Part shown: one piece after another, positions 1 through 64,000 of the stretch
Numbering within the stretch: the stretch's first letter is position 1
How the letters are laid out: each line of letters begins with the position of its first letter
Source: an uncultured Candidatus Melainabacteria bacterium
GTDB lineage: Bacteria > Cyanobacteriota > Vampirovibrionia > Gastranaerophilales > Gastranaerophilaceae
Assembly: GCA_934757155.1 (NCBI GenBank)
Contig: CAKVLI010000005.1
Location: 22,366 to 86,365, forward strand
Length of the DNA: 64,000 nucleotides
Reading direction: 5' to 3'
Translations under genes and position numbers: made by a program
Notes under the pieces: generated by a model
Database searches by the model: none
What the model was told of the DNA's origin: nothing
The model's input: the letters and a program-made list of their open reading frames with translations, nothing else

Positions 1-1506
1 TCAATTATGGGGCACGTTGATCACGGTAAAACGACTTTGCTCGACAGTATCAGAGCTTCAAAACATAAAATTGTTGCAACCGAGGTCGGTGGTATTACAC
101 AGTCAATCGGTGCGTATACGGTTTATTTGGACAATAACAAAGAAAAGAAAATTGTGTTTGTCGATACTCCTGGTCACGAAGCGTTTACAGAAATGCGTGC
201 CAGAGGTGCGAAAGCTACTGATATCGCGATTCTCGTTGTTGCGGCCGATGATGGTATCATGCCTCAGACAATTGAAGCTATTAACCACGCAAAAGCTGCA
301 GAAGTACCGATTATCGTTGCTGTAAACAAAATTGATAAACCGGGTGCTGACCCTGACAGAATTTTGCAACAGTTGACCGAACACGGACTTGTGCCGGAAG
401 AATGGGGTGGAGATACAATTACAGTCAAAGTTTCAGCTCTTCAAGGTATTGGTATTGATGAACTATTGGAATACATACTTTTGGTTGCTGATTTGCAAGA
501 CCTTAAAGCTAATCCTAAGGCTGAAGCGTCAGGTGTTGTTATTGAAGCAAACCTTGATAAAGGTAAAGGTCCTGTTGCAACACTGCTTGTTCAAAACGGT
601 ACACTCAGAGCAGGTAACTGCATTGTCGTAGGTACTGCTTGCGGACGTGTAAGAGCGTTGCTTTCAGACTCAGGCGAAAGAATTCAAAAGGCTGAACCTT
701 CAACTCCGGTTGAGATATTAGGTTTGACTGAAGTTCCAAACGCAGGTGATTACTTTGAAGTTGTTAAGAACGAAAAAGAAATGAAAGCAATCGTTGACAA
801 GCGTAAGGAAAAAGAACGTAATAAGAGACTTGATGCAATGCTTCCTGCTCATATGAGAAGAGAAGCCGGTGATGCTGAGGGTGATATTCCGCAATTGAAT
901 TTGATTATTAAAGCGAACACCCACGGTGCTGCTGAAGCTGTATCTCAAGCAATTGCACAATTTGAGTCAAAAGAAATTGTTACAAAAATTATCCACGTTG
1001 GTGTTGGTGATATTTCAGAAGCCGATGTTATGTTGGCATCTGCGTCTAACGCGTTGATTCTCGGATTTACCGTAAAAGAAGATTCAAACGCGCTTGCGGC
1101 TGCTGAAAGAGAAGGCGTAACAATCAAGAAATATGATATTATTTACCAAATCCTTGAAGATATTGAAAAGACAATGATTTCACTTCTTTCACCTGATATT
1201 AAAGAAGTTGTAACGGGTCAGGTTGAAATCAGACAAATCTTCACAATCGGTAAGACAACTAAGATTGCAGGTTGTTATGTAACCGAAGGTAAGATTAACA
1301 GAAATGATACCGCAGAAATCTTTAGAAACGGTTCTTCAATCTTCAAAGGCTCTGTTGACCAGTTGAAACGTTTCAAAGATGACGTTAAGGAAGTCGCACA
1401 AGGTTTTGAATGTGGTATTTCATTCGTTAAGTTCAACGATATTCAAGAAGGCGATATTGTTAAATTTACTACAACCAAAGAAATCGACCGTACCGAACTT
1501 GAATAA
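1..1506 (+). CDS. infB: Translation initiation factor IF-2, C-terminal ~500 aa (5' end outside window)
   Basis: Frame open to the window edge. GTPase motifs GHVDHGKTT, DTPGH, NKID, then an IF-2 C-terminal region. TAA stop at 1504-1506. Confidence 0.95.
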   Translation, partial: SIMGHVDHGKTTLLDSIRASKHKIVATEVGGITQSIGAYTVYLDNNKEKKIVFVDTPGHEAFTEMRARGAKATDIAILVVAADDGIMPQTIEAINHAKAAEVPIIVAVNKIDKPGADPDRILQQLTEHGLVPEEWGGDTITVKVSALQGIGIDELLEYILLVADLQDLKANPKAEASGVVIEANLDKGKGPVATLLVQNGTLRAGNCIVVGTACGRVRALLSDSGERIQKAEPSTPVEILGLTEVPNAGDYFEVVKNEKEMKAIVDKRKEKERNKRLDAMLPAHMRREAGDAEGDIPQLNLIIKANTHGAAEAVSQAIAQFESKEIVTKIIHVGVGDISEADVMLASASNALILGFTVKEDSNALAAAEREGVTIKKYDIIYQILEDIEKTMISLLSPDIKEVVTGQVEIRQIFTIGKTTKIAGCYVTEGKINRNDTAEIFRNGSSIFKGSVDQLKRFKDDVKEVAQGFECGISFVKFNDIQEGDIVKFTTTKEIDRTELE

Positions 1507-1512
1507 ACTCCT

Positions 1513-1542
1513 GCGAGCGTGTGCTTTGCACAATAGCGAGCG
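1513..1542. repeat. Mini-hairpin TGTGC-TTT-GCACA flanked by direct GCGAGCG heptamers
   Basis: GCGAGCG 1513-1519 and 1536-1542. Stem 1520-1524/1528-1532. An inverted relative lies at 9501-9530. Confidence 0.7.
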
Positions 1543-1611
1543 AGAACGTGCGGGTTTGCCCGCCTGTTAATACAACCGAGGGTTGTTAAAAACTTGATTT
1601 ACCGCATCAAA

Positions 1612-4116
1612 CTAGAATTTCTTCAAATGAGCATACGCAGCGTCCATAGCTTTTTTGCCAAGTTTGCCAAAATCTATTGTATACATAGTACTTTCGCCGA
1701 TTTGGATAACGTCTGTGATGTGTCCGATACCGAGTTTTTCGTGGAAAACTCTTTCGCCGACATTAAAGAAATATTGAGTTGCAGTGTTTTTGAGTTCAGC
1801 TTCTTTTTGGCGTTCTTCTGAAAGTCTAGCCTCTTCGCGTTTGCGTTCTTCAAGTCTGCGTTTCATTACGTTGTTTTCAAAGAAAGCTTTAATTTTTTCA
1901 TCTTCCTTCTGCTTATTAATAGGGTTTTTAGATATGAAGGCTCTCTTTGGTGTGCGCGTAGGCTGTGCAGAATAGCTTGACGGCTTAGAACTAATTGTTT
2001 TGCTTACGACATTGTTGTTTTTGCTTCCCGGGGCAACAAAATTTGCTCCAAATCCTGTTGTAGGTTTGACGTATCCGTCATTATCAGCAGGCGCGTAATT
2101 TTTTTTGACTGTTTTTACTGCGCTTGTGAAGGTGCTTCTTGGGGAGAATTCGCTTTCACAAGACTCTTCCCTATCCAACAGGTTAGACGGAATTTCGTCC
2201 ACGAATCTGCTCGGTGTGTAATACTTGTATTCACCCCACATTTGACGACGTTTTGCAGTTGTCAGGTAGAGTTTTGTTTCTGCACGAGTAATTCCGACGT
2301 ACATTAATCTGCGCTCTTCTTCAAGTTCGGAATTGATATTCATAGTTCTCGCAGAAGGGAAAATTCCTTCGTCACAGCCTGCAATGTAGACAATCGGGAA
2401 CTCCAAACCCTTTGACGCATGGAGTGTCATCAAAGTTACGTTGTTCGCAATCTCGTCCATTCCGTCGATATCGGATACAAGAGATACCTGAACAAGGAAT
2501 TCTCCGAGGATGTTGTCGGGTTCTTCCGGCTCAAATTCGTTGGCTACGTTAACTAACTCCTGCAAGTTCTCAATTCTGGTTTCGTCTTCTTCTGTTCCTG
2601 TCGCTTGCAATTCTCTCAAATATCCGCTCTTTTCAAGCACAAACCCCAAAAATTCAGGCAAATTGTATCTGCTTTGAGCATCTTTGAGCTTTGTGATAAG
2701 AGTTGCAAAGTCTTTTAGCTTAGTTGCTGTGCCTGATTTGATTGTAGAAATGTTATCCACATCCAAAATTGCTGCAAATAAACTTATATCCTCGTTATCA
2801 GCGTATTCTTGAAGGTGTTTAAGCGTTGTTTCACCAATTGCACGCTTAGGTACATTAATAATTCGTCTTAATGACTGTGAATCATCAGTGTTATAGATTA
2901 GCTTCAAATATGCAATCGCATCTTTAATTTCTTTACGGTCATAGAACTTCAAACCGCCATAAATCCTGTATGGTACACCTGCAGCAATCAAAGCTTCTTC
3001 TAATGCACGGGATTGCGCGTTTGTTCTGTATAAAACCGCGAACTGGTTGTAGTTATCAGAGGTGTTTACGATGGATTTTACAATGTAATTCGCTTCATCC
3101 GCCTCATCTTGAGCCTCATAATAAGTAATTTTTTCACCGTCTCCCTTTTGGGAATAAAGAACTTTGTCCACACGCTCTTCGTTATTCTCAATGACTGCAT
3201 TTGCGGCATTAAGAATGTTTGCGGTTGAACGATAGTTTTGTTCAAGTTTAACGATTTTTGCGTCAGGAAAATCTTTTTGGAAATTCATAATTATTCTGAA
3301 ATCCGCACCACGCCAGCTGTAAATAGACTGGTCGACATCACCTACTACGCAAAGAGAACGCTCCGGCGGAATATATTTCTCAAAATTTGTGTACAAAGCA
3401 TTAACCAGCTGATATTGAGCTTGGTTTGTGTCCTGATACTCGTCCACAAGTATGTGTTGGAATTTGTCGTAATATTTCTTTCTGACAGCAGGATTTTGTT
3501 CCAAAAGTTTTACTGTCAAAAGAAGCATGTCGTCAAAATCGATTGCGTTATTGTTGTTGAGTGTGTTTTCGTAAAGCTCAAAGATTTTTGCAATATTTTG
3601 TGACTTAAAATCTCTTGCAAATGTTGCAAATGTGTACGCGTCTTGCATCTTGTTTTTTGCGTTAGAGATAACTGTTTTTACAAGCTTTGGAGCATAAATC
3701 TTGTCATCCAGATTAAGCTTTTTGATAGCTTGCTTGATTACGGCGAGAGAGTCTGTTTCGTCGTAAATAGTAAAGTTTTTATCGAGTTTCTTTCCTGATT
3801 GGAAGGAATAGTTTTCAATATCTTGTCTTAAAATTCTTCCGCAAATACTGTGGAAAGTACCCACCCACATATATTTGACATTCTTTTCTCCGATAATTGA
3901 AGTAAGTCTTTCTTTCATTTCACGTGCAGCTTTGTTGGTAAATGTTACGGCAAGTATTCTGCCTGCAATTGCGCCGTGTTGAATCATATATGCAATACGA
4001 GTGGTCAAAACTCTGGTCTTACCACTGCCTGCACCTGCAAGAATAAGCAACGCGCCTTCCGTAGTTCTTGCGGCATCCTGTTGTTCGCTGTTGAGATTTT
4101 CTAAAATATTTTCCAT
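1612..4116 (-). CDS. pcrA: ATP-dependent DNA helicase PcrA/UvrD (SF1)
   Basis: AGAGSGKT Walker A, VDEYQDT, QNYRS, TLHASKGLEF, VGITRA motifs. C-terminal Tudor-like tail (GERVFHEKLGIG). Confidence 0.9.
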   Translation of the reverse strand: MENILENLNSEQQDAARTTEGALLILAGAGSGKTRVLTTRIAYMIQHGAIAGRILAVTFTNKAAREMKERLTSIIGEKNVKYMWVGTFHSICGRILRQDIENYSFQSGKKLDKNFTIYDETDSLAVIKQAIKKLNLDDKIYAPKLVKTVISNAKNKMQDAYTFATFARDFKSQNIAKIFELYENTLNNNNAIDFDDMLLLTVKLLEQNPAVRKKYYDKFQHILVDEYQDTNQAQYQLVNALYTNFEKYIPPERSLCVVGDVDQSIYSWRGADFRIIMNFQKDFPDAKIVKLEQNYRSTANILNAANAVIENNEERVDKVLYSQKGDGEKITYYEAQDEADEANYIVKSIVNTSDNYNQFAVLYRTNAQSRALEEALIAAGVPYRIYGGLKFYDRKEIKDAIAYLKLIYNTDDSQSLRRIINVPKRAIGETTLKHLQEYADNEDISLFAAILDVDNISTIKSGTATKLKDFATLITKLKDAQSRYNLPEFLGFVLEKSGYLRELQATGTEEDETRIENLQELVNVANEFEPEEPDNILGEFLVQVSLVSDIDGMDEIANNVTLMTLHASKGLEFPIVYIAGCDEGIFPSARTMNINSELEEERRLMYVGITRAETKLYLTTAKRRQMWGEYKYYTPSRFVDEIPSNLLDREESCESEFSPRSTFTSAVKTVKKNYAPADNDGYVKPTTGFGANFVAPGSKNNNVVSKTISSKPSSYSAQPTRTPKRAFISKNPINKQKEDEKIKAFFENNVMKRRLEERKREEARLSEERQKEAELKNTATQYFFNVGERVFHEKLGIGHITDVIQIGESTMYTIDFGKLGKKAMDAAYAHLKKF

Positions 4117-4203
4117 TCCCCTATTCCCAAATGCATGATTTTATGCTATTATATCCTAGCATACACAAAATAGGTATTATTTGCAATTAATAAAGGTGGT
4201 ACG

Positions 4204-4779
4204 ATGATTGAAATTTTAGATTCTTTGGATGATGAGCAAAAACAGCCGTCTATTATGGTTCCGATGGGTGATATGGATGTAGCTGACAATGCTCCCGATA
4301 CTGTTGATGAGTTAGCAATGGAATTAGCAACTATTAAACAGCCCGCCAAAAGAATCGCAATCATAGGTTCACGTAACCTTGCTATCACTCACCAACAAAT
4401 GATTGAAACTCTTACAACAGCTCTTGTAATGCAAGGTAACACTATTATTACATCAGGCGGTTCTTGCGGTACAAACGCAGCTGCAATCAGAGGTGCTATG
4501 AAGTCTAATCCTGATAAATTGAAGGTTATTTTGCCTCAAACAATCGGTCAACAGCCTTCTGACGTTCAAGATCAGCTTATCGGTGTTCCGAATATTGTTG
4601 AACACGCTGATAGAGCAATGATGACTTTGGCTGACGCTTCAAGAGTTTGTAACAGAGAAATTATTGATGATTGCAATCAGTTAATTTGCTTCTTATCTCA
4701 TACGAGCCGTACTCTTCATACAGCTCTAGAGTATGCGGATGAAGCTCACAAAGTAGTAACAGTATTTTATTTAGACTAG
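4204..4779 (+). CDS. DprA/Smf-like Rossmann-fold (SLOG-type) protein, single domain, acidic N-terminus
   Basis: IAIIGSRN...ITSGGSCGTNAAAIRGAM resembles the DprA pattern GSR...SGxAxGIDxxAH. No SAM or winged-helix domains. Confidence 0.5.
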   Translation: MIEILDSLDDEQKQPSIMVPMGDMDVADNAPDTVDELAMELATIKQPAKRIAIIGSRNLAITHQQMIETLTTALVMQGNTIITSGGSCGTNAAAIRGAMKSNPDKLKVILPQTIGQQPSDVQDQLIGVPNIVEHADRAMMTLADASRVCNREIIDDCNQLICFLSHTSRTLHTALEYADEAHKVVTVFYLD

Positions 4780-4797
4780 ACTAAAACGGAAAGTTTT

Positions 4798-5973
4798 ATG
4801 GATTTAATAAAAAAGCTCACAGGTAAAAATCCGGCGGATTATGAATCTGTTGCGCGGGCTCTTGTTGACAATTCAGACAAAGAATTGTTCTCAAAGCTCG
4901 TGAAACAGGACGATTTTCTGTTTGATTTTATAAAAAACAATGTTGCCAAAAGAATTCAGGACGCTTGTAATAACGATAATTATTTGAACTTGTTTAACTT
5001 TTTAGACTGTTATTCACCTTCTTATGACACAATGATAGCAAGGGTTTTGTACTCTTATGGCGGAGACGAGCTTTTTGAAAAAATAAAAGATATATATTTG
5101 AACGGCTCAGATTCAGAAAGGGCTTATGCTGCGAAGTTTTTCTCTTTTGTGAACAAAGAGCTTTTGAAAGAATTGCTGCCGAGTTTAAGAGTGTCTGCAT
5201 ACTCTGATTTTGAACCGCTTGCTGTGAATTCGGCAGAAGTCTTGTCAATTTTGCAGGATGAGGAGTCTAAGAATGCGGCACTGAAAGCTCTTGAAGCAGA
5301 AGACGAGTTCGCTTGTTTTGATGCGGTAAAATTCTTGGCTGCGTATCAAGCTAAAGATTCTGTGGACAAGGTTATTGAGGTTATGAGAAAGTCTTCTTTT
5401 TCTGAAAATATTGCCTCCGAAATTCCTTACTTGATACCGTTGACGGAATTGGCGGAACAGGATGATGAAGCTGCTGCTTTAGTATTGTGTAATATTATTA
5501 ACGCCATGCCGGAAATTGTCCCGCTCACCGCTATTATTGATTATGACTTATATTCAGTGTTTGAAAAAATCTTGTCAAAACCTTTGAACAGTTATAATGC
5601 CGTGTTGTTAAGGCTAGCGAAAGACAAAATTGGTGAACTTGCTCAAAATGAAGAATACCTTTTTGATTCAGACAAAAATACAAAAGAGAGTGTGTTCGAG
5701 TTGGATAAACTTTTGAATGGTTTGAACAATAAAAAGCTCAAAAGTTATTTCTATGACGAACTTTTTGACGGAAGTGATTTTGTGTTTTTTGCACTTGATT
5801 ATGTGGATGAAATTGAAGAGTTAGAGTCGCTTTTGGATAGCCAAAACCAAACTCTTGTGTTGAAGGTTTTAACCCTTCTTAAAGACAAAGCTGTGTTAAA
5901 TCATGAGCATAAAAACATTGCACTCAATGCTGTGACTTCGGACGATATTAAAAAAATAATTGAAGTTCTATAA
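4798..5973 (+). CDS. Hypothetical alpha-helical repeat (HEAT/ARM-like) protein
   Basis: 391-aa ORF, SD-like GGAAAG upstream, helical repeat-like composition. No recognised catalytic motif. Confidence 0.6.
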   Translation: MDLIKKLTGKNPADYESVARALVDNSDKELFSKLVKQDDFLFDFIKNNVAKRIQDACNNDNYLNLFNFLDCYSPSYDTMIARVLYSYGGDELFEKIKDIYLNGSDSERAYAAKFFSFVNKELLKELLPSLRVSAYSDFEPLAVNSAEVLSILQDEESKNAALKALEAEDEFACFDAVKFLAAYQAKDSVDKVIEVMRKSSFSENIASEIPYLIPLTELAEQDDEAAALVLCNIINAMPEIVPLTAIIDYDLYSVFEKILSKPLNSYNAVLLRLAKDKIGELAQNEEYLFDSDKNTKESVFELDKLLNGLNNKKLKSYFYDELFDGSDFVFFALDYVDEIEELESLLDSQNQTLVLKVLTLLKDKAVLNHEHKNIALNAVTSDDIKKIIEVL

Positions 5974-6252
5974 ACAGTATTCCGAATTACCTAATTCTAA
6001 ATCTCTGTTAAATTCGCGGATGAGTTCGGATGAGATTCTCCAGTTGATTTTGCCTTGCGGATACTTGATGTAGTGCGTTGCAGAACATAGAGTCGACACA
6101 TAACATGCGTCCAAAACATTCATAAACGATATATCTACGCTCATGTTTTCGCACGGAAACTTGTTGATATATGAGTTAATGTATTCAACTGCGCTCTCCG
6201 GATTAGTACTATTCGGTTTTAGCGTTTCATTTTGGGGTAATAGTTGTAGCAT
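5968..6252 (-). CDS. Hypothetical small protein (94 aa)
   Basis: AAGGA SD 8 nt upstream of the ATG. Convergent 6-nt overlap with the previous gene. No recognised domain. Confidence 0.4.
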   Translation of the reverse strand: MLQLLPQNETLKPNSTNPESAVEYINSYINKFPCENMSVDISFMNVLDACYVSTLCSATHYIKYPQGKINWRISSELIREFNRDLELGNSEYCL

Positions 6253-6384
6253 GTATATTTCCTTAACTCTATTTCTAACGGCATTATTTTTAACTTTTTT
6301 AACAGTTTTTGAATTAAATCAACCTTTTGGTTGAAATTTATAATATAATTCTGTATAAGAGAAAAATAAAAAAGGGGAACGGTT

Positions 6385-6933
6385 ATGGCAGAACTTAAGA
6401 ATAATGCTCTGGAAGCAGCAAAAAAGATTAAATTAATGGCTTTTGACGTTGATGGTGTAATGACTGACGGAAGTGTCACGTATGACGAAAACGGGGTTGA
6501 ATACAAAACTTTTAACGTTAAAGACGGTCACGGGCTTGTTAGAATGGGACGCTCAGGATTTATTACGGCAATAATTACTGCAAGAAACAACGGAACAGTC
6601 AAACATCGTGCTGAAAATCTTAACATAACTGAACTTTATCAAGGTCAACGTTACAAATTGCCTGCACTGGAAGAAATCATGGCGAAATATAATCTTACTT
6701 ACGAAAATGTTTCTTATATGGGCGATGACCTTCCGGATATCTGTATTCTCGAAAAAGTCGGTTTGGCCTGCTGTCCGAATGATGCAGTAAAAGAGGTTCA
6801 AGAGATTTGTAATTTTAAATCTTCAATAAACGGCGGACGTGGTGCTGTAAGAGAACTCTGTGACTTTATTCTTGATGCTCAAGGAATAGAGAAAGAATAC
6901 ATTGTCTCAGAAGGCAAAGCTAAAAAGAATTAG
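6385..6933 (+). CDS. kdsC: 3-deoxy-D-manno-octulosonate 8-phosphate phosphatase (HAD-IIIA)
   Basis: FDVDGVMTDG and GDDLPD HAD motifs. Length and layout typical of KdsC. Confidence 0.85.
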   Translation: MAELKNNALEAAKKIKLMAFDVDGVMTDGSVTYDENGVEYKTFNVKDGHGLVRMGRSGFITAIITARNNGTVKHRAENLNITELYQGQRYKLPALEEIMAKYNLTYENVSYMGDDLPDICILEKVGLACCPNDAVKEVQEICNFKSSINGGRGAVRELCDFILDAQGIEKEYIVSEGKAKKN

Positions 6934-6938
6934 AACCG

Positions 6939-9332
6939 GTGCCAGTTTTGCTTAAAAATTTTTGCGGGTTAATTGAAAGGAATAAGAATGTTTTGATGCT
7001 CCTCTCAGCAGGGGTCTATATACTTGCTCTGTATGCGGTGCTATCTTCGCATTTGCTTGTGCTGTCGCTAATATTTACGATAGTTCTAATTTTGCTTATA
7101 TCATTCAACCTTCTTCCGACAAAGTATGTGCTTGTTTGGCTAACAATCTTTTATCTCGGAGTGATTAATACATCCGCAAGACTCAAAAATGTGGACGAGC
7201 TTCTTAATCTCGCCCCTCTTAATTCCGAAATTACGGGAAAAGTTCTTACGATTCCGCAAGGGAAGTTGGATGGGAAACAGAAGTTTTTCTTTGATGTTGA
7301 AAAGATTAAATTCGGCTCAGTTGAGAAACATTTTGAGAATGAAAAAGTATTGGTAACACTGAATTCTGATGATGCGGATTTGAAGCTTTTTGATACAATA
7401 TCGCTTTCAGGCAGATTGTCTGCGCCTTTCAAGGCCGGTAATCCCTCGCAATTTGATTACGGAAACTATTTGAGAAATCACCGTGCGTATTCTGTTTTCT
7501 ACGCAAAAGATTATGTAAAACTGAATTCCACACTGTCTTTGAAAGAAAAAACAATGCAGAAAATCAATAATTATAGAGAAAATGTTATCAATATCCATTC
7601 GAAATACTTAAAATCCCCTAACCTTGAGATTTTGGGCGGAATTGTTTTTGGTGATGACGCTGTTTCTCCGCCACAGAATATTAAACAATCTTTTATAAAC
7701 TCAGGCTTGCTCCATATTTTAGCTGCTTCCGGCATGAACGTTGCGTTTATTTACACGTTTTTCTTTGCGATTATGTCCTTGTTCAGAATTAATTTCAAAA
7801 CGAAAGTTTCGCTTGGGATTGTAACTGTGGTTATTTATTCTTTGATGACAGGACTCGGTGCATCGGTTATCAGAGCTGCGTGTATGTTAATCTTTGTGCT
7901 TTTGGGAAAATTGATAGACAGAGACGCTCACAGTATATCTTTGCTATCTTTTGTTGCGCTGTTGATGCTGATTTACAATCCGATGTATATAAATGATGTC
8001 GGATTTCAGCTTTCGTTTATTGTAACTTTCGGCATTCTTGTTATGGCACCTGCGGTTGCAAGGTTTAAGAACAAATTTTTGGATTTTCTTGCAGGAACGG
8101 TCGCAATTCCGATTATTGCGCAGTTGTGGGTTATTCCGATTCAGATTTTTTATTTCAATAATATAAGTTTATATTCTGTGTTTGCAAATATTATGAGTGT
8201 GCCGATACTTATGGTGTTGAGTTTTGGCGGGTTTGTGAGTTCTCTATTGTGCGCAATAAAACCGTTGGCAAGTTTTATTTGTCAGGTTTTCGATTTTATA
8301 CTGAATCCTCTGCTGACACTACTTGTTAACATTTCGGATTTTTGGGGACAGTTACCGCATTCTACTATGCAAACGACTCATCCCAGCGTATTTCAAATTT
8401 TTGTTTATTACGGAATTTTGCTTTGTATTGCAGGACTTTTGTACAAAGAATTGCGTGAGAAATATTTGAAGAAACTTTTGATTTCTTTTGCTGTTTTGTT
8501 CGTGACTTGGATGATTACCTTGATTCCTGTCAAAAATTCTAACCTTGAGATTACGGCGTTTGATGTTGGAAACGCTGATTGTTTCTTGATTAAAACCCCT
8601 CAAAACGAATACTTAATGATTGATACAGCCAAAAACGGTTACAAAGGCGGAAAATCGCAGGCAGAATTGATTGTTTTGAAGTATTTCAAAGATAACGGGA
8701 TTAAGAATATTGATACGATTATTGTGACTCACTTTGATAACGACCACTGCGGCGGAGCGGTTGATTTGATGAATGGGGTTAAGGTCAAAAACTTGTATGT
8801 AAACGATTTGAACCACGATTCTTATGCCGCAAAAGACATATATAAAACTGCAAAAGAGACCGGTGTGAATCTGATTTTGGCTGTAAACTCACAGACTGTT
8901 TACGATAAATCGGGTGTGAGTTTAGTCAATTATCTTCCTAAAACCGGTGGGAGTGATAATGACAACTCAATTATTACGACTCTAGGATACAAAGATTTTT
9001 CAATGTTGTTCACCGGTGATGCCGGTGAAGAGGCTTTAAACTCTGTAATTGGGAGCTTGGGGCAAAATTATACGGTTTTGAAGGTCCCGCACCACGGCGC
9101 GCATGGTGTTTTGAATAAAAAGATTATGAGAGTTTTAAACCCTAAATACTCTTTGATTTCTGTCGGGGAGAACAAATTCGGGCATCCGGATGTCTATACG
9201 CTTTCTTTGTTAGACAATTCCACTGTATTGAGAACTGATATTCATAATGCGGTAAAGTTTGTTGTTGACAAGCATGGGCTGAAAGTTCTGACTTACGATA
9301 TGAAACGACGAAAGTTCGTAATCAAACTTTAA
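6939..9332 (+). CDS. comEC: DNA internalisation competence protein ComEC/Rec2 with C-terminal metallo-beta-lactamase domain
   Basis: Polytopic competence domain. HFDNDHCGG and VPHHG beta-lactamase-fold motifs. GTG start at 6939, with an alternative ATG at 6996. Confidence 0.9.
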   Translation: MPVLLKNFCGLIERNKNVLMLLSAGVYILALYAVLSSHLLVLSLIFTIVLILLISFNLLPTKYVLVWLTIFYLGVINTSARLKNVDELLNLAPLNSEITGKVLTIPQGKLDGKQKFFFDVEKIKFGSVEKHFENEKVLVTLNSDDADLKLFDTISLSGRLSAPFKAGNPSQFDYGNYLRNHRAYSVFYAKDYVKLNSTLSLKEKTMQKINNYRENVINIHSKYLKSPNLEILGGIVFGDDAVSPPQNIKQSFINSGLLHILAASGMNVAFIYTFFFAIMSLFRINFKTKVSLGIVTVVIYSLMTGLGASVIRAACMLIFVLLGKLIDRDAHSISLLSFVALLMLIYNPMYINDVGFQLSFIVTFGILVMAPAVARFKNKFLDFLAGTVAIPIIAQLWVIPIQIFYFNNISLYSVFANIMSVPILMVLSFGGFVSSLLCAIKPLASFICQVFDFILNPLLTLLVNISDFWGQLPHSTMQTTHPSVFQIFVYYGILLCIAGLLYKELREKYLKKLLISFAVLFVTWMITLIPVKNSNLEITAFDVGNADCFLIKTPQNEYLMIDTAKNGYKGGKSQAELIVLKYFKDNGIKNIDTIIVTHFDNDHCGGAVDLMNGVKVKNLYVNDLNHDSYAAKDIYKTAKETGVNLILAVNSQTVYDKSGVSLVNYLPKTGGSDNDNSIITTLGYKDFSMLFTGDAGEEALNSVIGSLGQNYTVLKVPHHGAHGVLNKKIMRVLNPKYSLISVGENKFGHPDVYTLSLLDNSTVLRTDIHNAVKFVVDKHGLKVLTYDMKRRKFVIKL

Positions 9333-9376
9333 TTCTACATTTTATTAAGTTTTTATTTAAATTTTAGTAGTAAATT

Positions 9377-9440
9377 CCTATTTCTTTTTCTTTTACCTTG
9401 CAAACAAAAGAAAAAGAAATAGGAAGAAAGAAAAAGAAAA
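9377..9440. repeat. Three-tract Y/R element: perfect 18-bp hairpin plus mirror-repeat purine tract (triplex/H-DNA geometry), copy 1
   Basis: CCTATTTCTTTTTCTTTT (9377-9394), 11-nt loop, AAAAGAAAAAGAAATAGG (9406-9423). 9427-9440 AAAGAAAAAGAAAA is the mirror of 9406-9419. Confidence 0.85.
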
Positions 9441-9530
9441 CCCAGCAATTGTTTACAACAGCTTCGCTGAATTTTAAGTTGTGCTACGCACAATCTCTTA
9501 CGCTCGCTATTGTGCTTTGCACACGCTCGC
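9441..9530. repeat. Conserved module following the Y/R element (GCAATTGTTYACAAC ... GTTGTGCTACGCACAATCT), plus TGTGC-TTT-GCACA hairpin
   Basis: Collinear blocks shared with 36532-36608, including an identical 19-mer at 9478-9496 and 36578-36596. Confidence 0.8.
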
Positions 9531-9562
9531 GGAGAGTAATTGTTTTTCTCTATGTGATGACA

Positions 9563-9692
9563 ATATTACCCCTACTCCGTGGGACTTCCAGCCAGTAGTT
9601 AAAACCAACTACCCCTTATATTTACCTCCGCTCCTGCTCCGCAGGACTTCCAGTCAGTAGTTAAGACCAACTAGCCAAGATACATTTACCCC
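9563..9692 (-). repeat. GGGGTAAATRTAT-family tandem repeats (two ~63-bp units plus a partial unit)
   Basis: GGACTTCCAGCCAGTAGTTAAAACCAACT (9581-9609) and GGACTTCCAGTCAGTAGTTAAGACCAACT (9644-9672) match 26/29. Units end in the reverse complement of GGGGTAAATGTAT. Confidence 0.8.
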
Positions 9693-9694
9693 AA

Positions 9695-9725
9695 GAAAAA
9701 GTCCTCAAGAAATGAGGACTAAAAG
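9695..9725 (-). terminator. Rho-independent terminator (minus strand)
   Basis: 8-bp stem AGTCCTCA/TGAGGACT with a 5-nt loop, followed on the minus strand by TTTTTC. Confidence 0.6.
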
Positions 9726-9915
9726 CTTTGTAAGATGTAAGATGTGTGTGTCTAGTTTATAAGAGAGAGTGTGTTATTCTTTTCGTTTTAATCATGTGCG
9801 TTCTTGCTTTGGCGTGATTTTGTAGTCTGTTCAGAAGGGTGATTTGTAGTTTTTGATTTGTTTTGGTGGTTATCTGATATCACCCGCCCCACGGTCTACG
9901 TATGTAGTACACCGG

Positions 9916-10212
9916 CTAAGCGATAAAATTGTTCCCAAATCTGTTAGCACCGTAGAAGAAGGATTCTTTCATAACTTGTTGAAGGCTTCTTTTTCTGATG
10001 AGTTTGTTTCCGACTTTGGTGTTTTGGATATCTTCAACTGATTTTTGGTACTGACCGCAAACAAGAGAAGATATGTATTTAGATACGCAGGTTTCTTCTT
10101 GGGCTTCGTCTTCAGAGACTGTTTTTACTTCAGAATCATATTGATCGAAGAAGTTAGCGATAGAATTAATTTCGTCGTTTTCGATATTGATATTAGTAGT
10201 GGTGAATAACAT
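9916..10212 (-). CDS. Hypothetical small acidic protein (98 aa from the ATG at 10212)
   Basis: AGGAG SD 8 nt upstream of the ATG at 10212. The longer ORF-track start at 10275 lacks an SD. Confidence 0.45.
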   Translation of the reverse strand: MLFTTTNINIENDEINSIANFFDQYDSEVKTVSEDEAQEETCVSKYISSLVCGQYQKSVEDIQNTKVGNKLIRKRSLQQVMKESFFYGANRFGNNFIA

Positions 10213-10381
10213 CTCTAAAGCTCCTGTGTATCTCTTATATATATATAAAGTATAGAAAGAATAAAAAATTGCCAAAATTGCCCCAAAATGTTAAGAAATG
10301 TAAAATTGAGTTTAGTTTTTTGCCGAAATCGCAATAAATCTTAAATAGTTTTTGGTATAATATTCTGGTGCTGAGGAGATT

Positions 10382-11728
10382 ATGAGAGAAAGAATTCTTT
10401 TATTTATAATATTAACGTGTTTGGGAGTATTCCTTTTTGTGTTCCAGAATTATGTGAACACGGTTGTTGGATTTTTAATTTTATGTGCGTGTATGGTTAC
10501 TTACGGGCTGTATTCTATTGCGGCAACACAGTACCAAAAACGTTTGTTGAAGAAACATCCGCCTGTAATCAATGAAAATTACAAACCGTTTGTAACTATT
10601 ATGATTCCTGCTCACAATGAGGAATATGTTATTGCGAATACGGTAGAAAACGTTTTACAGTTGGATTATCCGAATTTTGAAATAATTGTTATTGATGACA
10701 GAAGTTCTGATAATACGGATGCGGTTATCAGAAAACTGGAAGAAAAGTATGATAAGGTTACAGCTTTAGTGCGTGACAAAGATGCTTTCCCTGGAAAATC
10801 TGCGGTTTTAAATGATGCTTTTAAGATTGCAAAAGGGGATGCTGTTTTGGTATTTGACGCGGATGCAACTGTCGAGCCGGATTTTCTGAACAAACTTATT
10901 CCGTTGCTTGAACCTGCTGATGTCGGAGCCGTTCAGGCAAGAAAAATTATCAGAAACAAGAATTTCAATTTCCTTACCAGATGCCAAAACAATGAATATA
11001 CGTTGGATACAAATTTCCAAGTCGGAAGGGATGCTGTCAAAGGTGCGGTTGAACTTCGCGGTAATGGGGAATTGATTAAAAGAGAAGCTCTTGAAGATAT
11101 TAACGGCTGGAATAATTACACAATTACTGACGACTTAGATATGTCAACAAGACTTCATATCAAGGGTTGGGATATCCGTTTTTGTCCTGATGCTTGTGTG
11201 TATGAAGAAGGAATTATTTACATCTTCCCGCTATTCAGACAGAGAAGAAGATGGTTGGAAGGTACTATTCGCAGATATTTGGAATACTTTGGCGAGGCTA
11301 TGCGCTCTAAGAAAATGTCTTTGAGAGCAAGGCTGGATATGGCTATATATATTACACAATTCATTATGCCGTTGTGGTTTATGATGGAGGTTGTGTTTAG
11401 GGTTATCAAACTCGTTACGGATAAGATTGATCCATATAGTTTGCACAATGTATTGTGGTCTTCATTGATTGTATCAGCTGTTGTAGGTTTGGGGTTCTTT
11501 GCGGCAATAAGATATAGTTTGAGAAGATATGACTCTGTTCCGCGTATGAAAGCTTTCAAACAAGCGCTGGAGACTACTGTTTACTTTTTGATAATATGGT
11601 TTCCTATGGAATTATTTATATGTGGAAAGATTTTGTTCTGTAAAAAAGATATGAATTGGGGTAAGACAGCTCACGGTCTGGTTATGGAAGAAAAGAACAG
11701 ACAAGAATTAGAAATGCAAGAGGTATAA
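10382..11728 (+). CDS. Processive family-2 glycosyltransferase with N- and C-terminal TM segments
   Basis: DDRSSDNT, VFDADA, TDDLD and QRRRW (QxxRW) motifs. Confidence 0.85.
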   Translation: MRERILLFIILTCLGVFLFVFQNYVNTVVGFLILCACMVTYGLYSIAATQYQKRLLKKHPPVINENYKPFVTIMIPAHNEEYVIANTVENVLQLDYPNFEIIVIDDRSSDNTDAVIRKLEEKYDKVTALVRDKDAFPGKSAVLNDAFKIAKGDAVLVFDADATVEPDFLNKLIPLLEPADVGAVQARKIIRNKNFNFLTRCQNNEYTLDTNFQVGRDAVKGAVELRGNGELIKREALEDINGWNNYTITDDLDMSTRLHIKGWDIRFCPDACVYEEGIIYIFPLFRQRRRWLEGTIRRYLEYFGEAMRSKKMSLRARLDMAIYITQFIMPLWFMMEVVFRVIKLVTDKIDPYSLHNVLWSSLIVSAVVGLGFFAAIRYSLRRYDSVPRMKAFKQALETTVYFLIIWFPMELFICGKILFCKKDMNWGKTAHGLVMEEKNRQELEMQEV

Positions 11729-11729
11729 A

Positions 11730-12281
11730 ATGACATTAACTGAAGAAGATTTTAAATATGTAAGAGAACACGTTAGAGAAGTTCCTGATTTTCCAAAGAA
11801 AGGGATTTTGTTCCTTGACGTGACTACTATTGTAAAAGATGCAAAAGCTTTCAATAAATGTATTGATTTTTTGTATGACAGATTCAAAGACGAAAAAATC
11901 GATTATATTGCAGGTATTGAATCAAGAGGATTTATTTTTGGAGCGCCTTTAGCTTGCAGATTGAATGCGGGCTTTATCACTGTTAGAAAGCCAAACAAAC
12001 TTCCTGCTGAGACCGTTAAAGAAACATATTCATTAGAATATGGCGAAGATACTATTGAAATGCACGCTGATGCGATTAAATCCGGCGATAGAGTTGTTGT
12101 AATTGATGACTTGTTGGCAACGGGCGGTACTGCTTGTGCTGCGTGTAACCTTGTTAAAAAGGTTGGTGGTGACGTGGTTGCAGCTGCTTTTGTAATTGAA
12201 TTAACTCCGCTTAAAGGCAAAGAAAAAATCGAAAACAAGGGCGTAGAAGTTGTTTCTATGCTTGAATACGACCTTGATTAA
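11730..12281 (+). CDS. apt: Adenine phosphoribosyltransferase
   Basis: PRPP-binding VVVIDDLLATGGTA. Length and overall pattern typical of Apt. Confidence 0.9.
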   Translation: MTLTEEDFKYVREHVREVPDFPKKGILFLDVTTIVKDAKAFNKCIDFLYDRFKDEKIDYIAGIESRGFIFGAPLACRLNAGFITVRKPNKLPAETVKETYSLEYGEDTIEMHADAIKSGDRVVVIDDLLATGGTACAACNLVKKVGGDVVAAAFVIELTPLKGKEKIENKGVEVVSMLEYDLD

Positions 12282-12287
12282 TCTTTT

Positions 12288-13439
12288 TTATAAATCAAAC
12301 GGGTCGTCTTCTTTGTAGTAGTTTTTCTTTGTGGTTTTAACCTTGTCGTTGCGTTTTTTAACGTCTTTGGACACGGTCTTGTAGGCGTTGTCTAATGAAA
12401 TCCTTGTCAGCGGCTTGTTGGTTGCCCTGTCGTTTACAACAAGCCAGTATGAATGCTTTACGTTGTTGACAGCAAAAGATATTTTCCCGGCTCTTCTGTC
12501 CCCCGGTTTGAATTGAGAGAATAGCAATCTCGTATCTCCAAATATTGAGGGGTTAAATACTGAATTGTAGTCGTTTACGAGTGCAATATCCATGCCGGCA
12601 AAGCTTTTATCTGACATGTTCGAAATTGAAAGTGACAACGTGAGCGTGTTAACTTCGCCGAACGGGTCTTTTTCGTAGATTATGTTTGCAATTCTAATAT
12701 CAAGCCCAGGGTATTTTTCTTCTTTTTGTTTAAGGGCTTCTTCTCTGTATACAGGGAGTTCTACGTTTGAAAGAATGCGGACTTTAATTTCATCTCCCGG
12801 GGAAATTAGCACATTTTTCCCTTTTCTGTAGAGTGACATTCCAAGACCGACTGCACCGCCAATTGCTGCACCACCGGCTACAGTGTAGCCGTTTGATGCA
12901 ATTGCTGCTTCTAGCCCGAGTGCTTGTGCGGCAAATACTCCGCCGATAACTCCGCCCGCTGCCGTATAGCCGATATCTGTTGCAATAATTTTTGTTGCGG
13001 CTTTAACAGGGTGAAGTTTTGTGGACATTTTTCCTTCGATGGGAATTTCTCTGCCATCAGGGGTTACAAGATAGTCAAAACTTAGGTCTATGTAGCCATC
13101 TCTGCCCAGTCGTTTAGCCTCGGAGGTTTGTTTGATTGTTCCGTGAGCGACTGTACCTTTCGGGATGATAATGCCTTTGTTTCCAAGCACATCACCGGTT
13201 ACTTCGGCAAAAAACTCATCCCCTTCGAACGAAAAGCTTCCGTCAAGCACTTGTGAAACTGTCATCTCGATTACATCTCTTTTTTCGAGAGTTTCTGTTT
13301 TTCCGGTATAGAGTTTTTTATCAAGTTCAGCGTAATTGTCGTCAAACTCTGCATGCCCCTGATAAATGTCTTCTGCGGCAATTGCTCCTCCGTTTATAAG
13401 AAAAATACTTAATATTAATAAAGCCAGCTTTCTTTTCAT
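12288..13439 (-). CDS. Secreted/membrane-associated hypothetical protein with central glycine-zipper segment
   Basis: N-terminal signal peptide MKRKLALLILSIFLINGGAIAA. Gly/Ala-rich hydrophobic stretch AAGGVIGGVFAAQALGLEAAIASNGYTVAGGAAIGGAVGLG. Confidence 0.6.
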   Translation of the reverse strand: MKRKLALLILSIFLINGGAIAAEDIYQGHAEFDDNYAELDKKLYTGKTETLEKRDVIEMTVSQVLDGSFSFEGDEFFAEVTGDVLGNKGIIIPKGTVAHGTIKQTSEAKRLGRDGYIDLSFDYLVTPDGREIPIEGKMSTKLHPVKAATKIIATDIGYTAAGGVIGGVFAAQALGLEAAIASNGYTVAGGAAIGGAVGLGMSLYRKGKNVLISPGDEIKVRILSNVELPVYREEALKQKEEKYPGLDIRIANIIYEKDPFGEVNTLTLSLSISNMSDKSFAGMDIALVNDYNSVFNPSIFGDTRLLFSQFKPGDRRAGKISFAVNNVKHSYWLVVNDRATNKPLTRISLDNAYKTVSKDVKKRNDKVKTTKKNYYKEDDPFDL

Positions 13440-13486
13440 AACTAAATTATACTATCTCTTCCCTCTTAAGTCCAAATTGTAACTGT

Positions 13487-14092
13487 TTATAAATCTTCTA
13501 AAAGTTTGTTGTAAATATCAACTGTCGCTGTGCAGATTTGCAAATTTCTGTCCACAAGACTTTTAATTGTATTTCCGTAGCAAACCAGCAATGCTTTGTC
13601 TAATCCGCCTTCTTCCAAAGCTTGCTCCAGAGGTTTAACAATTTCGGGCGGTCTTGTATATGTTTCCATTTTATCAGCCAGAAAAATTATTTTTTCAAAG
13701 TCTGTCATATCAAGTTTTCCAAGGGTGTGCCATCTTATTGCAGACAAGATTTCGCAATCTTCAATGTTAAATTCTTCTTGTGCCAAAACAGCTCCAGCCG
13801 GTGCATGGAAGGTTTTTGGGTTTGCGGTTTCGCCGTCACATAAATCACCGCATTTGCACATCAAATCTTTTAATTTTCCGCTTGGAAAACATTTTGCGCA
13901 GTCGTGAATTAGTCCCGTGAAATAGGCTTTATCTTCGTCCAGTCCGAATTTTTTTGCAAGCCTTTTGGCGCATTCAGCCGTTCCAAGGGAGTGTTCATAT
14001 CTTTCAGAATTTAAATTTGCCTTGAGCCAATTCTTATATTTTTCAATATTTGTATAATCCATTGTCCTTAATGTAATCCTCCACTTTTTCAT
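13487..14092 (-). CDS. yqeK: HD-domain phosphohydrolase, YqeK family
   Basis: HSLGTAE...LIHDCAK HD motif. Follows nadD as in many bacteria. An alternative start at 14062 is possible. Confidence 0.8.
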   Translation of the reverse strand: MKKWRITLRTMDYTNIEKYKNWLKANLNSERYEHSLGTAECAKRLAKKFGLDEDKAYFTGLIHDCAKCFPSGKLKDLMCKCGDLCDGETANPKTFHAPAGAVLAQEEFNIEDCEILSAIRWHTLGKLDMTDFEKIIFLADKMETYTRPPEIVKPLEQALEEGGLDKALLVCYGNTIKSLVDRNLQICTATVDIYNKLLEDL

Positions 14093-14618
14093 CCAGCATG
14101 CTCTCGTTCAATGACTCTCGAATTTCGGTTGATGAAATATCTACATAATCCATTTTTGCCATTTCAAAATCCCAATTTTTTTCTTTGAGTTCTGAGAAAA
14201 TTTCTTTATTCTCATCTCCGTGTCTCGGGAAAACAATGAAATGAACCAAATTTTTTAGCTCTTCTGCATTAAACCAGCTCTCGATTTTGGCGAAAGCATC
14301 CGTTCCTATTATAAAGTTTAAACGGTTAGTGTTTTTATATTGTTCAATAAATTTTTTGACGGTTAATATAGAATATGATTTACCCTCGTTTTTATATTCA
14401 AAGTCGGAAACCTCAAACCTCGGGTTTGTGGCAGTTGCAAGTTTAACCATATTAAATCTGTGTTTTGCCAGATTGGAATTTATTTCTTTGTGCGGCGGAA
14501 TATATGCCGGTACAAAGATAACTTTGTCAAATTTGTATTTTTCCAATGCAAAATTTGCCATCTTCAAATGGGCTTTGTGGATAGGATTAAATGTTCCGGG
14601 AAAAATACAGATTGACAT
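14043..14618 (-). CDS. nadD: Nicotinate-nucleotide adenylyltransferase
   Basis: GTFNPIHKAHL (HxGH-type) and ISSTEIR motifs. Confidence 0.9.
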   Translation of the reverse strand: MSICIFPGTFNPIHKAHLKMANFALEKYKFDKVIFVPAYIPPHKEINSNLAKHRFNMVKLATATNPRFEVSDFEYKNEGKSYSILTVKKFIEQYKNTNRLNFIIGTDAFAKIESWFNAEELKNLVHFIVFPRHGDENKEIFSELKEKNWDFEMAKMDYVDISSTEIRESLNESMLDEKVEDYIKDNGLYKY

Positions 14619-14666
14619 AGCTGTATTTTATTATGAAAAAGGGTTAATTTCTACCCCTAATTACAC

Positions 14667-14696
14667 AAAAAAAAGCCTAATTCTTTTGAATCAGGC
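14667..14696 (-). terminator. Rho-independent terminator (minus strand)
   Basis: Stem GCCTAATTC/GAATCAGGC (8 of 9 pairs), loop TTTT, then a T8 run on the minus strand. Confidence 0.6.
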
Positions 14697-14752
14697 GCTA
14701 AGATAGTAAGTTGGGGAATATTTAAGTAAGATAGATAGAACTTGTTATAACT

Positions 14753-14926
14753 CTATTGCTTTGTTCGGGATATAAATGTTACTCTGGATTTCATATCCAT
14801 AGCAAAGAGTCTCATTTCGTCGATAAGCACATACGATTTGTCTTCTGTATGGTCATCATTGATATAAAAATCTCGTGAAATTTGTGTTGCCATTGCGTTA
14901 ATATTGTAACTTTCTAATAGTGCCAT
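14753..14926 (-). CDS. Hypothetical 57-aa protein (below the ORF-track cut-off)
   Basis: My translation is MALLESYNINAMATQISRDFYINDDHTEDKSYVLIDEMRLFAMDMKSRVTFISRTKQ. GGAGAG SD 8 nt upstream. Its own terminator lies at 14667-14696. Confidence 0.35.
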   Translation of the reverse strand: MALLESYNINAMATQISRDFYINDDHTEDKSYVLIDEMRLFAMDMKSRVTFISRTKQ

Positions 14927-15085
14927 ATTTAGCTCTCCGTTTTTTGACAGCCCGACTAAGCGATTGTTCGCTATAATCTGACCATCTTGTTTAATTTTTT
15001 AAGACAAACTAAGCTTACCTGTCGTATCAGGTTTGCTTCTTACCATTGTTTTGTTCTGCTCTCTTATATTCGTCTTACATATATA

Positions 15086-15111
15086 TAAAGTTTATATCCG
15101 GCTGCCGATTT
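15086..15111 (+). promoter_or_regulatory. Possible second sigma-28-type promoter (spacing one short)
   Basis: TAAAGTTT-N10-GCCGATTT, which is TAAA-N14-GCCGAT against the consensus TAAA-N15-GCCGATAT/A. Confidence 0.3.
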
Positions 15112-15236
15112 CAAAAAAAGGATTTCTTTGTTACAAAACTTAACAATGCATAATGGCTATGTTGTGTAAAAACCCCCAGAAAACAGAGGGTTTTGAACTG
15201 AAATGTAACGATTTGTAAATGTTTTTCGAAAAACCC

Positions 15237-15263
15237 TAAAGTTTTTAGAAAAAATGCCGATAT
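15237..15263 (+). promoter_or_regulatory. Sigma-28 (FliA/SigD)-type promoter
   Basis: TAAAGTTT (15237-15244), N11, GCCGATAT (15256-15263). This matches TAAA-N15-GCCGATAT exactly. Confidence 0.75.
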
Positions 15264-15292
15264 ACATTATATATCATACTAGAGGTGTGTCT

Positions 15293-15763
15293 ATGTCGAA
15301 TTTCACAGTCAATGGAGTTTATTCTTATTCAAGTGCGAATATCTATTCCTACTTAGGGAGAGTTCCGACAAGCTCTCGTAAGTTGGAAGAAGCATTTGAT
15401 GAGTTCAATATTACTCCAACAGGTAAAGTTGACGATTTAAAAAAATTAGACAAAGCGATGTATGCTGAGTACTCTGAACAGGTTCAGAACCAGATAGAGA
15501 ATCAAAAGGGCGAAAAAGTTGTTCCTTGGGCTTCTCTATGTGCGCAAATCGGAGTTCAGGCAACGGGTGATTATGAAAAGGACTATGCTGCTTTTAACAA
15601 TGCAATTCAATTGCTAAGTCAAAGTGCAATTGATGGTCAGGCAATGACTTATTTTGCAGGGTTAAGAAGTGAAGCGTCCAGAGCTTTCGGATTATCCAAC
15701 AAACCCGCTGAGGCTCAGACACCTATTTCTTTTGAGGTCTATCAGGCTCAGTTCTTGAGATAG
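15293..15763 (+). CDS. Hypothetical protein (156 aa) behind the sigma-28 promoter
   Basis: GAGGTG SD 7 nt upstream of the ATG at 15293. The ORF-track ATG at 15254 lies inside the promoter. No signal peptide or known motif. Confidence 0.6.
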   Translation: MSNFTVNGVYSYSSANIYSYLGRVPTSSRKLEEAFDEFNITPTGKVDDLKKLDKAMYAEYSEQVQNQIENQKGEKVVPWASLCAQIGVQATGDYEKDYAAFNNAIQLLSQSAIDGQAMTYFAGLRSEASRAFGLSNKPAEAQTPISFEVYQAQFLR

Positions 15764-15831
15764 ACTGACGTCAGGTTTACCGCAAACATTAAATTTCTCC
15801 ATGGTATAATTGCCATAGGAGAAGTTTTTTT

Positions 15832-16536
15832 ATGAACGTACTGGTAACGGGAGCCTCTCGAGGTATAGGAAAAGCAATAGCCGAATATTTAACTGAATTG
15901 GGATATGCTGTATATGCAACATCACGTAACGCAGCGGATTTAGCGCAGTACAAACATTTTTGTGCGGCTGACCTTTCTACAAAAGACGGTATTGAAAAAC
16001 TCGGGAAATATATTTCTGACAGCAAGATTGATGTTCTGGTTAATAATGCCGGAGCATATATAAATTCCGAGATAGAGGATTGCGGATTTGAAGAGATTGA
16101 AGGATTAATTAATTTGAATTTGGTCGTTCCGATGTGTTTGATATCAAAGGCTGTTCCATATATGAAGGAAAAACGTTTCGGAAGGATTATAAATATCGGT
16201 TCAATCAGCGGTATTATGGGGGAAGCGAATGCGAGTTTGTATTCTGCTTCTAAATCAGGTTTGGTAGGCGGGACAAAGGCTTTGGCTCTTGAGCTTGCCG
16301 AATTTGGAATTACTGTGAATACAATTAATCCGGGCTGGGTAGATACCGATATGGGAAATTCTTCAGCTGAAGAGGGTGATTTTACAAAAGATGAGATTGT
16401 TGAGTGTATTCCGCAAAGACGTTTTGTCGAACCTAAAGAGATTGCCGGCATGGTGAAATACCTTATTTCTGATGAGGCAAAAGGGGTTACGGGACAATCA
16501 ATTAATATTTGCGCAGGGTTGACTTGCGGTTGTTAG
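15832..16536 (+). CDS. Short-chain dehydrogenase/reductase (FabG-like)
   Basis: TGASRGIGKAIA cofactor motif and YSASKSG (YxxxK) catalytic motif. Confidence 0.85.
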   Translation: MNVLVTGASRGIGKAIAEYLTELGYAVYATSRNAADLAQYKHFCAADLSTKDGIEKLGKYISDSKIDVLVNNAGAYINSEIEDCGFEEIEGLINLNLVVPMCLISKAVPYMKEKRFGRIINIGSISGIMGEANASLYSASKSGLVGGTKALALELAEFGITVNTINPGWVDTDMGNSSAEEGDFTKDEIVECIPQRRFVEPKEIAGMVKYLISDEAKGVTGQSINICAGLTCGC

Positions 16537-16549
16537 ATGGAGGAAGAAA

Positions 16550-17464
16550 ATGTTAAGTAAAGCCGAATTATTAGATTTATATAATATGGATATGGATAAA
16601 TTGTTGAACGAATCAAAGAAGTATCTCAAAGATGAGGTTGAATTTTGCTCAATAATCAGCGCAAGAACAGGCAAATGTTCTCAGAATTGTAAATACTGCG
16701 CTCAGAGTTCTCATTACAATACAAATATTGAGACAAATCCGTTGATGAAGGTGGATGAAGTTGTGCATGTTGCTTTAGACAGTGTAAAAAACGGTGCCGA
16801 CAGAGTTGCGATTGTGACTTCCGGCAAAACTCCTGATGAGAGTGATTTTGACACTATGCTCGAAATGATTAAAGCTATGAATGCTCAAGGAATAAAAACT
16901 TGTGCAAGCATCGGGATTTTGAATGATGAACAGGCAAAAAGGCTGTCAGAAGCGGGATTGGTAAGATTTCACCACAATATTAACACTTGCAAATCTTATC
17001 ATCCGGAAATTTGTACAACTCATACATATGAGGACAGAATTAATACGGTTAATCTTGTTAAAAAATACGGCATGGAGCTTTGCTGCGGTGTGATTATCGG
17101 AATGGGTGAAACTGTAGAACAGCGTATAGAAATGGCGATGGAACTTCGAGAAATTAATCCTGACAGTATTCCTGTAAATATTTTGACTCCAATACCGAAT
17201 ACTCCTTTTGAAGGTTATATTGATAAAATTGATGAAGAAAATGTTTTAAGAACCCTTGCCATATTCAAGATTGCTTGCCCGAACGCTTCAATAAGAATTG
17301 CGGGCGGAAAGAAGGCAAGACTTTCTAATGAAACGATAGAAAAAGCATTTGAATATTGCGCGGATTCAACAATTGTCGGAAACTATCTTACGACAACCGG
17401 TTTTTCTCCGGAAGAAGATGCAAAATTGATTGAAAAGATTGGAAGAAAACTCGTTAAGGCGTAG
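16550..17464 (+). CDS. bioB: Biotin synthase (radical SAM)
   Basis: CSQNCKYC (CxxxCxxC) cluster motif. FHHNINT matches the BioB pattern YNHNLDT. Confidence 0.85.
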   Translation: MLSKAELLDLYNMDMDKLLNESKKYLKDEVEFCSIISARTGKCSQNCKYCAQSSHYNTNIETNPLMKVDEVVHVALDSVKNGADRVAIVTSGKTPDESDFDTMLEMIKAMNAQGIKTCASIGILNDEQAKRLSEAGLVRFHHNINTCKSYHPEICTTHTYEDRINTVNLVKKYGMELCCGVIIGMGETVEQRIEMAMELREINPDSIPVNILTPIPNTPFEGYIDKIDEENVLRTLAIFKIACPNASIRIAGGKKARLSNETIEKAFEYCADSTIVGNYLTTTGFSPEEDAKLIEKIGRKLVKA

Positions 17465-17466
17465 TT

Positions 17467-18072
17467 ATGACAAAAAAGATTTCTTTATTTAATCTGTATT
17501 TGATATTTGTTAAAATCGGTGCAATCTTGCTTGGCGGCGGGTATGTAATTCTGCCGATTGTAACAAGTGAGTTTGTGGATAAAAGAAATCTTATTTCTCA
17601 CGATGATTTAATAGACTATTTTGCACTTTCACAGTCTTTGCCGGGAATTATAGCTGCAAATATTTCAATGTTTGTCGGGTATAAACTCAGAGGAAAATTC
17701 GGCGCAATTGTTGCTATGTTCGGAGTTATAACGATTCCGTTCGCGTGTATTGTGTTGTTGGCGTCCATTCTTGGTGCGTTGACTGAAAATCCGATTGTAA
17801 ACGGTGCGCTTTGGGGTGTCGGAATTTCTGTAATTGCCCTGATTATGCTAACTGTTCGCGAGATGTGGCAAAAATCTGTTCGTGATAAATTTTTCTACAC
17901 GATTTTTATTTTGTCATTACTAACTCTTTTGATATTCAAACTTTCTCCGATTAAGACTATTTTATTGTTTACAGCTCTTGGAGTCCTATATAAAGTGGGG
18001 GTAAACAAGGGGGTAAATGTAAGAAATAAGGAGATAAACTCGTCAGAAAACAATGAGGAGGAAGCAAAATGA
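17467..18072 (+). CDS. chrA: Chromate transporter family protein, half-size subunit 1
   Basis: Polytopic. GGGYVILP motif typical of the CHR family. Paired with a second half-size gene. Confidence 0.8.
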   Translation: MTKKISLFNLYLIFVKIGAILLGGGYVILPIVTSEFVDKRNLISHDDLIDYFALSQSLPGIIAANISMFVGYKLRGKFGAIVAMFGVITIPFACIVLLASILGALTENPIVNGALWGVGISVIALIMLTVREMWQKSVRDKFFYTIFILSLLTLLIFKLSPIKTILLFTALGVLYKVGVNKGVNVRNKEINSSENNEEEAK

Positions 18073-18596
18073 TATTCCTTCTGCTTGGTATAGAATTCTT
18101 TAAAATCGGATTGTTCTCTTTTGGGGGCGGATATGCAACTATTCCTTTTTTGTACCATATTGCTCAAGAATACGGTTGGTACACAGTGGATGAGTTGACC
18201 CAAATGGTTGCTGTTGCTTCAATTACTCCCGGACCCGTAGGAATAAATGTCGCGACGTATGCGGGATTAAAAACGGCGGGTGTTTTGGGGTCACTGTTTG
18301 CGACGGTTACAGAAATGATTCCTTCTTTGATTTTGGTTCTTATTGTTTCTAAGTTGTTGAAAAAATTCAGTGATAATTTTTATGTCAAAGCTATTATTTC
18401 GACCTTAAAGCCTATAAGCTGCGCTCTTTTAACCTCTGTTGCAATAGGACTTTTAAAACCTTCTATCGGGGATTTAAAAGGAATGATTCTGCTTGCAGTG
18501 TTATTGTTGATGAGTTGGAAATCAAAAAAAGATCCGCTGTTTTATATCACAATAGCGGCTGTTGTTGGTGCAATATTAGCTATTATTAGATTTTAG
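18069..18596 (+). CDS. chrA: Chromate transporter family protein, half-size subunit 2
   Basis: FGGGYATIP motif. 4-nt overlap with subunit 1. Confidence 0.8.
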   Translation: MIFLLLGIEFFKIGLFSFGGGYATIPFLYHIAQEYGWYTVDELTQMVAVASITPGPVGINVATYAGLKTAGVLGSLFATVTEMIPSLILVLIVSKLLKKFSDNFYVKAIISTLKPISCALLTSVAIGLLKPSIGDLKGMILLAVLLLMSWKSKKDPLFYITIAAVVGAILAIIRF

Positions 18597-19235
18597 AGTA
18601 ACTTTTAGTTCAACTCTTCTGCTCTTATCAAAATTTTCTTTTCCGTTTTCTATAATCGGTTCGGAGAAACTTGCACCCTCTACAATAATCATTTTTCTTA
18701 ATCTGTCGCCGTTTTCTTTATTATAAGGTGTGTTGGTCATATAATTAGCGACTTCATAAGCTCTGTTTAGCGAAAGCTCCATATTCTTCATATATTGTTG
18801 GTCATCAGAATACTCTCCTTTAAAGGTTTGCGAGTCGGTATGCCCCTGAATAACTATTTTATCTACATTTTTGTTAAGGTAGCCATTTGTAAATATAGAA
18901 TTAAAGTAAGCCGGTGCAAACTTGTCCAAATAAGCTTTCCCCTTTGGAGAAAGTTTGTAGCTGTTAATTTCAAATAACTCTAAATCTGAAATTTTTACAA
19001 TACCTGAAACAGGATCTACAGTTGCTTCCAGAGATTCGTTTTTAAGAGACTGTTGTAGAGTCTTGGATGCGTTTTCCCTCGCCATTTCTTGTTGAAATGC
19101 TTGAAAATGCCCGTTTATATACGTATAGAAAAACAGCACAATGAAGACCAAAACAAGCCCTGTCATAAGGTCTGTCATTGTCACCCAAAAGATATTTCCT
19201 TCGTCTGTATTCTCAATTTTTGGTCTAAGACGCAT
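18576..19235 (-). CDS. MotB-like stator protein (TM helix with conserved Asp, plus OmpA-like peptidoglycan-binding domain)
   Basis: WVTMTDLMTGLVLVF resembles the MotB W..(T/Y)xDLMTxL channel helix. GHTDS...LSLNRA is an OmpA-like motif. Confidence 0.75.
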   Translation of the reverse strand: MRLRPKIENTDEGNIFWVTMTDLMTGLVLVFIVLFFYTYINGHFQAFQQEMARENASKTLQQSLKNESLEATVDPVSGIVKISDLELFEINSYKLSPKGKAYLDKFAPAYFNSIFTNGYLNKNVDKIVIQGHTDSQTFKGEYSDDQQYMKNMELSLNRAYEVANYMTNTPYNKENGDRLRKMIIVEGASFSEPIIENGKENFDKSRRVELKVTLKSNNS

Positions 19236-19246
19236 AGTTGCTCCAT

Positions 19247-20131
19247 TTAAAATAATTTGTCTACAACATCTCCGCCACCGGAGCTTTTGCCAATAGTTTC
19301 ATTAAGTTTATTCAAACTGTAGAGTATGTTCTCAAGATATGGTGTTGTAACTTCGCCTATAGACTTTGTGACAGCTTTTGCGAAATCTTCAGGCATAGCT
19401 TTCAATAACTTTTCGTTGTTTATGCTTTGCATTTTTGATTCTTTAACTAAATCAAGCAAGAATTGTTCACTTGTGCAAACATCAAAAAGTCTGATAAATT
19501 CCTTTTGAATAAGCAGGTAGTATTTTTTGCACTTTCTGTTATAAAGAATTTTTTCTACAAACATGAACAAAAGTGAGTAGCCGACAGCGAAAACTGAACA
19601 GAGCGCTGCGACCTGAATATTTGCAATAAGTCCGGTGATTGAACCTTCTGCTGCTTTGGCTGAAAAATCGATGTTAGTAAATGCTATAGCCATTTTCAAA
19701 AAGGTGAAAAATGGACCTAAGCCTGTTAATAAAGTCGGCATTGTCTGTATAAATTTGTGGTTAATCTTTGAGTAAATAAGTGAATCTTCATTGAAGAAAT
19801 AAGACGCATCGATTGTTAAATATATTTCCGGTGCGGTATTCATTCCTGTTTTGACATTCTGAGATGCTGTGAACAACTTGTCAGGAAAAATAAGAGCCTT
19901 TTTAAAATCCTCCCAACTGGTATTTGTATATGGGTTTGATGACATAAATTCATCCAGCTCACGAAATCTGTACGAAATTTCTTTTTTATTTAGTGTTTTA
20001 AGAAATTCCCACACAGAATTAAGATTTTTTTCAACTCGAGTATAATTTTTGAGAACCGTCATTGTAAAAAACAGAAAAAACACAGTGATAATAAGTATTG
20101 CCGGTTCCGTAATAATTCCTAATAAAGTCAT
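19247..20131 (-). CDS. Divergent MotA/TolQ/ExbB-family proton-channel-like protein (3 predicted TM)
   Basis: One N-terminal TM, a ~110-aa soluble insert, two further TMs with TGLGPFFTF and ALCSVFAVGYSLLF (ExbB/MotA-like), and a ~95-aa tail. Adjacent to the MotB-like gene. Confidence 0.55.
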   Translation of the reverse strand: MTLLGIITEPAILIITVFFLFFTMTVLKNYTRVEKNLNSVWEFLKTLNKKEISYRFRELDEFMSSNPYTNTSWEDFKKALIFPDKLFTASQNVKTGMNTAPEIYLTIDASYFFNEDSLIYSKINHKFIQTMPTLLTGLGPFFTFLKMAIAFTNIDFSAKAAEGSITGLIANIQVAALCSVFAVGYSLLFMFVEKILYNRKCKKYYLLIQKEFIRLFDVCTSEQFLLDLVKESKMQSINNEKLLKAMPEDFAKAVTKSIGEVTTPYLENILYSLNKLNETIGKSSGGGDVVDKLF

Positions 20132-20238
20132 ATAGCTCTCCTATCAGAATAATTATAGCATAAACCGTTTAGATTATTTAATTATTAAGAATTTTGAATT
20201 ATAATATACACATACGGTATTCTTGAGAGCAAGGAATT

Positions 20239-23200
20239 TTGGTTAAGAATATGGAATGTCCTAAATGTCATAGTGTTATAGATGATAACCAAACAGTGTG
20301 TCCTGTTTGTCACAAGGTATTGCTGTTGGAATGTCCAAATTGCCATACGCTTGGCGAATCTTCCGTGTGCGCGAAATGTGGATATACAATTCTTGTCAAA
20401 TGTGCTAAATGCTCAAAAATCAACTCTACAGAGACAAGAGTCTGTCCAAAATGTAAGTTCCCGACGGCGACTTCTCTTGCTTATCAGGAATGTGAAACGG
20501 ATGAGTTTGCTTCAATAGCGATAAAATTTAATGCGTTAAAAAATATTAGAAAACTTCTTAAATCTCAAGAGTTGTATTCGAAGTTTTATTTTAAACTGAA
20601 GAACTTGCTTTTGGCTCAGTTAAAAGGGGTTGAAGGGAAATTCATTATCTATGGTGATGTCTTTGTTGTAAATATGAACAAAGAGCTTTCCTTTGCGACA
20701 TCTTCCGCTAAGGCTATGCGATTGGCACTGAAGATACTTAATGCCTTCGTAGATTTGAATACAAAAGTGTATGAAGAATTTGGTATTCCTTTGAATTTGT
20801 CATTGACGATAACAAGAAAATCTTCTGACAGATTGCAGCAATTAGAGCTGATTGAAAACAATGTAAAGCTCTTGACTGTCAAGAAAAATGCTAAAAAATT
20901 CCTGAAGGGAATGCAGATTGTCCTTGATCAGTACGTGTGTGATTCTGTCAATAAGGAATACAAAACCGATTCTCTCTATTCTTTAGAGGAAAACGGTATG
21001 GCAACTGTGTTTTATGAAGTAGTTCTCGATTCTTATATTTTGCCTCCTTCCGATTCTTCTGATGAGGTTACGATTGATGCTGCACTCAAAAAAATTGCTC
21101 CAAAAGAGCAAGAGGAAGAAAAAGATTTATATTCGTTCAAAGTGTTTGATATTGATGCTAAATGCAAGTTTGTCCGAGTTAGCACATCTTCATTTATTGA
21201 ACGCTTATTAACTCTTGATTTCAATGGCAAGGATAGAATTCTTGCAGTTCGGTCCGACGAAAAATTGAGTATTGATACTGCTGATTTGACAAAGTTTTTT
21301 GATAATCAGGGTTATAAAGTTTTGAATGTTTCTTGCTCAGAACAGATGAATTATCGTCCTTGGGGCTTTTTTGAAGCTATATTCAAAGAGTATTGGAAAC
21401 TTTCTTTCCATTGTGGCTTGAATGATTTATCAAAAATTCCGGTGGAGGTTATTCAAAGATTTCAACCATTGTTTGACTTAGTTTATGCGCGACCTGCAAA
21501 ATCAATGACTCCGGAAGACGGAAGGTATGCTTATATGGAGCAATGGGGGAATTTTCTCCGATTGTTGGACAAGGTGGTTATAATAGCTGATGGGTTTGAA
21601 AATATTGACGATACGACTCTTCAGACGCTGGAATTATATTTTGATAAATTTGAAAATGTTAAACCTATTTTTGTTTTTAAAACGTTAAAGGATATCTCGG
21701 TTCATTCTAAATTGAAAGGACTTTTGAGAACTTCTTGTTATACGGAATTTACTTTAACAAGAACGGCAATTGACGCTTGTTTGGCATCTTTAAAATCAGA
21801 TGCGGCTGATTTTATTCAGTCATTTTATTATGAAAAGATAAAAGAAAATTATGCCGGTTCATTTTTGTATTTTGAAAATGCGGTAAAATTCTTGGAAGAA
21901 TCAGGTGTATTGCTGGATTTTGAGAACAAGCTCATAATTAAAAACAACAAATCTGTTATAATTCCAAAGGATATAAAAGCTTTGTTTAAGGCAAGGATAA
22001 AGACTTTTAATAAAAATACGGATTGCTCATTAATGCTTGCATATCTTTCCTTGTTGGGGGGAAGATTGGATTTCAAAACATTGGAAATTTTGGACATAAA
22101 AGAGGTTAATAAAAACGCTAAAATTCTTGCTGATTCCGGTTTATGCTTTTTGAAAGAAGATGTTGTTTACTTAAACAATGCAGGCATTTTGTCACCTGTC
22201 ATAGATGCAGGATTGAAAAAAGAAGCAGCAGGATTTTTGTGCAAAACAATTTTGTCAAAACTCGGTAAAGGTCTGGATGATACGGTTGCGTTCAATGTTA
22301 TGGGCAGGCTGGAGTTCTACAAGGAAGAATATTTAACCTTGTGGAAAAATTCTGTATTTGCCCTGAAAGCTGGCGATTATGACGCCTATTTAAAGAACTG
22401 TTTGGGCTTTTTAGCGCTTGTGGAACATATTTCTGCCGATATTTCACCTGAGGTTATAGAAGAGAATAAAAAAGAAGTCTATAACAACATTCTGATGTGT
22501 CTTTACAGCTATTCACCGGCAAAAATTTACTTTATTGAAAATGTTTTATTGATGGATGCGATAAATCAAGGTGACGATGAGAAGATTGTAAAACTTTCTA
22601 ATTTGATGCTTCAAGGTGCGTTAATATCTTCAAATTATACGGATGCATTGGGGTTGTTGCATAACATTTTGTCAAGAATGCAAAATCCGACATTGATGGT
22701 TGACGGCGCTGTCAACACTAAGTTCTTACTACTTTCGCTCGTTAATATTGAAATTCTCTACAATATAGGTGATTTTAGAGCGTGTGCGGATTTATCGGAG
22801 GAAATATTGTCAGTGCTTTCTCCGGAGGTGCTGGCAAAGGTTAAACCTGAAAATTTCTCTGTAAATCTTTTTATTTCGCATCTTTTAGAAACTTGCAGAC
22901 TGGGTGCTTTTGCCAAATTGTTGCTGCAGGATGATGATTTAAATGAATTCTTTGATAAAGTTTCAAACTCTCTGGCTACAGATTTGCCGGAAAGAGAATG
23001 TATTGTTGCTATTAGGGATTATTTGGCGGGGAAAGTGTACTCAACCGGAAATATAGAGGCTTACACTCCGTTTTCAAAAGTGATATTTCTTATATTACAG
23101 GAGTTTTCAGCCTTAAATGACGATTATAAGAGATTTGCGCAAAATATTTATCAAGCAAAATTGTTGTCGTCAGATATTCATGTAAGAGAGCTTGAGCTGT

Positions 23201-23565
23201 TTTGTGATTTGTTGATTGCTTATGCGTATTCAAAAATCGGTATCACGGAAAAAGCAGAGGCTATATATGAAGATGTTTTACAGAGTGCGGAAAATTCCGC
23301 AATATTCAATATTATAGTTTTGGCAAAATACTTTGTTGCCAAACTTCAAATATCAAATCAAAAGCCAAAAGAAGCTCTGCTTACGATAAACGATACTCTT
23401 GCGATGCTGCAAAAGTACGATAACCAAGCAGTCGTTATGTATGCGCTGTTCGAAAAATTCTATATCGACACGGTGCAAGAACAAGGTCTTGCATCTGTAG
23501 ACATTGAATCAGAGCAGCAGAAGCTTGCCCCTTATCAGGATAAACTAAAGCGTATTGTGGGTTAG
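20239..23565 (+). CDS. 1108-aa protein: four CxxC zinc-ribbon units, degenerate class III cyclase-like domain, degenerate AAA/STAND-like region, TPR-like C-terminus
   Basis: CPKCH..CPVCH, CPNCH..CAKCG, CAKCS..CPKCK. FASIAIKFN...IIYGDVFVV...LNLSLTITR follows the cyclase pattern without the metal-binding Asp. IIADGFENIDD is Walker-B-like, and there is no GxxxxGK[ST]. Confidence 0.6.
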   Translation: MVKNMECPKCHSVIDDNQTVCPVCHKVLLLECPNCHTLGESSVCAKCGYTILVKCAKCSKINSTETRVCPKCKFPTATSLAYQECETDEFASIAIKFNALKNIRKLLKSQELYSKFYFKLKNLLLAQLKGVEGKFIIYGDVFVVNMNKELSFATSSAKAMRLALKILNAFVDLNTKVYEEFGIPLNLSLTITRKSSDRLQQLELIENNVKLLTVKKNAKKFLKGMQIVLDQYVCDSVNKEYKTDSLYSLEENGMATVFYEVVLDSYILPPSDSSDEVTIDAALKKIAPKEQEEEKDLYSFKVFDIDAKCKFVRVSTSSFIERLLTLDFNGKDRILAVRSDEKLSIDTADLTKFFDNQGYKVLNVSCSEQMNYRPWGFFEAIFKEYWKLSFHCGLNDLSKIPVEVIQRFQPLFDLVYARPAKSMTPEDGRYAYMEQWGNFLRLLDKVVIIADGFENIDDTTLQTLELYFDKFENVKPIFVFKTLKDISVHSKLKGLLRTSCYTEFTLTRTAIDACLASLKSDAADFIQSFYYEKIKENYAGSFLYFENAVKFLEESGVLLDFENKLIIKNNKSVIIPKDIKALFKARIKTFNKNTDCSLMLAYLSLLGGRLDFKTLEILDIKEVNKNAKILADSGLCFLKEDVVYLNNAGILSPVIDAGLKKEAAGFLCKTILSKLGKGLDDTVAFNVMGRLEFYKEEYLTLWKNSVFALKAGDYDAYLKNCLGFLALVEHISADISPEVIEENKKEVYNNILMCLYSYSPAKIYFIENVLLMDAINQGDDEKIVKLSNLMLQGALISSNYTDALGLLHNILSRMQNPTLMVDGAVNTKFLLLSLVNIEILYNIGDFRACADLSEEILSVLSPEVLAKVKPENFSVNLFISHLLETCRLGAFAKLLLQDDDLNEFFDKVSNSLATDLPERECIVAIRDYLAGKVYSTGNIEAYTPFSKVIFLILQEFSALNDDYKRFAQNIYQAKLLSSDIHVRELELFCDLLIAYAYSKIGITEKAEAIYEDVLQSAENSAIFNIIVLAKYFVAKLQISNQKPKEALLTINDTLAMLQKYDNQAVVMYALFEKFYIDTVQEQGLASVDIESEQQKLAPYQDKLKRIVG

Positions 23566-23585
23566 AAAGACTGTGAGTCAGTAAA

Positions 23586-23684
23586 TTAGCCCTTTGCACC
23601 TTTAAGCTTTTCGCAGAAAGTAGGTATACCTATGAATGCGAGGTAGAACATACAACCAAATAATACTAAATTTAAGATTTCCAT
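23586..23684 (-). CDS. Possible 32-aa hydrophobic peptide
   Basis: My translation is MEILNLVLFGCMFYLAFIGIPTFCEKLKGAKG. AAGGAG SD 11 nt upstream. Confidence 0.3.
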   Translation of the reverse strand: MEILNLVLFGCMFYLAFIGIPTFCEKLKGAKG

Positions 23685-23839
23685 TTTATATCAATCTCCT
23701 TTCATAAAGATCTCATACTTTCTTAATTCCACATTCTGAAAATTAATAACGCTTTTTTTTAAAATTGTTACAAAATTTTACAATTCGTTGTTTACATGGA
23801 GTTTGTTTTAAGTGTACAATTATGTCAGGAGGCTTTATC

Positions 23840-24484
23840 TTGTCTAAAGGCTACGAAAATTTTAATAACTCTGAAACATCATTTAGAAAATCCACACTAA
23901 TACAAGAGAGAATAGGGTTAGTGTCTACTCATATGTATAAGCAGTTTTTGGATTATCAGCATGCAACGATGAATACTACAGAGATTTTCGCTGAAATGAT
24001 TGATAATTTGAAAGAGATTGCTGATTCTTTGAAACAATCTTTTTCATCTCGCGGAATTACTACTGAGAATATCTATGTTAAGCACGACAACGAAAAGAGC
24101 GTGGTGGTTATTAATATTTTGTGGCACACAATCAGTTTGACTACTAGATGCAATTATGAGCCTCAGGCTTTGTTCAGAGAAGGCAATCCGCCTATGTTTT
24201 CCGGTCGTATTATGGCAATTAACGGAAACTACAACGAGCTTATAGAAGGTATAACTTCTCGTCATGAAATGATGGAAAGACTGCTTGAAAAAGAGGTCGC
24301 GTCTTTATTTGTGCCTGCGGATAAGACTCAGAACTCTATTTTCAAAATAAGACACCTTTCTAACAGAGAATTTTTCTTAAATTCAACGGATGCATCAAGA
24401 GAGTTCGTTTTGAAGGTTATTGAGACTATTTGCGGCGGCGGTTTGTATCACGAAGAAGGCACAAGAAAGAGTTTTAATATTTAA
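23840..24484 (+). CDS. Hypothetical protein (~214 aa)
   Basis: Same frame as ORF 23765..24484. CAGGAGG SD 7 nt upstream of the TTG at 23840, with an alternative ATG at 23822. No recognised domain. Confidence 0.55.
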   Translation: MSKGYENFNNSETSFRKSTLIQERIGLVSTHMYKQFLDYQHATMNTTEIFAEMIDNLKEIADSLKQSFSSRGITTENIYVKHDNEKSVVVINILWHTISLTTRCNYEPQALFREGNPPMFSGRIMAINGNYNELIEGITSRHEMMERLLEKEVASLFVPADKTQNSIFKIRHLSNREFFLNSTDASREFVLKVIETICGGGLYHEEGTRKSFNI

Positions 24485-24632
24485 AAATCTTAACGAATGT
24501 GAACTCTGTACTTGATTTACGTGTGTATTTGTGGTTTTCTATAGGTGGGTAAGTCATATCCTCTTGGATTTACCTGATACAGAGGTTAAGCGGCTAAATC
24601 TCTGTGGTAACAATAAAAAGAAGGAAATTGAA

Positions 24633-25028
24633 ATGTTAAAAATCAGATTAAAAAGATTAGGTGCAAAGAAAGCTCCTACATACAGAGTTATCGTTATTAA
24701 CTCAACCACAAAAAGAGAAGGTAAACCTATTGAAGAATTAGGTTACTACAACCCTAAAACAAAAGAAATGAAGTTGAACAAAGAACACGCAGAAGCTTGG
24801 ATTTCTAAAGGTGCTCAACCTACAGATACAGTTAAGTATCTTATCGCTAACTGCAATGCTGACGGTTCTTTGAACTACAAAAAATCAGAAACAGTTAAGC
24901 TTTCTAAAAAGGCTCAAGCTAAGAAGGCTGAAGAAGAAGCTAAAAAAGCTGAAGAGGCTGCTGCGGCAGCTGCAGCTGCTGAAGCTCCTGCAGAAGAAGC
25001 TCCGGCTGAAGAAGCAACTGAAGCTTAG
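24633..25028 (+). CDS. rpsP: 30S ribosomal protein S16 with Lys/Ala/Glu-rich C-terminal extension
   Basis: [22 protein letters not shown]-terminus. AAGGAA SD upstream of the ATG at 24633. The ORF-track N-terminal extension is non-coding. Confidence 0.9.
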
Positions 25029-25044
25029 TATTTATAAGGTATTT

Positions 25045-25079
25045 AAAAAGACCTCTGTTATTAACGGAGGTCTTTTTTT
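25045..25079. terminator. Bidirectional rho-independent terminator between rpsP and cca
   Basis: AAAAAGACCTC, loop, GAGGTCTTTTTTT. An A-run and a T-run flank a 7-bp GC-containing stem. Confidence 0.75.
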
Positions 25080-26505
25080 ATAATGTTTTTATGAAATTGA
25101 TTGCATCTTCTTTTGTTACAACATCACCGTTTATCTGCGCTTCGTGCAGAGCGGTCATATATTCGCCCAGTTTTGGAGATTGAGTTATATTCTTTATTTG
25201 CATAACCTCAAACCCGTCGAGAAGCTTCGGAAGCGGTTTTAGAGTATCTTTTTTTGTCATATAGAAGTTGAGTAGTTTGTCAAGTCCTTCTATATTTTGT
25301 TTAACCGTTTCATCTGTAATTGCAGGACCTCTGGCTGAATATCTGTCGGCTTTAGCAAGGACAATATTGTCGATAACATTATCGCCGGTTTTTCTGAGAT
25401 ATCTCATCATAATTTTTTCGCTCAAATCCGGTGATGCGACCACATTTGACGGGTAAATGTGTATCTTTATCATCTGCGAGATGTAATCAATTTGTTTTTT
25501 AGAAAATTTCAGGTCTCTGAGCAGTGGAACGCACATTTTTGAACCAACATCGTCGTGTTTGATAAATCTTTGTCTGACACCATCCTCTAATGCTGATACA
25601 TTGCAGTCAGTACCTCTCATTCCGTCGAACTTCCCGCCTTCTATTGTCCAAGTGGAATACTTCCCTATATCATGCAGAAATCCTGCAAGTTTAAGGTGAT
25701 TGATTCTCGGAAATCCGCCAAAATCAACTCTGTCGAGATGAGCTTTTTCTTCTTCCGGCAGATTCTCGTATATTTCTTCAATGTTTCTCACAGTTTCAAC
25801 TACGTGAAGAAACAAATCTAAATGATGGTGTGTGTTTGGAGGCACTAATTTCATCTCTTTAACACAAGGGAAAAGAACTTCTAAAATACCAAATTCGTCC
25901 ATTAGCAGCAATGTTTTTGAAGCATTTTTCCCGCCAAATAATTTCATTAATTCGTACGTAATTCTTTCTTTTGAAGGATTGAGAAGGGTGGCTTTGTATT
26001 TGTTTATTGCATTTTTTAGCTCGTCCGTCATCTCAAAACCCGTAACGGACGCAAATCTAAACGCACGCAAAATTCTTAGCGGGTCATCTTCAAAGTTCTT
26101 GTCTTTGATATGTCTTAAGGTATGGTTTTTTAAATCTTCAATTCCACCTGTAACATCAATATATTCATCAGTCTCAAGGTTATATCCGATTGCATTAATC
26201 GTAAAATCGCGTCTTTGCAAATCCTCTTCAATTGAATTTCCCTCAATTTCAGAGATATCAAGATAATTCAATTTGTCAGGCAAAACGACCCTGAATATTT
26301 GGTTTTCGCTATCAAGTACAATAAATGTTCCTTCAAACTCTTTTGCAATTTTTTTTGCGAATTTTTCCGCACCAAAAATTGCGATATCGCGGTCATAAGT
26401 AGTTTTTCCCATAAGAAAATCTCTTACACAGCCACCAACTAGCCAGCCATCTTTTATATTTTTTAAAATTTTATCATCCCTGATATTCATAAATAATATC
26501 TCCAA
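25078..26505 (-). CDS. cca: CCA-adding enzyme / poly(A) polymerase-family tRNA nucleotidyltransferase with HD domain
   Basis: GGCVRD and RRDFTINA nucleotidyltransferase motifs. FLHDIGK HD motif. Confidence 0.8.
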   Translation of the reverse strand: MEILFMNIRDDKILKNIKDGWLVGGCVRDFLMGKTTYDRDIAIFGAEKFAKKIAKEFEGTFIVLDSENQIFRVVLPDKLNYLDISEIEGNSIEEDLQRRDFTINAIGYNLETDEYIDVTGGIEDLKNHTLRHIKDKNFEDDPLRILRAFRFASVTGFEMTDELKNAINKYKATLLNPSKERITYELMKLFGGKNASKTLLLMDEFGILEVLFPCVKEMKLVPPNTHHHLDLFLHVVETVRNIEEIYENLPEEEKAHLDRVDFGGFPRINHLKLAGFLHDIGKYSTWTIEGGKFDGMRGTDCNVSALEDGVRQRFIKHDDVGSKMCVPLLRDLKFSKKQIDYISQMIKIHIYPSNVVASPDLSEKIMMRYLRKTGDNVIDNIVLAKADRYSARGPAITDETVKQNIEGLDKLLNFYMTKKDTLKPLPKLLDGFEVMQIKNITQSPKLGEYMTALHEAQINGDVVTKEDAINFIKTL

Positions 26506-27205
26506 GAGCTGTGATAACAGCTGTTTCCGCCTTTAGTATCAAATCCCCGAGGCTTACAAGCGGAAGAGACAAGCTTTTAAAATAATCAAATTCTTTCTGT
26601 GAAAATCCGCCTTCAGGTCCTATTATCACAAGGATTTTCTCTCCTTTTTTTATAGGTTTTTGGGTTAAATATTTTTTTAGACTTATTTCAGTTGAGCGTT
26701 CTGCAAAAACTATAATCCTGTCAAAATCTCGCTTTACGACTTTTTCTAAGGTTGTTACATCATAACAAGTTGGAATTTTGGCGCGTTCGCACTGTTTAGA
26801 TGCTTCATACATAACCTTTTGCCACTTTTCAATTTTCTTTTCGATAACGGATTTGTTGAGAGCGCAATTATCGGTCAACACAGGATACACCCCTCTTGTC
26901 CCCAGCTCTGTCGCTTTCTCCATAACAGTTAATTGGCTGTCGCTTCTGAGCGGGCTTTGTGCCAAATATAAATCGAAATCCAAATCACGCTTTGAAGGAT
27001 AGGAGTTTTCGATTTTACAGATGATTTCATCAGGAGTGATTTTTTCAATCTCTGTTTCGTATTGGATTTGATTTTCGTCTATCAAAAGCAATTTTTCGCC
27101 GCAACGCGCGCGAAGAGCTCTCGCAATATGGCGGTAGTTTTCGTTATCGTTAATCGAAATTCTGTTATTATCCAAATTTTCAGATTTTACAAAAAAGTGC
27201 GGCAT
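26474..27205 (-). CDS. rsmE: 16S rRNA (uracil1498-N3)-methyltransferase
   Basis: MPHFFV start, PUA-like N-terminus, IGPEGGFS SPOUT motif. Confidence 0.85.
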   Translation of the reverse strand: MPHFFVKSENLDNNRISINDNENYRHIARALRARCGEKLLLIDENQIQYETEIEKITPDEIICKIENSYPSKRDLDFDLYLAQSPLRSDSQLTVMEKATELGTRGVYPVLTDNCALNKSVIEKKIEKWQKVMYEASKQCERAKIPTCYDVTTLEKVVKRDFDRIIVFAERSTEISLKKYLTQKPIKKGEKILVIIGPEGGFSQKEFDYFKSLSLPLVSLGDLILKAETAVITALGDIIYEYQG

Positions 27206-28512
27206 TAATCTTTATACTCCGTTTTGAACTTTCTTAAAAGTGTTACTAACATTATTGTACACAAAACAGCGGAAGCGCAACCAAGTCCGATCCAAAAACC
27301 GAGAAGGTTAAGCTTAAGTTTTAATCCGAGGTAACAGCCAAGAGGAATTGAGATTAGCCAGTATGCGATAAAGTTAGAAATCATAACGATTCCGGTCTTT
27401 TTTATACCTTTGAAAATTCCAGCGAGTGCAACTTGCATTCCGTCAAATACCTGAAATCCGCATAATACGTATACAATCGGGATGCAAACTTTTATGAGTT
27501 CAACATCGTTTGTGAATAATTTTATTAAGAATTCAGGGAACAATCCGACGCAAACCGCTGAGCAAGCCATAAATCCGACGCAGATTTTAAGTCCGGTAAA
27601 TGCGTATTTTTTGAGTGATTTATAATATTTCGCACCGTTTGCAAATCCGACTTTGACAGCTGTTGCGTTTGAGATTGCAAGAGGAACCATAAAAGAAACG
27701 GTTGTGAGTGTGCAGACAATATTATGAGCAGCTGCGTATATTCCGGAAATTCGCCCTAATAAGATCGTGATTGCATTAAATCCTATAAATTCAATCATTA
27801 CGGCAGCTGATGCCGGCATACCGACTTTTATCAAGTCTTTGTAGTAATTTTTATCCTTGTGGTGTTTTACTTTGACTTTTCTAAGGCAATAGATAAGAAG
27901 CACAATTCCCATAATATATCGAGTTAACAAACTCGCAATAGCAAGCCCTGCTGCGCCCATTTCCGGAATTATTCCGTAACCGAATGCGAAAATTATATTC
28001 AAAAATACGTTTACAAAAATACAAAGTACGGTCAGTACGTTAGGGAAAACAACAATTTCAAATGCTTGCAGGAATTCTTTCACAGCAATATGAAGGCACG
28101 CGCCGAAGGTCGAAAACGCTGTAATAAAGAAGTATGCTTTGATATCAGGAATAAGTATCGGGTCAAAACCGAGAAAATCTACAATCGGCATTGTCACAAG
28201 GATTAGAACCGCAGTAAAAATTGATAGTATTCCTGCAAATTTCAGTGACGGATAGAAGTATTTTTCAGGTTCTTTTCCTGCACCTCTGTAGTTAGAGAGA
28301 ATTGCGGAAATGCTTCCGAGAATACCTATTCCAAACATCATTATGCAGTTAATGATAGCAGTTGCCAAACTGACAGCTGCGAGAGTGTTGGTGGAGTGTC
28401 TTCCCGCAACAATAACATCCCCGACTCCAATCAGTATGAAACCCAAGTTCCCGAGAACAATGGGGCCGGCTATATTAACTAAATCTTTTATATAGAAATT
28501 TTTTACAAACAT
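27205..28512 (-). CDS. MATE-family efflux transporter
   Basis: 12-TM-like hydrophobic profile and a typical MATE N-terminus. 435 aa. Confidence 0.85.
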   Translation of the reverse strand: MFVKNFYIKDLVNIAGPIVLGNLGFILIGVGDVIVAGRHSTNTLAAVSLATAIINCIMMFGIGILGSISAILSNYRGAGKEPEKYFYPSLKFAGILSIFTAVLILVTMPIVDFLGFDPILIPDIKAYFFITAFSTFGACLHIAVKEFLQAFEIVVFPNVLTVLCIFVNVFLNIIFAFGYGIIPEMGAAGLAIASLLTRYIMGIVLLIYCLRKVKVKHHKDKNYYKDLIKVGMPASAAVMIEFIGFNAITILLGRISGIYAAAHNIVCTLTTVSFMVPLAISNATAVKVGFANGAKYYKSLKKYAFTGLKICVGFMACSAVCVGLFPEFLIKLFTNDVELIKVCIPIVYVLCGFQVFDGMQVALAGIFKGIKKTGIVMISNFIAYWLISIPLGCYLGLKLKLNLLGFWIGLGCASAVLCTIMLVTLLRKFKTEYKD

Positions 28513-28545
28513 AGGTCTATTATATTACAAAAGTAAACCCTGTTT

Positions 28546-28574
28546 TTGCATTTAAAATACCTTTCTTTTATAAT
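28546..28574 (+). promoter_or_regulatory. Sigma-70-type promoter
   Basis: TTGCAT (28546-28551), 17 nt, TATAAT (28569-28574). Confidence 0.75.
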
Positions 28575-28580
28575 GAAGAA

Positions 28581-28740
28581 AACTAAATACAAGGAAACTA
28601 CGGTGAAAATCCGTGACTGTGCCGCAACCGTTATAGCCGGAATACTTATTAAGTAGATGTATCGTTTTATGAGTAACTACAATGAAGGACACTGCGAGTC
28701 ACAGTGATTCTAAAGCTTTCCTGTTGCGGCAAAATTTCAA
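28581..28740 (+). promoter_or_regulatory. Candidate cobalamin riboswitch leader
   Basis: AAGGAAACTACGGTGAAAATCCGTGACTGTGCCGCAACCGTTATAGCCGGAATAC resembles the cobalamin-riboswitch core (GGGAA..GGTGAAAATCC..C.G..CCCGC.AC.GT.A then an AGYCMGGA.AC B12-box-like run). GCCGCAAC (28621-28628) is complementary to GTTGCGGC (28723-28730) just upstream of the SD. Confidence 0.45.
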
Positions 28741-28760
28741 ATAAGGAAGGTTTTTTAGTA

Positions 28761-29411
28761 TTGGCAAACTCAGTTCCAAATGTGAATAATCTCAATACGG
28801 GTACTTGCCCGCACGGACTCCCTCCGGGGGCGTGTCCGGTGTGTTCGACCGGTGCCGGTTCTATGAGGCAGTCAGACCGCAATCGTAATATTGGCGAGAT
28901 GACGTATCATGAGTGTGCAATGATTGGCAATATGATGAAGGCGCGGGAATTGGCTCAGAAAAATCACGAGGCAAATCTGGAGCATAGAGCGGAGAACCTT
29001 GAAGCATTTCAAAAGAATTTGGAAAAGCTTTCTGCGAATATGCTGGAGTTCGCAAAACAGATTTCCAACTTTATTCCACTAAAGCCAATAGCATTTGCGA
29101 TAAAAAATATTGCGGTGCCTGTAGTAAACTTTGTGAGAAATATTCCGAAGCTTGTTTCAAATTTCAAATTTGAGATTATGGACAAATTGAGCGCAATCTT
29201 TGGTGAAGCAAAGGCTTTTGTGGACAAGAAGGTCTCAGAAATGGTTTCTGTTATCAAAAACTTTATTTTAAAAGTATTCAAGAAAAACAACTCGGATGAT
29301 GAAGACACCAAGATTGACGATGATAAGAAAATTTTCAATTTAAAAACAATTTTACAAAAAATAATAAGAAAGAAAAAGAAAAAACATGAACATGACGCCG
29401 AAAATCTATAA
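28761..29411 (+). CDS. Hypothetical protein with N-terminal CPHGLPPGACPVC motif, coiled-coil and Lys-rich tail
   Basis: Same frame as ORF 28704..29411. AAGGAAGG SD 10 nt upstream of the TTG at 28761. No family recognised. Confidence 0.5.
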   Translation: MANSVPNVNNLNTGTCPHGLPPGACPVCSTGAGSMRQSDRNRNIGEMTYHECAMIGNMMKARELAQKNHEANLEHRAENLEAFQKNLEKLSANMLEFAKQISNFIPLKPIAFAIKNIAVPVVNFVRNIPKLVSNFKFEIMDKLSAIFGEAKAFVDKKVSEMVSVIKNFILKVFKKNNSDDEDTKIDDDKKIFNLKTILQKIIRKKKKKHEHDAENL

Positions 29412-30888
29412 CGATCCCGAATCAACACGTATCCACAGAAATATGACGGATACACAAAAAAAGAATTCCAACTATGTTAAAGAAGGAAAAATTGTCAACG
29501 CCTTCATTAAAGATCCATTGCTCTCACTGGATGAAACTTATGACTCTCTTGTAATTTCTCACGAGGGTGTCGAATTGCCGGAAAGAGTCTATGAAAAAGA
29601 AGAAAAAAAGGATAAGACCCTTTTGTACCTTGCAGGTATTTCGACAGGTGTAATGGCTTTAATTGGCGGGTTTACGATGATGATTAAGAATTTTTCCAAG
29701 AAAAAATTTGAGTCCACTCAGGAGTACTTACTCCCCGGGATTACCAGAAACCACTGTATAAATGACGAACTTCATCAGAGCATTTTTTCAATGATTCAAT
29801 CCCCGAACAGACGTACAATTTTGGCTGCGCTAGGGGTAATAACTCTCAGTTCTATGGCATTTCTCGGCAAAACGTTTATTGACGGGTTCAGAGATGTTTG
29901 GGTAAAAAAACGTGAAGCTGATATTCAAAAAAATCTTCAAGAAAACTTGATTGCGGTTGAAACTCAAAGCTTTTCAGGGAAAATTCAAATAATCAGAAGT
30001 ATGCTCTCATCCAAAGCACAGGGGTTTGCAAAGACATTAGGTGAAACTTCAACGGTTGCGTTTGAAGGCAAAAAAGAGAAAAACGATGAAGAGGATTCAA
30101 GAACACTTCCGCTTGTAATTACCGGAGTGGTGACATTGGCATCAATTCTCGGATTAGGATATTACGCAATGCGGAATATCAGAAAGAGTGAGGAATTTAT
30201 CAAAAAAGGACTTGAAAACACAAAAACGGGGTTAGAGGGTGTTATTAAAGATTTTAATGCGGGAAAAGCGATTAATCCTGTAGAAGGTCATAACGGTGAA
30301 GTTCTTACCGGCATGGACGCGTACAAACATTTAATCGAGAATATGTTAGAGTCAATTTACGCCAAGCCTGCGGAAATTGAAGAATATATAAACAAGATGA
30401 ATTTGCCGGAGGGTGAAAAAGAAAAGTTTATCAAACACTTGAAAGTTTCTATGAATCAGGCTACAGAGAAGGTTAACAGCGCGATTGGCGGTTCTGGAAG
30501 AAATAAAATTACGTATTTTTCGCACGTAAATGATTATCTGTCTTTCTTCTATGATTGGCTAATGAATCCGAAAAACCCGCAATTTAAGAACTTGTTCTTT
30601 GGAATTTCAGGTATTTCTGCTTTAGCTTATGGAGGAAAAACAGCATCCGAGGCGGTCAAAGATGTGCAGGTGAAAAAATATAACGCAAATACTGAATTAA
30701 ATCTTCAAAGAAGACTTGTTTCAACTGAATTGAGGAACTTTAAGGCAAAGAAAGAATCAGCGATTGAGCCTTTGTGTGAGGAATTTGAATTGCGTAAGCA
30801 AACTGGTACGAAACCCGAAGAATTGAAGGTTGTAGCGGATAATATTCTTTTTGAAATCAAAAACGGACCGCCGTTTGTATACTCTTAA
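29386..30888 (+). CDS. Hypothetical membrane protein (about 4 TM, 500 aa)
   Basis: Hydrophobic segments LLYLAGISTGVMALIGGFTMMI, ILAALGVITLSSMAFLG, LPLVITGVVTLASILGLGYYA, LFFGISGISALAYGG. Overlaps the upstream gene by 26 nt. Confidence 0.6.
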   Translation: MNMTPKIYNDPESTRIHRNMTDTQKKNSNYVKEGKIVNAFIKDPLLSLDETYDSLVISHEGVELPERVYEKEEKKDKTLLYLAGISTGVMALIGGFTMMIKNFSKKKFESTQEYLLPGITRNHCINDELHQSIFSMIQSPNRRTILAALGVITLSSMAFLGKTFIDGFRDVWVKKREADIQKNLQENLIAVETQSFSGKIQIIRSMLSSKAQGFAKTLGETSTVAFEGKKEKNDEEDSRTLPLVITGVVTLASILGLGYYAMRNIRKSEEFIKKGLENTKTGLEGVIKDFNAGKAINPVEGHNGEVLTGMDAYKHLIENMLESIYAKPAEIEEYINKMNLPEGEKEKFIKHLKVSMNQATEKVNSAIGGSGRNKITYFSHVNDYLSFFYDWLMNPKNPQFKNLFFGISGISALAYGGKTASEAVKDVQVKKYNANTELNLQRRLVSTELRNFKAKKESAIEPLCEEFELRKQTGTKPEELKVVADNILFEIKNGPPFVYS

Positions 30889-32291
30889 ACGAGTACCTCT
30901 TTTTCGTTTTTATACGTTACATAGCCTAAAGGTGCTGCAGGAGGTTTTCTCAAATTCTTTGCGCGAGTGTAGATTACGCCGACTTTTGAAGGTTGTGATG
31001 CGGAAGAATATTCGCGTGCGAGTTTACAACATTCAAAAAGAGTTCCTTCGTCGGGCTCTATTCCGTTGACTTTCAGAAGAATGTGAGAGCCTGCGCAGAG
31101 TCTTGTATGGAACCAATAATCCTCATCTTTGGCCAGTTTGGATACAATAAAATCGTTTTGTTTGTTATTCTTCCCGATATAAACATCAAACCCGTTGATT
31201 TGAATTTTGGTAACCTGCGGTTTTTCTTTTTTTGTGGACTTCTTTTCCTCAACTTCGATTTCGGAAAGTTCGTTCATATTTGCGGCTTTGTCAATGCTGT
31301 AGAGGATTTCCTCCAAATATTCACGCTCAATATTCAAACCGTTTAGCAACTCTTCGGACTTTTCTTTTGTGGTTTTTGATTTTGTGTAAAGTCTGAAATA
31401 TCTTTGAGCATTTTCATTCAAAGTTTTTGTTTCATCAAGCTCAATGGTGATATTTCGGTTATTTATATAATCAAAAACTTCAATTTGCGGACTGTAATCC
31501 ACTTTTTGATAAAGATTTGCGGTCAAAAGCTCGCCATAAAGCTTGTATTCATCAGTTTTATCACGTTTTTTCAAGAGAGAAGAAATCTTATCGATAGAGT
31601 TTTTAACCCTTTTTAATTTAGGCAGAACAATTGCGCAAAGCCGACTTTTTTCGGATTTTAGGTTTAAGCTTTCTTGAATTTTTGAATAATACTCATCAAG
31701 CATCGTGTTAATTGAGGTTTCAGAAGGGTATTCTTTTTTCAAAACCTCAATTAATGGAGTCCATTCGCCGTTGTTTGTTTTCGGAGGATAAGTATATTTC
31801 AAACCTCCTTGCAATTCTCTATAACGACTTTTTTCAGCACCCACATTATGCGCACAGCCGATTATTACAGAGGTTTCTCTGTCGTAGAGGATTACGTTTG
31901 AGTGTTTTCCCATAAGCTCAATACAAAGACAGAGTTGTCTTCTCTGTGAGAACTCATCCATTACATCAAAATGAAATTCAAGAATTCGTTCACCTTCTAT
32001 AACAAGAGCATCTCCAATTCTGCAGCCTTCAAGATATTTTCGAAGAAGCATACAAAACATCGGAGGTTGTTTGGGAAAAACAATTCCTCTTCGGTCGTTT
32101 TCAATAAAACAAATGTGATAAATCTGCGGATTAATATTTATATAAAACTTCCTGCTCTCACCGTTGTTCCTAAGCGAAAATATAAAATCTCTCCTTGTCG
32201 GCTGTTGAATTTTTTGCAATCGGGCGCCGATAAAAAAATCAATATTTTCTTCAAAGAAAGCTTTGAGAGTTAAGGAATCAATATTTATCAT
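30885..32291 (-). CDS. NFACT-family protein (RqcH/FbpA-like), short form
   Basis: NFACT-N-like N-terminus. NFACT-R/DUF814-like GFDVYIGKNNKQND...DYWFHTRLCAGSHILLK. Confidence 0.75.
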   Translation of the reverse strand: MINIDSLTLKAFFEENIDFFIGARLQKIQQPTRRDFIFSLRNNGESRKFYININPQIYHICFIENDRRGIVFPKQPPMFCMLLRKYLEGCRIGDALVIEGERILEFHFDVMDEFSQRRQLCLCIELMGKHSNVILYDRETSVIIGCAHNVGAEKSRYRELQGGLKYTYPPKTNNGEWTPLIEVLKKEYPSETSINTMLDEYYSKIQESLNLKSEKSRLCAIVLPKLKRVKNSIDKISSLLKKRDKTDEYKLYGELLTANLYQKVDYSPQIEVFDYINNRNITIELDETKTLNENAQRYFRLYTKSKTTKEKSEELLNGLNIEREYLEEILYSIDKAANMNELSEIEVEEKKSTKKEKPQVTKIQINGFDVYIGKNNKQNDFIVSKLAKDEDYWFHTRLCAGSHILLKVNGIEPDEGTLFECCKLAREYSSASQPSKVGVIYTRAKNLRKPPAAPLGYVTYKNEKEVLV

Positions 32292-33052
32292 ATATTTTCT
32301 GCTGTTTCAGGCTTGATGGCTTTTGCTGTGATGAAAAAGCTTACAAAAGATGTGTATGCGGTTATAGCAGCTCCAGCAAGGCTTATTATTACGTTATAAA
32401 CGATTTTGTTCATTACAAATGCCATACAGATTTTAGCAACAGCTATGTAAGGGATTGCAAAAATAAGGATTAATAAAACAAACAATCCAATTGCTTTCCA
32501 ATAAGTGCCTTTGTTCGCTTTGATGAGTCTTGTTGCTTGTTTTATTCTCAAATAGCTGGTCAAAGAGCCCGTTTTAGCAAAAATCCAAGCGTATGCCATT
32601 GTGTATAGAATGATATAAATAAGTGTTAATGCTAGAACAACAGCTGCAACGATAAGCGGAACTGTAGACGGTTTTCCGATAATAGTTCCCACAACAACAG
32701 GTGCAAGAGTTATTATTGCTAAGATTGTCGTAAATAAAAATATCGCAATATAGTTTTTAAATCCCAAGATAAAACTATTTTTGAGGTTAATGAATGGCAA
32801 TACATAATTATCATTTTGTTCAAACAACGCTTTTATGCAGGCAAAACCGTATCCAATCGCAAACATGTGAATCAGAGTTCCAAGTATGTTTAAAATATAG
32901 TATTCAGCAGACGGTGGAACATTTGAACAGCATCCCTTATACATATCTGCTGTATTATAGCAAAGTTGTGTTAGTAACGTGATTAATGCGAGCACAAGTG
33001 CTTTTTGCCCGTACTTATTGTCTTTGAACATATAGTTAAATGCGTTAGCCAT
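32288..33052 (-). CDS. Hypothetical polytopic membrane protein
   Basis: 254 aa with about 6 hydrophobic helices. 4-nt overlap with the NFACT gene. GGAGAGAG SD. Confidence 0.65.
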   Translation of the reverse strand: MANAFNYMFKDNKYGQKALVLALITLLTQLCYNTADMYKGCCSNVPPSAEYYILNILGTLIHMFAIGYGFACIKALFEQNDNYVLPFINLKNSFILGFKNYIAIFLFTTILAIITLAPVVVGTIIGKPSTVPLIVAAVVLALTLIYIILYTMAYAWIFAKTGSLTSYLRIKQATRLIKANKGTYWKAIGLFVLLILIFAIPYIAVAKICMAFVMNKIVYNVIISLAGAAITAYTSFVSFFITAKAIKPETAENI

Positions 33053-33134
33053 TTTCTCTCTCCTTATTGCTTGAGTAAATTATATAATTAATTAGTTTAC
33101 TAGTAAAGTACTTAACTGCACTTGTGTTTAACCC

Positions 33135-33215
33135 TGCGATCCTTCGGTCGCTTCGCTCCCTCAGGATGACAAAATGGTTACGTCATTCTGAGGCTTTAGC
33201 CGAAAAATCGCAAGG
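33135..33215. repeat. Structured ~80-bp repeat flanking the GIY-YIG gene, copy 1
   Basis: The outer arms TGCGATCCTTCGG / CCGAAAAATCGCA can pair. Inner 12-bp stem CCTCAGGATGAC / GTCATTCTGAGG. About 85% identical to 33548-33627. Confidence 0.85.
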
Positions 33216-33231
33216 TCCGTGTATTTTTCCA

Positions 33232-33525
33232 CTATATGATAGACTCATATAAGTCTTGCCAGCTAGGGTTAAACTTACTAATTATATCTTTTTTAAATTG
33301 TCGGGTTTTGCCTTTTAAATACTTTTCTCTTTCTATTGCAGTTACAATTGAGTCGGTAGATTCAAAATATACTAATTTTGTTAAATTATATTGTTTTGAA
33401 AAGCCTTCGACCACTTTATTTTTATGTTCCCATATTCTTTTGGGTAAATCGGAAGTAACTCCTATATAATAAACAGAATTATGTTCATTGGTGATTATAT
33501 AAATATATCCGTTTTTGTACTTCAT
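33232..33525 (-). CDS. Stand-alone GIY-YIG (URI-domain) nuclease-family protein, 97 aa
   Basis: GYIYIITN...VYYIGVTSDLPKRIWEHK, carrying the GIY, YIG, Arg and Glu signature. Confidence 0.85.
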   Translation of the reverse strand: MKYKNGYIYIITNEHNSVYYIGVTSDLPKRIWEHKNKVVEGFSKQYNLTKLVYFESTDSIVTAIEREKYLKGKTRQFKKDIISKFNPSWQDLYESII

Positions 33526-33547
33526 AAATTATCCTACTATTTAATCT

Positions 33548-33627
33548 TGCGATCCTTCGGTCGCTCTGCTCCCTCTGGATGACGAAACAACCGCGTCATT
33601 CTGAGGCTTTAGCCGAAGAATCGCAAG
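33548..33627. repeat. Structured ~80-bp repeat flanking the GIY-YIG gene, copy 2 (plus a 12-bp hairpin with 33638-33649)
   Basis: Same orientation as copy 1. AAGAATCGCAAG (33616-33627) pairs perfectly with CTTGCGATTCTT (33638-33649). Confidence 0.85.
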
Positions 33628-33670
33628 GTATTGGTAGCTTGCGATTCTTTTAATAATATTTTATTTCAAG

Positions 33671-36334
33671 CTATTTCAAAGATTCAATCAAATCTTTGAT
33701 AGCATTTTCTTGAACTGTGATTTCTTCAATTCTTGCGTTGGTTTGTTCAACGAGTTCTTTTGGAGCGTTAGCAACAAATTTTTCGTTTTTCATTCTGCCG
33801 ACAAGAGAATTCTTTTCGTTCAAAAGTTTTTCGAGTTTCTTTTCCTGACGTTTGATTTCTGCGTCCAAATCAATCAAATCCGCAAGGGGAACAATGAGTT
33901 TTGAAGCAGAAACAACAGCTGTTGCAGATTTTGGCGGAATTGGTGCGTCTACAGGAGCGTAAGTTATATTATTAACTTTTGCCAATCTGTGAATATATGC
34001 TTCAATTTCCTCGAAAATAGCTTTTTCGTTTTCGTCAGCTCTAATTTCAACATCAACTGTTGCTGAAGTTGAAATATTGAAGCTTTGTCTTACGTTTCTC
34101 AAAGAAGTGATTGTTTCAAATACAAGTTTCATTTCAGCAGCTTCTTTTGGGAAAGAAAGGCTTTCTTCATAAACCGGATATTTTGCGATAATCAACGCAG
34201 AAGGAGCATCATCGCCCAAACCGAATGAACTCAAGCTTTGCCATACTTGTTCAGTAATATGCGGCATAATCGGGTGCAGCATTCTGAGTGACATATCCAA
34301 AACGTATCTCAAAACTCTTTGAGTATTCATTTTCAATTCAGGGTCGTTCAACTGAATTTTTGCGATTTCAACGTACCAGTCGCAGTATTCGCTTCTGAAG
34401 AAATCGTACAATGTGTGCGCAATTTCACCGATTCTGTACTCTTCCATATGTTGGTTAACCGTTTTTGCAGTTTCGTTCAATTGGTTAAGTATCCACTTAT
34501 CAACAAGCGTGAGCTTATCTCTGTCAATCGGATTGTTGTCAACACCTTCCAAATTCATTAATACGAAACGTGATGCGTTCCAGAGTTTGTTTGCAAAGTT
34601 TCTTCCGTATTCAAATCTTTCGTCAGAAATCTTGATATCCTGACCGCCGTATGTACAGAGAGAAGTCATTGTGAAACGAAGTGCGTCACAACCGTATTTT
34701 TCAATGATTTTAACAGGGTCAATTGTGTTGCCTTTTGATTTTGACATCTTCTGACCTTTTTCATCACGAATCAAACCGTGAATATAAACAGTCGAGAATG
34801 GCGCTTTTCCTGTGAATTCTAAGCCCATTGTAATCATTCTTGCAACCCAGAAGAAAATGATATCAAAACCGGTTACGAGAACTGATGTCGGGTAGAATTT
34901 TTTGAAATCATCCGTTTCAGAGTTCGGGAATCCCATTGTTGAGAACGGCCACAAACCTGAAGAGAACCAAGTATCAAGGCAATCGCTGTCTTGTACGTAA
35001 TTTTCAGGATCCGGATTTTCTTTCGCTACAACCATTTCACCTGTAACCTTGTGGTAATAAGCCGGAATTTGGTGTCCCCACCAGATTTGACGAGAAATAC
35101 ACCAGTCGCGGATGTTTTCCATCCAGCCAAGGTAGTTCTTTTCCCAACGTTCAGGGATGAATTTTATTCTTCCGTCTTTAACTGCAGCAATCGCTTCTTT
35201 TGCAAGCGGAGCCATTTTTACGAACCATTGTTCAGAAAGAAGCGGTTCGATTGTTGTGTTACATCTTTGACATTTACCAACATTGTGTTCGTGGTCTTTT
35301 ACTCTTAGCAAGAAATTGTTGTAACTCAACATATCAACGATTTTTTTACGAGCTTCATAACGGTCGAGTCCTTGGTATTCAGGCGGAACTTCTGTACAAG
35401 CTTTCATTTTTCCTTCGCCATCAATAACCCAAATTGGAGTAAAGTTGTGACGTTTGCCGACTTCGAAGTCGTTAGGATCGTGAGCAGGAGTGATTTTAAC
35501 CGCACCTGTTCCGAAAGATTTATCAACATATTCGTCCGCAATGATAGGAATTTGACGTCCTGAAAGCGGAATCATGACAGTTTTACCGACTAGTTCTGAA
35601 TACTTTTTATCGCTAGGGTGAACAGCAATTGCAACGTCACCGAAAATGGTTTCCGGTCTTGTTGTTGCAACGATAATAGCACCAGGTTCGCCGACGAGCG
35701 GGTAAGAAATTTCCCACAAATGTCCTTGTTCTGTTTCGTATTCTGTTTCAACGTCAGAAATTGCTGATTGACAGCGAGGACACCAGTTTACGATATAAGC
35801 ACCTTTGTAAATAAGTCCTTTGTTGTATAGTTTTACGAAAACTTCTTTTACAGCATCTGAACAGCCTTTGTCGAAAGTAAATCTTTCTCTTGAGCGGTCA
35901 AAAGATGCGCCTAAACGTTTGCACTGGTCAAGGATGTGGCTCTTGTGTTCATTTGTCCATTCCCAAGTTTTTTCAACAAACTTTTCTCTGCCCAAATCGT
36001 GTCTTGTCAAACCTTCTTTCGCGAGTTGTTTTTCAACGACGTTTTGAGTAGCCAAACCTGCGTGGTCAGTACCCGGAATCCACAATGCTTCGTATCCGCT
36101 CATTCTGTGGTAACGGATAAGAATATCTTGCAATGTTTCGTCCAAAGCGTGTCCCATGTGTAAAACACCGGTTACGTTTGGCGGCGGAATTACAATCGTG
36201 TAAGGCGGTTTGTCAGAATGCGCATCTGCTCTGAAATAGTTGCCGTCTTCCCAAAATTTGTACATTTTCTCTTCAGTCGACGTAGGGTCATAAACTGTAG
36301 GTAAATCTTCCGCTTTTATTTTTGTCTCTGTCAT
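33671..36334 (-). CDS. valS: Valine--tRNA ligase
   Basis: PPPNVTGVLHMGHAL (HIGH) and KMSKSKGN (KMSKS) motifs. C-terminal coiled coil. 887 aa. Confidence 0.95.
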   Translation of the reverse strand: MTETKIKAEDLPTVYDPTSTEEKMYKFWEDGNYFRADAHSDKPPYTIVIPPPNVTGVLHMGHALDETLQDILIRYHRMSGYEALWIPGTDHAGLATQNVVEKQLAKEGLTRHDLGREKFVEKTWEWTNEHKSHILDQCKRLGASFDRSRERFTFDKGCSDAVKEVFVKLYNKGLIYKGAYIVNWCPRCQSAISDVETEYETEQGHLWEISYPLVGEPGAIIVATTRPETIFGDVAIAVHPSDKKYSELVGKTVMIPLSGRQIPIIADEYVDKSFGTGAVKITPAHDPNDFEVGKRHNFTPIWVIDGEGKMKACTEVPPEYQGLDRYEARKKIVDMLSYNNFLLRVKDHEHNVGKCQRCNTTIEPLLSEQWFVKMAPLAKEAIAAVKDGRIKFIPERWEKNYLGWMENIRDWCISRQIWWGHQIPAYYHKVTGEMVVAKENPDPENYVQDSDCLDTWFSSGLWPFSTMGFPNSETDDFKKFYPTSVLVTGFDIIFFWVARMITMGLEFTGKAPFSTVYIHGLIRDEKGQKMSKSKGNTIDPVKIIEKYGCDALRFTMTSLCTYGGQDIKISDERFEYGRNFANKLWNASRFVLMNLEGVDNNPIDRDKLTLVDKWILNQLNETAKTVNQHMEEYRIGEIAHTLYDFFRSEYCDWYVEIAKIQLNDPELKMNTQRVLRYVLDMSLRMLHPIMPHITEQVWQSLSSFGLGDDAPSALIIAKYPVYEESLSFPKEAAEMKLVFETITSLRNVRQSFNISTSATVDVEIRADENEKAIFEEIEAYIHRLAKVNNITYAPVDAPIPPKSATAVVSASKLIVPLADLIDLDAEIKRQEKKLEKLLNEKNSLVGRMKNEKFVANAPKELVEQTNARIEEITVQENAIKDLIESLK

Positions 36335-36423
36335 AATATATTCCCTCGCTCGTGTATTTTAGATAATTAAATCTTAGCATAAACACGAATGTTTTTGTTC
36401 TTTTTCTTTCTTTTTGCTTAGCA

Positions 36424-36447
36424 GTAGGTCGGCATTACTATGCCGAC
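36424..36447. repeat. GTAG + 8-bp stem + TACT-loop hairpin, copy 1
   Basis: GTAG GTCGGCAT TACT ATGCCGAC. The same architecture with a different stem occurs at 47057-47080. Confidence 0.75.
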
Positions 36448-36468
36448 AAAATTTTTTTTTTCTTGTTT

Positions 36469-36531
36469 GTCATTTTCTTTCTTCTTAGTTGCGGGGCAAG
36501 AAGAAAGAAAATGACGAAAAGAAAGAAGAAG
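36469..36531. repeat. Three-tract Y/R element (triplex/H-DNA geometry), copy 2
   Basis: GTCATTTTCTTTCTTCTT (36469-36486), 11-nt loop, AAGAAGAAAGAAAATGAC (36498-36515). 36517-36530 AAAAGAAAGAAGAA is the mirror of 36498-36511. Confidence 0.85.
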
Positions 36532-36608
36532 CACGCAATTGTTCACAACGTCTTCGCTTCGCTCAGCCGAAAATAGGGTTGTGCTACGCACAATCTATTA
36601 GCTCGTTA
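36532..36608. repeat. Conserved module following the Y/R element, copy 2
   Basis: GCAATTGTTCACAAC, CTTCGCT and GTTGTGCTACGCACAATCT blocks, collinear with 9441-9509. Confidence 0.8.
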
Positions 36609-36674
36609 GGGTAAATATATTTGATTAACCACCCCCTTAATCCCCCTCCCCAAGGGGGCATTGAATGCTTGAAT

Positions 36675-36800
36675 CCGTCCATAACGGAGTGAGTAATCAA
36701 TGTTAATGAGCCAATAACAAAGCAGGTGTTGTTTGAACGTAGTGAGTTCACCTGCTTAGGGCGAATTTTACAATTGATTAACGAACGCAGTTCCGGACGG
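36675..36800. repeat. Long imperfect inverted repeat enclosing a 9-bp hairpin
   Basis: CCGTCC...TAATCAAT (36675-36701) against ATTGATTA...GGACGG (36773-36800). Inner stem AAGCAGGTG (36720-36728) / CACCTGCTT (36749-36757). Confidence 0.6.
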
Positions 36801-36813
36801 AGAGTTTCTTTGC

Positions 36814-36845
36814 GCCGCGTTTCTTTGCGGTCAAAGAAATGCGGC
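36814..36845. repeat. 13-bp hairpin with adjacent direct repeat GTTTCTTTGCG
   Basis: GCCGCGTTTCTTT / AAAGAAATGCGGC with one G-T pair. GTTTCTTTGCG occurs at 36803-36813 and 36819-36829. Confidence 0.6.
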
Positions 36846-36878
36846 TAAAAATATGAAACTAAAATGTCAATATTTATG

Positions 36879-36906
36879 ATGACAATTCTTTCAAAAACGT
36901 TATAAT
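36879..36906 (+). promoter_or_regulatory. Sigma-70-type promoter placed for a leaderless mRNA
   Basis: ATGACA, 16 nt, TATAAT (36901-36906). The ATG at 36913 lies 6 nt after the -10 and has no SD. Confidence 0.5.
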
Positions 36907-36912
36907 AAGATT

Positions 36913-37398
36913 ATGAAAAAATTCCTGACCTTATTTTTAGCAATTTTGTTTCCCCTTTTTGTAAACGCTGCTGTCTTGGAAGCAGGTGTTTCGATTGAGG
37001 ATGTTCCGGATGCTATGTTCGGGAGCTGGCGGGTCAAGGCGGTTTTGGATACATCAAACAGTTATGGCACATTTAAACCTCAGAGCCTTGATTTTTGGAA
37101 TATGTCCCGAGTAGGGAATGAAATCACTTTAGACAACCCTTTTACAGGCGCAAAATCGACAATCTCTCTTAAGAATGTCGAAGGAAATGTTGTTGTTTTT
37201 TCAAAAAAGGCAAAATATGATGACAATAAAGTCTTAACCGACACTGTAACAATAAGGCTGAGTGATACGGAATTCAGCGGAATAAACAGCCTGACGCTGG
37301 AATCGTTTTCACTTGTGGATAACCATTTGATTAAGACAGAAACCGCAACCTATAAAATTACCGGAGAAAAAATTGCGGGAGAAAGTGTTATTAAATAA
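36913..37398 (+). CDS. Secreted hypothetical protein (161 aa)
   Basis: Signal peptide MKKFLTLFLAILFPLFVNAAV. No recognised domain. Confidence 0.6.
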   Translation: MKKFLTLFLAILFPLFVNAAVLEAGVSIEDVPDAMFGSWRVKAVLDTSNSYGTFKPQSLDFWNMSRVGNEITLDNPFTGAKSTISLKNVEGNVVVFSKKAKYDDNKVLTDTVTIRLSDTEFSGINSLTLESFSLVDNHLIKTETATYKITGEKIAGESVIK

Positions 37399-38239
37399 TA
37401 CTTTTCTTAAGTCTTTCGCTTCTGTTTTCGCTCAACAAGTTTTTGAGCTTCATAATAGCTTGTGCGTGAAGTTGTGATACACGGGATTCTGAAACGTTAA
37501 TCGCGTCGCCGATTTCTTTAAGGGTCATATTTTCGTGGTAATAAAGAACCATTATGGTTCTTTCTCTCTCAGGTAAACGTTTCAAAGCATCCTCCAATTC
37601 CTTTTTGACATCTTTTTCTTCAAGTTGTTCGTGTGGTGCGAGATTGTGAGAATCTTCGATTGTATCAATTATTTCAATGTCGCCGTCTGATGCGCCTTTT
37701 TTGTCGTAGAGTGACGTAATTGTTGTGTCGTCAGCCAATAACTGTTCGACTTTTTCCTTCTCAATTCCCAAGTAATTTGCGATTTCGGTGTTTGTGGCAG
37801 CCCTTCCGAATTGTTTTTTTAGCTCATCCTGAGCCTCTTTCACATCCCTGATTTTTCTTCTGACACTTCTCGGCAGAAAATCTTGTGAACGAACTTTGTC
37901 AATGATATTTCCTCGAATACGTACAAGCGCGTAGGTTTCAAACCTTGCGCCCATTTTTGGGGTATATTTTTCTACAGCGTCAATAAGCCCTTCCACGCCG
38001 TAGCTTGAAATATCTTCAAACGAAAAAGTCGGCGGAAGCGCAACTTTCACACGCCCTACAACGTATCTTGTAAGATAGATATATTGTAGGATTAATTTAT
38101 CCCTGAGAGTTTTGTTGTCGTGGTCAGCAAAATATTGAGTCCACAGCTCTGTCAACTCTTCATTAGATGCACGTTTTATTTTGTTGTACGAAGAAAAATC
38201 TAAATCCTGTTCCATCCCGTTCGCCCACAAACATGTCAA
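37391..38239 (-). CDS. fliA: RNA polymerase sigma factor, FliA/WhiG (sigma-28) family
   Basis: GVEGLIDAVEKYTP..GARFETYALVRIRGNIID..DFLPRSVRRK (regions 2-3) and LPERERTIMVLYYHENMTLKEIGDAINVSESRVSQLHAQAIMKL (region 4). An alternative start at 38215 is possible. Confidence 0.8.
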   Translation of the reverse strand: MTCLWANGMEQDLDFSSYNKIKRASNEELTELWTQYFADHDNKTLRDKLILQYIYLTRYVVGRVKVALPPTFSFEDISSYGVEGLIDAVEKYTPKMGARFETYALVRIRGNIIDKVRSQDFLPRSVRRKIRDVKEAQDELKKQFGRAATNTEIANYLGIEKEKVEQLLADDTTITSLYDKKGASDGDIEIIDTIEDSHNLAPHEQLEEKDVKKELEDALKRLPERERTIMVLYYHENMTLKEIGDAINVSESRVSQLHAQAIMKLKNLLSENRSERLKKSII

Positions 38240-38313
38240 CTATTATTTTATCCTTTTTGAAAAAAATCTCTATCGTTTATATGTATGAAATGTAAATTTT
38301 TGTAACGATATCC

Positions 38314-38340
38314 TAAAGTTTTTCAAAAAATAGCCGTTAT
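38314..38340 (+). promoter_or_regulatory. Sigma-28-type promoter
   Basis: TAAAGTTT (38314-38321), N11, GCCGTTAT (38333-38340). This is TAAA-N15-GCCGTTAT. Confidence 0.7.
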
Positions 38341-38380
38341 ACAAACATGTATTACAAAATTTAATTATAGGAGTGTTGGT

Positions 38381-40936
38381 ATGTCAGGTGAAAGTATCAG
38401 ATTTAACGGTAATGGAAAGAAAATTGATTTTAATGAAGGTACAAGTTACCGTAAAGCTAAGAAACAATTTAAAGAACTAAAATCTATTTTTGACAAAATA
38501 GATGATGTTGGTGAGAAAAAGGGAAAAGTAGACGGAAGAGAATTAGAACTCTTGAAAATGCTAAGAGGTTTATTACCAACGAAGGCTTTTGGCGAAGAAG
38601 CCATGTTAGAATTGGTAGACAAATTTGAAAACTCTGGATGTTCCTCTATTGAAGAATTTTTGGAACAGGCGACTGCGGAAAAATCTAAGCAAGAGACAAA
38701 AGAGACTGTACCGGAATCTGAATTAACGCCAGTTTCAGAAGAATCACAAGAAACAAAAGAACCTCCAAAAGCTGAGACTCCGGAATCTCCGGCAGCACCG
38801 GTTGAACCTGAAAAACCTGCTGAGCCGGAAAAGCCAACCGAGCCGGAAAAGCCAACCGAGCCGGAAAAACCTGCTGAACCTGCGAAGGCTGAAGAGACTA
38901 AAACTTCTAATTCCAAACTTTCACCTGAAAGACAAGCAAGAAGAAAAGCATTTAATGATGCTATCCAGAACTTGAAAAAGAAAATGGAAAAAGATAAAGA
39001 CAAATTAGTTTCTGAATTTGATAAAGAGTACACTGTCAAAGCGGGAGATTCTTTCTACAGAATTGCAGAACGTTCGTTAATGGAAGAAAACGGCGGCAAA
39101 AAGCCTACTCCGGCAGAAGTTAACAAACGTATTGCCGAGATTGCACTTGTCAACGGCATTGATGATATTTGGATGACAATTCGTCCCGGAGATAAGCTCA
39201 AACTCAAAGGTATTGGTGAAAAAACAGAAAACAACACGACTGTAGAAGGTGATAAGCCTCCGGTTGATGGCGGAGAAACAAAACCAGGTGATAAACCTCC
39301 GGTAGAAGAAGGTGATAAACCACCGGTTGATGAAAAGCCACCGGTAGACGGTAAACCTCCTGTAGAGGGCAAACCTCCGGTTGATGAAAAACCACCTGTT
39401 GATGGTAAACCGCCTGTCGATAAAAAACCTCCGGTGAAAGGTGAAGACAAGAACTTTGAAGAAGGTTTTGCTCACGGTAAAGAGATCGCAGTGATGTTGC
39501 GATTAGGCTTTGGTGATATAGCTGCAATGTTAAGGTCTACGGAAGGCAAATATAAAGGCTATATTACAAAAGACAACATTGTTGGTGTAATAGCCGGTTA
39601 TAAGGAAGTTCTTCCTAACGGTGGTATTTTAGAAAACATCGCGATGTTATCACGTATTGAATATGGCAAACGCCCGGGGCAAGCTCTATGTAACCGAATT
39701 CCAAAAGCATTGATGAGAAAAGCTGCTGAAATGAATTTGCAAGATACTGATGCATACAAGGCTCTGAAAGACTACTTTGGTGCAGATGACAAATTTAATT
39801 TCACGAAGAACGATGATGCAAAAGCTGTATACACTCAAACTGAAGCAAAACTGGTTGATAAGATGATACAAGATTTGTACGAAGTCATTTTAAAGAGCGG
39901 TGAATCCAAATCTCCGGTAGAAACAAAACCACCTGTTGATGAAAAACCGCCTGTTGACGGCAAGCCACCGGTAGAGGCTAAACCTCCGGTTGAGGACAAA
40001 CCTCCGGTTGAACAAGGTGGTGAAGTCGAGACACCGACTCCGCCGGAATCTTCTGCCCAAGAAAAAATTAATGCAATAGGTAAAGAAAACATTGACGCTC
40101 TGAAAGAGTTTGTAAAAACTGAGCCTGAAATGGTTAAGGCAAGATTAGCAACTCTTGTGGGTGAAAACAAGGCTGACGGTGAGTTTATCTCAAAAGTTTT
40201 GGGTATGCCAAAAGAAGTGTTGCCATATGATACTTTGACATCACTTAATGCAAGCGAAAACAAGTATAATACCAAGCTTAAACAACAGCTGTTTGAAAAG
40301 TGCTTGAATGACAGAATTGAACGAAAAGATTGGAAAACTGCCTTGAACAAAGCTGTAGAAATGGGCTGGGCAACTAAATTGTCATCAAGTTACTATCAAG
40401 TTGGTGAAAAAGTCTATGACGTTAACTTGTGGCGACGTGATAATGGTGCGGACGGTAAGCCTAGAACAGATGATGACATAATGCAGCTTCATCAATTTAG
40501 TAGTAAAGGTTTTGAACATGGTCAAAAAATTAAGTACAGTATTGGCAGCGGAGATATCGGCGTGATTGCAAACACGTTGAGATCAGATGCTACTAATAAA
40601 GACAATATAGAAGGATTTATAGCCGGGTTCAATTCAAGCTCTCCTATAGGTATGATGCAAAGCTTTGCATCACTTGCCGGAAGTAAGCCGGGGGCATACA
40701 TGGCGAAATCTCTATGCAACACGGTTCCAAAAGCCTTAATGCAAAAAGCAGCTGCAATGGGGCTAAAAAACACAAAAGCATTTAAAGATCTGCAAGAATT
40801 TTTTGGTGCGGATGACAGTTTGAAATTCACTAAGAACAACGATGCCAAAACCGGATATACTCAAGAAGAAGCGAAACATTTGGATAAATTGATTAATAAT
40901 TTGCATTTCCAAATCTTGCGACATTCGGGTGTATAA
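38381..40936 (+). CDS. 851-aa LysM-domain protein with Pro-rich repeat linkers and a duplicated ~140-aa C-terminal domain; no signal peptide
   Basis: LysM-like YTVKAGDSFYRIAE...IRPGDKLKL. (PEKPxE)n and (KPPVD/E)n repeats. The two domains share CN(R/T)(I/V)PKALM(R/Q)KAA and FFGADD..(F)TKN(D/N)DAK. Confidence 0.75.
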   Translation: MSGESIRFNGNGKKIDFNEGTSYRKAKKQFKELKSIFDKIDDVGEKKGKVDGRELELLKMLRGLLPTKAFGEEAMLELVDKFENSGCSSIEEFLEQATAEKSKQETKETVPESELTPVSEESQETKEPPKAETPESPAAPVEPEKPAEPEKPTEPEKPTEPEKPAEPAKAEETKTSNSKLSPERQARRKAFNDAIQNLKKKMEKDKDKLVSEFDKEYTVKAGDSFYRIAERSLMEENGGKKPTPAEVNKRIAEIALVNGIDDIWMTIRPGDKLKLKGIGEKTENNTTVEGDKPPVDGGETKPGDKPPVEEGDKPPVDEKPPVDGKPPVEGKPPVDEKPPVDGKPPVDKKPPVKGEDKNFEEGFAHGKEIAVMLRLGFGDIAAMLRSTEGKYKGYITKDNIVGVIAGYKEVLPNGGILENIAMLSRIEYGKRPGQALCNRIPKALMRKAAEMNLQDTDAYKALKDYFGADDKFNFTKNDDAKAVYTQTEAKLVDKMIQDLYEVILKSGESKSPVETKPPVDEKPPVDGKPPVEAKPPVEDKPPVEQGGEVETPTPPESSAQEKINAIGKENIDALKEFVKTEPEMVKARLATLVGENKADGEFISKVLGMPKEVLPYDTLTSLNASENKYNTKLKQQLFEKCLNDRIERKDWKTALNKAVEMGWATKLSSSYYQVGEKVYDVNLWRRDNGADGKPRTDDDIMQLHQFSSKGFEHGQKIKYSIGSGDIGVIANTLRSDATNKDNIEGFIAGFNSSSPIGMMQSFASLAGSKPGAYMAKSLCNTVPKALMQKAAAMGLKNTKAFKDLQEFFGADDSLKFTKNNDAKTGYTQEEAKHLDKLINNLHFQILRHSGV
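38804..38880 (+). repeat. In-frame 18-bp tandem repeats (PEKP(A/T)E)
   Basis: GAGCCGGAAAAGCCAACC occurs twice exactly (38822-38857), flanked by diverged units. Confidence 0.85.
39249..39440 (+). repeat. In-frame degenerate 15/30-bp repeats encoding (D/E/G)KPPV(D/E)
   Basis: Reiterated AAACCTCCGGTTGAT-type units. They generate the spurious antisense ORFs in the ORF track. Confidence 0.85.
39909..40015 (+). repeat. Second block of KPPV(D/E) coding repeats
   Basis: Same unit as 39249-39440. It precedes the second copy of the duplicated domain. Confidence 0.85.
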
Positions 40937-40942
40937 AAATCA

Positions 40943-40975
40943 AGAGGCGGTCATTATGACCGCCTCTGTTTTTTA
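40943..40975 (+). terminator. Rho-independent terminator
   Basis: 11-bp stem AGAGGCGGTCA / TGACCGCCTCT, loop TTA, then GTTTTTT. Confidence 0.8.
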
Positions 40976-40991
40976 TAATTTGTCGTACTGA

Positions 40992-41080
40992 ATTTATATT
41001 TACCTCTTTCAGGAGCTTACAGGCTTGGATTTTGCACCAACCAGCCCAATATATTTACCCCCATTTACCCCTTTACCCCC
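40992..41080 (-). repeat. GGGGTAAATRTAT-family repeats overlapping the rluD stop codon
   Basis: The reverse complement reads GGGGGTAAAGGGGTAAATGGGGGTAAATATATTGGGCTGGTTGGTG...GGTAAATATAAAT. Confidence 0.75.
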
Positions 41081-41975
41081 GCAGAGCTTTAATCACCTTT
41101 TGAATCTTCTCATCCGGCGGGATTTCAAGAGAAATCCTTTCGCCGCCAAAAGGTTTGTTGAACTCAAGTTTGTATGATTGAAGCACCTGCTCTTCGGTTT
41201 TTATTTTCATCTTTCCGAAACCATAGAGGGTGTCATTGTAGACAGGATGTCCGATAGACGTCATATGTACTCGGATTTGGTGGGTTCTGCCTGTTATTAG
41301 GGTTAATTCGACCAATGTCGCGCCCTCCAATCGCTCTAAAACTTTTACGAGAGTCAAACTTTCTTTTCCGTCCGGTGCAATGCATTGTTTCTCAGGGTGT
41401 CGAGGGTCTCTTCCGATTGGTTTATTGATTTCAAACTCATCTTCATCAATAATTCCGCGAACAATTGCCAAATATTTTTTAGAAAACCGTTTTTCTTTCA
41501 TCTCGTTCACGAGATATTCGTGAGTCTTATTGTTTTTCGCTATCATAATAAGACCAGAGGTGTTTCTATCGAGCCTGTGAACGATTCCACGTCTGAATTC
41601 GCCATTCAGGTCAGAAAGATTTTCCCCGTATTTGTACAAAAGTGCATTAACAAGAGTGCCTTCTCTTTCAATTGTAGTCGGATGTGTAAGCATACCTGAC
41701 GGTTTATTTATGACCGCCATATTTTCATCTTCCCAGACAACTTCAAGCGGAATATTCTCAGCTTTCAGGGTAGTTTCTTCTTGGGTAAGTGCTTCAAACT
41801 CGATTATATCCCCGACTTTTAGTGAGTAAGAAGGTTTGACTGCAATATTATTAACTAAAACGAGTCCTTGTTTTAACCCTTTTTGAATTTGAGAGCGCGA
41901 CAAATTCGGCATAATTTCAGCCAAATAAGAATCTATTCTGGAGCCTTCTGATATTTCATCAATTATTAGTTTCAT
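41073..41975 (-). CDS. rluD: 23S rRNA pseudouridine synthase, RluA/RluD family
   Basis: N-terminal S4 domain. HRLDRNTSGLIMIAK catalytic motif. Confidence 0.9.
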   Translation of the reverse strand: MKLIIDEISEGSRIDSYLAEIMPNLSRSQIQKGLKQGLVLVNNIAVKPSYSLKVGDIIEFEALTQEETTLKAENIPLEVVWEDENMAVINKPSGMLTHPTTIEREGTLVNALLYKYGENLSDLNGEFRRGIVHRLDRNTSGLIMIAKNNKTHEYLVNEMKEKRFSKKYLAIVRGIIDEDEFEINKPIGRDPRHPEKQCIAPDGKESLTLVKVLERLEGATLVELTLITGRTHQIRVHMTSIGHPVYNDTLYGFGKMKIKTEEQVLQSYKLEFNKPFGGERISLEIPPDEKIQKVIKALRG

Positions 41976-42438
41976 TGTTTCTCAGGTATTTGTTCTTGAT
42001 AATAATAATTATTATAGCAAGAACGCTTATGTTAATGAAGATATCGGAAATATTGAAGACCGGAAACTCAACGAAATTGAGTTTAAAGAAATCTCGCACA
42101 TAGCCGTAAGCTATTCTCTCGTACATATTACAGCTGATTCCCGCAATAAGCATTGCTGCCCAAAATCCTGCCATTGCTGAGAACTTTGATACGTTTTTTA
42201 TCGCATAAAAAAGAATTATAAAAACTGCTGCCGCAGAAAACAGAATTAAGAAAACTTTAGAATTTTCAAGAATACTGAATGCTGCGCCCGTATTTTGTAC
42301 AAAAATCAAATCGAAAACTGGGTTTTCTTCCAGTTTGAATCTCAGTGAATCAAGAATTACGCCTGAAAAATACAAATCAAAAATTATCAAAAAAATTGAT
42401 GTGGTTATAAGGTATGCGATTTTACTTGCTTTCGTCAT
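41959..42438 (-). CDS. lspA: Lipoprotein signal peptidase II
   Basis: 4-TM profile, and FNISD is the conserved Asn/Asp-containing motif. Overlaps rluD, as in the common lspA-rluD arrangement. Confidence 0.85.
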   Translation of the reverse strand: MTKASKIAYLITTSIFLIIFDLYFSGVILDSLRFKLEENPVFDLIFVQNTGAAFSILENSKVFLILFSAAAVFIILFYAIKNVSKFSAMAGFWAAMLIAGISCNMYERIAYGYVRDFFKLNFVEFPVFNISDIFINISVLAIIIIIIKNKYLRNNETNN

Positions 42439-43303
42439 TATTTTTGTTCTCTTCAGGTGTAATTAATTTGTTTTGCGGAATTACGTTAACTCTCTTTATT
42501 GCGTAACCAAATCCGGTTAAGCTCAATTTTAGGTTCAAATCCTCTACAGCTGCCTTTGTTAGTCCAATCGTTGCTATCACGTATTCGTTAACATTATCGT
42601 TATTAGAGGTAAACAATCTTTCAAGAATATTGTCTTCCGGAAGCACTCTGTAAACCTCTTTTGCAGGCTTTTGAGGATACTCAACCTTGTCTGATGCCAA
42701 GGATGCTATTGCGTATGTCTCTTTAGGCGGTGTGAATTCAAGCATTGCAGAGTATTCCGTGTCAGCAGAAATTTGGGTAGGTACTGTTAGTTTTATGTCA
42801 AGGTCACGAGCCTCTCCATAGAGCATTGTAGTTGTTTCGTCTATTACGGAATCGGAAATAACTTTCCATTCGCCGTCTGTTTTCTTTAAATAATATACGC
42901 TATTAGATTCGCTCTTTAGTTCGCCTGTATATTTTTCGGAAACAGGGATTTCCGCGTAAGAAGTTTCTGTGAGTTCCGCAACGGCCTTATCGTTATCTAT
43001 AGAAATATTCTTAATCTTTATCCCGTATTTTATGCTGTCATAGGTTTTCCAGATATCTTTGACGAGATTTGAATAAATTTCAAGGTTAAAACCATCAGAG
43101 TTTACGTATTGCTTGTCATAAGTTGAGATAAATTTGTCAAAATCCGTTTTGTTTGCAAATTTAACTTGAGAATTTAAAACTTTTTTGACAGCTCTTTCAT
43201 CGCTGTCAACGGCATTTATATGAAAAAGATTGCTGAAATCCCACGCGTGAGCGGGTTGGATTATGAGTAATGCCATTGATATTGTGAGTAATAATTTTTT
43301 CAT
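42422..43303 (-). CDS. Secreted hypothetical protein (293 aa)
   Basis: Signal peptide MKKLLLTISMALLIIQPAHA. In an operon with lspA and rluD. Confidence 0.6.
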   Translation of the reverse strand: MKKLLLTISMALLIIQPAHAWDFSNLFHINAVDSDERAVKKVLNSQVKFANKTDFDKFISTYDKQYVNSDGFNLEIYSNLVKDIWKTYDSIKYGIKIKNISIDNDKAVAELTETSYAEIPVSEKYTGELKSESNSVYYLKKTDGEWKVISDSVIDETTTMLYGEARDLDIKLTVPTQISADTEYSAMLEFTPPKETYAIASLASDKVEYPQKPAKEVYRVLPEDNILERLFTSNNDNVNEYVIATIGLTKAAVEDLNLKLSLTGFGYAIKRVNVIPQNKLITPEENKNNDESK

Positions 43304-43613
43304 ACAGAAATTATACTCTAAAACTACTTAAACTTAAATATATCAAACGCAGGATTATCATGCCCTTTTAGCAGGAGTGTTGTATTTGAGAATAAGATAC
43401 AAAATCGGTTTTGTGGCAGGTGTAGTTGAAGTTGTCTTTTTCTCAGTGTTTGTACTCTTTTCAATGTCATTGATACAGCGTAAAAGTTCTTTTCCGAACA
43501 TAATTGTTCCTTTCATAATCAAATACCTTACGTATTTATAAAGTTTTTCTCTTACTTTTTTTTGCGTAATATGTTATAATTTTTTTACAATTGTTAACGA
43601 TTCAGGAGAGATT

Positions 43614-44219
43614 ATGGCATTAGTTGATTTAGATAACGAGTTTTTAGAGCTGTTTTTCAATATTACCAATACTAAAATTCCGGAAAATGTTCAGCTCGTG
43701 GATTTAAAAAAACAACTTATAGAAATAGTTGATACACTCAAAGAATTGAATAAAAATGCTAAAAAACCGATTGCGAACAAAATTTTTGGCGTAGAAGAGG
43801 CCGAAGAGGAATCAACAGGACCGGCAATTCTTGTTGTGGATGATTTGGGCGTAATTACATATCAGCTAAAAGTTCTTTTGTCCCAATTTGATTATGATAT
43901 AGACTGTTCTCAAGAAATTTATGATGCGGTTAACAAGTTTAAAAAACGTAGGTACCAATATGTTGTTATGGATTTGTTCATCCCAACAGAGCGTGAAGGT
44001 TTTATTCTTTTGACTGAACTCAAAAAGATGGCTCGTTCTTTCGGTACCAAAACCGTTATCGGTGTAATTACTGCGTCTCCAAGAAAAGAAATTGAACAAC
44101 AATGCAAACTTCGCGGTGCGGATTTCTTCTTAGAAAAAAATAACGACTGGCAAAGTTCGCTCTGTAAGATTATGGACGGATATATCCACGAAAACGGTGA
44201 CGACGGAGAAGACTACTAG
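43614..44219 (+). CDS. Stand-alone response-regulator receiver protein with ~70-aa N-terminal extension
   Basis: ILVVDD...VVMDLFIP...ITA is a REC-domain pattern. No output domain. Confidence 0.7.
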   Translation: MALVDLDNEFLELFFNITNTKIPENVQLVDLKKQLIEIVDTLKELNKNAKKPIANKIFGVEEAEEESTGPAILVVDDLGVITYQLKVLLSQFDYDIDCSQEIYDAVNKFKKRRYQYVVMDLFIPTEREGFILLTELKKMARSFGTKTVIGVITASPRKEIEQQCKLRGADFFLEKNNDWQSSLCKIMDGYIHENGDDGEDY

Positions 44220-44222
44220 AAA

Positions 44223-44876
44223 ATGGAACAGCAGTCGATATTTTCAGTCATTTCCCCAATTATGGTCGGTCCTTCCAGTTCACATACTGCGGGCGCGGTA
44301 AGGCTCGGCTTAATGGCAAGGAATATTTATAAAAATAAATTTTCTAAGGTAAAATTTGTTTTGTATAACTCTTTTGCAACAACAGGCTTTGGACACGGGA
44401 CGGATAAAGGCTTGCTGGCGGGTCTTTTAGGCTATCATGTTGACGATTCTTCTATAAAAAATATTTTCAAAATTGTCAAAGATGTGGACTACTCTTACGA
44501 ATATGTCGAAGATATTTCAAGATTTCCGAATAGTGTTGATATTATTATTGACGATAAAATGACAATATCAGGAAATTCTGTCGGAGCAGGCGAAATCCGA
44601 ATAAATAAAATTGACGATTTTGCGGTAAATATCAACGGCAAATACGACACTCTTCTTTTGATATACAAAGATAAACCCGGGATGATTTCAAGAGTGAGTG
44701 AAATTATTCAAAAACATAAAATCAATATCGCAACTCTTAATTGTGGTCGTAATTCAAAAGGTGGCACTGCTTCAATGTGTATCGAGCTTGATTTGCCGGC
44801 CGGAGAGGATATTGTAGAAAAGTTGAAGGAATACAAAGATATTTTCTTTGTAACAAATATTAGGAAACTAAAATAA
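44223..44876 (+). CDS. sdaAB: L-serine dehydratase, iron-sulfur-dependent, beta subunit
   Basis: GPSSSHTAGAVRLG motif. ACT-like C-terminus. Confidence 0.85.
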   Translation: MEQQSIFSVISPIMVGPSSSHTAGAVRLGLMARNIYKNKFSKVKFVLYNSFATTGFGHGTDKGLLAGLLGYHVDDSSIKNIFKIVKDVDYSYEYVEDISRFPNSVDIIIDDKMTISGNSVGAGEIRINKIDDFAVNINGKYDTLLLIYKDKPGMISRVSEIIQKHKINIATLNCGRNSKGGTASMCIELDLPAGEDIVEKLKEYKDIFFVTNIRKLK

Positions 44877-45754
44877 TGGGAATTGTATCATTTTCAGAAT
44901 TACTCAAGGTTTGTGAAGAGCAAAATAAAACTATTTATGAAGTAGCGCAAGATGAAGAAGCGTTTTTAGCAGAACAAAATGCGGATGTTATCAGGCTTAA
45001 AGTCTTAGAAGATATTATTGCTATGCGAGAAGCCATACAACACGGGCTTAAATCTACCGAAAAATCAATCTCAAACTGGTGCGGGGATGATTGCGTAAAG
45101 CTTGTTAAGAATTACAAAAAACGCGGAGCAATTTTCGGCAAAGTTTTTGAAAAAATTACGACTTATGCGCTTGCAACTGCGGAAGAAAACCTGCGTATGG
45201 GTAGAATTGTCGCTTGTCCTACTGCCGGTTCTTGCGGAATCGTTCCTGCGATTTTGGTCGCGGTATCTGAAGAGTATAAAATCCCTGAATCAAAACAAAT
45301 AGATGCACTTTTGACAGCAGGTATTATCGGGTTAATTGTATCTTATAAAGTTCGTTTGGCAGGCGCTGTTGCGGGTTGTCAGGCGGAGTGCGGAGTTGCA
45401 TCAGCCATGGCAGCAGGAGCTGTGTGTGAAATGCTTGGTGGAAAACAGGAAGAAATAATTCAAGCTGCTGCACTTGCACTCAAAAATATTCTAGGTCTGA
45501 CTTGTGACCCTGTTTGCGGGCTGGTTGAAGTTCCGTGTATCAAGAGAAATGCGTTCCTTGCAGTACACGCGATAACAGCCTCAGAACTCGCGCTCTGCGG
45601 TGTAGAAAGCAAAATTCCTATAGACGAAGTTGTAGATACTCTAAAAATCACAGGACAGCTTATGTCACCGCTATTAAAAGAAACCTCACAAGGTGGGTTA
45701 GCAAAGACTAAAACCGCTATGGAACTGGAAAAGAAACTTTTTAATAAGGACTAA
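44876..45754 (+). CDS. sdaAA: L-serine dehydratase, iron-sulfur-dependent, alpha subunit
   Basis: CPTAGSCGIVPA and GAVAGCQAECG cysteine motifs. Confidence 0.9.
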   Translation: MGIVSFSELLKVCEEQNKTIYEVAQDEEAFLAEQNADVIRLKVLEDIIAMREAIQHGLKSTEKSISNWCGDDCVKLVKNYKKRGAIFGKVFEKITTYALATAEENLRMGRIVACPTAGSCGIVPAILVAVSEEYKIPESKQIDALLTAGIIGLIVSYKVRLAGAVAGCQAECGVASAMAAGAVCEMLGGKQEEIIQAAALALKNILGLTCDPVCGLVEVPCIKRNAFLAVHAITASELALCGVESKIPIDEVVDTLKITGQLMSPLLKETSQGGLAKTKTAMELEKKLFNKD

Positions 45755-46785
45755 AACTGCTCCAAAAATCTCTTATCGTTGTTGAAGAATAACCTGATAT
45801 CGTCAACTGCGTATTTAAGCATTGCAAGTCTTTCGACACCCATACCGAACGCGAAACCTGAATATACATCAGGGTCAATTCCAACACCCTTCAATACGTT
45901 TACGTCGACCATACCGCAGCCGAGAACTTCTAACCAACCCGTTCCGCTACAAGTTCTGCACCCTTTGCCCTGACACATAATGCACTGTACATCAACCTCA
46001 GCAGAAGGCTCTGTGAATGGGAAAAAGCTGCTTCTGAATCTGGTTGGGCGTGATGCGCCAAAATATAATCTGATAAACTCGTTCAAAACACCCTTCAAGT
46101 CGCCAAAAGTTATGTCCTTGTCGACATACAAACCTTCAATCTGGTGGAAGAAATTGTTTTTACGAGCATTGATATTTTCGTTTCTGTAAACTCTGCCCGG
46201 AGCGATAACCTTGATAGGTGGCTTTTTGTTTTCCATTACGTGGATTTGTGCGCCGGAAGTTTGGCTTCTTAAAACAACATTCTTAGCAATATTTGCGTAG
46301 AAAGTATCTTGCATATCTCTTGCCGGATGGTCTTTCGGAACATTCAGCATATCAAAGTTGTAATACTCTGTTTCAACTTCAGGAGATAGCTCAGGTGACA
46401 CAACTGAAAAACCTAAGTTTTGGAAGATTGAAACAATTTCGTCAGTAGTTTGTGTGAGCGGATGAACCCTTCCTGAAGGGGTATACTTTCCGCTCAAAGT
46501 GATATCAATTCTATCTTTTTGTAATTTTTCGTTAAGTTCTTTTTGGTAGAACAAATCATGTTTTTCCCTCAAAAGAGATTCCAAATCTTGCGTAATTTGA
46601 TTAGCAAGCGCACCCACAGTTCTTTTATCTTCATCAGATAAATCCTTTAACCCTTTTTTGATAGAGTTTAATTCACCTTTTCTGCTAAGGTATTTTAATC
46701 TGATATCGTCAATTTCGTTGATAGATTGTGCTTTTTCGATATCGGCTTTAGCTGATGCGTAAATGTTTTCAAGTTGTGTTTTCAT
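45751..46785 (-). CDS. pheS: Phenylalanine--tRNA ligase alpha subunit
   Basis: FRSSFFPFTEPS and GFAFGMGVERLAML class II motifs. AGGGAGA SD before the ATG at 46785. The 14-aa ORF-track extension is rejected. Confidence 0.95.
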   Translation of the reverse strand: MKTQLENIYASAKADIEKAQSINEIDDIRLKYLSRKGELNSIKKGLKDLSDEDKRTVGALANQITQDLESLLREKHDLFYQKELNEKLQKDRIDITLSGKYTPSGRVHPLTQTTDEIVSIFQNLGFSVVSPELSPEVETEYYNFDMLNVPKDHPARDMQDTFYANIAKNVVLRSQTSGAQIHVMENKKPPIKVIAPGRVYRNENINARKNNFFHQIEGLYVDKDITFGDLKGVLNEFIRLYFGASRPTRFRSSFFPFTEPSAEVDVQCIMCQGKGCRTCSGTGWLEVLGCGMVDVNVLKGVGIDPDVYSGFAFGMGVERLAMLKYAVDDIRLFFNNDKRFLEQF

Positions 46786-46835
46786 CGTAAATCTCCCTTG
46801 AGTAAATATTACCGCGAATAAAAACAAAAATCAAA

Positions 46836-46988
46836 GGGGGGGTAAAGGGGTAAATGTATTGGGTGGGTAGGTAGGGACTACAAGAACAATGTCCTTCGGA
46901 AAATGGGGGTAAATATATTGAGCTGGTAAGTGTGATTATAGGCTTAGCGTTTTACAAGGTGGGGAAAATGTATTTGGCTGGTTGGTGG
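46836..46988 (+). repeat. GGGGTAAATRTAT-family tandem repeats (three units, ~56-69-bp spacing)
   Basis: GGGGGGTAAAGGGGTAAATGTATTGGGTGGGTAGGT, GGGGGTAAATATATTGAGCTGGTAAGT and GGGGAAAATGTATTTGGCTGGTTGGTGG. Confidence 0.8.
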
Positions 46989-47010
46989 AAGCTACAGGTA
47001 TTGTGTATAA

Positions 47011-47042
47011 CCCTCTCCGAGGGAGAGGGTTAGGGTGAGGGG
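47011..47042. repeat. CCCTCTCC-GAG-GGAGAGGG hairpin followed by TTAGGGTGAGGGG
   Basis: 8-bp perfect stem. Single copy in the window. Confidence 0.6.
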
Positions 47043-47056
47043 TTTGCTTAAAGTGT

Positions 47057-47080
47057 GTAGGGTGCGCATACTTGCGCACC
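47057..47080. repeat. GTAG + 8-bp stem + TACT-loop hairpin, copy 2
   Basis: GTAG GGTGCGCA TACT TGCGCACC. Confidence 0.75.
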
Positions 47081-47124
47081 GAATGCTAATCTTGAAGAAG
47101 TGAAGAAATGAATTCAATTATTTA

Positions 47125-47133
47125 TGTTATACT
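47125..47133 (+). promoter_or_regulatory. Extended -10 promoter element placed for a leaderless mRNA
   Basis: TGTTATACT. The ATG at 47140 lies 6 nt after the -10 and has no SD. Confidence 0.4.
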
Positions 47134-47139
47134 AAACCT

Positions 47140-48384
47140 ATGAATAAGAAAATTTTGATAATTGGAAATTCCGCAAAGGAATATGCGCTTGCAAAGAAGC
47201 TTTCAGAGAATAACGAAATATTTGTTGCTCCTGGAAGTGGCACCATAAAAGAGTTTGCCACTTGTGTTGATATAAGAGAAGATTCTGCGCGTGAGCTTTT
47301 AGAATATGTTATGGAAAACGGTATTGATATGACAATTCCATGCTCAAATCTTGCGATAGCATCTGATGTGGTTCAACTTTTTACTCAGAATAATCAACAA
47401 ATCTTCGGACCGACAGCCTCTGCTGCACGTCTTATTTTAGACAAAGCTTCTATGAAAAAAGTTTTGTATAAGCTGAGAATTCCAACTCCGAAATTTGCTA
47501 TTTTTGAAAAACCTAATATGGTTCTGGATTATATAAAAAATCTTAAAAATCCGTTTGTGTTAAAAACTAATGAACCTTCAAGCGCAGTTGTATTAACTTC
47601 AACAGCAGCTGCCAAAACTATTGTAGAATCATCTTTTGCACAAAAATCCCAGAGAATGATAATTGAAGACTATGTTTGGGGTACTCCGTTTGCGTTTTAT
47701 ATAATTACTGACGGCTACAAGGCTTTGCCGTTCGGGTCTTCAATAATGTATAAACATTCTCTTGAAGGTGATGGCGGACAATTGACAAATGGAATGGGTG
47801 CGTGTGCGCCTAATTACAAGCTTTCAGTTGAAAACGAATATTTTTTAATGGATAACGTTATTTATCCTATATTAGAGTTTATGGAAGCTGAAGGAAACCC
47901 TTATGTTGGAATTCTTGGAGTAAACGGAATTTTGACGGAAGGCGGGAAATTACAAATTCTCGGATTCCAGTCATTTATGCAAGATTGTGATTGTCAGGCT
48001 GTTTTAAATGTATCAGATGCAAAATTGTATTCGCTCTTTGAATCTTGTGTAATCGGTTCATTTAGTGATGAAGTTGAATATATCCCGCAAAAAGACCTCT
48101 TTGCAACCTCTATTGTGCTAACTTGCAAAAATCGTAAAAATGTCGAAAATGCAATTGCCGGTCTTGAAGAGTGCGATGATTATGATTACGCGTTTTACCC
48201 TGCAGTTTATAAAAACCGATATCTTGAATATGAAGTTCAAAACGGTGCCGTAATGCTATTAACAGCAACAGGTTCAACAGTTTCTTCCGCTACTTCAAGA
48301 GCTTATGAAGAGGTTAAGAATATTACTTTTGATGGCATTTTTTACAGAAAAGATATCTGTAAGCCCCTATTATCACAGTTATAA
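47140..48384 (+). CDS. PurD-like ATP-grasp protein (phosphoribosylamine--glycine ligase homologue) with divergent catalytic motifs
   Basis: Collinear with PurD (APGSG, FGPT..AA.L..KA, TNGMGACAP, FYRKDI). However, GNGGREHA is GNSAKEYA, ADGLAAGKGV is TNEPSSAVVL, and RFGDPE is SFMQDCD. Confidence 0.6.
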   Translation: MNKKILIIGNSAKEYALAKKLSENNEIFVAPGSGTIKEFATCVDIREDSARELLEYVMENGIDMTIPCSNLAIASDVVQLFTQNNQQIFGPTASAARLILDKASMKKVLYKLRIPTPKFAIFEKPNMVLDYIKNLKNPFVLKTNEPSSAVVLTSTAAAKTIVESSFAQKSQRMIIEDYVWGTPFAFYIITDGYKALPFGSSIMYKHSLEGDGGQLTNGMGACAPNYKLSVENEYFLMDNVIYPILEFMEAEGNPYVGILGVNGILTEGGKLQILGFQSFMQDCDCQAVLNVSDAKLYSLFESCVIGSFSDEVEYIPQKDLFATSIVLTCKNRKNVENAIAGLEECDDYDYAFYPAVYKNRYLEYEVQNGAVMLLTATGSTVSSATSRAYEEVKNITFDGIFYRKDICKPLLSQL

Positions 48385-48503
48385 AAGAGACTGTTAACAA
48401 ATCTTAATAATTTTGAACAAAAAAGGCAATTATTTATCTCAGCAATACTTTATATATATATGAGAAATAAAAACAGAATATAAAGTATAAAAAGGAGTAA
48501 ATC

Positions 48504-48692
48504 ATGGCAAGAGTATTGATTTCAATGCCTGAAAGTTTTTTGGGCAAAATTGACCAAGTAGCTGACTTGGAAAGCAGATCACGTTCTGAGTTAATCAGAG
48601 AAGCTTTGCGCAGCTATATTACAAGAAGTCAGGTAAGACAAAGCGGGCTTGCAGATAAAAATGCAAGAATCCTAGAGGCGCTACTGGATTAG
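48504..48692 (+). CDS. Ribbon-helix-helix (CopG/MetJ-type) DNA-binding protein, 62 aa
   Basis: MARVLISMPESFLGKID...RSRSELIREALRSYI is a typical RHH N-terminus. AAGGAG SD. Confidence 0.7.
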   Translation: MARVLISMPESFLGKIDQVADLESRSRSELIREALRSYITRSQVRQSGLADKNARILEALLD

Positions 48693-48821
48693 GCGGGGGA
48701 AAATTGGTTAAAGGACAGGGATATGGGTGCAAGAGATTGCACTTGAGAGTTAGAAAGAAACACGAGAACGCTCTAAATGGGCGGAGAGAAAAAGGAAAGA
48801 CAAAATAGACAAACAACCATT

Positions 48822-48853
48822 GGAATTCTGTATTAAAAGAATTCCTTTTTTTT
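48822..48853 (+). terminator. Rho-independent terminator
   Basis: GGAATTC, 10-nt loop, GAATTCC, then T8. Confidence 0.75.
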
Positions 48854-48857
48854 GTTT

Positions 48858-48886
48858 GTTGACATAGGTACCTGAGTCAGGTAAGT
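48858..48886 (+). promoter_or_regulatory. Sigma-70-type promoter for the MFS gene
   Basis: TTGACA, 17 nt, TAAGTT. Confidence 0.6.
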
Positions 48887-48905
48887 TAGAGTGTGGGAAG
48901 CGAGT

Positions 48906-50144
48906 ATGAAAAATAAGGCATTTGTATTTCAAATTAGTTTAATTTTATTGGGTGCGCTTTTTTATTTTATAGCGAATTTCCAGAGGATTGCTATTCCCGG
49001 GGCTGTATTTGATATTCTGCAGCAGGAATTGTCTGTTACTGCACCTTATATTACAGCATTTGGTGCAATATTTATGTATATCTATGCATTCAACCAATTG
49101 ATAATCGGGGTTTTGGTTGACCGTTATGGCGGTACAAGGGTTATGCTGGCAGGCGCTGTAGTTTTAGCATTGGGTTGTATACTCTTTCCTCTCACGTATT
49201 CACTTCCTGTAATGTACTTTTCACGTGCGCTTATCGGTTTTGGCGGAAGCACTTTTTATCTTAGTTTGATTAAAGAGTTGAAGTCTTGTTTTTCGGACAA
49301 AGATTTTGGACTGGCAATTTCGGTAATGCTATGTATCGGTTATATGGGCGGAATAGCGGCGAATGCTCCGTTTGTAATGCTCATGAAAATTGCAAACTGG
49401 AGAGAAATTTTACTTGCGATTGCGGGAGTTGTAATTGTTGCAATTCTTGTTTATGCGTGTTTGTTACGCAAGGTCGAGTTGCCGAGAATAAATCATACCG
49501 TGAAAATCAGAACTCTGCCGTTTAGATTGGTGCTGCACAAACGTCATAACCGCAACCTTTTTAGCTTTGCATGTTGTAACTTCGGGATATCTTATGTTAT
49601 TCAAACAATAATAGGTAAAAAGTTTCTGGAGGACTTTTTAACACTTTCTGCGCCCAGAGCGGCGGTAATACTTTCAATTATGGCGATAGTTGCGGCTGCG
49701 TTCAATATTGTGAACGCGTCAGTCTGCAAGATGTGCCATAATCATAGAGTGCAATTCTTGAAAGGCGCGTCAGTAGTTACTTTCTGTTGCCTGCTGGCAA
49801 TATGTTTGATGATTTTTTTCGATATCAAATCAATGTTTATTGCTTTTGTATTTTGTGTGCTTGCCGGAAACGCAAGTCTTACATCTCTTCTTGTGCCTGT
49901 ACTTCATTTGACAAATAGAAAAATGGTTTCCGGAACTGCGGTCAGTATTATGAATTTTTGCTTCTTTATGATGGTTGGAATCCTCGGTACAGCAACAGGA
50001 TTCATTCTGCACGTATTTGAACCGAAAAAAGTGGGTGACGTACTCGTTTACGGAAATAATTCGTACTTGTTATTATTCGGTGCATTCCTTGCTTTGAGTA
50101 TGTTTGAAATGTACAAGGCAATGAAACTTTCTAACAAATACTAG
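48906..50144 (+). CDS. MFS transporter
   Basis: 12-TM-like profile. VDRYGGTR loop motif (MFS D-R-x-G-R-like). ATG at 48906 preferred over GTG at 48891. Confidence 0.8.
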   Translation: MKNKAFVFQISLILLGALFYFIANFQRIAIPGAVFDILQQELSVTAPYITAFGAIFMYIYAFNQLIIGVLVDRYGGTRVMLAGAVVLALGCILFPLTYSLPVMYFSRALIGFGGSTFYLSLIKELKSCFSDKDFGLAISVMLCIGYMGGIAANAPFVMLMKIANWREILLAIAGVVIVAILVYACLLRKVELPRINHTVKIRTLPFRLVLHKRHNRNLFSFACCNFGISYVIQTIIGKKFLEDFLTLSAPRAAVILSIMAIVAAAFNIVNASVCKMCHNHRVQFLKGASVVTFCCLLAICLMIFFDIKSMFIAFVFCVLAGNASLTSLLVPVLHLTNRKMVSGTAVSIMNFCFFMMVGILGTATGFILHVFEPKKVGDVLVYGNNSYLLLFGAFLALSMFEMYKAMKLSNKY

Positions 50145-50682
50145 CTAAAATTTTTTCTACATCATCTTTTAGTTTGTCGGTTGTTGAATTATTGAATATA
50201 ACAAAATCAGATTTCTTGATTTTTTCATCTTCGTCAAGTTGTGCGTTAATTCGCAATTTAGCCTCTTCCTCAGATAAATTGTTTCTTTTCATCAACCTTT
50301 CCAATCGAATTTCTTTTGGAGCTGAAATAAAAATGATTTTATCAAACAAAGTTTCCATATTTGCCTCAAAAAGCAGAGGAACAGAGATGAAGACCGGAGT
50401 TTCGGTCAGTTGTCTTATAAAATTAATAACTTGCGGATGAATAATATTTTCCAAAATCTTTTTTTTCTCAATATCGTTGAACACGATACTTGCAAGAATT
50501 TTTCGGTCAATTTTTCCGTTTATGACAGCTTGTGGAAATATTTTTTTTGCTTCGTCGGATTTCTCTAAGATTTCGTGCGCAATTTTATCCGTATCATAAA
50601 CGGTAAAACCTTTATCCATTAGGATTTTTTCTACGCAAGATTTTCCGGAAGCGATATTTCCGACAATCGCAATCTTAGTCAT
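50131..50682 (-). CDS. coaE: Dephospho-CoA kinase
   Basis: P-loop GNIASGKS. Length and pattern typical of CoaE. Confidence 0.9.
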   Translation of the reverse strand: MTKIAIVGNIASGKSCVEKILMDKGFTVYDTDKIAHEILEKSDEAKKIFPQAVINGKIDRKILASIVFNDIEKKKILENIIHPQVINFIRQLTETPVFISVPLLFEANMETLFDKIIFISAPKEIRLERLMKRNNLSEEEAKLRINAQLDEDEKIKKSDFVIFNNSTTDKLKDDVEKILASIC

Positions 50683-51424
50683 TTTTTGCGAGCCTCTGAA
50701 TTTTGCTTAAATAAGCTCTAAGCTCTTTCAATTGTTTAGGTTTGATGATTTTTATCTGACCTTTTTTCATACCTTCGAGCGTGATTGTTCCGTGTTGAAC
50801 TCTTTTTAAGGATGTGACTTCAAATCCCAATTTTGCAAACATTTTTCTGATTTGTCGGTTGATTCCCTGATACAAAGTTACTTGAACAGTGGAAGCTTTG
50901 TTTGCGAGTTCAATCGGCAAGACTTCCGCATAAGCTGTTCTTTTTTCTCCGGTATCGGTTTCAATCTCGAGCCCGTTGTACATTTTTTCGCCATCCTCCG
51001 GAGTCAGTTTTCCGTTCACTGTAACCAAATATATTTTCGGAACTTTAACGGACGGATGAGTCATTTCATTAATCAATTCGCCGTCATTTGTCATAATAAT
51101 GAGTCCGGTAGATTCTCTATCCAATCTCCCGACGGGTTTCAGATGTTTTAATTCAGGTGGAATAACGTCATAAATAGTTTTCCTGCCTTTTTCATCATCA
51201 GCTGTTGTAACATAACCAGCAGGTTTATAGAACCTGTAGTAATCAAGTTTTGCCGGTTTAATTGCCTTGCCGTCAATCGTAACTTTGTCTTTCGGTCCGA
51301 CCTGAAAGCCGAGTTCTTCGACAACTTTTCCGTTTACCAAAACTTTTTTTGCCAAAATTAGTTCGTCCGCTCCTCTTCTGGAGCAGAGACCTGATGATGC
51401 AATAAATTTATTTAGTCTTTGCAT
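50675..51424 (-). CDS. rluB: Pseudouridine synthase, RsuA/RluB family
   Basis: S4 domain. GRLDRESTGLIIMTNDG catalytic motif. Confidence 0.9.
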   Translation of the reverse strand: MQRLNKFIASSGLCSRRGADELILAKKVLVNGKVVEELGFQVGPKDKVTIDGKAIKPAKLDYYRFYKPAGYVTTADDEKGRKTIYDVIPPELKHLKPVGRLDRESTGLIIMTNDGELINEMTHPSVKVPKIYLVTVNGKLTPEDGEKMYNGLEIETDTGEKRTAYAEVLPIELANKASTVQVTLYQGINRQIRKMFAKLGFEVTSLKRVQHGTITLEGMKKGQIKIIKPKQLKELRAYLSKIQRLAKND

Positions 51425-51828
51425 TCCAAAGCACCTTCAAACGCTTTTTTCAAGATTTCCGGCATTCTTCTGTAGAGTTTTCCGTCGTTATTTACCGCAA
51501 CTGTTTCAAATTCCGCAATAATGTGTGCTAGACCTGTTTCGGCATTCTTAATCCTTTGACCGAATGTTACAGTAATTGGAGAAATCTTTTCAATCCAAGT
51601 TTCAACAATTACGTCATCGTTCAGTCTTGCAGAAGATTTGTAGCGTACATTCATATTTGTAACAGGAATTGCGACATCTTGCTCTTTCAGAACAACTAAA
51701 TCAAGTCCGAGTTGGTTACATAAATCAACTCTGCCTTTTTCCATCCATCTTAAATAAGAACCGTGCCATACAACACCGTATGCATCAGTGTCTGCGTAAT
51801 ATACTTTTTGTAAAAATTCATGTTTCAT
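51412..51828 (-). CDS. Acyl-CoA thioesterase, 4HBT/YbgC family
   Basis: YYADTDAYGVVWHGSYLRWME hot-dog-fold motif. Confidence 0.85.
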   Translation of the reverse strand: MKHEFLQKVYYADTDAYGVVWHGSYLRWMEKGRVDLCNQLGLDLVVLKEQDVAIPVTNMNVRYKSSARLNDDVIVETWIEKISPITVTFGQRIKNAETGLAHIIAEFETVAVNNDGKLYRRMPEILKKAFEGALECKD

Positions 51829-51874
51829 AGCTTTTATTCTAGCATGATATAATAAATTTTGTAAGGAGAGATGT

Positions 51875-52261
51875 ATGAAATTTTTACATACTATGATTAG
51901 AGTAAAAGATATTGAAAAGTCTTTGAAATTTTACACAGAAGTTCTTGATATGGAACTTGATCACAAAAAGAGATTGGATGATTGTGAACTCTTTTTCTTG
52001 CGTGATAAAGAAAACACTTGTCAAATTGAATTGACCTATAATGACGAAACTCCAGCAAACGGATATGAATTGGGAACAGGATTCGGGCATTTTGGATTCG
52101 CTGTAGAAAATCTTGATGAAATGACTGCTAAAATTAAAAAACTTGGTTACGAATACCTTTATCCGCCGTTTGATTTGAACGGAAAGGGTTCAAAAATAGC
52201 CTTCCTCAAAGACCCTGACGGTTATGAGATTGAGCTTATTGAAAAGGTCGTTTGGAATTGA
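51875..52261 (+). CDS. gloA: Lactoylglutathione lyase (glyoxalase I)
   Basis: HTMIRVKD, GHFGF and DPDGYEIELIE VOC-family motifs. Confidence 0.85.
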   Translation: MKFLHTMIRVKDIEKSLKFYTEVLDMELDHKKRLDDCELFFLRDKENTCQIELTYNDETPANGYELGTGFGHFGFAVENLDEMTAKIKKLGYEYLYPPFDLNGKGSKIAFLKDPDGYEIELIEKVVWN

Positions 52262-52275
52262 GGATACAGAAAAAG

Positions 52276-52306
52276 TCGAAAAATGACAATTTTTCGAACC
52301 TTTTTC
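52276..52306 (+). terminator. Probable terminator after gloA
   Basis: 9-bp stem TCGAAAAAT / ATTTTTCGA, then ACCTTTTTC. Confidence 0.5.
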
Positions 52307-52330
52307 AAATCCGACCTAAGGTGTGTGAAA

Positions 52331-52415
52331 TCAAGGTCGTGTGCGGGATAGCACACAACCTTGATTGAAACCGTTCCCAAGAGTTTGCGAAAAATTTTTA
52401 ATTTTTCGCAAACTC
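52331..52415. repeat. Two long hairpins (14-bp stems) in the gloA-downstream spacer
   Basis: TCAAGGTCGTGTGC / GCACACAACCTTGA with one mismatch (52331-52364). GAGTTTGCGAAAAA / TTTTTCGCAAACTC, perfect (52381-52415). Confidence 0.7.
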
Positions 52416-52520
52416 CATTAATTCAATTGTTAACTTTTGTTAATGTTTTAAGCAATTTTTCCGAATAAAAAAACTTTATATAGATGTAAGGTATACAAGA
52501 ATCCATAGGGGGAATTGGTT

Positions 52521-52673
52521 ATGAATATTGCAATGAGAAAATTGGCTATGTTGGAAAAAGAATTCGCAGCAAGAGAAGAAGAAGCAAGATTGTCAGGTTT
52601 TGATACTTGTCCTATTGATAAAGGTTTGCAAAGAAGAATTACTGAACTAATGGATAGAGTTCGAGTTATTTAG
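52521..52673 (+). CDS. Possible 50-aa protein (below the ORF-track cut-off)
   Basis: My translation is MNIAMRKLAMLEKEFAAREEEARLSGFDTCPIDKGLQRRITELMDRVRVI. AGGGGGA SD 7 nt upstream. The 3' end overlaps the convergent ABC gene by 27 nt. Confidence 0.35.
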   Translation: MNIAMRKLAMLEKEFAAREEEARLSGFDTCPIDKGLQRRITELMDRVRVI

Positions 52674-54392
52674 TTCAACAAGTTTTTTGAACTCCGGATT
52701 GTTGAGGTACAAATCTTCAAACGAGCCGGATGCGACGATTGTTTTTTGACAAAGACATATTATTAAACTAGCTTTTTTTATGGTGGAAAGTCTGTGAGCG
52801 ATTACGATTACAGTTTTTTCACCTTTTATTTTTTCAAGGACTGAGCATATTTCGTTTTCTGTATTTAAATCCAGCGCAGAAGTTCCTTCGTCCATGATTA
52901 TTATGTCAGGGTTTGAGTACAAAGCCCGAGCGATAGCCAGACGTTGCTTCTGACCTTGAGATAGACCTGTTGAATCAACGAATGGTGAAGCGTAGATTCC
53001 TTCAGGGTAATTTTCAACAATAAAATCATAGAGGCTGGCTTTTTTCAGAGCCTCAATCACTTTTTCGTCATCAATATCATCTTTTGCAAATGCAACATTT
53101 TCTCTGATTGTTCCTGATATAACACAGATTTCTTGTGGAATATAGCCGATATTCAAGTGGGGCATTTTGTTTGAAGAGATTAGTTTTTCGTCTAAGAAAA
53201 GTTCGCCACTCTTGATTTCAAGTAGTCCTGAAATGATGTCTACAAGAGTTGTTTTGCCTGCGCCTGATTTGCCAACAATTCCTATAAAATCACCTTTGTT
53301 GATTTTTAGATTAATGTTTTCAAGAGTGTTTCTTTCAAAATCATAGGAGAAACAAACTTCTTTTAGTTCTATAGAATTTTTAAATTCAGCTGTGGGTTCG
53401 TTAAAGTTTGTATTCGGCAGCATATTTAATCGATAAGTATCGTAATATTTTACTAATTCTTCAACTGTCGGAAGAGCTGCATTTAAGCCTGTTATATTTA
53501 CCTGAATTCTGCTTATAATCGGTGCAAGACGGAAAATTGCAGCAGCAATTACTGCGTATGATGCAATAAGATTTCCTGTGTTTTGAGAGTTTTCAAAAGA
53601 TATAATCAAAACTAAAATAAGTAGTAGAACAATTACAAATGGTTCTGTAACATAGGGTGGAATCATTCCGTAAAAAAGCAAATCTCTTGAGATTTTTCTT
53701 AGGTTTTCAAGCTTATTGCAGTATCTTTTTAAGAAAAAATCTTCGCTCTGTTGAATTTTTATACTTTTGAGATTCAAAAGAGGTTCGTTGCATGCAAGGT
53801 TCAATTCTTCATTGGCTTTTAGAATTTTTTTAGAAATATCAGCGGTTTTCTTCTTGAAAAATATTGCTTGAACACAGAGAAATATGATTGAGCAAACCAC
53901 TGTTATGAGTGTTGCGTAGAAAAATTTGTAGAACAAAAATCCGGTAATTAGGAAGAATACAAAGAAATTTACAACAAGATTCAATATTCTTACCAAATAA
54001 TTATTGATTGCGTTAACCGGTAAAAATCCGAGCATGTTTAATTTTTGAGCCAGAGGAATTTTGGAAATTGAGCTGTAGCTTCCCGTCAGAAAGTATTTCA
54101 TGAATATTTCATCAATTTTTACTTCGCATTTTTTTACGAAATCTGCCTGTAAGAAGTTATAGAACACCATGAAAACATTCTTTATAATAAACGCAAGTAT
54201 GATTCCGCAGCCGAGAATCACGGTTGAGGTTTTGTAACCTTCTGATATTAATTTGTTTATAAAGGGGTAAATCAGTGCAATCCCGAAAAGTTCTAAAACT
54301 CCCACTACAAGAGATAAGACGACATATTTGACAAGCCCTCTTTTATCAGGAACAAAGTATTTGAAAAATTTTCTTTGAACATCCCAATTCAT
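52647..54392 (-). CDS. ABC exporter, fused permease/ATPase (MsbA-like type I)
   Basis: GKSGAGKTT Walker A, LSQGQKQRLAIARAL signature, IIIMDEGTSALD Walker B. N-terminal 6-TM domain. Confidence 0.9.
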   Translation of the reverse strand: MNWDVQRKFFKYFVPDKRGLVKYVVLSLVVGVLELFGIALIYPFINKLISEGYKTSTVILGCGIILAFIIKNVFMVFYNFLQADFVKKCEVKIDEIFMKYFLTGSYSSISKIPLAQKLNMLGFLPVNAINNYLVRILNLVVNFFVFFLITGFLFYKFFYATLITVVCSIIFLCVQAIFFKKKTADISKKILKANEELNLACNEPLLNLKSIKIQQSEDFFLKRYCNKLENLRKISRDLLFYGMIPPYVTEPFVIVLLLILVLIISFENSQNTGNLIASYAVIAAAIFRLAPIISRIQVNITGLNAALPTVEELVKYYDTYRLNMLPNTNFNEPTAEFKNSIELKEVCFSYDFERNTLENINLKINKGDFIGIVGKSGAGKTTLVDIISGLLEIKSGELFLDEKLISSNKMPHLNIGYIPQEICVISGTIRENVAFAKDDIDDEKVIEALKKASLYDFIVENYPEGIYASPFVDSTGLSQGQKQRLAIARALYSNPDIIIMDEGTSALDLNTENEICSVLEKIKGEKTVIVIAHRLSTIKKASLIICLCQKTIVASGSFEDLYLNNPEFKKLVELNNSNSIH

Positions 54393-54478
54393 AAGAATAT
54401 ACTACATTAAAAAAAGATTAATTTCACAAATCGTTAGAGCAAGTATGATATAATATTGAAATAAGAGGAGGAAAAGGT

Positions 54479-55204
54479 ATGTCAAACCCTATATTAAATG
54501 AAAAATTTACTCAACAAGAAAGAGTTTTGACGGGTGAACCGATGACGGTTAATGGAGCTATACAAGTAACTGCAATGATGGGATTGTTATTGGTTGCATC
54601 AGCTTATTTTGTATGGTCTAAATTCGTTACTGGCTACACAGATATGGCTTATATGCTTACAAGCGTTGGGCTTATAGGAGGGTTCGTTGTTGCAATGATA
54701 ATTGCATTTACAAGAAAAAAAACATTAGTTCCTGTATATGCGCTACTGGAAGGCTTATTCGTTGGTGGTGTTTCTGCTGTATTCGAAGCTTCTTACCCGG
54801 GCATTGTATCAATGGCTGTAATGGGAACTTTTGCCGCATTATTTTCAATGCTTGCATTATACAAAATTGGTGCGATAAAATGTACAGAAAGGTTTAGAAG
54901 CGTAATATTTATATCAACCTGTTCAATAGCTGTAATTTACTTAGTTGATTTTATAGGACATTTTTTCCACTATGCAGTGCCTGTGATAAACACATCATCA
55001 AACTTCGGTATTTTATTTAGTTTGGTAGTTGTTGTAATCGCTGCTCTTAATTTAATCATTGATTTTGATTTTATAGAACAAGGCGCAAGAAACATGCTTC
55101 CGAAGGATTACGAATGGTACGGAGCTTTCGGGTTGATGGTTACAATTGTTTGGTTGTATATAGAAATACTTAAACTTGCTTCAAAATTTATGGATAGAAG
55201 ATAG
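54479..55204 (+). CDS. Bax inhibitor-1/YccA-like membrane protein
   Basis: 241 aa with about 7 TM. N-terminal MSNPILN...LTGEPMTVNG is typical of the Bax1-I-like family. Confidence 0.7.
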   Translation: MSNPILNEKFTQQERVLTGEPMTVNGAIQVTAMMGLLLVASAYFVWSKFVTGYTDMAYMLTSVGLIGGFVVAMIIAFTRKKTLVPVYALLEGLFVGGVSAVFEASYPGIVSMAVMGTFAALFSMLALYKIGAIKCTERFRSVIFISTCSIAVIYLVDFIGHFFHYAVPVINTSSNFGILFSLVVVVIAALNLIIDFDFIEQGARNMLPKDYEWYGAFGLMVTIVWLYIEILKLASKFMDRR

Positions 55205-55211
55205 ATTTTTA

Positions 55212-55250
55212 AATAGGCTTCTTTTATAATTAAGGAAGCCTATTTTATTT
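55212..55250 (+). terminator. Probable terminator
   Basis: 10-bp stem AATAGGCTTC / GAAGCCTATT with a 13-nt loop, then a T-rich tail. Confidence 0.5.
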
Positions 55251-55262
55251 CTGGAGGGAAAG

Positions 55263-56480
55263 ATGTTGTTATCTATAGTTTCGTTTTTAGTCGGTGCATT
55301 AGTAGCAGGAGCTGTTTCTTATGCAATATTTATAGGACGTGAAGCCAAAGCAAAAGAAGAGTTGGTCAAATTACGTACAGTGATTGACTCAACTGCGTCT
55401 ATGCAGGAGATGATTAAACGTGATTTTGTACAACTTGCAAATGAAACGATTAAAAAAGAACAGGAAGATTTGAGAAAACAAAACCGTGAAACTCTGGAAG
55501 AAAAAATCTTGCCTTTAACAAAAGAGTTGGGTGAATTTAAGGACAAAGTAGAAAAATTCAACCTTTCAGGAGTAGAGAATACAACGAAAATTGTTGAGCA
55601 AATCGGCAATTTAGAGAAAAATAACAAAGTTATTGAGCAAGAGGCAAAAAATCTTGTCGAAGCTTTGACAAAGAACCAAAATACAAAAGGTTCTTACGGC
55701 GAAAATCTTCTTGATACGATTTTGCAATCTTGCGGGATGCAAGAAGGGGTGCATTATACAAAACAATTCGTAACAAAATCTGCTAACCTTAAAGATGATG
55801 AAATGCATACAATTCGTCCGGATGTTGTTATTAATCTACCGAATGACAGACATTTGATTATTGATTCAAAAGTTACTTTAACGAGTTATTTAGATTATAT
55901 CGAAGACAATTCAAAATTGAGTGAGTTCAAATCAGAAGTTAAGAAAAGAATTACGGATTTGGCAAATAAAAATTATCAAAACGCAGGGGATTTATCTCAG
56001 CCGGATTTTGTTCTGATGTACATGCCAATTGAATCTTCCGTAAATCTTTTGTATGAAGATGCGGATTTGATTAAGCAAGCTTATAAAGCAAACATAATTA
56101 TTGTCGGAACTTCTTCTTTGCTCACAACAGTAAGGCTTGTAAATCAATTGCTTGCACAGCAGAAGCAATCAGAAAGCATTAATCAAATAGTTAGTGCAGG
56201 TACAAATCTTTATGAAACATTTGTACAGTTCTGCGAAGACTTGATTGACGTTCAGAAAAGATTTGATGATGTTTCTTCAAAACTTACCACTACAATTAAC
56301 AGATTTAAGCGCGGAAACAGAAATAAACCGAGCTTGTTCTCTCAAGTGCAGTCACTTAAAGATTTTGGGATAAATTCGACAAAAGAAATCCCGCAAAAAC
56401 TTTTGGAAGATGTTGAAGACGAAATTCCTATGATAGAAAATAAAGAAGAAGATTTAAACGGAGTGTTTACGAATGGCTAA
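55263..56480 (+). CDS. rmuC: DNA recombination protein RmuC
   Basis: N-terminal TM, long coiled coil, C-terminal RmuC nuclease-like domain (RPDVVINLPNDRHLIIDSK). Confidence 0.8.
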   Translation: MLLSIVSFLVGALVAGAVSYAIFIGREAKAKEELVKLRTVIDSTASMQEMIKRDFVQLANETIKKEQEDLRKQNRETLEEKILPLTKELGEFKDKVEKFNLSGVENTTKIVEQIGNLEKNNKVIEQEAKNLVEALTKNQNTKGSYGENLLDTILQSCGMQEGVHYTKQFVTKSANLKDDEMHTIRPDVVINLPNDRHLIIDSKVTLTSYLDYIEDNSKLSEFKSEVKKRITDLANKNYQNAGDLSQPDFVLMYMPIESSVNLLYEDADLIKQAYKANIIIVGTSSLLTTVRLVNQLLAQQKQSESINQIVSAGTNLYETFVQFCEDLIDVQKRFDDVSSKLTTTINRFKRGNRNKPSLFSQVQSLKDFGINSTKEIPQKLLEDVEDEIPMIENKEEDLNGVFTNG

Positions 56481-57168
56481 AATACTGGTTGTTGATGATG
56501 ATAAGGCGATAAATGAATTGATAAAAGTGAACCTTGAATTGCAGGGTTACGAAGTTATACAGGCATATGACGGAACGGAAGGGTTTGCGCTTGCAAAACA
56601 AGAAGAACCGTCTTTAATAGTTTTGGATGTTATGATGCCTGAGGTGGACGGATTTACGGTTGCTCAAAGAATTCGTCAGTGTCCGAAAATCGCTGACACT
56701 CCGATAATTATGCTCACTGCATTATCTGAACTAAACGACAAGGTGAACGGTTTCAATCTCGGGGTGGACGATTATTTGACCAAGCCATTTGAGCCGGATG
56801 AGCTTGTTGTAAGGGTTAGAGCTTTGTTGAAGAGAACTAATCAAATTCCGAAAACCTCTGCAGTAAGGGATTTGTTAACATATAAGGAAATTACACTTAT
56901 TCCGGAATCTTATAGTGTTCAGATTAATGAAAAAGTACAGAAACTTACTCCGATTGAGTATGATATATTCAATCTGTTGTTCCAAAATCATGGGAATATG
57001 GTTTCCGCAAAACGTCTTCTTAAAGAGATTTGGGGCTACGAGCCTGATGACAGCGTAGAAACAATCAGGGTTCATATACGTCACCTAAGAAGCAAGATTG
57101 ATAAGATTTCCGGTGACAAAAAGTATATTGAAACGATTTATGGTGGCGGATACAAATTGAATATATAG
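56473..57168 (+). CDS. OmpR/PhoB-family response regulator (no adjacent histidine kinase)
   Basis: REC domain (VVDDD...LDVMMPEVDG). Winged-helix output (LTPIEYDIF...VETIRVHIRHLRSKI). 8-nt overlap with rmuC. Confidence 0.9.
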   Translation: MAKILVVDDDKAINELIKVNLELQGYEVIQAYDGTEGFALAKQEEPSLIVLDVMMPEVDGFTVAQRIRQCPKIADTPIIMLTALSELNDKVNGFNLGVDDYLTKPFEPDELVVRVRALLKRTNQIPKTSAVRDLLTYKEITLIPESYSVQINEKVQKLTPIEYDIFNLLFQNHGNMVSAKRLLKEIWGYEPDDSVETIRVHIRHLRSKIDKISGDKKYIETIYGGGYKLNI

Positions 57169-57217
57169 TTGTGTTTGTTCCTGGATGGTCTTATAATATA
57201 AGTATTGGGACAGAGGA

Positions 57218-59056
57218 ATGAAGAGAAGTTTATTATTTTTATTTTGTATTTTGACTTTTCTGAGCGAATGTGTATTCGCTCAAGATGTCTATGCGCCTTA
57301 TCTTCCTGCTCAAAACGAAGTAATATTCAATCAATCAATGTTTAGAGTTGATGTGATTGACCCTGTCGCGTCAACAAACTGGAAAGGTATTAATTATCCG
57401 GGGCTTCGTGGCTCAAACCAATTAGTGATTTACACTCCTGCATTCGGTTATCGCACAAATACGAACGAATTTGGAACAGAAGCTATTGTTGTGGGTGACA
57501 CGGTTACTTCTCTAAGCGGTGCAGACTCTTTAATCCCTGCGAACGGTTTTGTAATAAGCGGGCATGGTGCCGCAAAAAAATGGATTAACGAAAATATTAT
57601 GGTTGGTGCAAAAATTTCTATTGATGTAGAAAAAAAGACCATAACTGCTTATATAACGTCAGAAACTTTTCTATACAGTGCAAAAGAAAAAGTCCGTGAA
57701 GTTCAGACTATGATGGCATATTATGTGCAAAATTCAAATTGTTATAATCAAAGAAAAACAGAACAAAACTTGAACAAAGCAAAAGATATGATAAATAAGG
57801 CTCAAAGAAATGGAGAGGATTCTCAAAAGTATTCTTCTCGTGCAATTGAGTACGCAAACTCTGCTATGTCAACGGTTATACCTTATGATTCATCTGAATT
57901 GAAAGGGGTTTGGATTCGTCCGACTTATTATGACAGAAAAAGTATTGAACAAGTATTAGATAATCTTTGTGATGCCGGAATTAACAATATATTCATAGAA
58001 ACTTATTATCACGGCAAGACTATTTTTCCGTCTCAGACGATGGAAAAATACGGGTTTATCAAGCAATACGAAGATTATGTCGGCTTTGATCCGCTAAGAA
58101 TTTGGATAATGGAAGCTCACAGACGCGGAATAAAAGTTCATATCTGGTTTCAAACGTATTATGTCGGTAACAAACCGCCTGAAACAAATCCGCAATACAT
58201 TCTGGCGGTTCATCCTGAGTGGGCAAATTACCAAAAGAAAAATGCAGACTCTGAAACAATTGCATACTCTGTATCTGAACACAACGGATATTTTATCGAT
58301 CCTGCCAATCCTCAGGTTCAAAATTTCTTATACGAATTGTTATGTGAAATCGTGGAACGCTACAAACCTGACGGTATAAACCTCGACTACATCAGATACC
58401 CGCAATCACTTTCTCCGATATACCCGAATTACGATATGTCTAACTGGGGCTATACTCAGTTTGCGAGAAGTGAATTTAAAGACATGTATGGAGTCGATCC
58501 GATAGAACTAAAACCGAATGACGCGCTTTGGCCGTACTGGAGAGTTTATCGTTGTACAAAAGTTTCAAACTTCGTACGTAAAGCAAGTTCACTCTGTCGT
58601 TCGAATGACATACTGTTGACTGCGGTTATTTTCCCGAACAGAACAAGTGCAATGGATACAAAGCTTCAAGACTGGAAAAATTGGTCAATGAATGATTTCA
58701 TAGATGGCTTCACACCTCTATTTTTGACCTGTGATGATAAAACGGCAATGAGTCTTATGGAAGAGGTTTTGCGTAATAAATCTGCTAGTACAAAACTTTA
58801 TGCAGGGCTTTTTGTTACCTTTATGAACGGTTCAGATACAGATTTGATTAAACAAATTCACGCAGCAAGACGTTATTCCCTGAACGGATTGATATTATTT
58901 GACTATGCTCACCTAAAAGAGAACTATGTCAGTACTCTGACAGAAAGTGTTTTCCGTCCGCTCAAAAAAGAAATTGTTATACAAGAAGATGATGTTCAAA
59001 AACCTGATGGTACAGTCCAATTTATGACAAAGGAAAAGAGACGTGGCAGAAGATAG
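57218..59056 (+). CDS. Glycoside hydrolase-like family 10 (GHL10/YngK-like) secreted protein
   Basis: Signal peptide. TIM-barrel-like GVWIRP...INNIFIETYYHG...GINLDYIRYP pattern. Confidence 0.7.
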   Translation: MKRSLLFLFCILTFLSECVFAQDVYAPYLPAQNEVIFNQSMFRVDVIDPVASTNWKGINYPGLRGSNQLVIYTPAFGYRTNTNEFGTEAIVVGDTVTSLSGADSLIPANGFVISGHGAAKKWINENIMVGAKISIDVEKKTITAYITSETFLYSAKEKVREVQTMMAYYVQNSNCYNQRKTEQNLNKAKDMINKAQRNGEDSQKYSSRAIEYANSAMSTVIPYDSSELKGVWIRPTYYDRKSIEQVLDNLCDAGINNIFIETYYHGKTIFPSQTMEKYGFIKQYEDYVGFDPLRIWIMEAHRRGIKVHIWFQTYYVGNKPPETNPQYILAVHPEWANYQKKNADSETIAYSVSEHNGYFIDPANPQVQNFLYELLCEIVERYKPDGINLDYIRYPQSLSPIYPNYDMSNWGYTQFARSEFKDMYGVDPIELKPNDALWPYWRVYRCTKVSNFVRKASSLCRSNDILLTAVIFPNRTSAMDTKLQDWKNWSMNDFIDGFTPLFLTCDDKTAMSLMEEVLRNKSASTKLYAGLFVTFMNGSDTDLIKQIHAARRYSLNGLILFDYAHLKENYVSTLTESVFRPLKKEIVIQEDDVQKPDGTVQFMTKEKRRGRR

Positions 59057-59228
59057 TCCGAAACGACAGTTTTTAGGAATATGGTTTGATTGCTGTCACG
59101 TGTATGGCAGAATCTACAAAACCAAAGACGGCACTGCCTATACAGGCAGATGCCCGAAATGCTTGCGCTCTGTTCGTGTTCGTGTAGGCGAAGGCGGTAC
59201 GAACCAACGCTTCTTCCGCGGGGGGTAG
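59043..59228 (+). CDS. Small Cys-rich zinc-ribbon-like protein (61 aa)
   Basis: WFDCCHVYGRIYK...YTGRCPKCLRSVRVRVGEGGTNQRFF. AAGGA SD 9 nt upstream of the GTG. 14-nt overlap with the upstream gene. Confidence 0.5.
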   Translation: MAEDSPKRQFLGIWFDCCHVYGRIYKTKDGTAYTGRCPKCLRSVRVRVGEGGTNQRFFRGG

Positions 59229-59254
59229 GGGTAAAGGGGTAAATGTATCTGGTA
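59221..59254 (+). repeat. GGGGTAAATRTAT-family repeat overlapping the stop of the zinc-ribbon ORF
   Basis: GGGGGTAGGGGTAAAGGGGTAAATGTATCTGGTA. A related reverse-oriented copy lies at 59349-59373. Confidence 0.75.
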
Positions 59255-59321
59255 AAAAGTGGAACTACTAAACTGAAGGCTAGTAGGTTACAGAGGGAAC
59301 GTATTGGTTGATTGGAATAAT

Positions 59322-59406
59322 TGTCGTGCTGAACTTGTTTCAGCACCTTACCAGCTGGTAATTTTACGCCTAACCGGTCAGGTCCTGAACTAAATTCAGG
59401 ACGACA
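59322..59406. repeat. 85-bp MITE-like unit: two GNNCTGAA-N5-TTCAGNNC hairpins with ~13-bp terminal inverted repeats
   Basis: GTGCTGAA CTTGT TTCAGCAC (59326-59346) and GTCCTGAA CTAAA TTCAGGAC (59382-59402). TGTCGTGCTGAA pairs with TTCAGGACGACA. Confidence 0.6.
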
Positions 59407-59565
59407 TTATACTATAATAAGCTGAGTTTCATCATCCTTTACACTTCACTTCCAAACTTAAAATGGTATTACATCTCCCGAGGTGTGAAGTAATAATTCA
59501 AACTTAAATATGTTGCTCGAAACCTAATTTTGATGTAATAATAGATTATTACATAGGAGATTATT

Positions 59566-60804
59566 ATGAGTTTAGATGATTTGAGAAAAGATAACGAAGT
59601 TTTAGACATTTTTTGTAATCTTGTTTCAATACCTTCTCCTTCCCTGAAAGAGGAAAAAGTTATTGATTGGATTCTTGATTTTTGTGCAAAAAATGGTATA
59701 AATGGTAAGAAAGATAATTATGGAAATATTTATATAAATATCCCGGCGACTGATTCAAGCAAAGAGCCGATAATGTTATCATCCCATATGGATGTTGTCG
59801 GTGATGATAGTCCTGTAAATATTTATTTAGACGGAGAATTTATTAAGGCTGAGGGCAGAACTCTCGGAGCTGATGATAAAGTCGGTGTTGCTTGCGCTTT
59901 AATGCTGGCAAAAGAACTGACGAACTCTAAAGAAATCTCCCACGGAGGTTTGGAAATTACGTTTACACGTGATGAAGAAACCGGCATGAGCGGTATAGAA
60001 CACGTTGAATTTGATAAAATTCTCTCAAAATATGTTCTTGTGTGTGACGCGGATAAATTAGGTCAATTACAGATTTCCGGCGCAAGCTATACGAACGCAA
60101 AAATTACTGTGGAAGGCTTGAAAGGCGGTCATTCAGGAATTGATATTGGGGATAAAACAAGGTTGAATGCAGCGAAACTTATTGCTGAATTGTTGGCAAA
60201 ATTCCCACAAGGTGCATACTACTCAGATGAAACCGGTGTAATTACTTCTTGTAATCTTGGCGCAATCGTTGCGGGTGGAGTTCAAAACTCTGTTGCATCA
60301 ATTGTTGAAAAGGGAATTAAAACAAATGATTATATAACAGAGATAATGAAAAAGACTGCCACCAATATTATCAACACTTTGGGTATGGCATCTTATTCAA
60401 TAAGAAGTGCCAGTTTAGCTAAAGAAGCAGAACTCAAAAACTTGATGTCATCAATTGTAGATGAGTTCAACAAAGAACACGAAGGCTTGGCTAAAGCTAC
60501 TATTGAGTTTGAAGTACATCTTCCACCTTTTGAAAAAGCAGAAGACGAAAGAATTGAAGAAGTGCATACAGAAGCTTGCGAACGTGCAGGTATCCAAAAT
60601 GATATCTCTTCATTCCACGCAGGTGCAGAAACTCACATTTATTGCCAGCATAAAAACTCCAAAGGAGAAACTTTTATGCCATTTTTGCTTGGTTTGGCGG
60701 ATGTTTATAATATGCACTCTGCCGCTGAGAAGGTTGATTATAGGACTCTTCTTAAGGGATATGAAGTTATCAGAAATACGTTTATAATTTTTAATAAGGC
60801 CTAA
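59566..60804 (+). CDS. M20-family metallopeptidase (peptidase T-like)
   Basis: SSHMDVV, LGADDKVGVA and TRDEETGMSG metal-binding/catalytic motifs. Confidence 0.8.
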   Translation: MSLDDLRKDNEVLDIFCNLVSIPSPSLKEEKVIDWILDFCAKNGINGKKDNYGNIYINIPATDSSKEPIMLSSHMDVVGDDSPVNIYLDGEFIKAEGRTLGADDKVGVACALMLAKELTNSKEISHGGLEITFTRDEETGMSGIEHVEFDKILSKYVLVCDADKLGQLQISGASYTNAKITVEGLKGGHSGIDIGDKTRLNAAKLIAELLAKFPQGAYYSDETGVITSCNLGAIVAGGVQNSVASIVEKGIKTNDYITEIMKKTATNIINTLGMASYSIRSASLAKEAELKNLMSSIVDEFNKEHEGLAKATIEFEVHLPPFEKAEDERIEEVHTEACERAGIQNDISSFHAGAETHIYCQHKNSKGETFMPFLLGLADVYNMHSAAEKVDYRTLLKGYEVIRNTFIIFNKA

Positions 60805-60819
60805 AGAAAGGGCGTGTGT

Positions 60820-61140
60820 ATGAAAGTTGCAAATATTACAGAAGGACCGTACGGATTCCATTATATGAAGACTCCGGATTCACAAGTTTTTCGACCGACT
60901 GAACTTGGAGAAGGGATTTATAACAAACTGGCACCTCATATGGATGTTTTGGAAAAGGCTTCAAAATTGGCTAAGCGTCCTATTCAGTTTTATCCGAAAA
61001 GTGAAAATATAACCCTAATGAATTTTGGGGCATATACTACGGTTTTGAAAAATGATGAACCTGTTGTAGGCAAACTTTATCAACATTTTGATAAGGTTTT
61101 TAAAGATTTACCAAAAAGGATAGCGAAAAAATTAAGATAA
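60820..61140 (+). CDS. Hypothetical protein (106 aa)
   Basis: AAGGG SD 8 nt upstream of the ATG at 60820. Its own terminator follows. No recognised domain. Confidence 0.5.
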   Translation: MKVANITEGPYGFHYMKTPDSQVFRPTELGEGIYNKLAPHMDVLEKASKLAKRPIQFYPKSENITLMNFGAYTTVLKNDEPVVGKLYQHFDKVFKDLPKRIAKKLR

Positions 61141-61141
61141 T

Positions 61142-61175
61142 AAAAAAGCTCTAAGTTTAACTTAGAGCTTTTTTT
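61142..61175. terminator. Bidirectional rho-independent terminator
   Basis: A6, AGCTCTAAG, TTTAA, CTTAGAGCT, T6. Confidence 0.8.
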
Positions 61176-61195
61176 ATTGGACTTTTTATAGTCAA

Positions 61196-62197
61196 CTATG
61201 CCATAGCTTTTTCAACAGCAACGGCAACAGCAACTGTAGCACCAACCATAGGGTTGTTACCCATACCGATAACGCCCATCATTTCTACGTGAGCAGGAAC
61301 TGATGAAGAACCTGCAAATTGAGCATCACCGTGCATTCTACCCATAGTATCTGTCATACCGTAAGAAGCAGGACCTGCTGCAACGTTGTCAGGGTGAAGT
61401 GTACGACCTGTACCACCACCTGAAGCAACTGAGAAGTATTTTCTGCCATTTTCCCAGCACCATTTTTTGTAAGTACCTGCAACAGGGTGTTGGAATCTTG
61501 TAGGGTTAGTTGAGTTACCTGTGATAGAAACATCAACGCCTTCTTTAATCATGATAGCAACGCCTTCGTTAACGTCATCAGCACCGTAGCATCTAACTTT
61601 AGCTCTTTCGCCGTCAGAGAACGGAGTTTCTTTAACGATTTTTAATTCGCCTGTTTTGTAATCGTAATCTGTTTCAACAGCTGTGAAACCGTTGATTCTT
61701 GCGATAACGTAAGCTGCGTCTTTACCAAGACCGTTCAAGATAACTCTCAAAGGAGTTTTTCTAACTTTGTTAGCATTTCTTGCGATACCGATAGCACCTT
61801 CAGCAGCTGCGAAAGATTCGTGACCTGCCAAGAAGCAGAAACAGTTAGTTTCTTCTCTCAACAACATAGCTGCCAAGTTACCGTGACCGATACCAACTTG
61901 TCTTCTGTCACCAACAGAACCGGGAACTGCGAAAGCTTGCAAGCCTAAGCCGATAGCTTCAGCAGCATCTGCAGCGTTCTTGATACCTTTTTTGATTGCG
62001 ATAGCGCAACCGAGAGTATAAGCCCAAGATGCGTTGTCGAATGCGATAGGCTGAATGCCTTTAACGATAGCATCTACGTCGATGCCTTTTGATAAGCATA
62101 AATCGCGAGCTTCTTCCAAAGATTTGAAACCGTATTCCGGTAAAACTTTTTTAAGAGTAGCTTCACGTCTATCTTGTCCTTCAAATTTTACTGTCAT
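61196..62197 (-). CDS. GGGtGRT-family protein (function unknown)
   Basis: Contains the family-defining SGGGTGRTLHPD motif. 333 aa. Confidence 0.85.
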   Translation of the reverse strand: MTVKFEGQDRREATLKKVLPEYGFKSLEEARDLCLSKGIDVDAIVKGIQPIAFDNASWAYTLGCAIAIKKGIKNAADAAEAIGLGLQAFAVPGSVGDRRQVGIGHGNLAAMLLREETNCFCFLAGHESFAAAEGAIGIARNANKVRKTPLRVILNGLGKDAAYVIARINGFTAVETDYDYKTGELKIVKETPFSDGERAKVRCYGADDVNEGVAIMIKEGVDVSITGNSTNPTRFQHPVAGTYKKWCWENGRKYFSVASGGGTGRTLHPDNVAAGPASYGMTDTMGRMHGDAQFAGSSSVPAHVEMMGVIGMGNNPMVGATVAVAVAVEKAMA

Positions 62198-62291
62198 ATT
62201 TTATTTCCTTTTTTTAATTATTAACTCTATCTATTTGAGGCAGACCTGTAATAAACCGATGTCTGCCGACCCAAGGTCTATGTGCTCAGCA

Positions 62292-62993
62292 CTACTCTTC
62301 TCTTGGATCGATGTACTTAACGGCGTCAGCAAATCTGCCGTAAGTACCGATATTTTTCTCATAAGCTTCTTTAGGGTCAACGCCTTTTTTGATAGCGTCC
62401 ATAACTTTACCGAGGTTAACGAACTTGTAGCCGATAACTTCGTTGTTTTTATCAAGACCTAACTGAAGAATATATCCTTCTGTCAAAGAAAGGTACCTAA
62501 CGCCTTTTTGCTTAGTTGAGTGGATTGTACCACACATAGAGCAAAGACCTTTACCTAAATCTTCAAGTCCTGCACCAACAGGAAGACCGTTTTCAGAGAA
62601 CGCTGATTGAGTTCTGCCGTATACGATTTGCAAGAACAATTCTCTCATTGCAACGTTGATAGCGTCACAAACAAGGTCAGTGTTCAAAGCTTCGAGGATT
62701 GTTTTACCGGGAAGAATTTCACCCGCCATAGCAGCAGAGTGAGTCATACCTGAACATCCGATAGTTTCAACCAATGCTTCTTGGATAACACCTTCTTTAA
62801 CGTTAAGAGTTAATTTGCAGGTACCTTGTTGAGGAGCACAGCATCCGCAACCGTGAGTAAGACCTGAAATATCTTTGATTTCTTTACATTTTGTCCATTC
62901 GCCTTCTTGAGGGATTGGAGCCGGTACACCTTTAACACCACGGCATACGCAGCATTTGTTTTCAATTTCTTGAGTAATTTCTATTTTGCCCAT
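62292..62993 (-). CDS. Cys-rich NifU/IscU-like protein, the usual partner of GGGtGRT
   Basis: CCVC, GCGCC and IGCSGMTHSAAMA (IscU-like GCxxxxxS) motifs. Immediately upstream of the GGGtGRT gene. Confidence 0.7.
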   Translation of the reverse strand: MGKIEITQEIENKCCVCRGVKGVPAPIPQEGEWTKCKEIKDISGLTHGCGCCAPQQGTCKLTLNVKEGVIQEALVETIGCSGMTHSAAMAGEILPGKTILEALNTDLVCDAINVAMRELFLQIVYGRTQSAFSENGLPVGAGLEDLGKGLCSMCGTIHSTKQKGVRYLSLTEGYILQLGLDKNNEVIGYKFVNLGKVMDAIKKGVDPKEAYEKNIGTYGRFADAVKYIDPREE

Positions 62994-63094
62994 TTGACCT
63001 CCTTATAAATCAAAAAAATAAGCCATTCTTCATATGTTATAGATTATATAACAAACAAAAATATAATAAAAATCATTCAAGAAATTAAATAGAA

Positions 63095-63973
63095 TTAAAT
63101 TATGGTCTGCATTTTACCTTGAGAATTAAGCGTTATTATGATGTTTTCGTTTTCCGGGTTTTGAAATCTTATTTGAGCGCCGACTTTTTCCATGTCATCA
63201 TCTGCGTAGTAGGAACTAACTGTGATTCCTCTCATAAGTTCTCTTTTCAAGGTTTCTATAAACATTCTGACTTTTTCTCTTGTTGCATTTTCAAACTTTT
63301 TAGTCCCAAAGTTTTCGCTCAATACAAATCTTTCGATAAATCTTAATTTGCTGTGATTGCTAAATAGACCGGAGTTAAATACTTTTTCATTGTTAACGAT
63401 ATCCAACAAATATTTCAGACGATTTTCATAGATATGTGTATCAAAATTAGATTCATCATAAATACGATGATTTTTCCCGTAGATGTATCCTACAAGATTT
63501 TTATATTTTGTACGGTTATTGTTTCGATAATAATCTTTTTTAAGTTCATCAATTATGTCATTTCCATCCAATTCGGCTTTATCATTTGAGGTTAAAGTTA
63601 TTTCTTGTGATTTTATGAGCCCGAACAAAGTCGTAATTTTTTTGAATTTATTGTTGATAGAATAATCATCAGTTATTTTTACGTTGAAATCATTGTCATC
63701 ATTTATGATGTCAATCTCTTTTGCATATTGAAGCATCAAAAACTCTGCAATTTTTTTGATATTTTCGTTTTTTACTCCGGCTTTTTTAAGTCCGTTGTAT
63801 AGACGAAAATCAATTTTATCGCAAAGTTCACTGTTTGCGAAGTCTTTTACAGCTTCATTTGAAACCATTTTGTTAGCTAAGTCTACTATAAATATTTTCT
63901 TATCATTGCTTGTTGCAAGCTTTTCAAAAACAAGTTCGATTTGTTCTATATCATCAGGGAATTGTTTTTTCAA
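63095..63973 (-). CDS. Hypothetical protein (292 aa)
   Basis: Long Lys/Asn-rich ORF. The C-terminal NHSKLRFIERF resembles the HxxxRxxER motif of small RNase-type toxin folds, which is weak evidence. Confidence 0.5.
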   Translation of the reverse strand: MKKQFPDDIEQIELVFEKLATSNDKKIFIVDLANKMVSNEAVKDFANSELCDKIDFRLYNGLKKAGVKNENIKKIAEFLMLQYAKEIDIINDDNDFNVKITDDYSINNKFKKITTLFGLIKSQEITLTSNDKAELDGNDIIDELKKDYYRNNNRTKYKNLVGYIYGKNHRIYDESNFDTHIYENRLKYLLDIVNNEKVFNSGLFSNHSKLRFIERFVLSENFGTKKFENATREKVRMFIETLKRELMRGITVSSYYADDDMEKVGAQIRFQNPENENIIITLNSQGKMQTII

Positions 63974-64000
63974 AACAGAAGTTGCTTTTGTAACAGTTTT

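Follow-up and report, generated by a model that had tools for sequence, protein, structure and literature searches.

Intrastrand triplex motifs of classes II and IV are defined by the same order of blocks along one strand as the element that we describe here (PMC4666352; Holder et al. 2015, NAR 43:10126). They were previously known from E. coli and cyanobacteria, and the best-studied of them is BoxC, or TMECO, a PIT element of E. coli (Hoyne et al. 2000, as cited in PMC4666352). TMECO adopts a triplex fold in vitro, but DMS footprinting in vivo revealed no detectable stable triplex, and its link to genome instability is statistical only, the loci with such motifs being more rearranged between strains (PMC4666352). 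According to the same source, stems longer than 11 never occur in scrambled genomes, and PIT elements showed neither promoter nor terminator activity.

The window analysed here is a stretch of 64,000 nucleotides from an uncultured Candidatus Melainabacteria bacterium that holds two copies of such a three-tract element, which we call the head. In copy 2, a script check found a perfect 18-bp pyrimidine/purine hairpin (36469-36515) followed by a third purine tract, thereby reproducing the perfect stem, the 11-nt loop and the exact mirror at 36517-36530 that had first been read from the letters alone. Its parts are the following:

36469-36486, + strand: Y arm, GTCATTTTCTTTCTTCTT, from the script check of the sequence
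36469-36472, + strand: 5' half of a clamp of mixed sequence, GTCA, pairing with TGAC at 36512-36515
36473-36486, + strand: pyrimidine core Y, TTTTCTTTCTTCTT
36487-36497, + strand: 11-nt loop, AGTTGCGGGGC, containing TTGC
36498-36515, + strand: R arm, AAGAAGAAAGAAAATGAC, the exact reverse complement of the Y arm over 18 bp
36498-36511, + strand: purine core R, AAGAAGAAAGAAAA, which would be the middle strand of the triplex
36512-36516, + strand: 5-nt spacer TGACG (clamp TGAC plus G), which would form the turn if the third tract folds back
36517-36530, + strand: third tract R', AAAAGAAAGAAGAA, an exact 14-nt mirror of 36498-36511

Copy 2 sits upstream of valS, 135-197 nt from its start at 36334, in the 578-bp divergent intergenic region that separates valS from ORF-161, and the distance given at first holds. 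The run lengths of R and R' (2,2,3,4 / 4,3,2,2) make the pair a true mirror and a poor direct repeat. With programs that handle secondary structure only, the third tract was left unpaired in all RNA and DNA folds. Copy 1 lies 44 nt past the comEC stop at 9332, also in agreement with the first reading, and comprises:

9375-9394 / 9406-9425, + strand: perfect 20-bp stem
9375-9394, + strand: clamp TTCCTA and pyrimidine core TTTCTTTTTCTTTT
9395-9405, + strand: 11-nt loop, ACCTTGCAAAC
9406-9426, + strand: purine core AAAAGAAAAAGAAA, clamp TAGGAA and G
9427-9440, + strand: third tract AAAGAAAAAGAAAA, mirror of 9406-9419 and complementary to the Y core too

When the flanking C is included, the mirror of copy 1 extends to 15 nt (9405-9419 / 9427-9441). 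Its tract holds just two G, so its mirror alone is nearly a direct repeat offset by one base; most of the mirror-specific information comes from copy 2. The second loop measures 5 nt in copy 2 and 7 nt in copy 1, and in both perfect sequence types the third tract starts exactly 1 nt past the stem. The alignment showed TTGC in the loops of all sequence types; in strain L019 the loop reads ATTTGCGAGGC and the arms are unchanged.

The 14-nt cores of copies 1 and 2 differ at five positions, and we confirmed that each difference is matched in all three tracts. The closing clamp also varies by type while keeping its complementarity, with GTCA/TGAC in copy 2, CCTA/TAGG in copy 1, CCA/TGG in locus L003, where the deletion of a base pair is compensated, and GTAC/GTAC in locus L022. 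A perfect three-block register was found in two sequence types only, A and B, at 14/14 positions in each. The third type, C (L022), carries a T.T mismatch in the stem, a 1-nt insertion in the third tract and an 8-nt first loop, and L047, a chimera, mismatches at one core position and leaves its clamp unpaired; both may be decaying copies or assembly chimeras. The proposal that the tracts covary three ways therefore stands in part: the register fits base triples, but it is backed by the two perfect types only, L022 and L047 being imperfect.

The three tracts form a genuine element, one that A/G-rich sequence did not yield by chance. Mirror repeats with arms of at least 10 nt and spacers of at most 10 nt occur only four times in the window, and two of the four are these elements. 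Among the natural purine-tract pairs of the lineage, a mirror run of at least 14 was found in 0.34%, and when the A/G order of the third tract was shuffled, a mirror of at least 14 arose with P = 7e-4 for copy 2 and P = 9e-3 for copy 1. The element thus survives an A/G-only null, the comparison that the sequence-only reading had named as able to refute it. Moreover, 100 Markov shuffles of the window yielded no pyrimidine-purine-mirror motif with a stem of at least 8, against the two of 14 observed. A three-block scan of ~560 kb of Melainabacteria-type loci, requiring a perfect stem of at least 8 nt, gave no further motif beyond the family, and no new sequence type emerged from the later loci (709 kb in total), which were searched with the family profile and, in one set, also for pyrimidine/purine hairpins.

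Held against the definition of a PIT element, both window copies and L003 show the block order of pyrimidine, purine and (reverse-)Hoogsteen purine on one strand, with a stem of 14 nt in the defined range of 6-15 nt and with the enrichment over scrambled sequence just given. R complementary to Y and R' a mirror of R (A.A-T and G.G-C, at most one mismatch) hold in types A and B and fail in L022 and L047. The first loop, at 11 nt in types A and B and 8 nt in L022, departs from the defined ranges of 1-6 nt (ITxF) or 0-10 nt (Hoyne et al.); this departure concerns a search-parameter limit and is not a physical exclusion. Since the kind has already been described as PIT/BoxC/TMECO (PMC4666352), the head represents no new class. 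Like PIT elements, it is multi-copy, intergenic and without fixed orientation to genes, and its loci are unusually rearranged in close strains. Unlike BoxC/TMECO, of which it is not a member, its sequence is unrelated to the consensus CCCTCNCCC-N3-6-GGGNGAGGG-N3-GGGNGAGGG, it is A/T-rich rather than G/C-rich and it would hold 14 triples instead of 9. It also differs in having an additional 4-6-bp mixed Watson-Crick clamp that competes with the turn, in being joined to a tail of hairpins and forming the terminal part of a larger insertion, in having two family members whose cores differ with all three blocks changed together, and in its Melainabacteria-type host.

The unit of 63 nt initially delimited proved too small, as the alignments carry the element on into a tail and a right end that are both conserved. 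Those 63 nt make up the head, or left end, of a small non-coding mosaic repeat of ~180-320 bp; next come ~90 nt of tail built from small hairpins, then a middle that varies and lastly a right end that is short and conserved. The parts recognised in the window outside the heads are:

36535-36611, + strand: copy 2 tail, aligned with copy 1, L003, L047 and L022 and matched by nhmmer
36535-36549, + strand: copy 2 tail hairpin a, GCAATTGTTCACAAC
36552-36563, + strand: CTTCGCT twice, in the copy 2 tail
36578-36594, + strand: copy 2 tail hairpin b, GTTGTGCTACGCACAAT
36601-36611, + strand: GCTCG, in the copy 2 tail
36615-36636, + strand: possible short right end of copy 2, ATATATTTGATTAACCACCCCC, weakly resembling by eye the ATACATTTACCCC of copy 1
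9445-9530, + strand: copy 1 tail, with hairpins a (9445-9459), b (9478-9494) and c (9509-9524) and GCTCGC(T) motifs
9588-9611 and 9650-9673, + strand: two direct repeats of CCAGYCAGTAGTTAARACCAACTA in copy 1
9680-9692, + strand: conserved right end of copy 1, ATACATTTACCCC, common to L003, L093 and L091
1513-1542, - strand: solo tail module c, CGCTCGCTATTGTGC-AAA-GCACACGCTCGC (nhmmer E = 0.001), its loop flipped from TTT to AAA

A 19-mer of the tail is identical in both window copies, and L022 retains the tail hairpins with different sequences. The left end (TTCCTATTTC...) does not recur in inverted form as the right end (...ATACATTTACCCC), and terminal inverted repeats are hence absent. An exact scan of GTDB species genomes with the tail 18-mer GTTGTGCTACGCACAATC gave four matches, one of them genuine (L003); in JGI metagenomes all 14 of 14 exact matches were chance or unrelated repeats.

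Three further features lie around copy 2:

36398-36415, + strand: pyrimidine tract TTCTTTTTCTTTCTTTTT, complementary to the type-A third tract over 15 nt
36428-36447, + strand: terminator-like hairpin GTCGGCAT-TACT-ATGCCGAC, then A4 T11, between valS and the head
36674-36846, no strand assigned: palindromic MITE-like module 'X', adjoining copy 2 and inverted in L022 at 97% identity

The 15 nt that the pyrimidine tract had been said to share with the complement of the copy 1 third tract were found as described; from this match it is probably a relic of an inverted head, and the left breakpoint of the L022 rearrangement falls within it. The gene called at the ORF of 9916-10275 is a 98-aa version, and look-up of the 119-aa version returned no record. 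A protein-database search with a spurious 66-aa ORF across copy 1, aimed at copies hidden in miscalled genes, was empty. As a further copy, 29333-29384 (repeat family D7) was ruled out, lying inside a coding ORF and having no hairpin. A longer hairpin between the third tract and an upstream T run was likewise rejected, its 9/14 matching positions being the chance level for T-rich sequence. Promoter and terminator scans detected nothing linked to the element; the head itself, an A/U-rich hairpin followed by purines on the + strand or mixed A/T on the - strand, does not have the form of an intrinsic terminator and was not called by the scan. At the gathering threshold, Rfam has no family for the element, the sole match in the window being an AdoCbl-II riboswitch elsewhere, and at a permissive threshold its sole matches were miRNA-hairpin models scoring 17-41 bits, where 52-117 would be needed.

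Among strains with identical flanking genes the element is present, absent, inverted, truncated or chimeric. At the comEC locus of L061/L062 copy 1 is missing, with flanks that are diverged there; in L022 the complete block faces the other way upstream of a valS that is 100% identical; and in L003, from another genome, an element stands upstream of groES, where the same site is empty (CCAATCATT) in L070, L071 and L073. These three observations give good support to the original view of a dispersed module rather than a gene-specific signal. In other strains heads are deleted, chimeric or truncated, and many contigs terminate within the element. A simple invertible-promoter switch was rejected for L022, since head and tail are ~75% identical as against 97% in the neighbouring module, and clean flanking inverted repeats are lacking. 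In L003 the inserted sequence starts with the hairpin's first base and lies between CCAATGATT and CCAATAATT, a 7-9-bp duplication with one mismatch; it is the only site with a target-site-like duplication, none being recognisable at either window copy. Separately, CCAATNATT would be a candidate for a common target of insertion. Neither a family member nor a pyrimidine/purine hairpin was present in the groES-linked loci of other Melainabacteria (L025-L044, L070-L080) or at the syntenic comEC locus (L081-L090) of a species whose 98-aa protein is 76% identical, so the family is narrow, and at most three independent sequence types were found.

Like MITEs and REP/BIME, the element is short, non-coding and dispersed, shows presence/absence and orientation polymorphism, consists of a mosaic of hairpin modules, breaks assemblies and has one target-site-like duplication. 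It differs from MITEs in its asymmetric ends without terminal inverted repeats. Unlike both MITEs and REP/BIME, it was seen at low copy number (two in 64 kb) and in few sequence types, and an unsystematic look, with five window proteins scanned, noticed no partner transposase or RAYT.

On balance, and with somewhat more confidence than doubt, we take the head to be an intrastrand triplex motif of the PIT / BoxC / TMECO kind that ends a mosaic repeat of a human-gut Melainabacteria-type lineage and has no gene-specific regulatory role. From its block order it would belong to class II (5'-Y, R, reverse-Hoogsteen-3') on the + strand and to class IV (5'-Hoogsteen, Y, R-3') on the - strand. The + strand register fits the purine motif, with R' antiparallel to R, and the - strand offers a perfect parallel T.A-T / C+.G-C register. 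In single-stranded DNA, as in a lagging-strand template, a transcription bubble or a recombination intermediate, Y and R would zip into the 18-20-bp hairpin; the 4-6-bp mixed clamp could then open to give a turn of 5-7 nt, and the third tract could enter the major groove to form 14 consecutive triples. These would be antiparallel A.A-T and G.G-C on the + strand and parallel T.A-T and C+.G-C on the - strand, the latter expected to be more stable for an A/T-rich core. Its visible effect is that insertions, deletions, inversions and assembly breaks concentrate at the loci that hold it, and the folded end may be important for copying or recombination of the element. The head's sequence of R, turn and R' follows the design of synthetic PPRHs, man-made oligonucleotides that act in trans, in which a loop of ~5 nt connects two polypurine arms that mirror each other and lie opposite a complementary polypyrimidine target; unlike in a PPRH, all three parts lie on one natural strand.

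In two different sequence types the three tracts match perfectly, which points to triple pairing as the property being maintained. The nucleotides of the closing 4-6 mixed bp are those of the turn, so the full hairpin and the mirror-register triplex should be mutually exclusive; as the clamp, conserved in its pairing, must melt for the mirror register, the hairpin and not the triplex could be the selected form. In addition, purine-motif triplexes rich in A have little stability and C+.G-C triples form only when protonated, both of which count against a triplex. That the 14-triple helix itself is selected, either as a single-stranded DNA triplex marking the element end for the copying or recombination machinery or as an RNA triple helix of the - strand, is a proposal that we regard as unlikely. 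If true, its DNA version would be the first mobile element with a terminus defined by base triples, its RNA version would hold 14 consecutive U.A-U / C+.G-C triples, longer than the natural ones known, and either would provide the first natural covariation evidence for selection on a bacterial intrastrand triplex.

There are four rival explanations. The head could be an ordinary palindromic repeat with an incidental third tract, in which the hairpin, TTGC loop and tail alone matter, for instance as an RNA stem or a site for a protein or a recombinase, and the mirror is a by-product of low-complexity purines, local duplication and slippage. We hold this to be rather unlikely, although the third tract in types A and C may as well be taken for a direct repeat of R with a shift, that of copy 1 can pair with Y as an alternative hairpin, the clamp covaries in a way that preserves the 18-20-bp hairpin, the mirror is broken in type C and L047, and truncated heads persist without R'. 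The run lengths of copy 2, a true mirror, resist such an origin, as do the A/G-order shuffles, the natural-tract null and the third tract held exactly 1 nt past the stem in both perfect types; to our knowledge, moreover, no templated copying process yields mirror repeats. A further possibility, that a single-strand-specific nuclease or transposase (HUH/Y1, cf. REP/RAYT and IS200/IS605 ends) processes the hairpin and loop, with the purine tracts as guide or spacer, would agree with the L003 insertion starting at the first hairpin base, the asymmetric conserved ends without terminal inverted repeats, the TTGC conserved within the 11-nt loop and the tail of REP-like hairpins. It seems quite improbable, in that no such enzyme gene was noticed in an unsystematic look at the window and the examined loci, elements of the IS200/IS605 type make no target duplication whereas L003 shows one, and the mirror relation is left unexplained.

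A function at the RNA level is also quite unlikely. Here a - strand transcript, ordered Y'-turn-Y-loop-R, would fold into a triple helix of the major groove, with U.A-U and C+.G-C triples, and so stabilise or regulate an RNA, an idea drawn from analogy: like the 3'-end triple helices of the ENE / MALAT1 type and engineered U.A-U helices (PMC7583470, PMC7102945), the - strand has two U-rich tracts and one A-rich tract in this register. The perfect parallel register of the - strand, its being co-directional with valS at copy 2 and the tail hairpins kept in L022 despite different sequences are consistent with it, as is the fact that pyrimidine-motif triplexes are possible in RNA and purine-motif ones are not (PMC4666352). 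Unlike ENE/MALAT1, however, which clamp a 3' tail in a U-rich internal loop, the topology is a simple double fold-back, the putative RNA has no conserved orientation to genes, and its 14 triples would exceed the natural RNA examples, for which PMC7102945 gives at most 6 consecutive triples. The element further occurs in both orientations upstream of the same valS, and copy 1 sits past the terminator of the 98-aa gene and, on the opposite strand, after comEC; the scans placed no flanking promoter-like site or U-tract terminator on either strand, no Rfam family matches, and the element is missing in close strains and therefore dispensable. Finally, a switch in double-stranded DNA, in which H-DNA of R, spacer and R' together with a cruciform of the inverted repeat modulates the divergent valS / ORF-161 promoters under negative supercoiling, is very improbable. 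The perfect homopurine.homopyrimidine mirror repeat, with arms of 14-15 nt and a spacer of 5-7 nt, is the textbook requirement for H-DNA, and copy 2 does lie between divergent genes. A duplex mirror repeat suffices for H-DNA, though, and the head adds a complementary pyrimidine arm on the same strand, the hallmark of an intrastrand fold, whose retention such a switch leaves unexplained; neither copy 1 nor the L003 copy lies in a comparable context, the element is lacking, inverted or replaced in strains with identical valS, and the promoter-like sites map outside it.

As an intrastrand triplex motif, the head would place its family beside the E. coli and cyanobacterial ones with an A/T-rich and unusually long example, of 14 triples, from an uncultured gut lineage. 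The family adds two natural variants in which three strands changed together, the type of evidence normally used for structural selection, as well as direct strain-level insertion, deletion, inversion and chimerism at the motif. In practice, the element breaks metagenomic assemblies of the organism, whose species is present in the Hadza, MERR22 and VALL22 samples. The head family provides a compact, testable pair of oligonucleotides and a motive to score triple covariation genome-wide.

The head of the element consists of a pyrimidine (Y) arm, a loop, a purine (R) arm and a third tract (R'), and it occurs in the window as type A in copy 1, near comEC, and as type B in copy 2, near valS. When we re-checked the sequence-only reading, all of its sequence statements proved correct, among them the 18-bp stem and 14-nt mirror in copy 2 and the five positional differences between the purine cores of the two copies, and both genes lie as it had inferred.

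Features of the two heads and their neighboring genes
36469-36486, + strand: copy 2 Y arm, GTCATTTTCTTTCTTCTT (sequence check)
Between Y arm and R arm, + strand: copy 2 loop, 11 nt, AGTTGCGGGGC
36498-36515, + strand: copy 2 R arm, AAGAAGAAAGAAAATGAC, forming a perfect 18-bp stem with the Y arm
Between the mirrored R core and the third tract, + strand: copy 2 spacer, 5 nt, TGACG
36517-36530, + strand: copy 2 third tract, AAAAGAAAGAAGAA, exact mirror of 36498-36511
9375-9394 / 9406-9425, + strand: copy 1 stem, perfect, 20 bp, with an 11-nt loop
9427-9440, + strand: copy 1 third tract
33671-36334, - strand: valS
6939-9332: comEC

Judged from these tracts, the mirror evidence is uneven, and copy 2 bears most of the weight: its run lengths (2,2,3,4 / 4,3,2,2) are those of a true mirror and fit a direct repeat poorly. 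The mirror of copy 1 reaches 15 nt when the flanking C's are included and, because the tract holds only two G, is nearly equivalent to a direct repeat shifted by one; its third tract is also able to pair with its Y arm.

The sequence-only reading had itself named an A/G-only control as the result that could overturn it. With the hairpin held fixed and only the A/G order of the purine run 3' of it shuffled, the mirror withstood this control: a match of 14 or more arose with P = 7e-4 in copy 2 and P = 9e-3 in copy 1. Among 1176 pairs of natural purine tracts of at least 14 nt from this lineage's DNA, 0.34% showed a mirror run of at least 14, and two of the four mirror repeats in the 64-kb window with arms of at least 10 nt and a spacer of at most 10 nt are copies 1 and 2. 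A three-block search (Y, loop of 1-12, R, loop of 1-8, mirror R) of the window returned two motifs with a stem of 14 and one with a stem of 7; at a stem of at least 8 it returned none in 100 Markov shuffles and no further motif in ~560 kb of related loci. Long pyrimidine/purine hairpins were absent from ~280 kb of other Melainabacteria loci. The three-tract observation is confirmed and a low-complexity artefact is ruled out. The 7-nt motif combines AAAGAAA (36833-36839) with a spacerless 12-nt mirror repeat at 36804-36827 (GTTTCTTTGCGC/CGCGTTTCTTTG), which is also a direct repeat of 13-nt period.

The proposal of a dispersed module is right, the element occurring at several loci and in both orientations, and it can be sharpened: the 63-nt feature heads a mosaic insertion element. 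Next to each head comes a conserved tail of small hairpins comprising GCAATTGTTYACAAC, CTTCGCT, GTTGTGCTACGCACAATCT and TTA-GCTCG, in that order, to which copy 1 adds a third hairpin, ATTGTGCTTTGCACAC-GCTCGC. A solitary version of this last module, its loop flipped, occupies 1513-1542 of the - strand; compared with 9500-9530 (+), the 3-nt loop is reverse-complemented (TTT versus AAA) and the stem orientation is the same, a flip-flop-like arrangement. Beyond the tail, copy 1 carries two CCAGYCAGTAGTT... repeats and then a right end, ATACATTTACCCC (9680-9692), common to copy 1 and the copies in compared loci L003, L093 and L091, with a variable middle.

The window matches human-gut metagenome contigs such as ENA ERZ4561837 NODE_502 (Hadza samples). 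Among GTDB species genomes, the one related match was L003, a 1.6-kb contig belonging to a MAG with the label Candidatus Melainabacteria, in which a near-identical type-A element lies at another locus, upstream of groES. There the clamp, the mixed-sequence pairs closing the hairpin base, has lost one base pair on both sides (CCTA/TAGG to CCA/TGG). At this position the site is empty in close relatives (CCAATCATT); in L003 the ~330-bp insertion begins at the hairpin's first base, ends with ...CATTTACCCCCCC and is flanked by CCAATGATT and CCAATAATT. Strain contigs varied further. Two loop substitutions distinguish L019 from the window, the three tracts being unchanged, and copy 1 is entirely absent from the comEC locus of L061/L062. 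In L022 the whole ~465-bp block is reversed upstream of a 100%-identical valS, its diverged type-C head having one mismatch in the stem (GTACTTTTCTTTTTTCTTT / AAAGAAATAAGAAAAGTAC) and a 1-nt insertion in the third tract; the palindromic module adjoining the copy 2 block (36674-36846) is also inverted there, at 97% identity. L047 is a chimera with a type-C Y arm and type-B loop, R and R'. In L052, L056, L059, L063 and L064 the head is cut after AAAAGAAAAAG, and an AAGAAAAAG microhomology marks its junction with the terminator of a 98-aa gene that is present in multiple copies; in L091 it is reduced to Y arm and loop. Several contigs terminate within the element.

Searches for further family members came up empty at the syntenic locus of a species with a 76%-identical 98-aa protein, in ~25 groES loci of other Melainabacteria and, as judged by a tail 18-mer, in JGI metagenomes. 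Through the chance 18-mer matches in the JGI contigs L012, L014, L015 and L016, an unrelated repeat family came to light on several environmental contigs, with ...GCTGCGC(C/T)(T/C)GTCGGTTGTGCTACGCACAATCAC(T)(T/A)CGTGATTCCCTCTTG... in common.

Several neighboring features were recorded alongside. The 98-aa gene adjoining copy 1 (9916-10212, -; also in L052, L063, L064 and L091) comes with a terminator of its own (9700-9720), and its promoter region recurs at 48478-48510 and in L003. The identical protein is encoded among varying neighbors, also within a block of prophage-like genes (terminase, SU10 portal and adaptor), and its homologues of ~96 aa number >1000, most of them from very short contigs. 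Module 36674-36846 is MITE-like, with ~33-nt inverted ends (CCGTCC...GTAATCAAT.GTAA) and a central hairpin. Just downstream of valS, a 97-aa GIY-YIG (homing-endonuclease-like) gene (33232-33525, -) is flanked by two 90-nt direct repeats (33127-33216 and 33540-33629, 86% identical) carrying the widespread motif GTCATTCTGAGGCTTTAGCCGAAGAATCGCAAGG, a related module lying 3' of the L003 element. The sigma-70-family gene adjoining the copy 2 intergenic region (37391-38239, -) is called as 274 versus 282 aa between strains, and the 851-aa ORF 38381-40936 (+), of strain-variable length (828-851 aa), holds long 18-nt tandem-repeat arrays (38804-38902, 39244-40029) of KPPVD/EPEKP-like units. An AdoCbl-II (cobalamin) riboswitch (28580-28655, +; 45 bits, gathering score 36.5) lies directly upstream of ORF 28704-29411. 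Many of the groES-groEL loci L025-L044 of related Melainabacteria have a small 23S_rRNA_IVP / bAvd four-helix-bundle gene between the two genes, sometimes as two fragments.

In the order of its blocks the head corresponds exactly to the intrastrand triplex motifs that Hoyne and Maher defined and Holder et al. surveyed (PMC4666352). Class II motifs run 5'-pyrimidine, purine, reverse-Hoogsteen purine-3', and their complements, class IV, run 5'-Hoogsteen pyrimidine, pyrimidine, purine-3'. Stems >11 were never found in scrambled genomes (PMC4666352). The best-known member, E. coli BoxC/TMECO (CCCTCNCCC-N3-6-GGGNGAGGG-N3-GGGNGAGGG), folds as a triplex in vitro, showed no promoter or terminator activity, was not detected folded in vivo by DMS footprinting and marks loci more rearranged between strains (PMC4666352). 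Our element is likewise dispersed, orientation-indifferent and rearrangement-prone, but its sequence is unrelated and A/T-rich, which led us to reject BoxC membership; its stem is longer, its 11-nt first loop exceeds published search ranges, and it carries in addition a clamp of mixed sequence and a tail of hairpins. It matched no family in an Rfam search, and a terminator scan rejected terminator identity.

The triplex put forward by the sequence-only reading is plausible, matching a known kind and backed by the mirror statistics, although perfect sequence types number only two. Alternatively, the element would be an ordinary palindromic repeat and its third tract incidental. The imperfect copies and types A and C, ambiguous between mirror and direct repeat, speak for this reading, but the copy 2 mirror and the null tests speak against it and we consider it unlikely. 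On the - strand, the Y' tract TTCTTCTTTCTTTT and the purine arm AAGAAGAAAGAAAA line up in a parallel register that is perfect, so that T.A-T and C+.G-C triples would result. This register, with a pyrimidine motif permitted in RNA, would also suit an RNA triple helix; given that the element varies in orientation relative to genes, has no evident promoter or terminator and is dispensable, that reading seems to us quite improbable.

In single-stranded DNA, Y and R would form the hairpin (-17.4 to -17.9 kcal/mol with DNA parameters, z about -6.5 to -6.9; RNA folds agree), and the third tract, predicted unpaired in every DNA and RNA fold, could then enter the major groove. Because the perfect stem stops just one nucleotide, a G, short of the third tract, adopting the mirror register would require melting of the 4-6 clamp base pairs into a 5-7-nt turn, and full hairpin and triplex would therefore be alternative states. 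The clamp covaries in a way that preserves its pairing, so the hairpin is certainly maintained; what speaks for a triplex at the head is solely the mirror statistics. A supercoil-driven H-DNA or cruciform serving as a promoter switch appears very unlikely. Two facts bear on a possible role of the fold in spread, namely that the L003 insertion starts at the hairpin and that TTGC is retained in the loop. That the head is a site processed by a single-strand nuclease or transposase has, in our estimate, little chance of being the explanation. Sequence capacity, non-random statistics, a larger unit and polymorphisms are demonstrated features of the element. By analogy with TMECO and H-DNA, its consequence would likely be polymerase stalling, slippage or breakage, with which the microhomology deletions, inversions and chimeras at the element loci are consistent.
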